DNA of 64,000 bases from an uncultured bacterium (GTDB lineage Bacteria; Bacillota_I; Bacilli_A; RF39; UBA660). Position numbers and translations under genes: made by a program. The notes beneath the pieces are model-generated. The model was not told where the DNA came from. It searched no databases and worked only from the letters and a program-made list of their open reading frames with translations. Shown piece by piece: positions 1 to 64,000 of the stretch. The stretch spans positions 956 through 64,955 of the forward strand of contig CASFOW010000014.1 of assembly GCA_949296705.1 (NCBI GenBank). The letters run 5' to 3'. Position 1 is the first letter of the stretch; each line of letters opens with the position of its first letter.

Positions 1-1345
1 TTATACACAAAAATTCCAAAAAGATAATTCTCAATCTACATATTACCAACAAATAATAGATTTATCTAAAGAGGGAAAAATTCCTGATTCTGTAGCATTA
101 AGTTCAATTTTAGAGAGTGCTAAGAATGACAATCACATTAGCAAAGAAGAATTGGAGACGATTAATCAATTATTTGAAATTAGTCAAAAGTATAGTGATA
201 TTCAAAAAAGAAGTTTACCTGATTACCGCCAGCAAATGTATGAAGATTTAGAAAAGAATGATCAAAAATTAAAAGAGCTTATGAAAAATGCTCAAGGTAG
301 TAAGGAAGAAGTAGAAGAAAATTTACGTAAACTTGTAGAACCAATGACATATAATTTAACTCAAAACATAAAGAAACTTGAAGAAAAACTAGCCCAGATT
401 AATGATCCTAATCAAAGGGATAATATTATCGCTGAAGTTAATCGAGGTATAGGAAAAAATATCCCAGCAGAAACCTATGAGGAGCTATGGAAAAGGCAAC
501 TTGATAAGAATTTACAAAGCAAGGAACAATTGGAGAAAAATATCAAAAATGTTGTTGAATTGTATGAGAAAATCAAAAATAAAGACTATCCTGACTTGGG
601 AAAAAATGATCCTAAAAAAGAAGGATTACCTAAGCCTCCTAATCCATTTAAATTAGATGATGAAGAGGTTAAGGGTTTAACTGAACCTAATTCAAAATTA
701 CGTAACTTAGCAAATTCGATAAAAGAAAAAGCAAAGAAAGTATTAAATTGGATTAAAGAACACCCTGTTAAAGCGGCGGCTTTACTTGCAACAACTGGAT
801 TAGTGGGAATAACTGCGGTAGTTGGTATTAGCAGTGCTTTAAATAATGCAAAAGGTGAAACTAATGAAGAACAAACTGAAATTTCACAAGAAGCAGAAAC
901 ACTTGCAACCCAAACTCCGATAGAAAAAACAGTAGAAGATGCTATGCAACAAACTGTTGCTGAAACACCAGTATTAGATAATAGCGACATTGCCAATCAA
1001 GTATTAGCCGATGAGCAAGCTAGAATCGCATCAGGTAACGATGCCGTATATCAAGATATTTATAGTGCAGCTAACGAACAAAATCAGTTGTATGCCCAAT
1101 CAAGTGATGTCCAAGCTATTTGGCAAAATACTAATGTAGAAGCCGGTAAAATGTATCAAGTAGAAGCTGACGGATCACTTAGTGAAATTCATGGGGTAGA
1201 TGCCTTGGTTCAAGCAGGAAATGAAGGTAAAACTATCGTAAGCACATGGCAAAATGAAGACGGTACACTTGGACGCAGTGTGATTACCCCTAGTGAGTTT
1301 GGACAATCCATGGAGAATGTTGAAGAAAGTGCTAAGACAAGATAA
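1..1345 (+). CDS. Membrane-anchored coiled-coil protein, 5'-truncated by the window edge (the frame is open back to nt 2)
   Basis: The ORF is open from the window start. It has a Lys/Glu-rich coiled-coil N-terminus, one TM helix (AAALLATTGLVGITAVVGISSAL) and a Gln/Ala-rich C-terminal ectodomain. No family was recognised. Confidence 0.5.
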   Translation, partial: YTQKFQKDNSQSTYYQQIIDLSKEGKIPDSVALSSILESAKNDNHISKEELETINQLFEISQKYSDIQKRSLPDYRQQMYEDLEKNDQKLKELMKNAQGSKEEVEENLRKLVEPMTYNLTQNIKKLEEKLAQINDPNQRDNIIAEVNRGIGKNIPAETYEELWKRQLDKNLQSKEQLEKNIKNVVELYEKIKNKDYPDLGKNDPKKEGLPKPPNPFKLDDEEVKGLTEPNSKLRNLANSIKEKAKKVLNWIKEHPVKAAALLATTGLVGITAVVGISSALNNAKGETNEEQTEISQEAETLATQTPIEKTVEDAMQQTVAETPVLDNSDIANQVLADEQARIASGNDAVYQDIYSAANEQNQLYAQSSDVQAIWQNTNVEAGKMYQVEADGSLSEIHGVDALVQAGNEGKTIVSTWQNEDGTLGRSVITPSEFGQSMENVEESAKTR

Positions 1346-1365
1346 AGAGGAAAAGGGGAAGAGTT

Positions 1366-1611
1366 ATGGAAAATAAGATCAATAAGATTATGCATCTAAA
1401 AAATGGTGCCAAATATTTGATACTAAATCAAGCGATCTATCAAGGAAAAAACTATTATTTTGCTGTTAGAGTAAGTGATGACGAAGAAGATATCGTTGAT
1501 GAGTTCCAAATGCTTTCAGAGGAAGTAAGAGATGGAAAAATGTATATCTCTACAGTCAAGGATCCAGATACTTTGAAACTTCTTGCCGAGTATCTTGAAG
1601 CTGCTTCATAG
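1366..1611 (+). CDS. Small DUF1292/UPF0473-like protein
   Basis: This 81-aa protein has the pattern YLILNQAIYQGKNYYFAVRV...DEEDIVDEFQ, typical of the DUF1292 family. The RBS gggGAAGAG lies upstream. Confidence 0.45.
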   Translation: MENKINKIMHLKNGAKYLILNQAIYQGKNYYFAVRVSDDEEDIVDEFQMLSEEVRDGKMYISTVKDPDTLKLLAEYLEAAS

Positions 1612-1640
1612 ATTTAAAATAATAAAATAAAAAAAGATAA

Positions 1641-1671
1641 GGAAATAGGTTGTCGAACCTGTTTCCTTTTT
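1641..1671 (+). terminator. Rho-independent terminator
   Basis: Stem ggaaataggtt / aacctgtttcc, followed by a TTTT run. Confidence 0.55.
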
Positions 1672-1679
1672 GCTATAAT
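1671..1679 (+). promoter_or_regulatory. TG-extended -10 element (tgcTATAAT) for the tsaE operon
   Basis: TGnTATAAT lies 17 nt upstream of the AGGTGA RBS of tsaE. Confidence 0.4.
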
Positions 1680-1695
1680 GAATTAGGTGATAAAG

Positions 1696-2154
1696 ATGAC
1701 ATACAAAATTACAAGTAGAAGTGAACAAGATACAATCGAATTAGCAGAAAATATTGAATCAGAAAAGTTTCCTAATATGGTAATTTGTCTAGAAGGAGAT
1801 CTAGGTAGTGGAAAAACCGTATTTACCAAAGGCTTTGCAGCATCGCTTGGCGTAGAAGAACCTATTACCTCGCCAACTTTTAACATTATTAAAGAGTACA
1901 CCTCAGGAGAAATGGACTTATACCATATGGATGTTTATCGCTTAGACGGAAAAGTGGCAGACTTAGGAATTGAAGAATACTTTCAGAAAGATGGCATCGT
2001 GATTATTGAATGGGCTGATATGATTAAAGATTATTTACCACCAGAAAGATTAGAGATTAAAATAAAAATATCTGAGGATATAGAAGATACAAGAGTAATT
2101 GTCATAACACCAATTGGCAGGGCTTATGAAGATCTATGTGAGGCTGTTCTATGA
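1696..2154 (+). CDS. tsaE: tRNA threonylcarbamoyladenosine biosynthesis protein TsaE
   Basis: P-loop GDLGSGKT and the ITSPTF motif are present. The ATG at 1696 has an AGGTGA RBS. There is a 4-nt ATGA overlap with tsaB. Confidence 0.85.
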   Translation: MTYKITSRSEQDTIELAENIESEKFPNMVICLEGDLGSGKTVFTKGFAASLGVEEPITSPTFNIIKEYTSGEMDLYHMDVYRLDGKVADLGIEEYFQKDGIVIIEWADMIKDYLPPERLEIKIKISEDIEDTRVIVITPIGRAYEDLCEAVL

Positions 2155-2795
2155 CGATATTATATATAGATACTACAACTAACTATTTATATTCTGCTAT
2201 TTCAATAAATAATCAAATAACAGGCGAAATCAAAGCAAAGTTGGATAAAGATTTGTCTGTTTTTACTTTACCTAAAATTAAAGAAATGCTAGAAGATAAT
2301 CAGGTTGATCCTAAAGAAGTAGATAAACTACTTGTTGTGAATGGACCAGGTTCGTTTACTGGAATAAGAATTGGAGTAACTATTGCCAAAACTTATGCAT
2401 GGAGTTTAAAAAAGAAAATCAGCATCCTCTCTAGCTTGAAGGTAATGGCACTTTCTGCTAAAAAAGAATGTACCTATAAAGTACCTTTCATTGATGCTAG
2501 ACGTGGATATGGTTATGCAGCAATCTATGATGAAAATTATAAAGCGGTGTTAAAAGAACAATACATGAGTATTGAAGCACTAAAGTGTGCCCTAGAGCAT
2601 TTGCCAGATAACTATACAATAATTACTAACACGCCAATTGAAGGGTTGGAAAGTAATTGTGAAGAATACGATCCAAACTTTGCAAAAATTGTAGAATATT
2701 GTAAAGATAGTGTCGAATTAAATCCACATGCTGTCAATCCAAACTACTTAAAATTAACAGAAGCTGAGGAAAAGCAAAAGGAAGAACTTATATGA
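2151..2795 (+). CDS. tsaB: tRNA threonylcarbamoyladenosine biosynthesis protein TsaB
   Basis: VNGPGSFTGIRIGVTIAKTYAW is the YeaZ signature, and the gene sits in the tsaE-tsaB-rimI-tsaD operon. Confidence 0.85.
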   Translation: MTILYIDTTTNYLYSAISINNQITGEIKAKLDKDLSVFTLPKIKEMLEDNQVDPKEVDKLLVVNGPGSFTGIRIGVTIAKTYAWSLKKKISILSSLKVMALSAKKECTYKVPFIDARRGYGYAAIYDENYKAVLKEQYMSIEALKCALEHLPDNYTIITNTPIEGLESNCEEYDPNFAKIVEYCKDSVELNPHAVNPNYLKLTEAEEKQKEELI

Positions 2796-3220
2796 TTGTA
2801 AAGTTAACTGTGGATAACTGTAAAATTGAATTTTTAAAAAGAAGTTTTCCACAGATTTTGGGGAAAACTGATGTAAAAAAAGAAATCCTAGACAACAATT
2901 TTACAAATTATTTTACTTATGAAATTGACAATATTCCTGTTGCGTTTATTCACTATACTTGCCTTTATGAACGGGCCGAATTAATTGATATTGCTGTACT
3001 TCCTAAATACGAAAATCAAGGAATCGGTAGCTCCCTAATGCAACACATGATAAACGATTGCCAGAAAAGAGGAATTGAAAACATAACTTTAGAAGTGCGA
3101 AAGGATAATCATAAAGCCATCCACCTCTATGAAAAAAATGGCTTTAAATCAGTTGCGACACGAAAGAATTATTACCAAGGAATGGATGCCTGGTTAATGG
3201 AGAAAGAGTTGATAAAATGA
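2792..3220 (+). CDS. rimI: Ribosomal-protein-alanine N-acetyltransferase (GNAT)
   Basis: GNAT motif [18 protein letters not shown]; operon context between tsaB and tsaD. Confidence 0.8.
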
Positions 3221-4230
3221 AAGATGTAAAAGACATATATGTATTTGCCATAGAATCTAGTTGTGATGAAACTAGTTGTTCAATTGTAAAAAATGGAAAA
3301 GAAGAGATTGCTACCGTTGTACTTTCTCAGATCGATATCCATAAAGATTTTGGAGGGGTAGTTCCTGAAATCGCTAGTCGCCATCATGTTAAGAACATTA
3401 CCATAGTAATCGAAGAATGTTTAACTAAAGCCAATATGACAATGGAAGAAATGGATGCTATTGCGGTAACTTATGGACCAGGTCTTATTGGTTCATTATT
3501 AGTAGGAGTGGAAGCTGCCAAAACACTAGCTTACTTATATCAAAAACCATTAATACCTGTTCATCATATTTCAGGACATATTTACGCAAACAATTTAAAA
3601 GAAGAATTAAAGTTTCCTTTAATCGCTCTAGTCGTAAGTGGTGGCCATACAGAATTGATTTACATGAAAGATCATTATTGCTTTGAAAAAATAGGTGGCA
3701 CGTTAGATGATGCCGTAGGCGAGTGTTATGATAAAGTAGCAAGAATCATCGATGTACCATATCCCGGTGGCCCAACTATTGATAAATGGGCTCAATTGGG
3801 TGAAGACACATATCATCTACCGCTCCCATTAAATGATGATTCCTATAACTTTAGTTTTAGTGGCTTAAAAAGTGCCGTAATTAATTTAGTCCATAATGAA
3901 AAACAACGTAATCAACCAATTAGAAAGAAAGATTTAGCTACTTCTTTTCAAAATACAGTAGTGAAAATCATCAGTAAAAAAACAATGAAAGCCTTAAAAG
4001 ATTACCAAGTAAAAAATTTAATTATTGCTGGAGGAGTAGCTGCTAATCATGGAATAAGAGAAACATTAACCACCCTTTGTGAACAAGAAAATATTACTTG
4101 TAGTATACCCGATATAAAATACTGTACCGATAATGCTGCAATGATTGCTGCATCAGGTTACTATGCCTATTGCTTAGGAAGAGTAGGAGATTTAGACTTA
4201 AATCCAAAATCCAGCATAATATTAAAGTAA
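3217..4230 (+). CDS. tsaD: tRNA N6-adenosine threonylcarbamoyltransferase TsaD
   Basis: [18 protein letters not shown] and VSGGHTEL are Kae1/TsaD metal-binding motifs. Confidence 0.9.
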
Positions 4231-4252
4231 ATCAACAATCAGGAGGAAAAAA

Positions 4253-5137
4253 ATGAAACAGATAGAAACTATTCTTTTAGATATGGATAGTATTACGAAA
4301 TTTTTAGCGAGAAAAAAGATAGAAGAACATCAACAATATCCTATCTACCAAAGTGTAATTAAAGAAGGAATAAAGTCACTTGGTTCCTTTCAAGTAATTG
4401 CTTTTACTTTAGGAGATAAAAAATATGCTACCAAGTGGTTACGCACTATGCATTTAAACCAATTAATCCCAACGATAGAAGCAGGAGAAAAAAATAATAG
4501 TCGAATTAGTTGCGAACAATTACTTAAAAATATCTTTCTCAAAAATCAGTTAAAACGAAAAAAAGTATTAGTTGTAAGCAATAATCCTGAGGTGGTGATA
4601 AATAGTCAATTGTTAAATCTCGACACTTGTAGTTGTAGTTTATTGGGCAAAGCTCCATCTCCCGCTACCGAGTACAAAGTTAAATTTTTAACAGAACTTA
4701 ATCAATTCAATCAAAATAAAAGAAAACAGACTACCGAAATAGATAATCAAAAAAAATTACTTCAGAAAAATAGTAATCAAGTAGAAATAGTACAAGAAGG
4801 TACCAATCAGGAAAAAACAAATATTCAAAACATTTATATTGATCAAGAAACTTGGGATAGCTTATCACTAGCTGCAAAAATCAATTTAGAAAAAGAATTT
4901 GTTCAACCGCTAGCTATAACTGATCAAGAAACATTCCAAAATATGCCTGCTTCTTGCCTAGTATTAACGAAATTCCCGAAAGTAGAAATTCTTCTTGAAC
5001 ACTTAGCTATCCCTAGTTGTTATCTGATTACTCCTTTTAATGACCAAATAGAACGTAAATCATCACTGGAAATGCCAATTAAACGTTTAGAAAAAGCTAA
5101 AAGCTTAAATTTAAGAAGAAAATCAGCTAAAAATTAG
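4253..5137 (+). CDS. Hypothetical protein
   Basis: 294-aa ORF with an AGGAGG RBS. No family was recognised. Confidence 0.5.
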   Translation: MKQIETILLDMDSITKFLARKKIEEHQQYPIYQSVIKEGIKSLGSFQVIAFTLGDKKYATKWLRTMHLNQLIPTIEAGEKNNSRISCEQLLKNIFLKNQLKRKKVLVVSNNPEVVINSQLLNLDTCSCSLLGKAPSPATEYKVKFLTELNQFNQNKRKQTTEIDNQKKLLQKNSNQVEIVQEGTNQEKTNIQNIYIDQETWDSLSLAAKINLEKEFVQPLAITDQETFQNMPASCLVLTKFPKVEILLEHLAIPSCYLITPFNDQIERKSSLEMPIKRLEKAKSLNLRRKSAKN

Positions 5138-5198
5138 TAGACAAGTAAGTAAAAATTTGCTAGTATTAATGCTACACAGCTTGATTAGAGCATAAAAA

Positions 5199-5230
5199 GA
5201 AAACGATCTCCTAATAGAGTTCGTTTTTTG
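5199..5230 (+). terminator. Rho-independent terminator
   Basis: Stem aaacgatctc / gagttcgttt (9 of 10 bp paired), followed by TTTTT. Confidence 0.55.
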
Positions 5231-5252
5231 GCGTTTAAGTAAGGAGGTTAGC

Positions 5253-7301
5253 ATGGAAATTACGAAAGAAGAATTAGTAAAAGAACAACAACATTTGACA
5301 AAAACATTAGAATTAATTAGAAAATACATCTCAGAATTAGGACAAGAACTCTATGATAAAGAAGAAAAAATTAAAGAGTTCAAAGAGCTGATTTGGGATA
5401 CTAGACATGACATGGATCCAGCAGAAATGAGAACCATGATAGGCGCAAGTGATTTAGAAGTAACCATAGCAGAATCTAGAAGTAAATATTTTCAAAAATT
5501 ATTTCGAATTCAAGAAAGCCCCTATTTTGCTTCGATTACCTTTCAAGCAGAAGGAGAAGAAGCCCAAAAAATTTATATTGGAATTACACATGTAGAAGAA
5601 AATTTAACCTATTATGTACATGATTGGCGGGCGCCGATTTGTAGTTTATTTTACGATTATGAACTTGGCCAAGCTTCTTACCAATCACCAGACGGAATGG
5701 TAAGTGGGGAACTTACGAATAAACGTCAATTTAAAATTGAAAGAGGTAAGCTAAAACGTGTTTTCGATAACAGTATAAATATCGACGATGAAGTACTGCA
5801 AGATGTTCTCTCTCAAGAATCCAGCGATAAAATGAAGAATATTGTCAATACCATTCAACAAGAACAAAATGCAGTAATTAGAAATACTGAAGATAAAACC
5901 TTAATTGTACAAGGAATAGCAGGGAGTGGTAAAACTTCAGTTGCCCTACATCGTATCGCTTTTCTCCTGTATAAAATTAAAAACCTAACTTCAAATAATA
6001 TCATTATTTTTTCTCCCAATCATATTTTTTCAGAATATATATCCAATGTTTTACCGGAACTAGGTGAAGAAAATACCCTTCAATGTACTTTTAATAGCTT
6101 TTTAGAAGCAAACCTCCCAGAATTTCGACATGTCGAAGAATTTACGGTATTTATTGAGCGCTATTATAAAGGAAAAGAAACTAATCCAACTTGGGTAGCC
6201 TATAAACAAAGTGATGAGATTATTAACGACCTTAATTACTATATTCACGACTTAAATCAACAGGCCTATTTCATAGATGGAATCGCATTTGATAAGATTT
6301 ATTATAGTAAAGACGAATTGAATCAATTATTGAACCGATATCAACATTTTCTACTTTTTGAACGAATCCCAGCGATTGCGTATAAATTGTGTGAATATCA
6401 CTATGAAGGAAAGAAAGGCAAAGCCAAACAGATAATCTCATTATTATATAAAGCTTTTAATATAAAGAAAGATTTTAAACAAATTTATATTAATTTTTAC
6501 TACAGTAAATACTTTAGGAAGACATATAATGGTCCACTAACAGATAAAGAAATCAAAGAGGCAGTAAATAAAAAGCAAATTAACTATGAAGATGCCTGTT
6601 TATATATTTATTTAAAAGGTTTACTAGAAGGATTTGAATATCAAGGAGTAATAAAAGAAGTTGTCATTGATGAAGCTCAAGATTATAATAAACTTCAATA
6701 TTATATTATTAAAAATATTTTTCCACGTAGTAATTTTACGATTTTAGGAGATGTGAACCAAACTATAAATCCTTACTATAAATATCAATCATTAAACGTT
6801 CTAAAAGAAATCTTTAGTGAAGATTATCGTTATTTAGAATTATGTAAAACCTATCGCTCAAGCCAAGAAATCATCGAATATACCAACAAAATCCTAGGAT
6901 TAAATCATATTCAAGCAATTAGAAAGAAGAATAATCATCCAGTAGTATTTAGAACTGAAGAAAATCTCAAAGAACAATTATTAATAGATATTATGGCATT
7001 GAAGAAAAACAATAAATCTATCGCGATTATTACTAAAAATAATGTTGAAGCCTCAATGATATATGAACTACTAAAAGAGAAAATGGAAAATATCAGCTTA
7101 CTAGATACAAACAGTGAAAAATTTAATCGAGATATGGTGATTATTCCTTCCTATACGGCTAAAGGTCTAGAATTTGATTCGGTAATTATTTATACGGAAC
7201 CAAGTAATTACTATAGGCAATCAGAGCGTTATCTTTATTATGTTGCTTGTACTAGATGTCAACATGAATTAATTATCTATAATCAAAAAGAATGGCTTTA
7301 G
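5253..7301 (+). CDS. helD: HelD-like (helicase IV) UvrD-family ATPase
   Basis: IVQGIAGSGKTSVALHRIAFLLY is the Walker A motif in the HelD arrangement, VIDEAQDY is the Walker B motif, and the C-terminal YVACTRCQHELIIY motif is present. The RBS is AAGGAGG. Confidence 0.75.
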   Translation: MEITKEELVKEQQHLTKTLELIRKYISELGQELYDKEEKIKEFKELIWDTRHDMDPAEMRTMIGASDLEVTIAESRSKYFQKLFRIQESPYFASITFQAEGEEAQKIYIGITHVEENLTYYVHDWRAPICSLFYDYELGQASYQSPDGMVSGELTNKRQFKIERGKLKRVFDNSINIDDEVLQDVLSQESSDKMKNIVNTIQQEQNAVIRNTEDKTLIVQGIAGSGKTSVALHRIAFLLYKIKNLTSNNIIIFSPNHIFSEYISNVLPELGEENTLQCTFNSFLEANLPEFRHVEEFTVFIERYYKGKETNPTWVAYKQSDEIINDLNYYIHDLNQQAYFIDGIAFDKIYYSKDELNQLLNRYQHFLLFERIPAIAYKLCEYHYEGKKGKAKQIISLLYKAFNIKKDFKQIYINFYYSKYFRKTYNGPLTDKEIKEAVNKKQINYEDACLYIYLKGLLEGFEYQGVIKEVVIDEAQDYNKLQYYIIKNIFPRSNFTILGDVNQTINPYYKYQSLNVLKEIFSEDYRYLELCKTYRSSQEIIEYTNKILGLNHIQAIRKKNNHPVVFRTEENLKEQLLIDIMALKKNNKSIAIITKNNVEASMIYELLKEKMENISLLDTNSEKFNRDMVIIPSYTAKGLEFDSVIIYTEPSNYYRQSERYLYYVACTRCQHELIIYNQKEWL

Positions 7302-7322
7302 GCAGTAAGCACGATTTTAGAG

Positions 7323-7351
7323 TTGTAATTTTATTCTAAAAATATTATAAT
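7323..7351 (+). promoter_or_regulatory. Sigma-A-like promoter (TTGTAA, 17 nt, TATAAT)
   Basis: Consensus spacing of the two hexamers upstream of the 7379 gene. Confidence 0.45.
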
Positions 7352-7378
7352 CTTACTAGATAGTAAGGAGTGGGTAAA

Positions 7379-7960
7379 ATGGCTAAACTAAAAACTAGTA
7401 CTACTAAAAATCATGGAAAAGAAAATAATAAAGAGGAAAATTTAGAAAAAAAAGTTTCTCAGAAAATAGGAAGTTCTAAATCAAAAAAATGGGATTTTAA
7501 AAAACTAACTGAAGAGCAAAAAAAACTATCCATATATGGAATCATTGGGATTCTAATTGTTGTTGTAATTATTATCGCTATATTCTCATTTAAGTCTAAC
7601 CCTGAAAATACCCTTAAAGGGAATACCCCAAAAGAAAAAACAGAGAATTATTTAGAGGATACAGTAAAAGGATTCTATGAAGACTATTATTATGAACAAA
7701 TAGTGAAATTAGAAGAAAATGAAATGATTGATGGAGATGTAGCTACTTTCCTATCTAATTTCACAACTGAAGGGCTACCCGTTAGTATAAGAGTGATGAT
7801 TGATAATAAATATATAGGGGAAAGTGAAATAAAAGAACATATAGGTAAATATGGTTGTAACTACGATAATACTATTGTTAGAATCTATCCAACAAGCCCA
7901 TATGGAAAAGAAGACTATACATTAAAGACAACTTTAGATTGTGAAAAAGAAATGGAATAA
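7379..7960 (+). CDS. Membrane-anchored hypothetical protein
   Basis: The ATG at 7379 has an AGGAGTG RBS. There is one N-terminal TM helix (IYGIIGILIVVVIIIAIFSF). Confidence 0.55.
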   Translation: MAKLKTSTTKNHGKENNKEENLEKKVSQKIGSSKSKKWDFKKLTEEQKKLSIYGIIGILIVVVIIIAIFSFKSNPENTLKGNTPKEKTENYLEDTVKGFYEDYYYEQIVKLEENEMIDGDVATFLSNFTTEGLPVSIRVMIDNKYIGESEIKEHIGKYGCNYDNTIVRIYPTSPYGKEDYTLKTTLDCEKEME

Positions 7961-7983
7961 TTCTATTAAATATAATACATAAA

Positions 7984-8008
7984 AGAGATTAGGGAACTAA
8001 TCTTTTTC
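7984..8008 (+). terminator. Rho-independent terminator
   Basis: Stem gagattag / ctaatct with a ggaa loop, followed by TTTTTC. Confidence 0.6.
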
Positions 8009-8071
8009 TATGAAAAATATCATCAAAATAGATGAGTAGAATAAAAAGAAAAATTTGCTCAATTCCAAAAG

Positions 8072-8155
8072 TAAACGCAACTTTTAAAAGTTAAACGCAA
8101 CTATATGAATTTCCTTAGTTAAATGCAACTTTTTATAGAAAAGGGGTTGCGTTTA
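8072..8155. promoter_or_regulatory. Array of 10-bp motif TAAACGCAAC (three direct copies plus one inverted copy)
   Basis: Copies are at 8072-8081, 8092-8101 and 8120-8129 (TAAATGCAAC), with the reverse complement GTTGCGTTTA at 8146-8155. The first two copies are direct repeats separated by a 10-bp spacer. Confidence 0.5.
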
Positions 8156-8273
8156 GAAAAAAATCTCAGAAAAATTAATTATTTGTTGCTTTCAATGATT
8201 AATACTTTTAATTTTATAATCATTTGCGATATAATATAAATATAAATTTATTCTTAAGAGTGAGGTAGTTATT

Positions 8274-9350
8274 ATGAAGAAAAAAACTTTTTTAATATTT
8301 ATGTTAAGTGTTTTATTATTTTGTATTACGGGATGTGAAAGTAGTAAAAATGATATTAAAGAAAATAATGGTACTAAATCATCTTTAACTGATGAAGAAA
8401 AGATTAAGCTTGATGCATCTAACGAAAAAATATATAATCAAAGAATATACTTAGTTGATCAACAAATGATAGGAAATGATGCATCTCTTAGAAGTGGGTT
8501 TGATGAAGATATAGAATTTTTAACAAAATTAAAATCAGAAAATTTATTTGCATCAAAATTTTTGGATTTATATTATGATTCTAACATAGATAATTTTTTA
8601 AATACTTATAGTGATATAGAATATTATTTATTATTTTCATATTTAACAGTAAAAACAAATCACTGTGAAGGAATGTGTACTAACGAAGAAAAAATTAACT
8701 CATATACTATTGGTAAGGATTATTATCTTAACAAGGTTTACTATCGTGATAAATCATTTGACTCCAAATTAAATCCAATTTTAACTTCATCGGGAAATGC
8801 ATGGCCATGTTTTATAATGGAGTTTATATCCGCTTCTAGTCCTGAAGAAAAAAGTTATGTTATAACAAATCCTCATGTAATAAATAATTCTAAAACTGGA
8901 ACATTTTATATAATGAATATAAGTAAAAGTTTTGAATATGCTGTAGATTACTCTAAAAAAAAGTGGGTTGAAATTTATACAGATGAAGTTGAAAAAGAGC
9001 ATGAATTTAATTGGATAGAATTAGATAAATCTTATATTGACAATATAATCAATAATAATATAGAGTTTTTAGATTTTTATATAAAATATAAAAATGATAT
9101 TTTTTATCCAATAGTAGATAAAGCAATTGAAGAAGCAGAAAAAGAAAAGGAAGAACAAGAACAGCAATCTACAAAATCAGATCCTAAGATAGGAATGACT
9201 GCTTCACAAGTAAGATCATCAACTTGGGGTTCTCCAGATAAAATTAATAAAGATACTTATTCTTGGGGAACAACAGAACAATGGGTTTATAACGATAAAG
9301 GGTACATATATTTTAAAAATGGATATGTTACATCAATAAGTGAGAGATAA
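8274..9350 (+). CDS. Lipoprotein, hypothetical
   Basis: Signal peptide with a lipobox (LFCITGCES). The gene is very AT-rich. RBS GAGG. Confidence 0.6.
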   Translation: MKKKTFLIFMLSVLLFCITGCESSKNDIKENNGTKSSLTDEEKIKLDASNEKIYNQRIYLVDQQMIGNDASLRSGFDEDIEFLTKLKSENLFASKFLDLYYDSNIDNFLNTYSDIEYYLLFSYLTVKTNHCEGMCTNEEKINSYTIGKDYYLNKVYYRDKSFDSKLNPILTSSGNAWPCFIMEFISASSPEEKSYVITNPHVINNSKTGTFYIMNISKSFEYAVDYSKKKWVEIYTDEVEKEHEFNWIELDKSYIDNIINNNIEFLDFYIKYKNDIFYPIVDKAIEEAEKEKEEQEQQSTKSDPKIGMTASQVRSSTWGSPDKINKDTYSWGTTEQWVYNDKGYIYFKNGYVTSISER

Positions 9351-9437
9351 TTTGGTAAAATAATTAACAATAGTAAGTTAAAAATTAATTAATTTGATAT
9401 TAAAAAGTTATGTAAAATAGTATTAGAGAGGTGTATT

Positions 9438-10016
9438 ATGAGAAAAAATTATTTTAGTGTAATATTATTAATTTGCTTATGTTTATTGCTGGTTGGTTGT
9501 AATGTTAGTAAAGACGAAAATACTAATTCAACTGGTGTAGATGAAAGAATGGCAAACATAAATGAAAGAATTGAAGGTACAAATTTGGCCGTGACTTTTA
9601 CTGAGTTTGAGACTCCTACAGATGATTTAGGTAAAGGATCTTATAAATTAGGAGATAATTATGAATATACGAAAGATGGATATGTAAATAGACTTGCACA
9701 TTTTACTGTAGAAAATATAGGAAAAAATACTATAGAACCTGTTGATTCTTACATAAATGCAACACTTAATTATGGAGAAGGCTATAAATTTAGTGCTGGC
9801 AAAACTTGGTATCATGTATATGGTATCTATGATAAAAATGGTCAAGAAATTGAGGGTGGTTCATGGGTAAATAGTATCCCTGAATTATCTCCTTTTGATG
9901 AGCCATTGGAGTGCATTATTGCTTTTCTAATTCCAGAAGAAGTTGCTAATGGAACCGATTCATTATCTTTAACTTTAGAATTTGATGAACAAAAATATGT
10001 TATAAATATTAGGTAA
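9438..10016 (+). CDS. Lipoprotein, DUF4352-like
   Basis: Signal peptide with a lipobox (LLVGCNVS), followed by a beta-rich ectodomain. Confidence 0.55.
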   Translation: MRKNYFSVILLICLCLLLVGCNVSKDENTNSTGVDERMANINERIEGTNLAVTFTEFETPTDDLGKGSYKLGDNYEYTKDGYVNRLAHFTVENIGKNTIEPVDSYINATLNYGEGYKFSAGKTWYHVYGIYDKNGQEIEGGSWVNSIPELSPFDEPLECIIAFLIPEEVANGTDSLSLTLEFDEQKYVINIR

Positions 10017-10120
10017 AAATTAATAATTAAAAATAAGTAATATTATTGTTAATAAAACTGTAAGAAAAAAGCCGCATGAAATTATTTCATTTCATTACAG
10101 CCCCTAATAATTTAAACAAG

Positions 10121-10156
10121 GATGATTAAGATTTCAGTTTTTAATCATCTTTTTTT
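10121..10156. terminator. Bidirectional hairpin between convergent genes
   Basis: Stem gatgattaa / ttaatcatc, followed by TTTTTTT. It overlaps the stop of the minus-strand permease. Confidence 0.45.
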
Positions 10157-10928
10157 CTATGCAGGAAATAATATAATACATGATACAAGAGACAATACCT
10201 AAGATAACTACTGAAGTGATAACTAGATTAATATTAAATACTTGAGAACCATACATAATTAAATAACCCAATCCCTCTTTAGAAACCAATAATTCTCCCA
10301 TAATTACCCCGATTAAAGACATACTAATATTAATTTTAAGACAATTTATGATTGTATTTTTATTACTTGGAACAATTAATTTATAGAATATCTGATATTT
10401 TTTCGCATTTAACGTCTGTAATAGGCGAACATAATAAGAATCAGTAGAGATGAATCCATTATAGATGTTAATGATAGTAATAAAAGTAGAAATGAGTAGT
10501 GCCATAAAAATAATTGAATTGGTATTAGCGCCTACCCAAATAATAATAAGGGGACCTAAAGCAACTTTAGGTAAAGAATTCATGACCGTCAAATAGGGAT
10601 CAACAATTTTAGCAATCGTTTTATTCCACCAAAGAATAGAGGCAACGACAAAGCCGATGATTAAGCTAATCCCAAAACTAACTAGCGTTTCATACACTGT
10701 AATCCAAACATGATTAAGTAAATTATTCTGTTGCCATAAAGAATAGAAGGTATCTATTACCTCAGAAGGTGAACTAGATAGAAAAGTATTAATCCAACCC
10801 ATTCGTGCACTAATTTCCCAAATAACTAAGAAGAAAACAATAATGGCAATTTGAAAAAAAAGTACGATAAATTTATTCTGCTTTCTTTTTCGTAAAAATT
10901 GTTTATGCTCTTCACTATAAGTAAACAT
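10134..10928 (-). CDS. ABC transporter permease (NitT/TauT/SsuC family)
   Basis: The protein has 6 TM helices and the binding-protein-dependent permease pattern. RBS GGAGGG. It overlaps the upstream ATPase gene. Confidence 0.75.
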   Translation of the reverse strand: MFTYSEEHKQFLRKRKQNKFIVLFFQIAIIVFFLVIWEISARMGWINTFLSSSPSEVIDTFYSLWQQNNLLNHVWITVYETLVSFGISLIIGFVVASILWWNKTIAKIVDPYLTVMNSLPKVALGPLIIIWVGANTNSIIFMALLISTFITIINIYNGFISTDSYYVRLLQTLNAKKYQIFYKLIVPSNKNTIINCLKINISMSLIGVIMGELLVSKEGLGYLIMYGSQVFNINLVITSVVILGIVSCIMYYIISCIEKKMIKN

Positions 10929-11664
10929 CTAAATCCCTCCAAATCTGATCATAATAATGATTAAATTCTTTGCACTTTCGATTTTGAATCGGAGTAGACT
11001 TGTCAGTTAAATGAATATCATAGATCTTTTTAACCCCAGCTGGTCGCTTACTTAATACCACCACTCGATCAGACATGGAAATGGCTTCCGCTAAATCGTG
11101 AGTAACTAATATAGCTGTCTTGCCTTCATTTTTAATAATTTGGTACACATCATCGGATAACGATAATCGAGATAAAGAATCCAGTGCAGAAAACGGTTCA
11201 TCCAATAAAAGAATATCTGGATCAATTGCTAAGGTTCTAATTAAAGCTACTCGCTGTCTCATACCTCCCGATAATGAATCAGGATATTTATCAATAAATT
11301 CTCCTAAACCATAAGTATTTAGTAAATCAATAACACGTTGTTTAGTTTTTTCATTTAAAGTATGACTAATTTCTAAACCAATTAAACAGTTTTCTAAAAT
11401 CGTACGCCAAGGAAATAGGGCATCTTTTTGTAACATGTATCCCATACGGATATTTTCTTTATGAAAAGTAATTTTTCCTGCTGACTTTTCTTCAAGATTA
11501 GATAGGATAGAAAGTAAACTAGTTTTTCCACATCCAGAAGGTCCAACGATTGCGACAAGTTCTTTATCGTAAATATCAAGAGAGATATTATCGATGGCGA
11601 CAATTTCTCCGCTTGTATCATGGTAGATTTTTTTTACTTTATCGATTGTAAGAATTTTTTTCAT
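10915..11664 (-). CDS. ABC transporter ATP-binding protein (SsuB/TauB family)
   Basis: Walker A GPSGCGKTS, signature LSGGMRQRVAL, Walker B ILLLDEPFSALD. Confidence 0.85.
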   Translation of the reverse strand: MKKILTIDKVKKIYHDTSGEIVAIDNISLDIYDKELVAIVGPSGCGKTSLLSILSNLEEKSAGKITFHKENIRMGYMLQKDALFPWRTILENCLIGLEISHTLNEKTKQRVIDLLNTYGLGEFIDKYPDSLSGGMRQRVALIRTLAIDPDILLLDEPFSALDSLSRLSLSDDVYQIIKNEGKTAILVTHDLAEAISMSDRVVVLSKRPAGVKKIYDIHLTDKSTPIQNRKCKEFNHYYDQIWRDLDVYL

Positions 11665-11665
11665 A

Positions 11666-12364
11666 CTAATCCCTAGTATAAATTAAATCTTCATATTTTA
11701 CCGTACTATCTAGCTCTCCTGCTGCTTTCATGATATCTTGTAAATGATAGAATGAATCTTCCTTGAAATCTGTAGTAGTAGGCCATGCATCAATACTACG
11801 ATATCTAGCAATCACTTCTACTAAATCATTCATAGAAGTATCTGGAAAGAATTCAATAATTGCATTAGCTACTTCTTCATCGTTATGATCGTGTACATAA
11901 TCTAGCCCTTTTTGGATAGCTCTTGTAAATTTCTCAATGATCTCTGGATTTTCTTCAATGTAGCTAATTCTAGCACTATAAGAAGTGTATGGAACAACCC
12001 CGCCAAGTTCACCAATTGAGGCTACTACATAACCAAATCCTTGATTTTCTACTTGAGTCGCATTAGGTTCAAATAGGGTAACAAAGTCTCCCTGACCCCC
12101 TATAAAAGCACCAGACATTGCCGCAAAGGCAACACTTGTATCAATATCTAAATCATTAACTGGATCGATTCCATTCTGTCGAAGTGCCCATTCAAAAGTC
12201 ATTTCTGGCATTCCGCCTTTTCTTCCCCCAATAACACTTTTTCCCCGTAAGTCATCAAGAGTAAAGTCTTCATATTTTTCCCTTGAGACTAAGAAAGAAC
12301 CATCTTTTTGGGTTAATTGAGCAAATGTCTTCAAATAATCTTTTTCGCCGGCATTATAAACATA
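11666..12364 (-). pseudogene. 3' fragment of an NMT1/SsuA-like substrate-binding protein gene, interrupted by the island 1 insertion
   Basis: The sequence is homologous to the C-terminal two-thirds of NMT1/THI5-like SBPs, but there is no signal peptide. The reading frame runs upstream to a TAG at 12377-12379, created at the insertion junction. Confidence 0.7.
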
Positions 12365-12586
12365 GCTAACTGCTCCCTAAGGGATAGTAGTAAAATAATC
12401 ATTATATTCAAATTATAGTTATTAGTATATTCAAAAGACAAAGAAACATTTTGATTATCTCTAATTTCAATTATCTTGCCATTATTCACGCTGATTATCT
12501 CCCAAAAATAAAGTAAATGATAACTAGCGGAATAAGCTATATACTTTTTATTCATAAATTGTTAAGATGAACTTGAGGTGTTTATC

Positions 12587-13570
12587 ATGAACCAAGAAAA
12601 AATGGGATTATTTATTAGTGAACTTAGAAAAGAATATAAGCTTACACAAAAGGAACTTGCTGATAAATTAGGAATATTAGATACTTCAATTTCTAAATGG
12701 GAACGTGGAATTAACGCACCAGATATTTCTTATTTAACAGAACTTTCTAAAATATTTCATGTAACAGTACAAGAACTTTTAAATGGTGAAAGAAACTTTA
12801 AGAAAAAAGAAATAGATATTCATCATCATAGTAAGGTATTAGAAGTAGCTAATCTATCGAAGTCTTTTGGTAAAAGAAAAGTCCTAGATAATATTAACTT
12901 AACCATTTATGAAGGAGATATTATCGGCTTAATTGGTCCAAATGGTGCTGGAAAAACTACCTTGATAAAAACAATTCTTCGTCTTTACTACTACGATAAA
13001 GGTAGTGTAGAAATCTGTGGATATGATACAAAAAAACAATTAGAGCAAGCACTATCTAAAGTAGGGGCAATTATCGAAAAACCAGACATGTATGATCAAC
13101 TTACCGGACGAAAAAATTTAAAGATAACAGAACTTCTAAATAATATTCATAATCAAAAATATGTTGAGGAAATGATTGAATTTGTAGGATTAAAAACCAG
13201 AATCAATGATAAAGTAAAGAAATATTCGTTAGGAATGAAACAACGTTTAGCGATAGCCAATGCTTTGATAAAAAAGCCTAAATTATTAATTTTAGATGAA
13301 CCGACAAACGGTTTAGACCCAAAAGGAATAAGAGAATTAAGACAAATGTTAAAAACAATTAGCCAAGAACAAAATATGAGTATCTTAATTAGTAGTCATA
13401 TTTTATCAGAGGTAGAAAATATTTGTGATCGAGTAGTAATTATTGACCAAGGAAGGTTAGTAAAAGAGTTCGGAATCGAAGAAGTAAAATATAAAAACAT
13501 TAGTTTGGAAGAAGAGTATTTTTCTGAAACCGAAAGCTTTGAAAATGGTGAAGAACATGAAAATAATTAA
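12587..13570 (+). CDS. XRE-family HTH domain fused to an ABC transporter ATP-binding domain
   Basis: The N-terminal roughly 65 aa form an HTH_3 domain (LTQKELADKLGILDTSISKWERG). This is followed by Walker A GPNGAGKTT, signature YSLGMKQRLAIA and Walker B LLILDEPTNGLD. GAGGTG RBS, ATG at 12587. Confidence 0.75.
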   Translation: MNQEKMGLFISELRKEYKLTQKELADKLGILDTSISKWERGINAPDISYLTELSKIFHVTVQELLNGERNFKKKEIDIHHHSKVLEVANLSKSFGKRKVLDNINLTIYEGDIIGLIGPNGAGKTTLIKTILRLYYYDKGSVEICGYDTKKQLEQALSKVGAIIEKPDMYDQLTGRKNLKITELLNNIHNQKYVEEMIEFVGLKTRINDKVKKYSLGMKQRLAIANALIKKPKLLILDEPTNGLDPKGIRELRQMLKTISQEQNMSILISSHILSEVENICDRVVIIDQGRLVKEFGIEEVKYKNISLEEEYFSETESFENGEEHENN

Positions 13571-15167
13571 TTTAGTTAAAAGTGAATTTATCAAAAACTA
13601 CAATGTAAAAAGATGGGCAATTATTTCTATAGTATTAATCCTTGCCTCTCTTTTCCTCATTCATTATACAGATAGTCTTCTGGAAGAATACACAACATAC
13701 GATGATTCAGGATTAAAAACAAGTATCGATTCTTTTGAAAATTCCCTTAAAAATTTAGAAAAAAAAGAAGCTAAAACATTAAATGATGAATATGAAATAT
13801 TTTTTGGTAGAAACTATATTGACTATATGAGTATACTACTAAATAAAAAGATAGATCATCGAAATGATTGGAAGTTTGATTTCATCAATGAACAAGTATT
13901 ACCAATTTTATCAGAAAATTTCTTGATTGAAAAAATAGTTAATGAACAAAGATATGAAGAGGTTTTAGAATTTTGTGATTACAAAGATAAAAATCCTAGT
14001 GTATATGGACTACAAATATGTCAAAATATTATATCAACTAATACAAATAATGGTAGAAATTTGACTAAACTAGAAGAACTCTATAAAAATAATCTACAAA
14101 CAATAACAGATTATCAACAACTACTAAAGGAAAATAAATACTATTTATATCTACAGTATCAAGTAGATCATGGACAAATCGAAAACGATAAAATTGTTCA
14201 AACTTTACTAAACAAGAAAGTAGAAACAAATACTGATTTTTTAGGATTAAATTACTTACAATATCAACGTCTAAAAGAAAATACTAAAATAGAAATTATG
14301 GATGAAGAAGAGTATAATCAAACACCTCCAGGTGATTATGCTTCTTATCAAGAATATGTGTCTTATAATACAAAATTAAAAAATGATGCGATAAAAAATA
14401 GAGAAATTTTATTATACAGCACAGAACATGAAATTAAACATGATATTTCGTATAATCTACTAGATGGCGTAACAGAAGAAATTAGATATATGAATACCAA
14501 AATAAAAGTAAATCAAGTATTTCATTTGTCAGTTGTAGTGATGATTATCGTAGCGATTCTAAATAGTGGAATCATTAGCCGTGAACATAGTAAAGGAACG
14601 ATAAAAAACATTATTACAACACCGGTTCAAAGATGGAAAATATTACTAAGTAAATTTATTTATTTACTATTAGATACTTATTTCATATGGTTATTAGGTC
14701 TGATAATAATTAGTTTACTTGCTGGTATTCAATATGGCTTTAATGATCTACTAGAACCCAAATTAGTTTATATAGGTGGTGAGGTTAAAGCAGTAAATTA
14801 CTATCTCTATATTTTAAAAGATATCTTCCTAGCTAGTATTCCACTCATTTGTTTCTTAAGTATTTTGTTTTTCCTATCTACAGTAACACTAAATACTTCT
14901 TTAACAGTCGGAATAATCTCTTCTTTATCTGTAGTATCTTTCTTTCTTTGGATTATGATGATAACAAATAGCTTTCCCAATATAGTATATACCCCGTTCT
15001 GGTATTTAGATTGTGGTTATATTTTAAGTAATGCTGAAATCTATGTGGATTCATTAAGAAATATTTCTTACAATTTAAAAACCGGTATTATTAGCTCTTT
15101 TGTGATTAGTATCATCTTATATATCTTTACTAATATTATTTATAGTAAACGAGACATTAAAAACTAG
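13557..15167 (+). CDS. ABC-2-type permease with a large extracytoplasmic domain
   Basis: The start MKIINLVKSEFIK is typical of ABC-2 permeases. An N-terminal TM helix and a roughly 300-aa loop are followed by 5 C-terminal TM helices. The gene overlaps the ATPase gene. Confidence 0.65.
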   Translation: MKIINLVKSEFIKNYNVKRWAIISIVLILASLFLIHYTDSLLEEYTTYDDSGLKTSIDSFENSLKNLEKKEAKTLNDEYEIFFGRNYIDYMSILLNKKIDHRNDWKFDFINEQVLPILSENFLIEKIVNEQRYEEVLEFCDYKDKNPSVYGLQICQNIISTNTNNGRNLTKLEELYKNNLQTITDYQQLLKENKYYLYLQYQVDHGQIENDKIVQTLLNKKVETNTDFLGLNYLQYQRLKENTKIEIMDEEEYNQTPPGDYASYQEYVSYNTKLKNDAIKNREILLYSTEHEIKHDISYNLLDGVTEEIRYMNTKIKVNQVFHLSVVVMIIVAILNSGIISREHSKGTIKNIITTPVQRWKILLSKFIYLLLDTYFIWLLGLIIISLLAGIQYGFNDLLEPKLVYIGGEVKAVNYYLYILKDIFLASIPLICFLSILFFLSTVTLNTSLTVGIISSLSVVSFFLWIMMITNSFPNIVYTPFWYLDCGYILSNAEIYVDSLRNISYNLKTGIISSFVISIILYIFTNIIYSKRDIKN

Positions 15168-15220
15168 AAAAAATAAATTTAAAAAGGACTATCAGTTATA
15201 GGATAATCCTAAGAAAATAG

Positions 15221-15264
15221 GCTAAATATCAATAGTAATTAACCAGATATTTAGCTATTTTTTC
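15221..15264 (+). terminator. Putative terminator
   Basis: Stem gctaaatatc / gatatttagc with a 15-nt loop, followed by TATTTTTTC. Confidence 0.45.
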
Positions 15265-15340
15265 TTAGTTATTTTTCTCTATCGGAAAACATAAAAGTAT
15301 CATAATCTCATAAAATTTTATGAGGTGAAAAAAGAAATAT

Positions 15341-15592
15341 ATGATTGATATTAAAGATTTGATTTTATCAGATAACCATCTGAATTTACTCCTAGAAAAG
15401 CACTTATCTAACCAACTATATGAATATAATCTTCTTTCCTTTTCTATTTATGAAAAGATAAAAGAAGAAATTAATCATGAAATATTAGAAATAAAACAAA
15501 ATTTTAAAAAGATAGAACCAGATTTCTTGTTATCAACACCACCAAGAGTAAAATTATTTCTCGATAGAAAAGAGAATTTTAATGATGAATGA
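15341..15592 (+). CDS. Small protein translationally coupled to the serine recombinase (candidate accessory or directionality factor)
   Basis: 83 aa with a GAGGTG RBS. Its 3' end overlaps the recombinase start by 11 nt. Confidence 0.45.
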   Translation: MIDIKDLILSDNHLNLLLEKHLSNQLYEYNLLSFSIYEKIKEEINHEILEIKQNFKKIEPDFLLSTPPRVKLFLDRKENFNDE

Positions 15593-17267
15593 AGAAGGGA
15601 AAAGTTCACTAGTAGAAGAAATAAGAAGACAAATTTCCACAGGAAAATCAATCTACGATTTAGCCTTACGAGTTACTTATTATGCTAGAGTTTCAAGTGA
15701 TAGTGAAGAACAAGCAACATCAGTAGTCAACCAAGTAGATTACTTTTGTCATTTAATTCAAGCTAATTCGAATTGGACTTTCACAGGTGGTTATATTGAC
15801 GAAGGAATTAGTGGAAAAAGTGTAAATAAAAGGGAAGCATTTTTAAAAATGATAGATGATGCTCAAAAAGATCAATTTGATTTAATTTTAACCAAAAGTG
15901 TACCTAGATTTGCAAGAAATACCTTAGATAGTATTCGATATACAGAAGAATTATTAAAATATGGGGTTGGGGTTTATTTTTTAAATGATAATATTAATAC
16001 CTTTTTACCAGACTCAGAGTTTCGGTTAACCCTAATGGCTAGTATTGCTCAGGACGATTTGAGAAAACTATCAGAAAACGTGAAGTTTGGATTAAGACAA
16101 TCCATAAAAAGAGGGGTAGTGTTAGGAAGTAATAATATCTATGGCTATATAAAAGATAAAGGTAGCTTAAAAATAATTGAAAAAGAAGCCACTATAGTTA
16201 AAAAAATGTTCATTTTATACGATAGTTATTCTAGTTTAAAAAAAACTTCATTACTATTAGAAAAATTAGGTTATTTTAATCGTAAAGGAAAACCTTTTGA
16301 TACAACAACAATTAGAAGAATCTTGATGAATCCAAAGTATAAAGGCTATTATTGCGGTAATAAAACAACTGTCTTGGATTATAAATCTGGAATAACTAAA
16401 CAGCTTACTAAAGATAAATGGGTAGTTTATAAAGACAATAAAAAAATTCCTCCTATTGTTTCTGAAGAACTATGGGATAGAGTAAATCATGAATTAGCGA
16501 AAAAACAAAATAATTATCATAGTAAAAAGAGGATAAATACGGTAGGTAATTATGCATACAGCGGAAAACTAATTTGTAAGGAACATAAAATAGCCTATAC
16601 TAGATCAGGAAGGAAAAAGAATCGCCAGAACGATTATCGCTATTGGTCATGTAGGCTATATAAAAGAGGAGTTAAGTACTGTAGTAGTCCGCTACTAAAA
16701 GAATCTAATCTTGATATATGGTTTCAGTATATAATCAGTAAATTTTTTCCGGACAAAGAAATGGTAAAAGAACGATTGATTAATAGAATAAAAAAATTCA
16801 ATACGGATGAAGAATTTACTCAAAAACAAGCCAGTATAGCGAAGAAACAGCTAAATTTAGAAACGCAAAAAGAAAAATTATTTGAACTAGTCAGTAATAA
16901 CTATATCACTAACGAAGAATTTAGACAAAAAAATGAAATTCTGAATCAGAAACTCTATAATCTGAAAACAGAACAACAGACTTTAGAAGCAAAAGCACCT
17001 GTAGAAGGAAAAAACAAACAGCTAATTCTTCAACTAGATAGAGAACTAGATATTAAATATCATTTAGCTGATTATATAGATTTATTGGTGGACTGTATTT
17101 ATGTTTCCAAAGTAGATAATAATCGCCACTTAGTAAGACTAGAAATAGTGTTAAAAACAGGATTAAATATTCTGATAGATTATGATCAATTCGCTATGAA
17201 ATATAAGGAAAATTGGCAACTAAATTCCGATGAAAATTTTGTTAGATTTTTCTATTACAAATCATAA
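15582..17267 (+). CDS. Large serine recombinase
   Basis: The N-terminal resolvase domain contains the YYARVSSD catalytic-serine motif. It is followed by a recombinase domain and a Cys-containing zinc-ribbon region (CKEHK…CRLYKRGVKYC), then a C-terminal coiled coil. Confidence 0.85.
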   Translation: MMNEEGKSSLVEEIRRQISTGKSIYDLALRVTYYARVSSDSEEQATSVVNQVDYFCHLIQANSNWTFTGGYIDEGISGKSVNKREAFLKMIDDAQKDQFDLILTKSVPRFARNTLDSIRYTEELLKYGVGVYFLNDNINTFLPDSEFRLTLMASIAQDDLRKLSENVKFGLRQSIKRGVVLGSNNIYGYIKDKGSLKIIEKEATIVKKMFILYDSYSSLKKTSLLLEKLGYFNRKGKPFDTTTIRRILMNPKYKGYYCGNKTTVLDYKSGITKQLTKDKWVVYKDNKKIPPIVSEELWDRVNHELAKKQNNYHSKKRINTVGNYAYSGKLICKEHKIAYTRSGRKKNRQNDYRYWSCRLYKRGVKYCSSPLLKESNLDIWFQYIISKFFPDKEMVKERLINRIKKFNTDEEFTQKQASIAKKQLNLETQKEKLFELVSNNYITNEEFRQKNEILNQKLYNLKTEQQTLEAKAPVEGKNKQLILQLDRELDIKYHLADYIDLLVDCIYVSKVDNNRHLVRLEIVLKTGLNILIDYDQFAMKYKENWQLNSDENFVRFFYYKS

Positions 17268-17289
17268 ATTTCCTTCAACCGACCGTAAC

Positions 17290-17589
17290 CTAAATACATG
17301 CTTCACTACCAGAAAAACCAATTTGAACATCTCCTGATAAGACAGCAGCTGTGACCTTATCTGCTCCAGGTGTCAGTAATAACTCAATCTCTAATCCTTC
17401 TTCTTCAAAAAAACCTTGACTGATCGCTATATATTGTGGAGCATAAAAAATCGTGTGCGCAACTTCCGCAACCGTAATTTTTTCTAAAGAAGAATCCTTT
17501 TTCTCATTTTTATTTAAGTCCAAAAAGAACAAACTAGCAAGTGCAAGAACTATAATAAAAATGAGTAAAACATATAAAAATTTTCTCAT
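17290..17589 (-). pseudogene. 5' fragment (99 codons) of the NMT1/SsuA-like SBP gene: signal peptide plus N-terminal domain
   Basis: AAGGAGG RBS and a signal peptide (LLIFIIVLALASLFF). It matches the conserved SBP N-terminal region (FYAPQYIAISQGFFEEEGL…SGDVQIGFSGSEA). The stop TAG is created at the junction. Confidence 0.7.
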
Positions 17590-17817
17590 ATTTCCTCCTT
17601 TACTAATGTATTATATGAAAAACTTAAACAAGTGCTATTAATAGCCCAAAGGAAAAAGAAAATATTCTATAAACATTAAATCCTAAAACCACCTACTGAT
17701 GTGATATACTATAAATAGAAAAACTATTGACAGATTCATTTTATGAATAGGAATAACCACGAAAGAAGCAAAAAAAATAGAATAATCATATAAATAAGTA
17801 AGAGGAGAAGATGTAAC

Positions 17818-18609
17818 ATGGGGCATGTACTAAAAATTTGTACTTTTAATGTTAGAAATGACAACTTAATACCCAATTTAACTACAGAAATGATTAGATC
17901 TAACTACCATAAATTACTAATGGGTTACCAGATAGATATCTTATGTACCCAAGAATTAATTGAAAGTACTATGAAAGTCATAAGAGAATATTTCCCACAA
18001 TATCATATTTTAGGAGATTACCGTTATGGAAAAGGAAGATTAGTAAAAAAGATAAAAACATTGAAAAAATATAACGAAGCTAATGCCATCATTACTCCTT
18101 TTTCAGTAATAAATACGAAGACTTATTCCCTACCTTGGATACCAAGAAAGCTTAAAGAAATCTATAATGGAATATTTAAATACCGTTCTCTAACCCCTAG
18201 AATTATCACCCTTTCTAATCTTAAAATACCTAAAGAAATTGTAGTTATTAATACTCATTTAGATTGCCATATTGAAAGCATTAAAAATATTCAATTAAAA
18301 AAGTTAGAAAAGATTCTGAAAAAACAAACTAATCCCATCATTTTAACAGGAGATTTCAATACGGATAAAGATGATCCAATTTTTACTCATTTCATCGCTA
18401 TATTAAAACAATTAGGATTAAAAAGAGTAGAGTACGATCAAAAAACATTTGCTAAGTCGAAAAAGGATGCTGCAATCGATCATATCTTTATTCCTAACTC
18501 TTGGAAAATAAGAAATGTAGAAGCAATTAAAGATCGGAATCTAGAATATTATAGTGATCATTACCCTATTTATGTAGAAGTAGAAATACCAGAAGAAGAA
18601 AAGAACTAG
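17818..18609 (+). CDS. Endonuclease/exonuclease/phosphatase (EEP) family protein
   Basis: LKICTFNVRN start and SDHYPIYVEV C-terminal motif; strong RBS AGGAGAAG. Confidence 0.7.
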   Translation: MGHVLKICTFNVRNDNLIPNLTTEMIRSNYHKLLMGYQIDILCTQELIESTMKVIREYFPQYHILGDYRYGKGRLVKKIKTLKKYNEANAIITPFSVINTKTYSLPWIPRKLKEIYNGIFKYRSLTPRIITLSNLKIPKEIVVINTHLDCHIESIKNIQLKKLEKILKKQTNPIILTGDFNTDKDDPIFTHFIAILKQLGLKRVEYDQKTFAKSKKDAAIDHIFIPNSWKIRNVEAIKDRNLEYYSDHYPIYVEVEIPEEEKN

Positions 18610-18695
18610 AAAAAGATAATTTTATCTAACTATAGTAAAATAAAATAAAGTTTGTTATAATGAAGTAAGTAAAATTAGCATCAACAGGAGGAAAT

Positions 18696-19856
18696 ATGGG
18701 ACTATTTAGTAAAATTAAAAATATGTTTAAAGGGGAAAATAAATCCCAAGAAAAAGAGCTTGAAACTAAAGAAAAAGTAATTGAAGAAGGTGGCGAAAAG
18801 CAAGAAGAAACCAAAGAACTATCTTCAGCTAAAGAAGTAGAACATCAAGAAGAAGTATCTTCAGAAAAAGAAATAAAAAAAGAATCAGAAATAAAAAAAG
18901 ACACATCACCTAATGAAGTACCCCTTAAAAGGGCCAATAAAGTATATGAAAAAGGATTAACAAAGAGTCGAAAAGGGTTTGTGTCTAATCTAATCAATTT
19001 AACTTCTAAATATCATAGAATCAATGAAGAGTATTTTGAAGAATTAGAAGAGATTTTGATTATGGCCGATATCGGTGTAAATACGGTTATGGAGTTCATG
19101 GATCGCTTAAGAAGTAGAGTCCAAAAAGAAAAAATAGAAGATCCAGAAGCATTAAAAGAAATTATTGTCGATGAGTTATTTATCATTTATGTAGACGATA
19201 ATATTTTAACCAACAAAATTAATTATAATCCAGATGGACCTACAGTATTATTATTTATTGGTGTAAATGGAGTAGGAAAGACTACAACGATTGGAAAATT
19301 AGCTTGGAAATTAAAAGAAGAAGGGAAAAAAGTATTATTAGTAGCGGGAGATACTTTTCGAGCTGGTGCGACTAAGCAGTTAGAAGAGTGGAGCGAAAAA
19401 GTAGGAGTATCCTTTATTGGTAAAGCGGAAGGTGCTGACCCTGCATCTGTAGTTTATGATGGCCTAGAAAAAGCAAAACAAGAAAATTACGATGTGGTCA
19501 TGATCGATACAGCCGGACGACTTCAAAATAAAACCAATTTGATGAGAGAACTAGAGAAAATTAATCGAGTTATTCAAAATGCTATACCTAATGCCCCTCA
19601 TGAAACATTACTAATTATTGATGCTACGACAGGACAAAACGGAATCAGTCAAGCCAAAAGTTTTCAAGAGATTACGAATATTACCGGTATCGTATTAACT
19701 AAATTGGATGGTACCGCAAAAGGAGGAATTGTCTTAGCAATCAAAGAAGAAGTCAATATACCAGTCAAATATATTGGTTTAGGAGAAACCAAAGAAGATC
19801 TTCAACCATTTGATATTGAACAATATATTTATGGATTATTCAAGGATATGATGTAG
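18696..19856 (+). CDS. ftsY: Signal recognition particle receptor FtsY
   Basis: Acidic N-terminus; SRP54-type GTPase motifs GVNGVGKTTTIGKLA, DTAGR and TKLDG. Confidence 0.9.
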   Translation: MGLFSKIKNMFKGENKSQEKELETKEKVIEEGGEKQEETKELSSAKEVEHQEEVSSEKEIKKESEIKKDTSPNEVPLKRANKVYEKGLTKSRKGFVSNLINLTSKYHRINEEYFEELEEILIMADIGVNTVMEFMDRLRSRVQKEKIEDPEALKEIIVDELFIIYVDDNILTNKINYNPDGPTVLLFIGVNGVGKTTTIGKLAWKLKEEGKKVLLVAGDTFRAGATKQLEEWSEKVGVSFIGKAEGADPASVVYDGLEKAKQENYDVVMIDTAGRLQNKTNLMRELEKINRVIQNAIPNAPHETLLIIDATTGQNGISQAKSFQEITNITGIVLTKLDGTAKGGIVLAIKEEVNIPVKYIGLGETKEDLQPFDIEQYIYGLFKDMM

Positions 19857-19864
19857 GAGTAAGT

Positions 19865-29492: not shown

Positions 29493-29576
29493 ATATGTAT
29501 TTTCTTTTTTAAAAAAGATCCATTCGCTTTCTAAAAATTACTTCTTATAGTATAATATCGTTAAGGAGATAAGAAC

Positions 29577-31685
29577 ATGATAAATATTGATAGCTTAAAC
29601 GAAAATCAGAAAAAAGCAGTCTTAAAAACCGAGGGACCATTACTGATTCTTGCAGGAGCTGGAAGTGGAAAGACTCGTGTTTTAACGACTAGAATAGCCT
29701 ATTTAATAGAAGAAAAAGAAGTAGATCCTTACCACATTCTAGCAATTACTTTTACTAATAAAGCTGCTAAAGAGATGAAAACAAGATTAATGAATTTAGT
29801 TGGAGAGATAGCTAGTAGCGTTCAAGTGTCTACTTTTCACTCATTTGGTTTAAAAATCTTACGAGAAAATTATGCTTATGTAGGATATGAAAAGAATTTT
29901 TGTATTTTAGATAGCGATGATTCTCTAAGTATAATTAAGAGAATTCTAAAACGCTTAAATCTAGATCCAAAAGAGTATCACCCTAATGCGATTAAAAGTA
30001 AAATTAGTGGTTGTAAAAATGAAATGGTAAGTCCTATTATGTATGAGCATCACGCATCAACCGAGTTTGAAAAAGTAGTATTAATGGTTTATGCTGAATA
30101 TGAAAAAACTTTAAAAGAAAATAATTCTGTCGATTTTGATGATCTACTAATTTTGCCTATAAAATTATTTCAAGAAAATAAAGATATTCTAGAAAAATAT
30201 CAACAGCGATTCCAATATATATTAATTGATGAATACCAAGATACTAATCAAGCTCAATACATATTAACTAAGATGTTAAGTGCAAAATTTCGAAATATTT
30301 GTGTCGTAGGGGATGAATCCCAATCAATTTATTCGTTTAGAGGGGCTAATTACCGAAATATTTTAAACTTTGAAAAAGATTATAAAGAAGCAACAACAAT
30401 TAAATTAGAACAAAATTATCGTTCGACTTCTAATATTTTAGATGCAGCGAATCAAGTGATTAAACATAATCGTGAACGTAAGGAAAAAAACTTATGGAGT
30501 ACTAAGGGAACAGGAGATAAAATTACCTATTATCGTGCTGAAAGTGAAACGGACGAAGCTTCCTATGTAGCTAACCACGTTAAGAGCCTGTTAGAAAATG
30601 GAACAAATGCAGAAGAGATAGTTATTCTCTACAGGACCAATGCGCAATCCCGTACGGTTGAAGAAGAATTGATGAAACAAAGCATTCCCTATCGAATTGT
30701 AGGAGGAATGACTTTCTATAATCGTAAAGAAATTAAAGATTTAATTGCCTACTTACGTTTAATTTTTAATAGTAAAGATGATGTTTCCTTAGAGAGAATC
30801 ATCAATGTTCCCAAAAGAGGAATTGGCTTAAGAACTTTAGAACGACTAACCGAAAAGAAAAATGAGGAAAACACTAGTTTATATGAGGCAATTGATTCTG
30901 GCAAGGAATTAGAGTTTAAAAATTTAATTGAAAAACTAAAAAAAGAAGCCGAAAAAAGTACCTTGACCGAGCTAATTGACTTAGTTTTAGAAACAACAGG
31001 AATGAAAAAAGAACTAGAAAGTGAAAAAACACTCGAAGCAGAAAATCGGCTAGAAAACTTAGAAGAATTTAAAACGGTAACCAAAAGCTTTGAAGATGAA
31101 TATGGTTTAGTTTCCCTAGAAGATTTCTTGTATCAGATCAGTTTAGTTAGCGATCGAGATGATTATCAAGATCCAAGAAATAAAGTGAGTCTCATGACTG
31201 TACATTCGGTCAAAGGTCTAGAATTTGATTATGTTTTTGTTATTGGTTTAGAGGAAGGTATCTTCCCCCATGTCAATTCTTTAATGGAGGCGGGAGGAAT
31301 CGAAGAAGAACGGCGACTAGCCTATGTAGCGATCACTCGTGCGAAAGAAAAATTGTATCTATTAAATGCCAGAAGGAGGGTATTATTCGGTAGAGACCAA
31401 GTAAACCCACCAAGTAGATTTATTAAAGAAATCGAGGAAAATTTAATCGCAACTGAAGGAAAAACTCCATCGAAGGATACTACAAATATTCAAGTCAAAA
31501 TCAATAAAGAAGAAAACTATCATCAAGAAGAAATTAACTGGCAAGTTGGAGACTTTGCTTATCATGATATATTTGGAACTGGTAGAGTAGTAGAAGTAAC
31601 CAATACGTTAGTCAGTATTGCCTTTAAAAGTCCTTACGGAATAAAAAAATTAATGAAAAATCATAAAAGTATTAAGAAAGTGTAG
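29577..31685 (+). CDS. pcrA: ATP-dependent DNA helicase PcrA
   Basis: UvrD/PcrA motifs AGAGSGKTRVLTTRIAYL, TFTNKAAKEM and VVGDESQSIY, plus the C-terminal FGTGRVVEV tail. The gene is followed by ligA as in other Firmicutes. Confidence 0.9.
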   Translation: MINIDSLNENQKKAVLKTEGPLLILAGAGSGKTRVLTTRIAYLIEEKEVDPYHILAITFTNKAAKEMKTRLMNLVGEIASSVQVSTFHSFGLKILRENYAYVGYEKNFCILDSDDSLSIIKRILKRLNLDPKEYHPNAIKSKISGCKNEMVSPIMYEHHASTEFEKVVLMVYAEYEKTLKENNSVDFDDLLILPIKLFQENKDILEKYQQRFQYILIDEYQDTNQAQYILTKMLSAKFRNICVVGDESQSIYSFRGANYRNILNFEKDYKEATTIKLEQNYRSTSNILDAANQVIKHNRERKEKNLWSTKGTGDKITYYRAESETDEASYVANHVKSLLENGTNAEEIVILYRTNAQSRTVEEELMKQSIPYRIVGGMTFYNRKEIKDLIAYLRLIFNSKDDVSLERIINVPKRGIGLRTLERLTEKKNEENTSLYEAIDSGKELEFKNLIEKLKKEAEKSTLTELIDLVLETTGMKKELESEKTLEAENRLENLEEFKTVTKSFEDEYGLVSLEDFLYQISLVSDRDDYQDPRNKVSLMTVHSVKGLEFDYVFVIGLEEGIFPHVNSLMEAGGIEEERRLAYVAITRAKEKLYLLNARRRVLFGRDQVNPPSRFIKEIEENLIATEGKTPSKDTTNIQVKINKEENYHQEEINWQVGDFAYHDIFGTGRVVEVTNTLVSIAFKSPYGIKKLMKNHKSIKKV

Positions 31686-31693
31686 TGATAAAA

Positions 31694-32101
31694 ATGAATC
31701 TAGTCAATATTGAAGTAGAGTTAACGAGAGGAAAACAATTACTCGTTTCTAAACGGTTTAATGATGAATTAAGTGCCTGTTGTTTAAGGCAAATACACCC
31801 TTATCGAATCGGAGAAATCGAGGAAGTTAATGTTCATCAACTTCCTAAAGATTTAATCGATGAAATAAGGCCACTATTAAATTTCCAACATACTTTTTTA
31901 CGGTGTAGTTATCAATTAGAAGATAATAAAATTCATGCCGATATTGTTAAACGAGAAGCTATTGGTCCCTATGCCGAATTAAAGAAAGATGTAGTTATTC
32001 TATCAGGTATAGGAGAATATCTTGAAGATAGTTTGGAGGCATTAAAAGAGAACATCTCAAAGAAGAATCAAGCCAATAAATATTTAAGGAAAAGGAGATA
32101 A
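31694..32101 (+). CDS. Hypothetical protein
   Basis: 136-aa ORF between pcrA and the nucleotidyltransferase gene. Confidence 0.4.
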   Translation: MNLVNIEVELTRGKQLLVSKRFNDELSACCLRQIHPYRIGEIEEVNVHQLPKDLIDEIRPLLNFQHTFLRCSYQLEDNKIHADIVKREAIGPYAELKKDVVILSGIGEYLEDSLEALKENISKKNQANKYLRKRR

Positions 32102-32102
32102 A

Positions 32103-33026
32103 ATGGAAAAAGGAAAAATGACGTTATTAGTAATGGCGGCTGGAATGGGAAGTAGATTTGGAGGATTAAAACAAATCGAACCATTTGGTCCAAGTGGTGA
32201 ATTTTTAACAGATTATTCAGTTTATGATGCTATAAAAGTAGGATTCACGAAAGTAGTATTTATCATTAAAGAAGAAAACTTACAGGATTTTAAAGATACG
32301 ATAGGAAAAAGGATAGAACAAATAATCCCTGTAGAATACGCTTTTCAAAAACAAACAGAAATTCCTAAAGGAATAGAAATTCCTCAGGAAAGGGAAAAAC
32401 CATGGGGAACTGCACACGCTATTCTTTGCGCAAAGGACAAAATTAACGAAAACTTCGTATGTATAAATGCCGATGATTTCTATGGCTATGATGCGTTTAA
32501 AACCGCAGCTGACTTTTTAAGAAAAGGAAAGACATCAACCACTAATCAATATGCTTTAGTCGGCTATAATATAGAAAATACCTTAACAGAAAATGGCTCA
32601 GTAAAAAGAGGAATTTGTAAAAGCAAAAATAATTATTTGACCGAACTAATCGAAAGTAAAGTCGAAAGAATAAATGGAAAGATAGAAGCTAAGCCATTAA
32701 ATGGTAGCCCTAGTTTTTCTGTAGATAAAAATACTTTAGTTTCTATGAATATGCTTGTGTTTACTCCATCGATTTTTTCCTATATTGAAAATCAAATGAA
32801 TCAATTTTTTCAAACTCATGCCGATGACCTCACCACTTGTGAATTTCTAATTCCTGATGTTTTAAGTAGCGCAATTTCAGATGGTTATGCCACTGTTGAA
32901 GTGTTACCAACAACCGCGAAATGGATTGGTGTAACCTATAAAGAAGATACAGAGCCGGTTGTAAAAGCACTAAGAAAAATGATTGAGGAAGGAGAATATC
33001 CAGAGAATTTATGGAAAAGAAGTTAG
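32103..33026 (+). CDS. Sugar-phosphate nucleotidyltransferase family protein
   Basis: MAAGMGSRFGGLKQ is a glycine-rich NTP-transferase motif at the N-terminus. RBS AGGAG. Confidence 0.5.
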   Translation: MEKGKMTLLVMAAGMGSRFGGLKQIEPFGPSGEFLTDYSVYDAIKVGFTKVVFIIKEENLQDFKDTIGKRIEQIIPVEYAFQKQTEIPKGIEIPQEREKPWGTAHAILCAKDKINENFVCINADDFYGYDAFKTAADFLRKGKTSTTNQYALVGYNIENTLTENGSVKRGICKSKNNYLTELIESKVERINGKIEAKPLNGSPSFSVDKNTLVSMNMLVFTPSIFSYIENQMNQFFQTHADDLTTCEFLIPDVLSSAISDGYATVEVLPTTAKWIGVTYKEDTEPVVKALRKMIEEGEYPENLWKRS

Positions 33027-33490
33027 CAGTATTCCTAATTCTTGCCACTACTGTATTCTTTTTATCAGGGTGTAGTTTATTTTCAACTAGTTGGACATAC
33101 ACAGATCTTCCACAAGGTTATGAATTGAAGAAAATCAACGATACCAAGATGGTGATTGGTAAAGAAGTAGAAGGAAATTTAGAAATTGAATTAGAAGGAA
33201 AAACAATAGGAATCGAAAAATATATCGCTGAGTTTCAAACTAGTGATAATTACATAGGATTAAAAGCTTTAGAAAATAATGAAGATAGTATATCTGTTCT
33301 CTTCTACATTATTGATGCCAAGAATGAAGATGTATATGGCCCTTATGAGACAGAATCCACTTATAATGCCGTAGTAGAAAAAATAGTAGAAGAAGAGTTG
33401 GGTGAATGGAAAAAAACCGTTGATATTAATGAAAACGGTGTGCTAGTACCAAGTGAAGAAGAGAATGAGAAAACAACCGACGAAGAATAA
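33011..33490 (+). CDS. Lipoprotein, hypothetical
   Basis: Lipobox FFLSGCSLF; acidic C-terminus. Confidence 0.5.
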   Translation: MEKKLAVFLILATTVFFLSGCSLFSTSWTYTDLPQGYELKKINDTKMVIGKEVEGNLEIELEGKTIGIEKYIAEFQTSDNYIGLKALENNEDSISVLFYIIDAKNEDVYGPYETESTYNAVVEKIVEEELGEWKKTVDINENGVLVPSEEENEKTTDEE

Positions 33491-35494
<2,004 letters not shown>

Positions 35495-35499
35495 TTTTT

Positions 35500-35958
35500 A
35501 TGAAAGAATTAGGCTATTTTATCGATCCAGAGGGGACCGTTAAAACATTTGGAAAATTTATTCCTTATGATAGTGAAGAAAAATGGAATAGCCCAGGACA
35601 TGAAGAAAGTTTTGTAACAGAAATTGTAGATACTTTTTATTTTAGTATACTGGGACATGAGTATAATAAACAAAAAAGCTTTTATACTAACGCCATTGAC
35701 TTATCTATTTCAGGCTGTGCATTGATTTTAAATGATAGCTATTCCGATGAAGATACTTCTATATTAGGTTATTTACCAACCAACCCTACAAATGAACAAT
35801 ATGAACAACTTGATTCAATCAATAAACAAATTAAAGATAAATTTAAAAAAATGCGATTATATGATTTTGAAGAAAGCGGTATAGAAGAAAACGAATATTC
35901 TTCCTTAAACCAGTACCTAGAAATGAAGAAAGATAATCTGAATAAAAGACATAAATGA
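35500..35958 (+). CDS. Hypothetical protein
   Basis: 152-aa ORF with a GGAAGAAGG RBS. Confidence 0.45.
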   Translation: MKELGYFIDPEGTVKTFGKFIPYDSEEKWNSPGHEESFVTEIVDTFYFSILGHEYNKQKSFYTNAIDLSISGCALILNDSYSDEDTSILGYLPTNPTNEQYEQLDSINKQIKDKFKKMRLYDFEESGIEENEYSSLNQYLEMKKDNLNKRHK

Positions 35959-36216
35959 ATTCAATAATCTGTAAGAAGTTAGTACTTATTAGTATTTAAC
36001 TCAGTAATCTAGGATAAACGCAAGAACTTTTTCTTATCAATAAAGACTTTTAAATAAATCTGATGATGAATCAATGACCAAACAAAATGTATATGATCAT
36101 GATTTTTATCAGCTAAGATTATCTTAGTATAATCTTATATTATGTAGTTTTAATTCATAATTATTTTCATGCGTTTATCTTAGTAATACTAAATATATCC
36201 AAAATCAACAATTTCA

Positions 36217-36225
36217 TGATATAAT
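36217..36225 (+). promoter_or_regulatory. TG-extended -10 element (TGaTATAAT) for gatCAB
   Basis: The extended -10 lies about 45 nt upstream of the gatC start. Confidence 0.35.
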
Positions 36226-36269
36226 GATACATAGCCAATCGCTATGTATATTTTTTAAAGGAGGAAAAA

Positions 36270-36563
36270 ATGAATAAACTATCAAGAGAAGAAGTATTAC
36301 ATGTTGCTCATCTCGCACGAATAAAAGTAACAGATGAAGAAATAGAGAAATACCAAATAGATTTAAAGAAACTTCTAGATGATGTAGATAAAATTAATGA
36401 TATCGAAGTAGAAAGTGAAGAGTTATTGGTTACTCCTGTTGAACAAGATTCTGTTTTAAGAAGTGATCAAGAAATAAGTAGTGTAAGTTTTGAAGAAATA
36501 AAAAAGAATGTGCCAGCTGTGACTGGTAATTTTGTAGAGGTTCCGGTGATGATAGGTGAATAA
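36270..36563 (+). CDS. gatC: Glutamyl-tRNA(Gln) amidotransferase subunit C
   Basis: EEVLHVAHLARIKVTDEE is the GatC consensus. Confidence 0.85.
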   Translation: MNKLSREEVLHVAHLARIKVTDEEIEKYQIDLKKLLDDVDKINDIEVESEELLVTPVEQDSVLRSDQEISSVSFEEIKKNVPAVTGNFVEVPVMIGE

Positions 36564-37983
36564 TTTAGAATTAAGTATAAAAGAAATTCACAGTCGATTA
36601 GTGAATAAAGAGATAACGCCACTCGATTTAGTAGAAGAATGTTATGAAAAAATTGAAGAAAATAGTATTCTCAATAGTTTTATTACTGTAAATAAGGTAG
36701 AGGCGATTGAATATGCAAAAGAACTATCTAACCAAGAAATAGAAAAAGATAATTTACTATGGGGAATTCCTATTGCGATAAAAGATAATATTTCCACTAA
36801 AGGAATTCGAACTACCTGTGCTTCTAAAATGTTAGAAAATTATGTCCCTATTTATGATGCTACGGTAATTGATAAGATAAAGAGTCAAAAAATGATTATT
36901 ATTGGGAAAACCAATATGGATGAATTTGCGATGGGGTCAACAAGTCGAACAAGTTACTTTGGTGCCCCTAAAAATCCAGTCGATGATACGAAAATTACTG
37001 GTGGTTCATCTGGAGGTAGCGCAGCTTGTGTAGCAGGAGGCTTAGTCCCATTAGCGTTAGGAACAGATACTGGTGGCTCTATTCGACAACCAGCTAGCTA
37101 TACAGGAATTGTTGGTATGAAGCCAACTTATGGACGTGTTTCTAGATATGGACTAATAGCTTTTGGGTCAAGCTTAGATCAAATTGGACCAATGACTAGA
37201 AATGTATATGAAAATGCTTTACTATTAAATACACTAGTTGGAAGAGATAAAAAAGATCTGACGAGTGCCGATCAAGAAGTAGAAGATTTTACTCGGTTGA
37301 TTGGCCAAGAAGTAAAAGGAATGAAGATAGCGATTCCAAAATATTTTGTAAGTGATATTGTATCTCCTATCATCATTGAAAAATTAAATCGGGTAGTAGA
37401 AGTATTAGAAGCAAATGGAAATACCGTAGAATACATCAATATGAAATATCTCGATCAAGCAGTAACCCTTTACCAAATCATCGCAATGGGAGAAGCAAGT
37501 AGTAACTTAGCTCGTTTTGACGGGGTAAAATTTGGTTACCGTAGTGAAAACTCTTCCAGTGTCGAAGAAATGTATGAAAATACAAGAGGAGAAGGCTTTG
37601 GTAAAGAAGTAAAACGTAGAATCATGGTAGGAAGTTATCTATTAAGTGGAGATAATGCCAAAACATATTACGATAAAGCGTTAATGATCAGAAATGCCAT
37701 GAAACAGGAATTTGATAAAGTATTTAAAGAATATGACTTTATCCTTGGACCAACTACGACAACCGTTGCTTACCGATTAGATGAAAACTTAGATGATCCA
37801 ACAAAATCATTTATGGACGATGTATTAGTTATCCCTGTCAATATGGCTGGATTACCTGGAATGAGTATCCCAATGGGAAAAGATCAAGATAATATGCCAA
37901 TCGGCTTACATATTATTGGTAATCGTTTTGAAGAAGCAAAAATGTATCAACTTGCGTACGATTTAGAAAAGAAACTAAAGTAA
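36556..37983 (+). CDS. gatA: Glutamyl-tRNA(Gln) amidotransferase subunit A
   Basis: Amidase signature GGSSGGSAA and the catalytic Ser-cisSer-Lys context. Confidence 0.9.
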   Translation: MNNLELSIKEIHSRLVNKEITPLDLVEECYEKIEENSILNSFITVNKVEAIEYAKELSNQEIEKDNLLWGIPIAIKDNISTKGIRTTCASKMLENYVPIYDATVIDKIKSQKMIIIGKTNMDEFAMGSTSRTSYFGAPKNPVDDTKITGGSSGGSAACVAGGLVPLALGTDTGGSIRQPASYTGIVGMKPTYGRVSRYGLIAFGSSLDQIGPMTRNVYENALLLNTLVGRDKKDLTSADQEVEDFTRLIGQEVKGMKIAIPKYFVSDIVSPIIIEKLNRVVEVLEANGNTVEYINMKYLDQAVTLYQIIAMGEASSNLARFDGVKFGYRSENSSSVEEMYENTRGEGFGKEVKRRIMVGSYLLSGDNAKTYYDKALMIRNAMKQEFDKVFKEYDFILGPTTTTVAYRLDENLDDPTKSFMDDVLVIPVNMAGLPGMSIPMGKDQDNMPIGLHIIGNRFEEAKMYQLAYDLEKKLK

Positions 37984-37995
37984 GGAGTGAAAACT

Positions 37996-38280
37996 TTGAA
38001 AAGAAAAGAAATCAAACAAAATGTAATAATGACTAGTATAGCTTCATGGCTCCTTGCTTCACCCCTTGCGATGAGAATAAAAAGTATAGAGAGGATAGCT
38101 AGTCATCGTATTATCTATGTTGGTAAAATATCAGGTGATACCAATGATGATATAAACCAAGCTGTACAATATTTAAAACTAACGAATGGATTAGAAGCAA
38201 ATAATCAACAATCACAAAATAAAGAGATAAATAAAGCCTTAAAATATTTAAAATTAACAAACGGATTGGAGGTAAAATAA
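37996..38280 (+). CDS. Small hypothetical ORF inserted between gatA and gatB (uncertain)
   Basis: TTG at 37996, 8 nt after AAGGAG (or GTG at 37987). The 3' part contains a tandem near-duplication encoding KYLKLTNGLE twice; the second copy carries the gatB RBS. Confidence 0.3.
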   Translation: MKRKEIKQNVIMTSIASWLLASPLAMRIKSIERIASHRIIYVGKISGDTNDDINQAVQYLKLTNGLEANNQQSQNKEINKALKYLKLTNGLEVK

Positions 38281-39692
38281 TGAACGACTATAAAACAACA
38301 GTAGGAATTGAAGTACACTGTGAACTAAAAACCAATGCCAAAATGTTTAGTGATTCTTTGAATAATTATGGTGGCGTAGCTAATGTCAACATTAACGAAA
38401 TTGATTTTGCCTTGCCTGGTACCCTACCAACAATTAATCAATACGGCGTAGAATTAGGGATTAAAGCTGCGTTAGTTTTAAACTGTACCATCAATAAAAA
38501 GCTTGTATTCGACCGCAAAAATTATTTTTATCCTGATCTACCTAAAGGTTATCAAATTACGCAGGCTAGAAATCCAATTGGTGTAAATGGATACGTAGAA
38601 ATTGAAGTCGAGGGAAAAAAGAAAAAAATTGGAATTCATGATATTCATCTTGAAGAAGATACTTGTAAGAGTACCCATGCCGATACTAAGTCTTATTTAG
38701 ATTTTAATCGAAATGGTGTACCCCTATTAGAAATTGTTTCAGAAGCCGACATGAATAGTCCGATAGAAGCTATGGCTTATCTAGAAAAATTAAGAGAGTT
38801 ACTTCTTTATGCTAATATTTCTGACTGTAAGATGGAAGAAGGAAGTATGCGTTGTGATGTTAATGTGTCAGTATCAAAAACAGATAAACTAGGAACGAGA
38901 ACGGAAACCAAGAATATTGGCTCTATCAGTAGTGTCGGTAGAGCGATTACTAGTGAGGCACTTCGTCAAATTCAAGAATTAGAACAAGGAAATATAATCA
39001 CCGAAGAAACTAGAAGATTTGATGAAAAACAAGATCGAACGATTCTAATGCGGGTAAAAGAAACTGGCAATGATTACCGCTATTTCCCAGAACCAGATTT
39101 ACCACCTTATCTAATTACAGACGATGAAATTGATAGAGTGAAAAAAACAATTGAAGTAATGCCAGATAAACGCCGTGCTGTTTACTTAGAAAAAGGAATA
39201 TCCTCTATAAATAGTAATAAATTAATTCAAAACAAACAATTAAGTGACTTCTTATTAGGATTAGAGGATATTGATTTAGTGATTGCTAGCAACTTACTTT
39301 TAGGAGATATTTCTTCTTATCTAAATAAAACCGAGAAAAAAATTACAGAAACTTCATTAACAAAAGATAAATTAAGAGAAGTAACAACTATGTTAAGTGA
39401 AGGAAAAATAACTAATAAAGTATTTAAAGATATCGTAGTAGAGTTAATGGAAACAGATCTTTCTATTCCTGATATTATCGAAAAAAAGGGTATAAAAACA
39501 ATTAGTGATGAAAATGCTTTACTAGATATCATCACCAAAGTAATTGTCGCTAATCCTGAAAGTGTAAAAGATTATCATGAAGGAAAAGATAGAGCGCTTA
39601 AATACCTAATGGGGCAGATTATGAAAGAGACAAAAGGCCAAGCCAATGCCACAATCGTTAGTCGTCTCCTTCAAGAAGAACTAAACAAATAA
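38280..39692 (+). CDS. gatB: Aspartyl/glutamyl-tRNA amidotransferase subunit B
   Basis: GatB N-terminal pattern TVGIEVHCELKT…LPGTLP, with the C-terminal GatB/YqeY domain. Confidence 0.9.
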   Translation: MNDYKTTVGIEVHCELKTNAKMFSDSLNNYGGVANVNINEIDFALPGTLPTINQYGVELGIKAALVLNCTINKKLVFDRKNYFYPDLPKGYQITQARNPIGVNGYVEIEVEGKKKKIGIHDIHLEEDTCKSTHADTKSYLDFNRNGVPLLEIVSEADMNSPIEAMAYLEKLRELLLYANISDCKMEEGSMRCDVNVSVSKTDKLGTRTETKNIGSISSVGRAITSEALRQIQELEQGNIITEETRRFDEKQDRTILMRVKETGNDYRYFPEPDLPPYLITDDEIDRVKKTIEVMPDKRRAVYLEKGISSINSNKLIQNKQLSDFLLGLEDIDLVIASNLLLGDISSYLNKTEKKITETSLTKDKLREVTTMLSEGKITNKVFKDIVVELMETDLSIPDIIEKKGIKTISDENALLDIITKVIVANPESVKDYHEGKDRALKYLMGQIMKETKGQANATIVSRLLQEELNK

Positions 39693-39800
39693 ATAAGAAA
39701 GACTTTTAAAATGATACAATTTATTGTATAATCATATATCATATAAAGATGAAATATAGTTAATCAGGTACAAGAGATAAAGATATGTGAGGTGTATTAG

Positions 39801-40289
39801 ATGAAAATAATCCGAAAAAATAAATTCACAATTATCGCAATTGTTTTATTTACCGCTTTAGTTTTTTGTTTATACCAAGCTAAGCAATTATTTTTTCCTA
39901 ATGAGGGAAAAGCCATCTATGGTGATCGTTTAGTAGGTAAAGTAGAAGTAGATGAAGCAGTCTATGATCAAGTAAAGGCTAAAATTACCGAAAATGAACG
40001 AGTAGAGAGTGTGACTTTACGAGAAAATGGTAGAACAATCAACTTAACAATTACTGTAAAAAACGATACTAGTATCCAAGATGCTAAAGCAACAATTAAT
40101 GGAATGTTGGATTTATTTACAGATAGTCAAAAAGGATATTACGATTTTCAAGTATTTATTGTAAAAACAGACGATGCGGAAAATAATTTCCCAATTATCG
40201 GTTACAAGCATCACAATAGCTCTGAATTCTCATGGACAAAAGATAGAGAAAAAACCGATATTAGTACAACTACAGAAGGTGGAGAATAA
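39801..40289 (+). CDS. Membrane-anchored hypothetical protein
   Basis: One N-terminal TM helix; GAGGTG RBS. Confidence 0.5.
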   Translation: MKIIRKNKFTIIAIVLFTALVFCLYQAKQLFFPNEGKAIYGDRLVGKVEVDEAVYDQVKAKITENERVESVTLRENGRTINLTITVKNDTSIQDAKATINGMLDLFTDSQKGYYDFQVFIVKTDDAENNFPIIGYKHHNSSEFSWTKDREKTDISTTTEGGE

Positions 40290-42322
40290 TGAAGAAAAAA
40301 TTAATAATTATTATTCCGATTGCCATTGCTTTATTGGTATTTATTGGGTTATACGTCTTTTTAAATTATACGGATGATAAAACCAATTTAACAGTATTAG
40401 AAAAAAGATGGATTACTAATAATTCGGGAACAAAATATGACTTAGAAATTGTCAATAATGTTCCTATTTTCTCCATGGCAGGAACAGGAGTTATCTTTGA
40501 CTTCATCGATAATTTTGAAATGGATACCGGATTAGAATTTAATAAAATTTCCTATTTAAAAACAGTAGAACCTACTACTAATGGACTACGTTTTAGAATT
40601 TTAAATAACGATACTGCTTTAACTGACAATGACCTTTTATTAGCAGAGGATGGTTATGTAGCAATCAGTACTAAAAATGTCCGCTATGATAGTATTTCAG
40701 AAATCCAAAATGAAGTAATTGGTGTTTTCACAGCGGATGCTGGAGAGTTGACTTACTATTTAAAGACTGGACAAAATCTAACCTATAAAACCTATGATAC
40801 AATTGAAGCAATGATGACAGATTTTGAAGCAGGTACCATTACGATGATGGTAATTCCGCAATTCCTTTATTTAGATCAAACACTAAGTAATGAAACTTAT
40901 TATACGAATTATTACTTTACAGAAATGACCAAAAAAATAGTTCTTACTTTAACTGAGGATAATCAAGAGTTAAATAATGTTGTGAGAAAATACTTCGAAA
41001 AATGGAAACAGGATGACTATGTAACAACTTATAATAAAGAATATTTAAACTATTATGCTAGTGAACGAGGCTTAAATGATAAAACCAAGGCAGATTTAAT
41101 TTCTAAATCTTATGTTTATGGTTATGTAGAAAACACACCGTATGAAGTAACCATAGATGGCACTCCATCAGGAATTGCCTCTGAATATATAGCAAGAACA
41201 GAAAGACTTACCAATATTGAATTTACTTATCAGAAATACAAAACAGTTGATGAACTAAAAGAAGCCATCAATAATGGTGAAGTTGATATTTACTTCAATT
41301 ACTTTGGTTATCAAGGAAATGATTATACAGAAACTTTATCCCCAATGGTAGAAGAGTATGTCGTATTAACTCGCTTAGATAGTGGGGAAGTAATTAATAC
41401 TTTTGAAGGGTTAAAAAACAAACAAGTCATGATGTTAAAAAATAGTCTTTTAACTTCTTATATTCAAGAAAACAGTAAAGCCAATGTCAAAGAAGTAGAT
41501 AACCTTGATGATCTAACCGCCGGGAATCATTTAATTATTATCGATAGAGAAATTTATAACTATTATCGAAATAGTAAATTTTCTAAATATGAAGTTTTAT
41601 ATCAAGATAAGATGACCAATGAATACAACTTTATGATTAAAACAACAAATCAAGATTTTGCGGAATTATTCTCCTACATTATCATGACAAATTCGTATTA
41701 TAATTATCGTTTGACCGGATTAAATTCATTAAATCTTTCTTTATTAGAAAGAACAAGTTTCCAAGAATTATATCTAATTATTCTAGGAATTATTCTTTTA
41801 CCACTACTTATTCTAACAGCGATTTATATCATTTTAAAACGAAAGAAAAAAGTAAAAGAAGTGAAGAAAGAAGATCGTAGAAAATATACAGATATTTTAA
41901 CTTCTTTAAAAAACCGTAACTATTTAAATCGTAATATGAAAGCTTGGGAAGAAAGTAAAGTATATCCACAAGCAGTAGTTATAGTTGACTTAAATAATGT
42001 CAAATATGTTAATGATAATTATGGCCATGAAGCAGGAGATCAATTAATTACGATAGCAGCTTCCATATTAGTAAATACTCAATTAGAAAACAGTGAGATT
42101 ATTAGAACAGATGGAAACGAATTCTTAGTATACCTTGTTGGTTATAGTGAAAAACAAATAGATACCTACTGTAAAAAACTAAACAAAGAATTAAAAGAAT
42201 TACCACATGGTTTTGGCGCGGCGACTGGATTTAGTATGATTACTGATGATATTAAGACAATCGATGATGCGATTAATGAAGCTACTTTAGAAATGAGAAC
42301 CAATAAAGAAAAAATAAAATAA
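40289..42322 (+). CDS. Membrane sensor protein with a C-terminal degenerate GGDEF domain
   Basis: A signal/TM segment is followed by a roughly 470-aa ectodomain, a TM helix and a GGDEF-like domain. The active-site motif reads RTDGNEFLV (DGNEF instead of GG[D/E]EF). Confidence 0.6.
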   Translation: MKKKLIIIIPIAIALLVFIGLYVFLNYTDDKTNLTVLEKRWITNNSGTKYDLEIVNNVPIFSMAGTGVIFDFIDNFEMDTGLEFNKISYLKTVEPTTNGLRFRILNNDTALTDNDLLLAEDGYVAISTKNVRYDSISEIQNEVIGVFTADAGELTYYLKTGQNLTYKTYDTIEAMMTDFEAGTITMMVIPQFLYLDQTLSNETYYTNYYFTEMTKKIVLTLTEDNQELNNVVRKYFEKWKQDDYVTTYNKEYLNYYASERGLNDKTKADLISKSYVYGYVENTPYEVTIDGTPSGIASEYIARTERLTNIEFTYQKYKTVDELKEAINNGEVDIYFNYFGYQGNDYTETLSPMVEEYVVLTRLDSGEVINTFEGLKNKQVMMLKNSLLTSYIQENSKANVKEVDNLDDLTAGNHLIIIDREIYNYYRNSKFSKYEVLYQDKMTNEYNFMIKTTNQDFAELFSYIIMTNSYYNYRLTGLNSLNLSLLERTSFQELYLIILGIILLPLLILTAIYIILKRKKKVKEVKKEDRRKYTDILTSLKNRNYLNRNMKAWEESKVYPQAVVIVDLNNVKYVNDNYGHEAGDQLITIAASILVNTQLENSEIIRTDGNEFLVYLVGYSEKQIDTYCKKLNKELKELPHGFGAATGFSMITDDIKTIDDAINEATLEMRTNKEKIK

Positions 42323-42338
42323 AAAGTGGTGATGCACT

Positions 42339-43190
42339 TTGAAGAAAAGAATGAAAAGATTTTTTAAACGACTATATAAGATTATACAAAAGCCAGAAAT
42401 GCGAATATTACCCGGTCAACTGGCTTTTTTCTTAGTTTTATCGATTATTCCCTTAGTAGCGCTCATTGCGACGATCAGTGCTAATTTTTCCCTATCTATT
42501 GAATCCTTGATGGAAATTATTAACGATAGTCTTCCTAAAGAAATAGCATCTTTTATTAATGAGGCAATAGATGGTAAAAGTATGAACTTAAATATTGCAA
42601 TTTTCTATATTTCAGCTTTCATCTTAGCATCGAATGGACCGCATTCTATGATTATTGGCGCTAATATGATTTACAAAGTAGAAAGTAAAGATTATATTAC
42701 TAGACGAATCAAAGCAATCATTATGACAATAATTTTAGTTATTCTATTATTGTTCATGTTAATTGTACCAGCTTATGGTGATACGTTAATTTCCTTATTA
42801 GGAGAAGTAATTAAAGCTGAACCAATTATTACAACCATTTCAACCGCTTATACTATTTTAAAATACCCAATTTCGTTTTTACTTATCTTCTTTTGTATTA
42901 AGCTTTTATATACAATGGCTCCTGATACCCAAATCGCAAGTAGAACAACAACCTCAGGTGCCCTATTTACCACAGTAACTTGGATTATCGCAACAGAAGT
43001 TTATTCATTCTATGTTAATACATTTAATAGTTATAACCTATTATATGGTAGTATTGCTAACCTATTGATCTTATTATTATGGGTATACCTATTATCTTAT
43101 GTCTTTGTAGTAGGAATGGCTCTTAATGCCAGTAGAGAAGATGCAAAAAAAGAAAGTGAAACAAGTAATAAAGAACAACTAAGTGTATAA
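42339..43190 (+). CDS. yihY: YihY/BrkB-family membrane protein
   Basis: Six TM helices and the YihY pattern (LAFFLVLSIIPL…). TTG at 42339 or ATG at 42351. Confidence 0.65.
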   Translation: MKKRMKRFFKRLYKIIQKPEMRILPGQLAFFLVLSIIPLVALIATISANFSLSIESLMEIINDSLPKEIASFINEAIDGKSMNLNIAIFYISAFILASNGPHSMIIGANMIYKVESKDYITRRIKAIIMTIILVILLLFMLIVPAYGDTLISLLGEVIKAEPIITTISTAYTILKYPISFLLIFFCIKLLYTMAPDTQIASRTTTSGALFTTVTWIIATEVYSFYVNTFNSYNLLYGSIANLLILLLWVYLLSYVFVVGMALNASREDAKKESETSNKEQLSV

Positions 43191-43291
43191 CTACTCGAAT
43201 AACATGACAATATTGTCATGTTTAACTTTTCGAAAAAATTGTGAAACAATAAAAAAAGTGCTATAATGAAAATCAGGAAGGATTAGTGGAA

Positions 43292-45433
43292 ATGAAGAAA
43301 ATTGAAAAATTTATCAAAAAGACATCAAATAATATTAGGAAAATAGCGATTGGAGTCGTAACAAATCCCAAACGATTTTTTATATTAATGATAAATAGAA
43401 TCGTAGAAATGATTAAAAATAATATTTTAATGATTGTATTTATCCTTGTTTCCCTTTTTGCTTCGACTTTATTACGTTATTTGACAGTAAAGGATATTTT
43501 AAATATAAAACCAATTTTAGCGGATGCAGCAGTAATTATTGCGCTTGGTGGCATCAGTTACCTATTAAAGGAAAAAAATCGTTTTCCTTATTTATTAGTC
43601 TGCAGTATTATTTTAAGTATAATCTGTGTGGTTAATTCCCTTTATTATACTTTCTACACCTCATTTGTATCTGTATCCTTGATTGGTACTTTAGAGTATT
43701 TATTCCAAGTAGGGGATGCCGTAACCGAAAACGTATTAAAAGTTCAGGACTTTGTTTATCTTCTTGCCCCAGTTGCCCTAACAATAACTTATTTAAGGTT
43801 AAAAAAGACAAAGCGCTTTCAAGCTCGAAATAAGAATAGACGTGATCAAAAGAAAGCCATTACTTCCTTTATTACCGCAGGTGTTTTAGCTTTTGTATTT
43901 ATCAGTATGTTAACGTCACTAGAAATTGGTCGTTTTGCCAAACAATGGAATCGTGAATACATTGTGATGAAATTTGGTATTTATACCTATCATTTAAATG
44001 ATTTAGTAAAAAGTATTGAACCTAAATTAACAACTTTATTTGGGTATGATAATGCTTTAAAAATGTTTAATGAATACTATGAAGGAAAAAGCGATGAGCC
44101 AACAACTATTAATGAATATACAGGTATTTTTGAGGGAAAAAATATTATTTCTATCCATGCTGAAAGTATCCAACAAATCGTTATGGAATTAAGCTTTAAT
44201 GGTCAAGAACTAACCCCAAACCTAAATAAACTAGCGAGTGAGTCTCTATACTTTAGTAATTTCTATTCTCAAGTAAGTGTTGGTACTTCAAGTGATTCAG
44301 AATTTACCTTCAATACTTCATTAATGCCAACCAATACCGGTACTGCTTTCGTTAGTTATTTCAATCGTGAATATGTAACCATTCCTAAATTATTAAAAGA
44401 AAAAGGCTATTATACATTCTCTATGCATGCGAATAATGGTTCATACTGGAACCGAGAAGTAATGCATCAATCTTTAGGATATGATCGTTTCTATAGTAAG
44501 AAAGACTATGAAATTGATGAAGTAATCGGACTAGGTTTATCGGATAAGTCATTCTTTAGACAATCTGTTGAAAAAATAAAAGAGATTAACGAAAAAGGAC
44601 AACCATATTATGGAACAGTGATTATGCTTAGTAATCATACACCATTCTCTGATGTCGATAAATATGGAGATTTTCCTGTAGATATTAAAGAAGAAGTTAA
44701 AGATGAAAATGGTAATGTAATTATCAACGAAGAAACTGGAGAACCTGAAATGGTTAGTTATCCATATATGGAAGGAACCAAATTAGGTAACTATTTCAAA
44801 TCCGTACATTATGCGGATGCTGCCTTAGGTGAATTCTTAACTGCCTTAGAAGAAGAAGGATTAATGGAAAATACTGTAATTGTATTATATGGTGATCATG
44901 ATGCCCGTTTACCGAAAGCTGATTTTAGTCGCTTATTTAATTATGATAAAGAAACCGATGGCTTAATTTCAGAAGATGATCCAAACTTTGTTAAAGTAGA
45001 TAGTTATCAATACGAATTATTAAGAAAAGTACCATTTTTAATCTATAGTAAAGAAACAAAAGAATCTTTACATAAGGAGATTACGACTGTCATGGGAATG
45101 TACGATGTTATGCCAACCTTAGGTAATATGTTTGGCTTCTATAATAAATATCAATTAGGAAAAGATATTTTCAATACGACTGATGATAATATCGTTGTTT
45201 TCCCAAACGGTAACTGGATGACCAATAAAGTGTATTATAATACCCAAAAAGGGGAATACTTAACATTGAAAGAAGAAGAAGTTATTTCGGATGAATACAT
45301 TAGTAATTGTCAAAAATATGCGGAAGACTTATTAAATGTTTCGAATTCATTAATCGTTTTCGATCTGATCAAGAAAGAGGAGGAACGAATTAATTCGGAA
45401 TCGGATTATATTGAAGAAAAGGTTGCGGAATAA
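43292..45433 (+). CDS. ltaS: Lipoteichoic acid synthase-like sulfatase (LtaS family)
   Basis: Five N-terminal TM helices and an extracellular sulfatase domain (SQVSVGTSSDSEFTFNTSLMP, HANNGSYWNR). The ATG at 43292 follows an AGGAAGG RBS. Confidence 0.8.
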   Translation: MKKIEKFIKKTSNNIRKIAIGVVTNPKRFFILMINRIVEMIKNNILMIVFILVSLFASTLLRYLTVKDILNIKPILADAAVIIALGGISYLLKEKNRFPYLLVCSIILSIICVVNSLYYTFYTSFVSVSLIGTLEYLFQVGDAVTENVLKVQDFVYLLAPVALTITYLRLKKTKRFQARNKNRRDQKKAITSFITAGVLAFVFISMLTSLEIGRFAKQWNREYIVMKFGIYTYHLNDLVKSIEPKLTTLFGYDNALKMFNEYYEGKSDEPTTINEYTGIFEGKNIISIHAESIQQIVMELSFNGQELTPNLNKLASESLYFSNFYSQVSVGTSSDSEFTFNTSLMPTNTGTAFVSYFNREYVTIPKLLKEKGYYTFSMHANNGSYWNREVMHQSLGYDRFYSKKDYEIDEVIGLGLSDKSFFRQSVEKIKEINEKGQPYYGTVIMLSNHTPFSDVDKYGDFPVDIKEEVKDENGNVIINEETGEPEMVSYPYMEGTKLGNYFKSVHYADAALGEFLTALEEEGLMENTVIVLYGDHDARLPKADFSRLFNYDKETDGLISEDDPNFVKVDSYQYELLRKVPFLIYSKETKESLHKEITTVMGMYDVMPTLGNMFGFYNKYQLGKDIFNTTDDNIVVFPNGNWMTNKVYYNTQKGEYLTLKEEEVISDEYISNCQKYAEDLLNVSNSLIVFDLIKKEEERINSESDYIEEKVAE

Positions 45434-46062
45434 TGAAAAAAGTAAAAAAACGGGTAAAGAAAAAAGCTATCATTTTGGTACTCATTCCATTAATTTTAAT
45501 TATTGCCATCATCGTAGTAAATGTAAAAAATATGTTGGCTAAACCATTAACGGTAGAAGTAGTAAGTAATATTGATGAGTATAATTATTATTTGGAAAAT
45601 ACCGATAGTAGAATTTATAAGAAATATTACAAAGAATTAGAAAAAGAATTAGAAGACCAAAAAGTAGATGAGGAAAATTATGTTTCTCTACTAGCGAAAC
45701 TCTTTACTATCGACTTTTACACATTAAGCAATAAAATGACAAATCAAGATATTGGTGGAATTCAATTTGTTCATGAATCACAGAAGGAATCATTTAAAAA
45801 TGAAGCCACCAATAACATTTATAAATACGTAAAAAGTAACCTGACGGGTAAACGGAAACAAGAATTACCCGAAGTAAAGAATGCCACTGTAGAAGAAGTA
45901 AAGCAACTTTCATATGAAAATGAGGATGCTAATCTTGAAGACAGTAGTGCTTATCAAACCAAAGTAAAATTAGAATATGTCAAAGACTTAGAATATCCAA
46001 CTGAAGTGACTCTTATTTGGATTCATGAAGGAATAAAGTTATCACTAGTAGAAGTAGAGTAA
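45433..46062 (+). CDS. Membrane-anchored hypothetical protein
   Basis: N-terminal TM helix; translationally coupled to ltaS (ATGA-type overlap). Confidence 0.5.
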   Translation: MKKVKKRVKKKAIILVLIPLILIIAIIVVNVKNMLAKPLTVEVVSNIDEYNYYLENTDSRIYKKYYKELEKELEDQKVDEENYVSLLAKLFTIDFYTLSNKMTNQDIGGIQFVHESQKESFKNEATNNIYKYVKSNLTGKRKQELPEVKNATVEEVKQLSYENEDANLEDSSAYQTKVKLEYVKDLEYPTEVTLIWIHEGIKLSLVEVE

Positions 46063-46072
46063 AAAAGAAAAA

Positions 46073-46098
46073 AAAGCTATCCAAGACGATAGCTTTTT
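46073..46098. terminator. Bidirectional rho-independent terminator
   Basis: Stem aaagctatc / gatagcttt, flanked by an A-run and a T-run. Confidence 0.6.
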
Positions 46099-46184
46099 AT
46101 CATGAACAAAATTAACAATGATTTTATTACCAATAAAAAATTATTACCCTCACATGTCTATTTTCTTTAATTAGTGTAATTTTT

Positions 46185-46664
46185 CTAGTTCTTTTTTAAA
46201 TGGAAAGTAATAGTACTTGTGACGTGTTTGTATTCTGCAGTTACTTGAATAAAATAAGTTTCCTTTTTTTGAACATATTTGGTGATATCTTGAATCATTG
46301 GTCCGTCATAGACAACAGTTAGATTTCTATCATTTCTTCTAATATATATATGAGTGTACTTAACATCGGTAGCTTTTACTTTACGTAAACTCTTTTTAGC
46401 TGCATTACAACTCAATTGAACCTGGTAATCATCAGCCATACATTTATAGGAAACAAAACTTAAAAGAATCTTATCATCATCATCTTTTACTTCATATTGT
46501 AAATGCCCTCCATCATAATCATAGGACTGTGCATTAATCGCATCAAAAGATACAAGGAAGGGAATAATAGGTAAACGATAGTGATCAAAAACTTCTACAT
46601 TAATTAATTCATCATTAATATAGGCTTGATAAAGACGATTCTGCTTATAAAGAAAAGGACTCAT
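46185..46664 (-). CDS. Hypothetical protein (start uncertain; the frame is open to a GTG at 46706)
   Basis: Minus-strand ORF with no recognised family; Asp-rich segment DDDDK. Confidence 0.4.
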   Translation of the reverse strand: MSPFLYKQNRLYQAYINDELINVEVFDHYRLPIIPFLVSFDAINAQSYDYDGGHLQYEVKDDDDKILLSFVSYKCMADDYQVQLSCNAAKKSLRKVKATDVKYTHIYIRRNDRNLTVVYDGPMIQDITKYVQKKETYFIQVTAEYKHVTSTITFHLKKN

Positions 46665-46689
46665 AATGTGAATAGTACCGAAACACACT

Positions 46690-46872
46690 TTAATAAAAAT
46701 AACCACAATCGCAATATATAGTAATTACTTTTATTATTATCTTTTTACGTGATTCTTTTGCCTTTTCTACGGTAGTGACATAATTCTGTTTAGCTTCTTT
46801 TCTTTCTTCTTGTAAGTCATGTACCATTTCTTCTTTGGTACGATAGAATTTCTTCATATACTCCTCCGACAA
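46690..46872 (-). CDS. Small hypothetical protein
   Basis: 60-aa ORF with an RBS ggAGGAGtatatgaa. It overlaps the start of the downstream ORF. Confidence 0.35.
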   Translation of the reverse strand: MSEEYMKKFYRTKEEMVHDLQEERKEAKQNYVTTVEKAKESRKKIIIKVITIYCDCGYFY

Positions 46873-46980
46873 GTATTATTGTTTATACCATTATAGCATT
46901 CTATTTAAGAATTAACAGGATAAATAATTAATCTTCTCTCGCGGAACAATAGGTTATTGAATCTTAACGATATCGTATCA

Positions 46981-47020
46981 TAAATAAAAAAAGAAAAAAC
47001 ACATACAGAATATATGTGTT
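46981..47020 (-). terminator. Rho-independent terminator of the LCP gene (minus strand)
   Basis: 8-bp stem aacacata / tatgtgtt, followed on the minus strand by a T-run. Confidence 0.55.
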
Positions 47021-48582
47021 TAACTAGGACTAAATGTAAACTCTTTAATCATAACAGGCTCTTCCTTTTCTAGATTAATTTTCATCTCTTTACTTACATC
47101 TTCAATACTATCTTCATCTAGAATATAATTCCATAAATCTTGTTTCATACTTGGATAATAAATCATCTTTCCGTATCCTGATAGACGAAGTTGATTAATA
47201 AAGAAAACATCTCCACCTTGATAATTAGTCGTAGTAAGAATTTCTTTGAAAATATTATAGAATGATAAAATCTCGTCCGTAGTTAAATTGGTATCTAAGT
47301 TTTTAGAAACAGTATCTAAGATAGATAATAATTGATTTACATCCCGAATCGTTGTCATCTTTTGAATCATTGCTTTAATAATTAATTGTTGATTATAACC
47401 CCGATCAATATCTCCTTGGGCTAAATCATAGCGATTTCTAGCTAAAACTAAAGCTTGTTCACCATTTAATGTTTGATAACCCTTATTAATGCAGATTTTC
47501 CCAGTTCGATCAGAATTATCTGTACATAGTCGTTTAGGTACTTCTACATCAATTCCACCTAAAGCATTAACCAAATTTACTACACCTTTAAAATTGACTT
47601 TGACATAATACTGAATATCGATATCGAAAGTATTTTCAATCGTTTCAATCATACAATCGGTGCCATACCAGCCGGCATGAGTTAATTTATTTTTTTGATT
47701 ATTTCGACAACTAATTGGTAAGTAACTATCTCTAGGAATAGACATCATAGTAGCACTTAACGTATGAGGATTAAACGTAACTACGATTAAAGAATCTCCA
47801 TTCGCATAACTATTACGCTGTAAGTTATCTTTTTCAGAATCAACCCCCATTAACAACACAGTAAATGGTTTAGTAACAGAAGCAGAATCTGAAGTAGAGG
47901 CATATTCTTCTTTTTTTATTGTTTTATCCTTATGAATAATTTCTCGTACATCATTCTGAATATTTTCAAACCCCGTAGTCTGTTGAAACATAACGGGATA
48001 ATTACTAGAGATAAACAAAGAATCAATTTCTCCTTCATATAAATCAGTAAGCATCTTAGAAATATCTTGATAAGGAATAATTTCATTATCATGATCTAAT
48101 TTATGTTCTTCGATGATTTCTTGCGCAATCACATAATTATCGATTGAAAGCGTATCATTAGTGATTCCTATTTTTAAATTGGTAACATCATCAATAAATT
48201 GTATCTTACTATCCTTCATCACAATCAAACTAGAAGAGTAGGCGATTTTACTTTTATTGATAGAATCGATACTATCATAAACACGTCCAATAAAACTAGC
48301 CCCAGCTACATTAAATATCGTAAACAAAATCATAAAAAAAATAGCAGGCCCTTGTTTCAATTTTCTTTTTTTATAGAAAAAATAAAAATCAATAATTAAT
48401 AATAAACCAATTAATACCGTTCTTAAGACAGGTTCGATAGGACCTAGTTGACTAATACGATATATGAAATAAAAATTAGTAATAATTCCAACAAAAATAA
48501 AAAGTACATGTAAGCGAAATGTTCTTTTCTTCTTTAACTTTTTATTTTTTATTGTTTTTGACGTAACTTTAGTCTTCTCCAT
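47020..48582 (-). CDS. LytR-CpsA-Psr (LCP) family protein with a multi-TM N-terminus
   Basis: LCP motifs TMMSIPRDSY and the …GGDIDRGYNQQ region; RBS AGGGATGTG. Confidence 0.75.
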   Translation of the reverse strand: MEKTKVTSKTIKNKKLKKKRTFRLHVLFIFVGIITNFYFIYRISQLGPIEPVLRTVLIGLLLIIDFYFFYKKRKLKQGPAIFFMILFTIFNVAGASFIGRVYDSIDSINKSKIAYSSSLIVMKDSKIQFIDDVTNLKIGITNDTLSIDNYVIAQEIIEEHKLDHDNEIIPYQDISKMLTDLYEGEIDSLFISSNYPVMFQQTTGFENIQNDVREIIHKDKTIKKEEYASTSDSASVTKPFTVLLMGVDSEKDNLQRNSYANGDSLIVVTFNPHTLSATMMSIPRDSYLPISCRNNQKNKLTHAGWYGTDCMIETIENTFDIDIQYYVKVNFKGVVNLVNALGGIDVEVPKRLCTDNSDRTGKICINKGYQTLNGEQALVLARNRYDLAQGDIDRGYNQQLIIKAMIQKMTTIRDVNQLLSILDTVSKNLDTNLTTDEILSFYNIFKEILTTTNYQGGDVFFINQLRLSGYGKMIYYPSMKQDLWNYILDEDSIEDVSKEMKINLEKEEPVMIKEFTFSPS

Positions 48583-48771
48583 CTTTACACATCCCTATTA
48601 TCATTATAACCAATTAATAGAATTTATACAAAAATAATAGGAATAATTACTAGATTTGACAGTTTTTAGAAGTGAAAAATGTAAAGACGAAAAAATAAAA
48701 GATCGACTTGTAGAACTTCTTTTATTTGTTTGGTATAATATATGTGTAGAACTAGGATAAGGAGGAAAGAT

Positions 48772-50832
48772 ATGAAAAAGATTTATTTTTTATTCATCAT
48801 GAGTTTAACTATTTTTTGCTTTCTTCCAACTAGTGTAGAAGCGTTAACAGCAGCAGAAGTAGCGGCACGACCAACTGATTGTGCAAGTTATGAATTAGCA
48901 AGTGCGGAACCAGATGGTTCATTAAATAAAGTAGCTTGTTATAATACGTATGAAGAAGCAAAACAAGTAATGAATTCTACCGCCAATGATAACTTAGTTA
49001 TCGTTGGTAATAGAAAAATTGTCGATGCGAAATATGCCTTGATTGATTATGATCAATTAACCGCAACTGGATATACAAGTGTTTATTCAGATAAAAATTT
49101 AAGTACTGAAATCACTTATATCAGGGGAGGAAATAGTGATGATGCGGTATTTTTGGAATTAGATCCCGGAACAGGTAGAATTAAGATTAAAGTATCAGGT
49201 ACAGTTGGTTGGATAAAAAAATATGAAAATGAAGCTACAATGAGTTATCCATTATATGATATTGTACCATTATCTTGGGTAAAGAGTCCTAGTTATTATC
49301 AAGTAACTAGTAATGATTTGATTCACCATTTACCACTTAATGTTTATAATACAAAAGGAGAATATCAACTAGTGATTGGGAAAAAACCTTCTATGTTAAA
49401 CGAAGGAACTTACTATAGCTATGATGGTAATTATTTTTATACGGATTTAAAACAGATGATTAATGATTATAAACAAAATACTTATCAAAATGCAGTAAAC
49501 AAGGATAACCCATTTTATAATTATTATCAGTATCTATCCTTTCGTACCAAAACAAACTATAACGCAGCCAATATCAATCAATTTATTGATGCTAGAACAA
49601 GCAATGCCAGTTCAAAATTAAAAAATACAGGGGATTACTTTATCGAAAATCAAAACAATTATGGAATTAATGCCATTATCATGTTAGCAATTGGTATTAA
49701 TGAATCAGGATATGGAAATAGTAATATTGCGCAAACAAAAAATAATTTATTTGGGTTAAACGCAATCGATAAAACACCAGGCGAATCAGCTAATTATTTC
49801 GCATCAGTTTCTGATTGTATTAGTGAATTTGCTTATGTATGGTTAGATTATGGATATGTTCAACCAGGTGATTATCGTTTTAGAGGAGCTAATTTGGGAA
49901 ATAAAGGAGTGGGGCTAAATATTAAATATGCATCTGATCCTTATTGGGGAGAAAAAGCTGCTCAATATTATTATGACCTAGATAAATATTATGGTTTTCA
50001 AGACTATGAAGCATATACAATTGCGGTATTAAATAACAATTATACAGATACCGTTTATCCTAAAAAAACACCAGGTGGGTTAAATGTCTCTAGTAGTTTT
50101 TATCAATATAAAGTAGCGGGCACGCCAGTTGTTATTTTAGAAGAAGTAACAGGCCCAGATGTAAATGGCAATACTACTTGGTATAAAATTATGAGTGATC
50201 CGACCCTAGATAGTAATTTAGAGTATATAGGAGACTCTAAAAGTAATCCAAGAGTAACTTACCCATGGGATACGATGCATGTCTATGTACCAGCTAGTTA
50301 TTTTTATAAAGTAAATAGTGGAAATAATACTCCACCAACTCCAACAGATCCAGATGTTCCATCAGAAAATCCGGATGAGCCAACTACCCCTCCAACACCG
50401 CAACCAAAACCAATTTCTTCTATTGTTCAAGAAGCAAGTTACACTTATGAAAATGGAATGATTTCTAAGATTCAGCCTGGAACGAGTGTAGAAACCTTAA
50501 AAGGAAATTTAACGAATACTGGGGGAGCGATTACGATTAAAGATCCTAACGGTAATGTAGTAGAAAGTGGAACAGTAGGAACAGGATATCAAGTACATAT
50601 TACTTCAGGAACTACCGAAGTATTGACGGTACTAATTTACGGAGATACCAATGGGGACGGAAATATATCAGCTGTTGACTATGTAAAAGTTATGAATCAT
50701 ATAATGGAAGTTACAAAATTAGAAGGTTTTAATTATAAAGCTGCGGATGTTAATAGAGATAACAATGTAAGCGCAGTAGACTATGTCAAAATTATGAACC
50801 ATATAATGGAAGTAAGTTTTATAACTCAGTAG
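48772..50832 (+). CDS. Secreted GH73 glucosaminidase with a Pro/Thr-rich linker and a C-terminal dockerin-like double repeat
   Basis: Signal peptide, glucosaminidase core (AIIMLAIGINESGYGNS…NNLFGLNA), linker TPPTPTDPDVPSENPDEPTTPPTPQP, and repeats GDTNGDGNISAVDYVKVMNHIM / DVNRDNNVSAVDYVKIMNHIM. Confidence 0.75.
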   Translation: MKKIYFLFIMSLTIFCFLPTSVEALTAAEVAARPTDCASYELASAEPDGSLNKVACYNTYEEAKQVMNSTANDNLVIVGNRKIVDAKYALIDYDQLTATGYTSVYSDKNLSTEITYIRGGNSDDAVFLELDPGTGRIKIKVSGTVGWIKKYENEATMSYPLYDIVPLSWVKSPSYYQVTSNDLIHHLPLNVYNTKGEYQLVIGKKPSMLNEGTYYSYDGNYFYTDLKQMINDYKQNTYQNAVNKDNPFYNYYQYLSFRTKTNYNAANINQFIDARTSNASSKLKNTGDYFIENQNNYGINAIIMLAIGINESGYGNSNIAQTKNNLFGLNAIDKTPGESANYFASVSDCISEFAYVWLDYGYVQPGDYRFRGANLGNKGVGLNIKYASDPYWGEKAAQYYYDLDKYYGFQDYEAYTIAVLNNNYTDTVYPKKTPGGLNVSSSFYQYKVAGTPVVILEEVTGPDVNGNTTWYKIMSDPTLDSNLEYIGDSKSNPRVTYPWDTMHVYVPASYFYKVNSGNNTPPTPTDPDVPSENPDEPTTPPTPQPKPISSIVQEASYTYENGMISKIQPGTSVETLKGNLTNTGGAITIKDPNGNVVESGTVGTGYQVHITSGTTEVLTVLIYGDTNGDGNISAVDYVKVMNHIMEVTKLEGFNYKAADVNRDNNVSAVDYVKIMNHIMEVSFITQ

Positions 50833-50845
50833 AAAGGTGAATAAA

Positions 50846-52225
50846 ATGAGAAATAAAATTATAGCCAGTTTTCTTTTATCTATACTATTTTTAATGCCAA
50901 CTAATATATATGCAGCCGAAGGACCATGGCTGAAAATCACTACCAGTAGTACTACAATAACGGTCGGAAGTACTATAACAATCAGAGTATCACAAAATGA
51001 TTTAGCTGGAAAGTTTTCAGTAACATCATCGAATTCGTCAGTTTTATCTGGTGGGGTAGGAAGCGACAAGTTCACTGTATCAGGTGAATCCAAATCATAT
51101 AAATTTACAGCAAAATCAGCAGGATCAGCAAAAATAACAGTGAATGCAATTGATTTGGCATCGTTTTCAACAGAACAGAAATATTCTTCTTCAAAGAGTA
51201 TAACAATCAATGTCGTAAAACCTCGCGAAAAATCAACCAACAACAACCTAAAATCACTAAGTGTAGAAGGGTATACTTTATCCCCAGAATTTAATGCGGA
51301 TACCTTAGAATACACTGTAGAACTAGAAGCAAGTGTAGAAAAAATTATGGTTAACGCTGAAAAAGCTGATTCCTATGCGAGTTTATCTGGGGGAGGAGAA
51401 ATTACTGTCTCTGAAGGAGATAATCGAATTGAAATTAAAGTAACTTCCGAAACGGGAAGTGAAAAAACATACGTGATTAATGCCGTAGTGAAAGATAGTA
51501 ATCCGATAACTACTACAATAGATAATAAAGAATTAACAGTAGTTAAGAAGGCTAGCTCATTAACTAAACCTGATTTATTTGAAGAAACAAAGATTCAAAT
51601 TAACGACATGGAAGTACCTGCTTTTTATAACGAAACAACTAAAACAACACTTGTTGGTTTAAGAGATGAAAATGGGAAAATAGAACTTTATATTTATGAC
51701 CAAGAAAAAAATAGCTATCAAAAATACTTATCATTACATGGTACTGAAATTCATTTAATTCAAAAAGAAGCTAAAGGAACACCAGAAGGCTATCAAAAGG
51801 TCACTAAAAAAATTGACGATATCGAATATACAGCTTATCAAAAAGATAAAAGCGACTTTTTATTACTATATGGAATAGTTTTAGAAAACGGTAATGAGGG
51901 TTGGTATTCTTATGACACTAAAGAGAAAACCTTACAGCGCTACAACAAAGATATCGTAGAAAGCATAACCAAAGAATATCAAGAAATCCAAGATACCGAT
52001 CATAAAGTAATCATTGGATTTGCCGTTCTTTCTTCATTCCTAGCTATAACTACTATGATTTTAGCTTTACGTAAACCTCGGGTAAAAAAAGTGGCTTCTA
52101 ACGAAAAGAAAGAGAAAACATCCAAACAGGAAGATAAAAAAACAAAAAAAGAAACCAAAAAGAAAAAAGAGAATCTCTCTTTAGATGAAAAGAATGAAGA
52201 AAACGATAATGATGAAAATAATTAA
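50846..52225 (+). CDS. Membrane-anchored surface protein with Big-2-like and cadherin-like beta-sandwich domains
   Basis: Signal peptide; an LKSLSVEGYTLSPEFNADTLEYTV cadherin-like domain; a C-terminal TM helix and a Lys/Glu-rich tail. Confidence 0.6.
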   Translation: MRNKIIASFLLSILFLMPTNIYAAEGPWLKITTSSTTITVGSTITIRVSQNDLAGKFSVTSSNSSVLSGGVGSDKFTVSGESKSYKFTAKSAGSAKITVNAIDLASFSTEQKYSSSKSITINVVKPREKSTNNNLKSLSVEGYTLSPEFNADTLEYTVELEASVEKIMVNAEKADSYASLSGGGEITVSEGDNRIEIKVTSETGSEKTYVINAVVKDSNPITTTIDNKELTVVKKASSLTKPDLFEETKIQINDMEVPAFYNETTKTTLVGLRDENGKIELYIYDQEKNSYQKYLSLHGTEIHLIQKEAKGTPEGYQKVTKKIDDIEYTAYQKDKSDFLLLYGIVLENGNEGWYSYDTKEKTLQRYNKDIVESITKEYQEIQDTDHKVIIGFAVLSSFLAITTMILALRKPRVKKVASNEKKEKTSKQEDKKTKKETKKKKENLSLDEKNEENDNDENN

Positions 52226-52293
52226 CCGAAAATATGAATAGCCTTTATTTAACAAGAAGAAATATACTATTAAATATCAAATGAGGTGAAATT

Positions 52294-52977
52294 ATGAAAG
52301 AGGAGTTATGGTTAATTTGGAAACACCCTGTAACAAGAAGGCGATATAAAGTTGGCAGTTTAATTTATGATGATTCAAAGTATATTTTTAAATATACTAA
52401 TCCAGAATTAGATGAAGCAAGTAGTAGTGGCTTTCTTTATTTTCCAGGTTTTGAAAATGTAAATATAGAATATGAAAACGAAAAATTATTTGCTAATATT
52501 GAAACAAGATTGCCTAATCCAGCACGGCCAGATTATTTAGAAATTTTAAATACCTATAATTTGAAAAAAAGTTCTTCCCAAATGGAAATTCTAAAAGCAA
52601 CACGTGGGAGACTAATTACGGATAATTATGAATTCGTTCCAGCTTTTGATACAAATAAAATTGAATTCGATGTTGCTGGAACTAGACATTGTTCCGATGT
52701 AAAAAAATGTATATCATTATCGTTGATTAATGTGAATGACAAATTAGAATTAGAACAAGATCCTGAAAATGTATATGATCCCTATGCAGTCAAAGTAATT
52801 TTAAAGAAAAATAATGTAAGATATCATCTTGGATATGTGCCTAGGTATTACTCAAAACAACTATCAATTTTGCTAAATGACCAAGTACAGTATTCCGCAA
52901 TGATTGAAAGTTTAAAATTAGAAAGTAAATTAAGTGATGAAGACATTACAGCACTTGTTAAATTAATTTTTAACTAG
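52294..52977 (+). CDS. HIRAN-domain protein with an unknown N-terminal domain
   Basis: C-terminal HIRAN signature VAGTRH…LELEQDPENVYDPYAVKV…GYVPRYYSKQLSILLND. Confidence 0.65.
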   Translation: MKEELWLIWKHPVTRRRYKVGSLIYDDSKYIFKYTNPELDEASSSGFLYFPGFENVNIEYENEKLFANIETRLPNPARPDYLEILNTYNLKKSSSQMEILKATRGRLITDNYEFVPAFDTNKIEFDVAGTRHCSDVKKCISLSLINVNDKLELEQDPENVYDPYAVKVILKKNNVRYHLGYVPRYYSKQLSILLNDQVQYSAMIESLKLESKLSDEDITALVKLIFN

Positions 52978-52987
52978 TAGAGGAGTG

Positions 52988-53417
52988 ATGAAGCATTAAA
53001 CAAGAAGTATGTTTATTTATACTCAATAATCACCATCAGTTCTTACTTCAAAAACGAAGCGCAATAAAAAGACATCATCCCAATAAATGGGCATTATTGC
53101 ATGGACATGTAGAAGAAAATGAAGAAGCAAAAACCGCAATAATTAGAGAGTGTAAGGAAGAATTAGGTTTAACTATTAGAAAAAAAGAACTTCATTTGCT
53201 AACGACTATTTATGATAGAACTGATCATAAGATTTATTACTTTAGTATAGTGAAAGATATAGACATTAAGAATATAAAAATTCAAAAAGAGGAATTATCT
53301 GAGGTAAGATGGATGACACTTACTGAGATAAAGGCTTTAATCCATCAACGACCAGAAGAAATAGTCTACTCAGAAGACAAACTTTTATTATTTGCTTTGT
53401 GTGAAAACAATAGATAA
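52988..53417 (+). pseudogene. Nudix hydrolase gene with an apparent frameshift right after the start codon
   Basis: ATG 52988 (RBS AGGAGTG) reads MKH*. The +1 frame continues SIKQEVCLFILNNHHQFLLQKRS…GHVEENEEAKTAIIRECKEELGL (Nudix box). The annotated 53097 TTG start would lack the N-terminal half of the fold. Confidence 0.55.
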
Positions 53418-53441
53418 TAAAAATTGAAAGAAGGAAATTTT

Positions 53442-53825
53442 ATGGATGCAAAAACTATTATTTGTAATCCGACAGGACATATTTATACCTATCAAAATAA
53501 TCTACATGATGATAATCACCATGCACATATTGAATCAAACTGTAAGGATTTAAGAATTACAGAATATATTCCTATTTTATTAGTTAAAAGAGGTAGTTGT
53601 GTTTTAGATATCACAGAGAGTAGACATCTATGCGAAATTTATTTACCATTAATGCTCACCTTTAATCAGAAAAATTGGTTGCTTGCAAAAGAGGATTATC
53701 TAAAAAGTTTTCATTTAGGAATATATAGTATTAAAAGTGAAACAGAAGCATGTCTTAAGGACTGGCAAACTTTTGAAATGTTAAAAAGTGAAATTGAATC
53801 TAAGAAGATAAAGATAAAAACTTAA
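53442..53825 (+). CDS. Hypothetical protein
   Basis: ATG at 53442 with a GAAGGAA RBS; no family recognised. Confidence 0.45.
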   Translation: MDAKTIICNPTGHIYTYQNNLHDDNHHAHIESNCKDLRITEYIPILLVKRGSCVLDITESRHLCEIYLPLMLTFNQKNWLLAKEDYLKSFHLGIYSIKSETEACLKDWQTFEMLKSEIESKKIKIKT

Positions 53826-53844
53826 ACCCAAAGGAGTAGTATTT

Positions 53845-54420
53845 ATGAACAATTTAGGTAGTAAAACATTGGAAACAGAAAGATTAGTACTAAAAGCAGG
53901 AACAATGAAAGAACAAAAAAGACTGTGGGAGATTTTGATGATTCCGGAAGTAAACAGATACTTTCTGTCCGTGCCAATCAAATTTAGAGAAAAGTTAAAA
54001 AGTTGGGAAAAACAGAGGCAATTTTATGAAGAAGAGATGAAACATGCGCTAGATCCCGACGTGTTCAAATGGAGTATTTTCTTAAAAGATACAGGTGAAT
54101 GTATTGGAAGAATTACTTGCCAAGAAGCACATGATGAAGATGAAAGTATTACCGATCCAGCTATCCGTGGAGTAGGATGGCTCATTGATCCTAAATATCA
54201 AAATAAGGGTTATATAACGGAAGCTGCCAAAGCGATGATTGATTTCATGTTTAAAGAGTGCAAAATAAAAAAAATAATAACAGGAGCTGCAATAGATAAT
54301 CCTGCCTCTTGGAAAGTAATGGAAAAATTAGGTTTTAAAAGACAAGAAGAAACTAAGATGGTTCAATATACATTTCTAGATCAAGAAACAGAAGTCTACC
54401 TATATTTATTAGAATTTTAA
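53845..54420 (+). CDS. GNAT-family N-acetyltransferase (RimJ/RimL-like)
   Basis: TERLVLKAGT start and an acetyl-CoA-binding region (GWLIDPKYQNKGYITEA). Confidence 0.65.
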   Translation: MNNLGSKTLETERLVLKAGTMKEQKRLWEILMIPEVNRYFLSVPIKFREKLKSWEKQRQFYEEEMKHALDPDVFKWSIFLKDTGECIGRITCQEAHDEDESITDPAIRGVGWLIDPKYQNKGYITEAAKAMIDFMFKECKIKKIITGAAIDNPASWKVMEKLGFKRQEETKMVQYTFLDQETEVYLYLLEF

Positions 54421-54434
54421 TTTATACCGCATAG

Positions 54435-54475
54435 AAAAAGATCTAATTCGCAATTAGCTTACATTAGATCTTTTT
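54435..54475. terminator. Bidirectional terminator between convergent genes
   Basis: 13-bp stem aaaaagatctaat / attagatcttttt with a 15-nt loop. Confidence 0.6.
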
Positions 54476-56027
54476 ATTTACCTGAACTTAAAGTGATAGT
54501 AATTGTCGTATTACTTGGTACCTCACTATCTTTTTTCATTGATTGTTTAATTACAATATCTTTTGTCTCTTCACTACTTGCGGTAGTAAATGAACAAGTA
54601 AGATTAGCTTCATCGCATAACGATTCAGCTTCTGACTTTGTTTTTCCAATGAAATTAGGAACAGTTGTTGTACCACCCTGTGAAACTACTAAACTAACTG
54701 TATCCGTATTTTTAATTAAATCACCTTCCTTATGAGAAGAAGAAATCAATTTTCCACTTTCAACACTAGAATCAAAAGAATAATCAATATGATAAGATAC
54801 CTCATTTTCTTCTGCCCATTCTTTAAAGTCATCGACATTCGTAAATTTAATCATCCGAATCTGCCCCTTAGAAATAACAACCCTAATCGTATCATTGACT
54901 TGAGCAACATCTCCTTTAATTTTACTACTACGAATTACTTTTCCTTCTTCGATAGCCTCATCAAATTCTTCCTTAAATTCAATCTTTAAATGATTATCTG
55001 TTGCCCAACTAGTAATTTCACTAGCACTCATATTTGAAAAATCAGGAATCGTAATATCTTTTTGTCTAGCTACTGTGATAATTACTTCTTTAGTACGTTC
55101 CTTATCAATAATTTTTCCTTTAGTAATACTTTGTTTAATAATTGTTCCTTCTTCATATTCGTCACTATAACCATATTCGACAGTATAGGAAATTGCATTT
55201 CGTTTTAACCAAAGACTTCCTTGAAAAAGATCTTTACCAACTAAATTAATCATCGCAATTGACTCTAAATCCTCTTTCTTACCAAGGGATGCTTTAAGCG
55301 TAATTTTACTATTTCTCTTCATTTCGTCATCATTTTCATTTTCTTGGTCAAAGATAACATCTTTTTTTACATCATCGCGGAATTCAAAATTAATTTCCAC
55401 ATTGGTTAAAAAGTTTTCTTCCACAAAATCTGCCACTTCATCCACAGTCCAACCAATCATATCAGGAATAGCAGTCTCTTTTTCTTGATTAGGACCATCT
55501 GAAACCGTAACTACAATTTTTTCAATATCTTTTACTAACGTACCAGGCGCGACATCTTGACTCATAACTCTATACATTTCCAAACTATCACTATTTTCAT
55601 ATACTTGTTCTACCGTAACTTTATTTGCTTCTGCCCATTCGATAACTTCTGTAATATCCTTACCATAGAAATTAAGGACATAGCTTTGACTAGGTAATTT
55701 TATCCAATTAGTCGCAACCATTAGTTGAAAGCCACTATATAAAGATAATAATAAACTAGCTATGATTACATAGATTCGTCCCTTAGGATTATCCGCAAAT
55801 AGACTAATAATCATAAAAAATAAAGTAAACAGAACTAAAATGGAAACCCCGATAATCGCAGCTAACTGTTCAATTACATCCTGACTAGTAATTACCGTAT
55901 AAATAAAATAAGTAACCATTAAAACAAAAGAAAGAGCTAAACTAAAATAAGTAAGATACTTAATCCAACGATTTTTCTTCGTCATTTCATCAATTCCCAT
56001 TTGTGAAATTGTTTTTTCTTTTCTCAA
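54474..56027 (-). CDS. PASTA-domain-containing membrane protein
   Basis: TTG start with a GAGGTG RBS. Three N-terminal TM helices are followed by repeated roughly 70-aa PASTA-like modules. No kinase or transpeptidase domain is present. Confidence 0.6.
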   Translation of the reverse strand: MRKEKTISQMGIDEMTKKNRWIKYLTYFSLALSFVLMVTYFIYTVITSQDVIEQLAAIIGVSILVLFTLFFMIISLFADNPKGRIYVIIASLLLSLYSGFQLMVATNWIKLPSQSYVLNFYGKDITEVIEWAEANKVTVEQVYENSDSLEMYRVMSQDVAPGTLVKDIEKIVVTVSDGPNQEKETAIPDMIGWTVDEVADFVEENFLTNVEINFEFRDDVKKDVIFDQENENDDEMKRNSKITLKASLGKKEDLESIAMINLVGKDLFQGSLWLKRNAISYTVEYGYSDEYEEGTIIKQSITKGKIIDKERTKEVIITVARQKDITIPDFSNMSASEITSWATDNHLKIEFKEEFDEAIEEGKVIRSSKIKGDVAQVNDTIRVVISKGQIRMIKFTNVDDFKEWAEENEVSYHIDYSFDSSVESGKLISSSHKEGDLIKNTDTVSLVVSQGGTTTVPNFIGKTKSEAESLCDEANLTCSFTTASSEETKDIVIKQSMKKDSEVPSNTTITITLSSGK

Positions 56028-56183
56028 TCATATCACCTCTCTATTAATATAATTATATAATAAAAATTCTTCTCTACAAGATAAACTTTTTTCAAACTGT
56101 AAACTAAAGTGTCATAATAAAAATAGAAAAGTTTAAGACGAAAAAAGTAAATAATGATATAATAACAGTACTAGGGGGAAATT

Positions 56184-56903
56184 ATGACAAAACAGGACAA
56201 ACAACTATATACTTATCTACGTACTCATTATCGTATGATTATTTCTAGTTTACTGATTCTAATAGGAATAATGATTTCATTATTGTTACCAGATATTCTA
56301 CTAAGAAAAGAAATAGGACTAGAAATAAAAGCATCGTGGAGCCCACTTTTATTTACATTAAGCTGGATTTTTCTTCTTATTGGAATCATGATCTTTTTAA
56401 AAAAAAGGACAAGGATGATCTTGTATGGAACAACAGTTGGATTAACGAATATGATAGTAATCTTACAAGATTTGTTTTTAAATGGTCAAGGAGAAATGTC
56501 ACAAGTAGAGAGCTTCTTAACTCTTTTTAAGATAAAAGATTTTACTATTCATGGAAATATTATCATAGGAAGTATTATTTCCTTAGCTATTATGGGAATA
56601 ACCCTTGTACTATTAAAAAAACAAGAAGAATATCACATGGATAATTATCAGAAAATTTATAGTTTACTGATTACCATTATTCTAGTTGGCTTTTGTAAAG
56701 GAAGTGCGACGACACTATTAGGACCAGAAATGATTAGTAAAACCGAAAAGATGGTTAATCCTAATCTATATGAGAAAAATACTTACCTAGCTCGTCAGGA
56801 TATCACGAAGACAATGAAATTATCAGGAGTATATGAAGAGACTTACAGAAGTATTTGTGAGTGGTTAGGTAAAGAATATGAAAAAAGAAATCTAGAAGAA
56901 TAA
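56184..56903 (+). CDS. Integral membrane protein, hypothetical
   Basis: 5 to 6 predicted TM helices; RBS GGGGGAA. Confidence 0.5.
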   Translation: MTKQDKQLYTYLRTHYRMIISSLLILIGIMISLLLPDILLRKEIGLEIKASWSPLLFTLSWIFLLIGIMIFLKKRTRMILYGTTVGLTNMIVILQDLFLNGQGEMSQVESFLTLFKIKDFTIHGNIIIGSIISLAIMGITLVLLKKQEEYHMDNYQKIYSLLITIILVGFCKGSATTLLGPEMISKTEKMVNPNLYEKNTYLARQDITKTMKLSGVYEETYRSICEWLGKEYEKRNLEE

Positions 56904-56939
56904 AATCAAACAATAGCTAAAATAGAAAGGATAAAGAGG

Positions 56940-58229
56940 ATGAAGAAATATGAATGGCTTCAAAAAAATATGAATTTGATAGTATTAATTTTTTTATACA
57001 TGCAACCAATCATTGATCTTTTCACTTCGTTTTGTATTCATGTCTTAGAAGTAAAAATTACCATCGGTATAGTAATTCGTGTCTTATTCTTATTATTTTT
57101 ACTATTTTATTATCTGTTTGTATTACCCAAAGAAGCTAGGAAAAAGGGAAAATACATTTGGCTAATAGTAATTTATTTATTCCTCTTTATGGGAGAAATT
57201 TACCTATCAAAGGGTAGTAGTGTATTATTTTATGAGTTATCTAATACCGTAAGAGCTTTCTATTTTCCTATTTTATTAGTATTATTGTGGACAATTTCTA
57301 AAGAACAAAAGCTTATGATAAAAAAAAGACACTTTGTTTATATTTCTTTAATTTATATTTTCTTTATCATTGTTCCAACACTCTTCGGGCTACAATTAAA
57401 CGGATACACAGAAGGAAAAATTGGCAATATTGGTTGGTTTAATTCTTCTAATGAAATCAGTGCCATTTTATCTATAGCTCTTCCCTTTATTGTCTATTAT
57501 TTAATGAGAAGTAAGGAAATCATGAAAAAAGTTTTGATTTCCCTAGCTTGCCTTTTTGTCATCTTTAACTTAGGTAGTAAAATTGTGATTTTAAGCCTAG
57601 GAATAACCTTATTAGTATTCTTTCTTCTTTTGATAAAAAAACAAATAGAAAAAAAGAATATTAAAATAATTGCCTTATTTCTTTCTTTGATTATTGTGAT
57701 TAGTAGTATCGGAATCGTACTTATCCCTAGAACGAATTTCTATCAGAATATAAGAATTCACCTCGAATTTTTAGGGGTAGAGAATTTTAGTGAAATATTC
57801 ACTGATTATCAGTTGTTTGATCATTTTGTCTTTAGTAGTAGATTATCTTTTTTAGAAACAGCCGCTTCTAATTACCATCAAGCCCCCCTTACAGAAAAAT
57901 TACTGGGAATAGGCTATGTAGAAAACTATGGGACATTAGAAGAAAACAGAAAAACGATTGAAATTGATCCATTTGATCTCTTATTTAGACACGGAATAAT
58001 TGGTTTTCTCATTTATATGATTCCTTTTGTCTACCTGATTGTTTTGAGTATAAAGCAAAGAAAAAAAGAAAATTTTGTTTATTTGCTTTCCTTAGGTATA
58101 AGTATTTTATTAATGTGTTTATCTGGACATGTTTTAACATCACCAGCTGTCAGTATATTTGTTGCGATGATTTTGATCACTATGATAGATATAGATAAGA
58201 ATAATCAAAATAGAAAGGAAATAGAATGA
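56940..58229 (+). CDS. Polytopic membrane protein, O-antigen ligase/polymerase-like
   Basis: About 10 to 12 TM helices. It is co-located with GT2 and GT-C-like genes, and its 3' end overlaps the GT2 gene. Confidence 0.45.
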   Translation: MKKYEWLQKNMNLIVLIFLYMQPIIDLFTSFCIHVLEVKITIGIVIRVLFLLFLLFYYLFVLPKEARKKGKYIWLIVIYLFLFMGEIYLSKGSSVLFYELSNTVRAFYFPILLVLLWTISKEQKLMIKKRHFVYISLIYIFFIIVPTLFGLQLNGYTEGKIGNIGWFNSSNEISAILSIALPFIVYYLMRSKEIMKKVLISLACLFVIFNLGSKIVILSLGITLLVFFLLLIKKQIEKKNIKIIALFLSLIIVISSIGIVLIPRTNFYQNIRIHLEFLGVENFSEIFTDYQLFDHFVFSSRLSFLETAASNYHQAPLTEKLLGIGYVENYGTLEENRKTIEIDPFDLLFRHGIIGFLIYMIPFVYLIVLSIKQRKKENFVYLLSLGISILLMCLSGHVLTSPAVSIFVAMILITMIDIDKNNQNRKEIE

Positions 58230-59092
58230 AAACAGGAATAATTATTGTAAATTATAATGATTTTACTTCTACTGAAAAGTTAATCCACAACATTAAAAAT
58301 TACCGAGTAATTGATAAGATTGTTGTTGTAGATAATCATTCGAGCGATGACTCACCTCAGAAATTAAAAAAGTTAAAATTACCCAAATTAAAAGTAATCA
58401 TTAACGAAGAAAATAAAGGCTATTCCTATGCGATTAATACCGGCGCTAAATATTTAATTGCCGAATATAAAGAGTGTAATATCATTATTTCTAATGCCGA
58501 TGTGATTATCGATAAAGAAGAGGATATAGAAATATTAATTAAATTACTTCATCGTAAAAATGTAGGAATCGTTGCCCCAACTATTTTAGAAAGAAAAACT
58601 AAAAATAGAGGATGGAAAAATCCTACCCCTAAACAAGAAATTGTACTTAATTTAGCCTATATTCATCGTTTTTTTAGAAAAAAATATCTCTATTATGACG
58701 AAGATTATTATCAAGGAGATTTCAGTATCGTCGATGTATTATCTGGTTGTTTCTTTTTAATTCAATCCAAAACACTACAAGCAGTAAATTACTTAGATGA
58801 TCATGTTTTTCTTTATTATGAAGAGAATATCTTAGCTAAAAAATTACAAGTAAAGAAAAAAATAAATCTTGTTAGTAATAAAGTAACCATTATTCACAAT
58901 CACTCAGTCACAATTGATAAAAGCTTAAAAAGAATAAAAAAATATAAAGCGCAAAAGAAAAGCCAATATTACTTTGAAGTTGAGTATAACAATGCTTCTT
59001 GTTTAGAGAGAATATTATTAAAACTAACCGCATGGTTATCACAACTTATTCTTTCTATTAGCTATTTTATTCAAGACTTATTAAGAAAATAA
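58226..59092 (+). CDS. Family 2 glycosyltransferase
   Basis: N-terminus IIIVNYNDFTSTEKLI…VVVDNHSSDDS is the GT2 A-type fold start. Confidence 0.7.
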   Translation: MKTGIIIVNYNDFTSTEKLIHNIKNYRVIDKIVVVDNHSSDDSPQKLKKLKLPKLKVIINEENKGYSYAINTGAKYLIAEYKECNIIISNADVIIDKEEDIEILIKLLHRKNVGIVAPTILERKTKNRGWKNPTPKQEIVLNLAYIHRFFRKKYLYYDEDYYQGDFSIVDVLSGCFFLIQSKTLQAVNYLDDHVFLYYEENILAKKLQVKKKINLVSNKVTIIHNHSVTIDKSLKRIKKYKAQKKSQYYFEVEYNNASCLERILLKLTAWLSQLILSISYFIQDLLRK

Positions 59093-59106
59093 GAAGGGGT
59101 GTAATT

Positions 59107-60624
59107 ATGAAGAAAAATAAAGAGATGGTACAAGAAATTATCAGCTATCTAATTGAAGGCATTACTTCCATACTTTTAGGAATCTTTATTTTTCGTTATG
59201 GATGTCATCCTAATTTATGGATAGATGGCATCCTTATTTTTATCTTTAGTTGTTTTCTACTAATAGAAATATTTATCCTCTATCGAAGAAAAAAGAAACA
59301 CATAGAAAAAGTTTTTCTTATACTAGGAATTCCTACTTGTTTTCTTTATACCTTATGTTTAGGACCGTACAGAATTATGGATGAAACCGCTCATCTTGTA
59401 AAGTCTCTTGATTTATCATACGGGAATATCATTACAGCTAAAGATGAAGAAAATAAAGGAATCGTTTATGTTCCGGAAGGGGTAAATGAAATTGATGATA
59501 AAAAAATCACGAACTTTTCTTCACTTAGTAATGCTTTAACAGAGGATACTGATTACGAAAATTTAGTGAGAATGAATCCATTTTTTACTTACACAGTTTT
59601 AAACTCTCCAACGCCTTATTTATTATCGGCTAGTGGCTTTGCGATTGGTAGAGTATTAGAGTTAAATCTTTATGTATCGATGTATTTAGCGAAAATTTTT
59701 CAGTTGATTTTTTTCTTGATTGCTGGTTACTTCATCATCAAATTTTTACCTGTTGGCAAGTTATTCGGCCTGATTTATTTGTTTAATCCTATGGTTTTAC
59801 AACAGATGTCATCAATTGGTGCGGATAATTTTACCAATTTAACTTGCTTACTTTTGATTAGTTATATATTAAAACTAAAGTTTCAAGAAGAGGATATTAC
59901 CTTAAAACAAGTTAGTTTATTAAGTATACTAATGGTTTTGGTTTCTAGTAGTAAATTTATTTATTTTCCATTGATTGGATTAGTGTGGTTACTGAGAAAG
60001 AAAATTACCACTAAAAGAGAAAAAATTATCCTGATTATAGCGACAATTCTTTCTCTAGCGATAGCTTTACTATTCATCGTGATTGGATTAGGTTATGATA
60101 ACGAATTCGCACTATTTATTTCTGAAAACGAAATCGATGCGATGAAACAATTAGAATACGTTATTAAACAACCGTTTAAATTCTTAGTAGTTTGTTTATC
60201 TACACTATTTACGAATTTTAATCTCTATGTAGAAGGATTATTTGGAAGACAATTAGGAAATACGGATATATCTTTATTTTATCCTAGTTATATTGCCTAT
60301 ATTGTTTTATTCTTTTTCTCACTATTCTTAGAAAAAGAAAAACAGAGTTTAGAAAGAACAACCAAACTTTATGCTCTAATTGTAGGAGTAATTTTAAGTT
60401 TCTGTGTGTTTGGGGTAGAATATCTAACATGGAGTGGAATAGGAAGCAATGTCGTAGATGGAGTTCAAGGTAGATACTTTTTACCGTTCTTTATTCTTCT
60501 TATGTTCTGTTTAAAGAGAAAACCAAGAACTAGAAATTTAAAATATGTTCAAGAAATTTCTGTGTTATGCTTGCTCGCTATCGAAATAAGTGATATTTTT
60601 ATATTATGTACAAGCTATGTGTAG
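59107..60624 (+). CDS. Polytopic membrane protein, GT-C/DUF2142-like
   Basis: About 12 TM helices; it follows the GT2 gene in the envelope cluster. Confidence 0.5.
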   Translation: MKKNKEMVQEIISYLIEGITSILLGIFIFRYGCHPNLWIDGILIFIFSCFLLIEIFILYRRKKKHIEKVFLILGIPTCFLYTLCLGPYRIMDETAHLVKSLDLSYGNIITAKDEENKGIVYVPEGVNEIDDKKITNFSSLSNALTEDTDYENLVRMNPFFTYTVLNSPTPYLLSASGFAIGRVLELNLYVSMYLAKIFQLIFFLIAGYFIIKFLPVGKLFGLIYLFNPMVLQQMSSIGADNFTNLTCLLLISYILKLKFQEEDITLKQVSLLSILMVLVSSSKFIYFPLIGLVWLLRKKITTKREKIILIIATILSLAIALLFIVIGLGYDNEFALFISENEIDAMKQLEYVIKQPFKFLVVCLSTLFTNFNLYVEGLFGRQLGNTDISLFYPSYIAYIVLFFFSLFLEKEKQSLERTTKLYALIVGVILSFCVFGVEYLTWSGIGSNVVDGVQGRYFLPFFILLMFCLKRKPRTRNLKYVQEISVLCLLAIEISDIFILCTSYV

Positions 60625-60721
60625 AGATAGACTAAAAAATAATATTTTTAAGTAATTAACTGTATTTCTTTAAGTAAAAATAAGCATAAATTTCTATAAA
60701 AAAGATAAAATATATACGAAA

Positions 60722-64000: not shown

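What the first reader, a model, noticed from the sequence alone, without database searches (positions are those of the whole stretch)
12587..15167. Island 1 cargo: an XRE-HTH domain fused directly to an ABC-transporter ATPase, paired with an ABC-2 permease
The 328-aa protein starts with a canonical HTH_3 domain (…LTQKELADKLGILDTSISKWERG…) joined without a linker ORF to a complete ABC nucleotide-binding domain (Walker A, signature, Walker B, H-loop). Its 3' end overlaps a 536-aa ABC-2 permease that has a roughly 300-aa extracytoplasmic insertion. Fusing a DNA-binding domain to a transporter ATPase implies that transport state and transcription are coupled in one polypeptide, either as autoregulation of the operon or as an immunity or resistance module. 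The architecture is uncommon. The substrate and regulon are unknown, and the module travels on a recombinase-mobilised element.
Basis: partly seen in the sequence, partly recalled or inferred. Interest (0 to 1): 0.6.

Follow-up and report, generated by a model that had tools for sequence, protein, structure and literature searches.

The report
ABC exporter with built-in regulator
A 4.9-kb mobile element in an uncultured gut bacterium carries a two-gene ABC exporter related to bacitracin and lantibiotic resistance pumps; its ATPase has a transcription-factor domain fused to it, and a conserved DNA site in front of the operon indicates that the pump controls its own genes.

Summary
ORF 12587..13570 encodes one 327-aa protein: an XRE/HTH_3 domain, an invariant 16-residue linker, and a complete ABC ATPase. 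It overlaps by 14 nt a 536-aa ABC-2 permease with an all-helical extracytoplasmic insert of about 275 aa.

The fusion is conserved at 51-98% identity in about 19 species-level genomes of uncultured gut Bacilli. The same permease family always follows it.

The new result is a 15-bp palindrome (window 12525..12539). It lies 53-57 nt upstream of the start codon in every locus and 30-31 nt upstream of a conserved -10 box. It comes in three sequence classes, and each class matches one recognition-helix class, regardless of how the ATPases are related. Two further loci fetched independently fitted this rule. This argues that the HTH binds its own promoter.

The closest characterised system is Enterococcus BcrR-BcrAB: HTH 47% identical to BcrR, ATPase 45% to BcrA, permease core similar to BcrB. 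Here the regulator's membrane anchor is replaced by the ATPase.

The position (about -42.5) and the poor -35 boxes favour activation. The substrate and any coupling to transport are inferred.

The island is a genuine serine-recombinase element (TA core, and an empty site was found), but most homologues lie outside such elements. Verdict: a new variant of a known kind.

The parts
12363..12364 (.). Left copy of the TA crossover core (attL). The element begins at 12365.
   Evidence: Comparison with empty site L098...AAACA[TA]AATACATGC.... Window sequence.
12525..12539 (+). 15-bp 7-1-7 palindromic operator TAGCGGAaTAAGCTA, centre at 12532, 55 nt upstream of the ATG.
   Evidence: A palindrome lies at the same position in 17 of 17 loci plus 3 fetched later. 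Its class covaries with the HTH. It is unique in the window. The class-A pattern occurs only at this position in 98 loci. Conservation between window and L009 resumes exactly here.
12560..12568 (+). Inferred extended -10 promoter element TGtTAAGAT. The operator centre is 31 nt upstream of the hexamer start, so the operator is at about -42.5.
   Evidence: A TAnnnT hexamer is conserved 30-31 nt from the operator centre in 16 of 17 loci, and the -35 position is non-consensus. The TSS itself is not measured.
12575..12580 (+). Shine-Dalgarno GAGGTG of the fusion gene.
   Evidence: Conserved in nearly all loci, 6-8 nt after the -10 box.
12587..13570 (+). HTH-ABC ATPase fusion gene (327 aa).
12614..12778 (+). 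XRE/Cro-C1 HTH_3 domain (residues 10-64). The recognition helix is around DTSISKWERG (residues 32-41).
   Evidence: Pfam E 5e-14. Five-helix model. 47% identical to the BcrR HTH.
12785..12832 (+). Conserved linker (residues 67-82, GERNFKKKEIDIHHHS).
   Evidence: G67 E68 R69 F71 K72 K73 K74 are invariant. pLDDT is low for residues 71-80.
12833..13543 (+). ABC nucleotide-binding domain (residues 83-319). Walker A is at 12935-12961, E-loop Glu164 at 13076-13078, the signature at 13223-13246, Walker B at 13283-13303 and the H-loop at 13391-13399.
13557..15167 (+). ABC-2 permease (536 aa). TM1 is about 13605-13667, the all-helical extracytoplasmic domain about 13668-14492, and five TM helices about 14493-15149.
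   Evidence: Pfam ABC2_membrane_2/_4. AF2 model. The TMD resembles NosY, PmtD and ABCA. Its core is similar to BcrB. It always follows a fusion gene.
15185..15268 (+). Two hairpins, the second followed by a T-run: a probable terminator of the two-gene operon.
   Evidence: MFE -23 kcal/mol, z = -3.7. Inverted repeat at 15214-15262.
15341..15592 (+). 83-aa ORF overlapping the recombinase start. It is a candidate directionality factor or regulator of the element and is not part of the transporter.
   Evidence: 75% identical in L009. No Pfam, PHROG or PADLOC hit.
15582..17267 (+). Large serine recombinase of the element.
   Evidence: Resolvase + Recombinase + Zn_ribbon_recom. PHROG 95 integrase, E 4.5e-102.
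17291..17292 (.). Right copy of the TA crossover core (attR). The element ends at 17292.

Best explanation
This is a BcrAB/LanFEG-type ABC-2 exporter of the kind that protects Firmicutes against peptide antibiotics. Its BcrR-like XRE regulator is fused directly to the N-terminus of the ATPase instead of carrying its own membrane anchor.

Two fusion subunits sit on a permease dimer. Their two HTH domains, each on a conserved 16-residue linker, bind the 15-bp palindrome centred about 42.5 bp upstream of the operon's transcription start and control transcription of their own two-gene operon.

I judge activation most likely, of the class II / lambda cI-at-OR2 type. Substrate engagement or the ATPase cycle of the transporter would then raise its own synthesis. 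That would make it a one-polypeptide sensor, pump engine and regulator.

Shown in silico: the fusion is real and conserved, it is strictly partnered with the permease, and the operator exists and tracks HTH specificity.

Inferred: the direction of regulation (about 60% activation, 35% repression), coupling to transport state, and a peptide-antibiotic substrate (about 50%).

In this genome the module is the only cargo of a 4,928-bp serine-recombinase element inserted in an SBP gene.
For: 1. Fusion. Pfam finds HTH_3 plus ABC_tran in one ORF. More than 120 homologous clusters are all fused. About 19 GTDB species carry fusions at 51-98% identity. The linker residues GER.FKKK are invariant.

2. It is a transporter subunit. 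It overlaps the permease gene by 14 nt. A permease of the same family follows every fusion. Distant permease homologues (39-42% identity) are in turn preceded by fusions.

3. Operator.
- A 7-1-7 palindrome is centred 53-57 nt upstream of the ATG in 17 of 17 loci, and 16 of 17 have at least 5 of 7 complementary pairs, against a 3.3% background per position.
- The one-base centre rules out an RNA hairpin.
- The pattern TGACNNAWTAAGTCA occurs in 98 loci only at this position.
- There are three operator classes: TGAC..GTCA-type, TATACCAaTGGTATA and TCTACTCaAAGTAGA. They match three recognition-helix classes: D(T/N/S)S[IV]SKWERGINAPD, DKAVSKWENGRC.PD and DKAVSKWETGRGIPD.
- The pairing holds against the ATPase phylogeny. 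The window ATPase is 81% identical to class-B L011, but the HTH is only 61% identical.
- Loci L099, L100 and L101, fetched through the permease, showed the operator class predicted from their HTH, at -55.

4. Geometry. The operator centre is 30-31 nt upstream of a conserved TAnnnT -10 box in 16 of 17 loci. The hexamers at the -35 position are non-consensus, and about half the promoters lack a TG extension. This is the layout of an activator-dependent promoter.

5. Kinship. The HTH is 47% identical to BcrR residues 7-65. The ATPase is 45% identical to BcrA, including the Glu at the Q-loop position. The permease TM2-3 region is 31% identical to BcrB (E 5e-7), and both fall in the same Pfam families. 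The best NCBIfam hit is the lantibiotic-protection ATPase.

6. Literature. BcrR is a membrane-bound one-component activator of bcrAB (PMC3968067). The E-loop is the hallmark of LanFEG (bioRxiv 10.1101/2025.10.09.681468).

7. Ancestral-looking arrangement. L036 has an XRE-HTH with its own TM helices directly upstream of an ABC-2 ATPase and permease.
Against: - There is no experimental datum of any kind: DNA binding, TSS, induction and substrate are all untested.
- The window's own operator is one of the weakest palindromes (5 of 7 pairs, with only TAGC/GCTA strictly complementary at the outer positions).
- The inferred TSS falls on or just before the Shine-Dalgarno sequence, which is unusual.
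- An operator at -50 to -35 could equally act as a repressor site.
- The linker is predicted to be flexible (low pLDDT). It is therefore unclear how ATPase conformation would reach the HTH, and regulation could be constitutive.
- The NCBIfam scores for LanF-type and all other named ATPase families are below their cut-offs.
- The 275-aa extracytoplasmic domain has no counterpart in BcrB or LanEG and no structural match.
- No uppP/bcrD and no bacteriocin genes accompany the module.
Confidence: 0.6

Rival explanations
1. Same architecture and operator, but the HTH is a negative autoregulator. The fusion protein represses its own promoter. Repression is either homeostatic, from surplus ATPase not assembled on permease, or is relieved when the transporter is engaged.
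For: Many XRE/Cro-C1 proteins are repressors (established knowledge). PHROG hits to the HTH are mostly annotated as repressors. The operator abuts or overlaps the -35 position. A candidate alternative promoter, ATGATA-17-TATACT (12517-12545), would place the operator in the spacer.
Against: The alternative promoter is not conserved in the other loci, whereas the downstream -10 box is, at a rigid 30-31 nt spacing. The operator does not cover the -10 box or the start site. The -35 hexamers are poor and half the promoters lack TGn, so the promoters look too weak to need repression. The closest characterised HTH, BcrR, is an activator.
Confidence: 0.3
2. The HTH-ATPase works mainly as a soluble, ATP-dependent transcription factor or defence-type ABC ATPase, and its link to the permease is incidental.
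For: There are generic hits to AAA_21/AbiEii and to PADLOC ABC-fold ATPases such as mad3, AriA and GajA.
Against: Those hits are partial and generic to the ABC fold. The ATPase is 45% identical to the transporter ATPase BcrA and 45-58% identical to plain ABC-2 ATPases. The genes overlap, and the partnership with one permease family is strict in both directions. The permease has no defence-system hit.
Confidence: 0.04
3. The HTH is the mobile element's own regulator, controlling recombinase expression or excision like a phage repressor, and became fused to a cargo gene.
For: The module lies on a serine-recombinase element here and next to a relaxase in L101.
Against: The operator occurs once in the window, in front of the fusion gene, and not near orf83 or the recombinase. 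About 17 species have the fused module and its operator with no recombinase nearby. A terminator-like structure separates the operon from the recombinase unit.
Confidence: 0.03
4. The fusion is an artefact: a wrong start codon, a frameshift or an assembly error.
For: None was found. Two homologues (L012, L027) are frameshifted, which shows that decay can occur.
Against: The ORF is continuous, with an SD at the right distance and no internal start before residue 126. The fusion is conserved across about 19 species and hundreds of independent assemblies, with an invariant linker.
Confidence: 0.01

Closest known systems
BcrR-BcrABD bacitracin resistance module of Enterococcus faecalis (membrane-bound one-component activator plus ABC-2 exporter)
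   Same: The XRE HTH is 47% identical. The ATPase is 45% identical, with Glu at the Q-loop position. The permease core is homologous and falls in the same Pfam families. Both use inverted-repeat operators with a TGAC..GTCA flavour upstream of the ABC operon. In both, the regulator is held at the membrane.
   Different: BcrR is a separate protein with its own four TM helices and its own transcription unit, and PbcrA has two repeats lying further upstream (my estimate: about -64 and -97). Here the HTH is fused to the ATPase, there is one palindrome at about -42.5, the permease carries a 275-aa helical extracytoplasmic domain, and there is no uppP/bcrD.
LanFEG lantibiotic immunity transporters (NisFEG, NukFEG, MutFEG)
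   Same: The best NCBIfam hit is TIGR03740, at 222.6 bits. The E-loop Glu (E164) is invariant. The fold is ABC-2.
   Different: The score is below the family cut-off of 309.75. There is a single long permease instead of LanE plus LanG (L005 has two). There is no lantibiotic gene cluster. Regulation of LanFEG is by separate LanRK two-component systems (established knowledge).
BceAB-BceRS 'flux-sensing' resistance modules of Bacillus subtilis
   Same: The concept is shared: the transporter itself is the sensor, and its activity sets the transcription of its own genes (established knowledge; Piepenbreier, Fritz and Gebhard 2017, listed in the references of PMC10710835).
   Different: Bce uses a MacB/FtsX-type transporter that signals through a separate histidine kinase and response regulator. 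Here no kinase is involved and the DNA-binding domain is on the ATPase.
Transmembrane transcription regulators (ToxR, TcpP, CadC, BcrR; PMC10269533)
   Same: The DNA-binding domain operates from the cytoplasmic face of the membrane on a nearby promoter.
   Different: Those proteins have their own TM segment. The fusion has none and would be tethered only through the ATPase-permease interface. The survey does not mention ABC ATPase fusions.
Lambda cI at OR2 activating PRM; class II activator-dependent promoters
   Same: The HTH superfamily is the same. A dimer on a palindrome centred about -42 abuts a weak -35 region (established knowledge; geometry here).
   Different: This is only a positional analogy. 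No contact with sigma has been shown.
HTH_3-ABC fusion family of Lachnospiraceae (Petralouisia muris L033, 365 aa)
   Same: An XRE HTH is fused to the N-terminus of an ABC ATPase, and a permease gene follows.
   Different: It is an independent event: a MacB/LolD-type ATPase (28% identity), a linker of about 60 residues and an FtsX-type permease. It too is uncharacterised and is annotated only as 'ATP-binding cassette domain-containing protein'.

Membership tests
Cro/C1 (XRE) HTH_3 DNA-binding domain, PF01381 | Profile match above the gathering score, with a five-helix fold | tested here: met
   52.5 bits against a cut-off of 23, residues 10-64. The AF2 model has helices 3-16, 21-28, 32-39, 47-57 and 61-66.
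Cro/C1 (XRE) HTH_3 DNA-binding domain, PF01381 | Binds a palindromic operator as a dimer | tested here: inconclusive
   Comparative evidence is strong: position, HTH/operator covariation and out-of-sample prediction. Physical binding cannot be tested with these tools.
ABC transporter nucleotide-binding domain, PF00005 | Walker A, signature, Walker B, H-loop, and a profile match | tested here: met
   118 bits against a cut-off of 25. All motifs are invariant in 33 homologues.
BcrR-BcrABD bacitracin resistance module | BcrR-type XRE HTH | tested here: met
   47% identity over 59 residues, E 1e-13.
BcrR-BcrABD bacitracin resistance module | The regulator has its own four-TM sensor domain and is a separate gene | tested here: not met
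   The HTH is followed by a 16-residue linker and the ATPase. The fusion has no TM helix.
BcrR-BcrABD bacitracin resistance module | BcrA-type ATPase | tested here: met
   45% identity over 221 residues, E 3e-63.
BcrR-BcrABD bacitracin resistance module | BcrB-type permease of about 250 aa | tested here: inconclusive
   The core is homologous (31% over 86 aa, E 5e-7, same Pfam families), but a 275-aa extracytoplasmic domain is inserted after TM1.
BcrR-BcrABD bacitracin resistance module | Undecaprenyl-diphosphatase gene (bcrD/uppP) in the operon | tested here: not met
   The element holds only the fusion, the permease, orf83 and the recombinase.
BcrR-BcrABD bacitracin resistance module | Bacitracin-inducible and confers bacitracin resistance | not testable with these tools
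   This needs expression and MIC or reporter assays.
LanFEG lantibiotic immunity transporter | LanF family profile (TIGR03740) above its cut-off | tested here: not met
   222.6 bits against a cut-off of 309.75.
LanFEG lantibiotic immunity transporter | E-loop (Glu replacing the Q-loop Gln) | tested here: met
   E164 in ..GAIIEKPDMY.. is invariant and aligns with the BcrA Glu. The E-loop is defined in bioRxiv 10.1101/2025.10.09.681468.
LanFEG lantibiotic immunity transporter | Two different permeases of about 250 aa (LanE, LanG) within a lantibiotic gene cluster | tested here: not met
   There is one 536-aa permease and there are no biosynthesis genes. The MutG profile hit is only E 0.008.
Large-serine-recombinase integrative element | Resolvase + Recombinase + Zn-ribbon recombinase at one end of the element | tested here: met
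   PHROG 95 integrase, E 4.5e-102. The gene ends 24 nt from the right junction.
Large-serine-recombinase integrative element | Precise insertion with a shared dinucleotide core, and an empty site elsewhere | tested here: met
   TA lies at 12363-64 and 17291-92. L098 has ...AAACA[TA]AATACATGC... and an intact SBP gene.
Transmembrane transcription regulators | DNA-binding domain and TM segment in one polypeptide | tested here: not met
   The fusion has no TM segment. It may work like these regulators through the permease, but it is not a member.

The most novel reading that the evidence does not exclude
The ATPase cycle of an ABC exporter is read out directly by a DNA-binding domain on the same polypeptide. 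ATP- and substrate-driven closure of the two ATPase subunits would position two HTH domains on a palindrome at -42.5 and switch on the pump's own promoter. That would be a kinase-free, single-protein 'flux sensor'. The promoter would be held near the membrane by co-translational insertion of the permease. HTH and operator cassettes would be exchanged between paralogues to keep the circuits insulated from one another.
Probability: 0.3. Interest if true: 0.75.

Novelty: new variant of a known kind. Interest (0 to 1): 0.55.

Why it matters
Two questions are open for peptide-antibiotic resistance systems: how transporters report their own activity, and how membrane-held regulators such as BcrR activate transcription (PMC3968067 says so explicitly for BcrR).

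This family merges sensor, engine and regulator into two genes, with a single defined 15-bp operator and three natural specificity classes. It is about the smallest system in which transport-coupled transcription could be dissected or re-engineered, for example as a biosensor.

It also shows a route by which a regulator can lose its own membrane anchor and borrow that of its transporter. That route has been taken at least twice, in this family and in a Lachnospiraceae MacB-type family.

If the substrate is an antimicrobial peptide, the module is a self-contained, self-regulating resistance cassette that already travels on two kinds of mobile element in gut bacteria.

Tried and rejected
- Literature. 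Six full-text searches for HTH/XRE-ABC ATPase fusions, and look-ups in two reviews, found no description. PMC2752741 (Gebhard 2009) is not held.
- Solved structures. By sequence, matches cover only the ATPase region (starting mostly at residues 76-99), and none covers HTH plus ATPase.
- Dimer or DNA-complex modelling was not possible with the tools, which model a single chain only.
- A second operator in the window was sought with up to 3 mismatches. None was found, so no regulon beyond the operon is evident.
- The consensus promoter scan was uninformative in this AT-rich DNA: 35 hits against 24 expected. I relied on cross-species conservation of the -10 box instead.
- An empty site was first sought through contigs sharing the neighbouring ATPase. 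All 8 carried the island. A gapped DNA pattern then found one empty site.
- PADLOC and PHROG scans gave only generic ABC-fold and HTH hits, so the defence-system reading was rejected.
- The L033 and L036 upstream regions were inspected for a comparable operator. Inverted repeats exist but at other spacings, so they are not used as evidence.
Full report
**1. The observation**

The + strand ORF from ATG 12587 to the stop at 13568-13570 encodes 327 aa. A GAGGTG Shine-Dalgarno ends 7 nt before the ATG. Pfam finds HTH_3 at residues 10-64 (E 5e-14) and ABC_tran at 100-241 (E 5e-34). The GTG at 12578 that some gene callers use lies inside the SD, and all homologues begin MNQEK/MDQEK. There is no in-frame start codon between residue 1 and L126, so the ATPase cannot be expressed separately.

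The permease starts at ATG 13557, giving a 14-nt overlap, and has 536 aa. It matches ABC2_membrane_2 end to end and ABC2_membrane_4 in its C-terminal half. Its AlphaFold2 model (53-sequence alignment, pLDDT 87, pTM 0.85) shows three parts: an N-terminal interfacial helix plus TM1, an all-helical extracytoplasmic domain at about residues 38-312, and five further TM helices.

**2. The fusion is a conserved family**

- A search of 5.8 billion proteins returned more than 120 clusters at 70-100% identity, and all carry both domains.
- A scan of one genome per GTDB species, followed by BLAST of the locus ORFs, found full-length fusions at 51-98% identity in about 19 species. All are uncultured gut MAGs labelled Bacilli, Tenericutes or Erysipelotrichaceae. 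Each fusion is followed directly by a 500-560 aa permease of the same family at 27-88% identity, and L005 has two permeases in tandem.
- The reverse also holds. Two distant permease homologues (42% and 39% identity) are each preceded by an HTH_3+ABC_tran gene.
- The linker is as conserved as the catalytic motifs: G67, E68, R69, F71, K72, K73 and K74 are invariant. It is nevertheless predicted with low confidence.
- The family is narrow. Among 1.84 billion 50%-identity representatives, only one of the best 150 hits (P0241, 62% identity) aligns from residue 1. The others are plain ABC-2 ATPases of mostly 240-350 aa, or longer multi-domain ABC proteins, aligning from about residue 83 at up to 58% identity.
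- The partner permease family has only 158 clusters in total.
- No solved structure covers both domains.

**3. A conserved operator**

Aligning the DNA upstream of 17 non-redundant fusion genes shows a 15-bp 7-1-7 palindrome centred 53-57 nt (mostly 55) upstream of the start codon in every case. In the window it is TAGCGGAaTAAGCTA at 12525-12539.

- Sixteen of 17 sites have at least 5 of 7 complementary pairs. The frequency of such a score at other positions of the same regions is 3.3%.
- The single-base centre excludes a hairpin.
- Between the window and its 96-98% identical relative L009, the intergenic DNA diverges, and identity resumes a few bases upstream of the palindrome.
- The class-A pattern TGACNNAWTAAGTCA occurs in the 98 loci held (roughly 1.2 Mb by my estimate) only at this position.
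- The window has no second copy.

The palindromes fall into three classes, and each goes with one recognition-helix class:

| Class | Palindrome | Recognition helix |
|---|---|---|
| A | TGACTTAaTAAGTCA-like | ..D(T/N/S)S[IV]SKWERGINAPD |
| B | TATACCAaTGGTATA | ..DKAVSKWENGRC.PD |
| C | TCTACTCaAAGTAGA | ..DKAVSKWETGRGIPD |

The residues that differ are the first positions of helix 3 and the residue after WE. By analogy with 434 and P22 repressors, these are base-contacting positions (established knowledge).

The pairing is independent of ATPase relatedness. The window's ATPase is closest to class-B L011 (81% identity), yet its HTH is only 61% identical to L011's and its operator is class A. 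In an ATPase tree, classes A and B are interleaved. HTH and operator have therefore been exchanged together.

The rule predicted correctly for loci fetched later through the permease. L099 and L100 (class B helix) have TCTACCAATGGTATA, and L101 (class C helix) has TCTACTCAAAGTAGA, each centred at -55. I take this as strong in-silico evidence that the fused HTH binds its own promoter.

**4. Promoter geometry**

A TAnnnT hexamer lies 30-31 nt downstream of the palindrome centre in 16 of 17 loci, often as TGnTAnnAT. In the window it is TGtTAAGAT at 12560-12568. The SD follows 6-8 nt later. If this is the -10 box, the operator is centred at about -42.5 and spans about -50 to -35.

The hexamers at the -35 position (TATACT, ATTGTT, GATAAA, CATGAA and so on) do not resemble TTGACA, and about half of the promoters lack the TG extension. 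This layout is that of class II activator-dependent promoters and of lambda cI at OR2 (established knowledge), and the rigid spacing fits a need for phasing with RNA polymerase.

Repression by occluding the -35 region is not excluded. The consensus promoter scan is uninformative in this AT-rich DNA. It offers an alternative promoter (12517-12545) that would put the operator in the spacer, but that promoter is not conserved elsewhere. The TSS is inferred, not measured, and would fall at the SD.

**5. What it resembles**

A tblastn of the N-terminal 138 residues against 72,556 plasmids gave, as best composite matches, the adjacent bcrR and bcrA genes of Enterococcus.

- The HTH is 47% identical to BcrR residues 7-65, and both end in ELL(N/S)GE.
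- The ATPase is 45% identical to BcrA over 221 residues.
- The permease N-terminus and TM2-3 region align with BcrB (31%, E 5e-7), and BcrB belongs to the same two Pfam families.
- PbcrA carries two inverted repeats of related flavour, CTGACACGATAAGTGTCGG and GCTGACATCTATTGTGTCAGC.

BcrR is a membrane-bound one-component regulator that senses bacitracin and activates bcrAB. How it activates from the membrane is stated to be unknown (PMC3968067).

The best NCBIfam hit is the lantibiotic-protection ATPase TIGR03740, at 222.6 bits against a cut-off of 309.75. The family-invariant E164 occupies the Q-loop position, as in BcrA. This 'E-loop' is described as the hallmark of LanFEG immunity transporters (bioRxiv 10.1101/2025.10.09.681468).

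Foldseek places the membrane domain with NosY, PmtD, Wzm and ABCA transporters (weak, E 0.04), and the extracytoplasmic domain has no match.

In the same bacterial lineage, L036 shows the unfused arrangement. A 201-aa protein has the same N-terminus (MNQEKIGKFI...), then two TM helices and a zinc ribbon, and sits 10 nt upstream of an ABC-2 ATPase and permease.

The simplest history is that a BcrR-like regulator lost its own anchor and was joined to the ATPase, which is itself held at the membrane by the permease. A second, independent fusion exists in Lachnospiraceae: Petralouisia muris L033 combines HTH_3 with a MacB-type ATPase and is followed by an FtsX-type permease. That family has more than 120 clusters and only generic names.

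**6. Mechanism proposed**

- Shown: there is one polypeptide with a conserved linker, an obligatory partner permease, and a cognate operator at a fixed position.
- Inferred: two fusion subunits on a permease dimer present two HTH domains to the palindrome, and the promoter stays near the membrane because the operon encodes a polytopic membrane protein.
- Inferred: binding activates transcription (about 60%) rather than repressing it (about 35%).
- Inferred: substrate engagement or the ATPase cycle modulates this. This is plausible by analogy with BcrR and with Bce-type flux sensing, but it is untested, and the flexible linker gives no obvious path for the signal.
- Inferred: the substrate is a peptide antibiotic or another envelope-active compound (about 50%).

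The permease diverges much faster than the ATPase (27-47% against 52-77% identity in the same locus pairs, excluding near-identical L009), mostly in the extracytoplasmic domain. That fits a ligand-facing surface.

**7. The island**

The element interrupts an NMT1-family substrate-binding-protein gene on the - strand. The N-terminal part is 17290-17589 and the C-terminal part is 11666-12334. A gapped pattern search found an uninterrupted site in metagenome contig L098, reading ...CATTATAAACA[TA]AATACATGCTTC... and encoding ...SGSEACIYVYNAGEKDY....

The comparison fixes a TA core at 12363-64 and 17291-92 and an element of 4,928 bp (12365-17292). The element holds only the fusion, the permease, an 83-aa ORF and the large serine recombinase.

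All 8 contigs that carry an identical neighbouring ATPase have the element, as does the species representative L009. Elsewhere the module lies in ordinary chromosomal surroundings with no recombinase in the fetched flanks, or between MobC/NikA-like and relaxase genes (L101). 'Cargo of a mobile element' is therefore true here but is not a property of the family.

**8. Novelty and score**

Six full-text searches and two reviews gave no description of an HTH-ABC ATPase fusion. Public annotations are generic, such as 'XRE family transcriptional regulator', 'ABC-2 type transport system ATP-binding protein' and 'hypothetical protein'.

The parts and the logic are known from BcrR/BcrAB, LanFEG and membrane-tethered regulators. 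Three things are new: the fusion itself, the single operator at about -42.5 with three covarying specificity classes, and the helical extracytoplasmic domain. I rate it a new variant of a known kind, with interest 0.55. It is a compact and directly testable model for transport-coupled transcription, but its mechanism and substrate remain inferred.

Noticed in passing
window 11666-12334 and 17290-17589 (- strand); element 12365-17292; L098; L009: The serine-recombinase element splits an NMT1-family substrate-binding-protein gene of an ABC importer. The ATPase (10915-11664) and permease (10134-10928) genes lie next to it. Both gene halves stay intact ORFs, at 95-98% aa identity, in the sister species L009, although the recombinase is only 87% identical. 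All 8 contigs with the identical neighbouring ATPase carry the element, and one empty site exists (L098). It could be an excisable 'intervening element' that restores the gene on excision.
   Followed up: partly
L024 6302-8059 and 7977-8849: In another species a different, phage-like element with a 585-aa serine recombinase is inserted inside the fusion gene itself. The fusion reading frame resumes right after the recognition helix (..SKWERG|INAPD..), so that copy lacks its first 38 residues at this end.
   Followed up: partly
L101 172-5557: A fusion and permease pair (class C HTH and operator) lies between MobC/NikA-like and relaxase genes on a 5.7-kb contig. This is a second kind of mobile element carrying the module.
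   Followed up: partly
window 15307-15324 and 15341-15592: A perfect 18-bp palindrome, CTCATAAAATTTTATGAG, overlaps the ribosome-binding region of an 83-aa ORF. That ORF overlaps the recombinase start and is 75% conserved in L009. It has no Pfam, PHROG or PADLOC hit. It is a candidate directionality factor or regulator with its own operator.
   Followed up: no
L033 3649-6040 (Petralouisia muris): An independent HTH_3-ABC ATPase fusion: 365 aa, with a MacB/LolD-type ATPase and a linker of about 60 residues, followed by a 440-aa FtsX-type permease. More than 120 clusters of at least 87% identity occur in Lachnospiraceae, annotated only as 'ATP-binding cassette domain-containing protein'. An 8-bp inverted repeat with an 18-nt spacer lies upstream (3554-3587).
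   Followed up: partly
L036 8001-10291: The unfused counterpart in the same lineage. A 201-aa XRE-HTH protein with two TM helices and a C-terminal zinc ribbon lies 10 nt upstream of an ABC-2 ATPase (35% identical to the window ATPase) and a 263-aa permease.
   Followed up: partly
L005 10971-14172; L012 1506-2500; L027 8001-8972: Variants of the module. L005 has two tandem permease paralogues after the fusion, which suggests a heterodimer. L012 and L027 have frameshifted, probably decaying, fusion genes.
   Followed up: no
window 12331-12555 (- strand): A 74-aa ORF that is called as a gene in several public contigs runs from inside the element across the left junction and covers the operator. 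It has no family hit, and the region is not conserved in L009. It is probably not a gene.
   Followed up: partly
L099/L100 7882-9404: Genomes that carry the module encode SpoIVA, so at least some hosts of this family are spore formers. This may be relevant if excision of the element were developmentally controlled.
   Followed up: no
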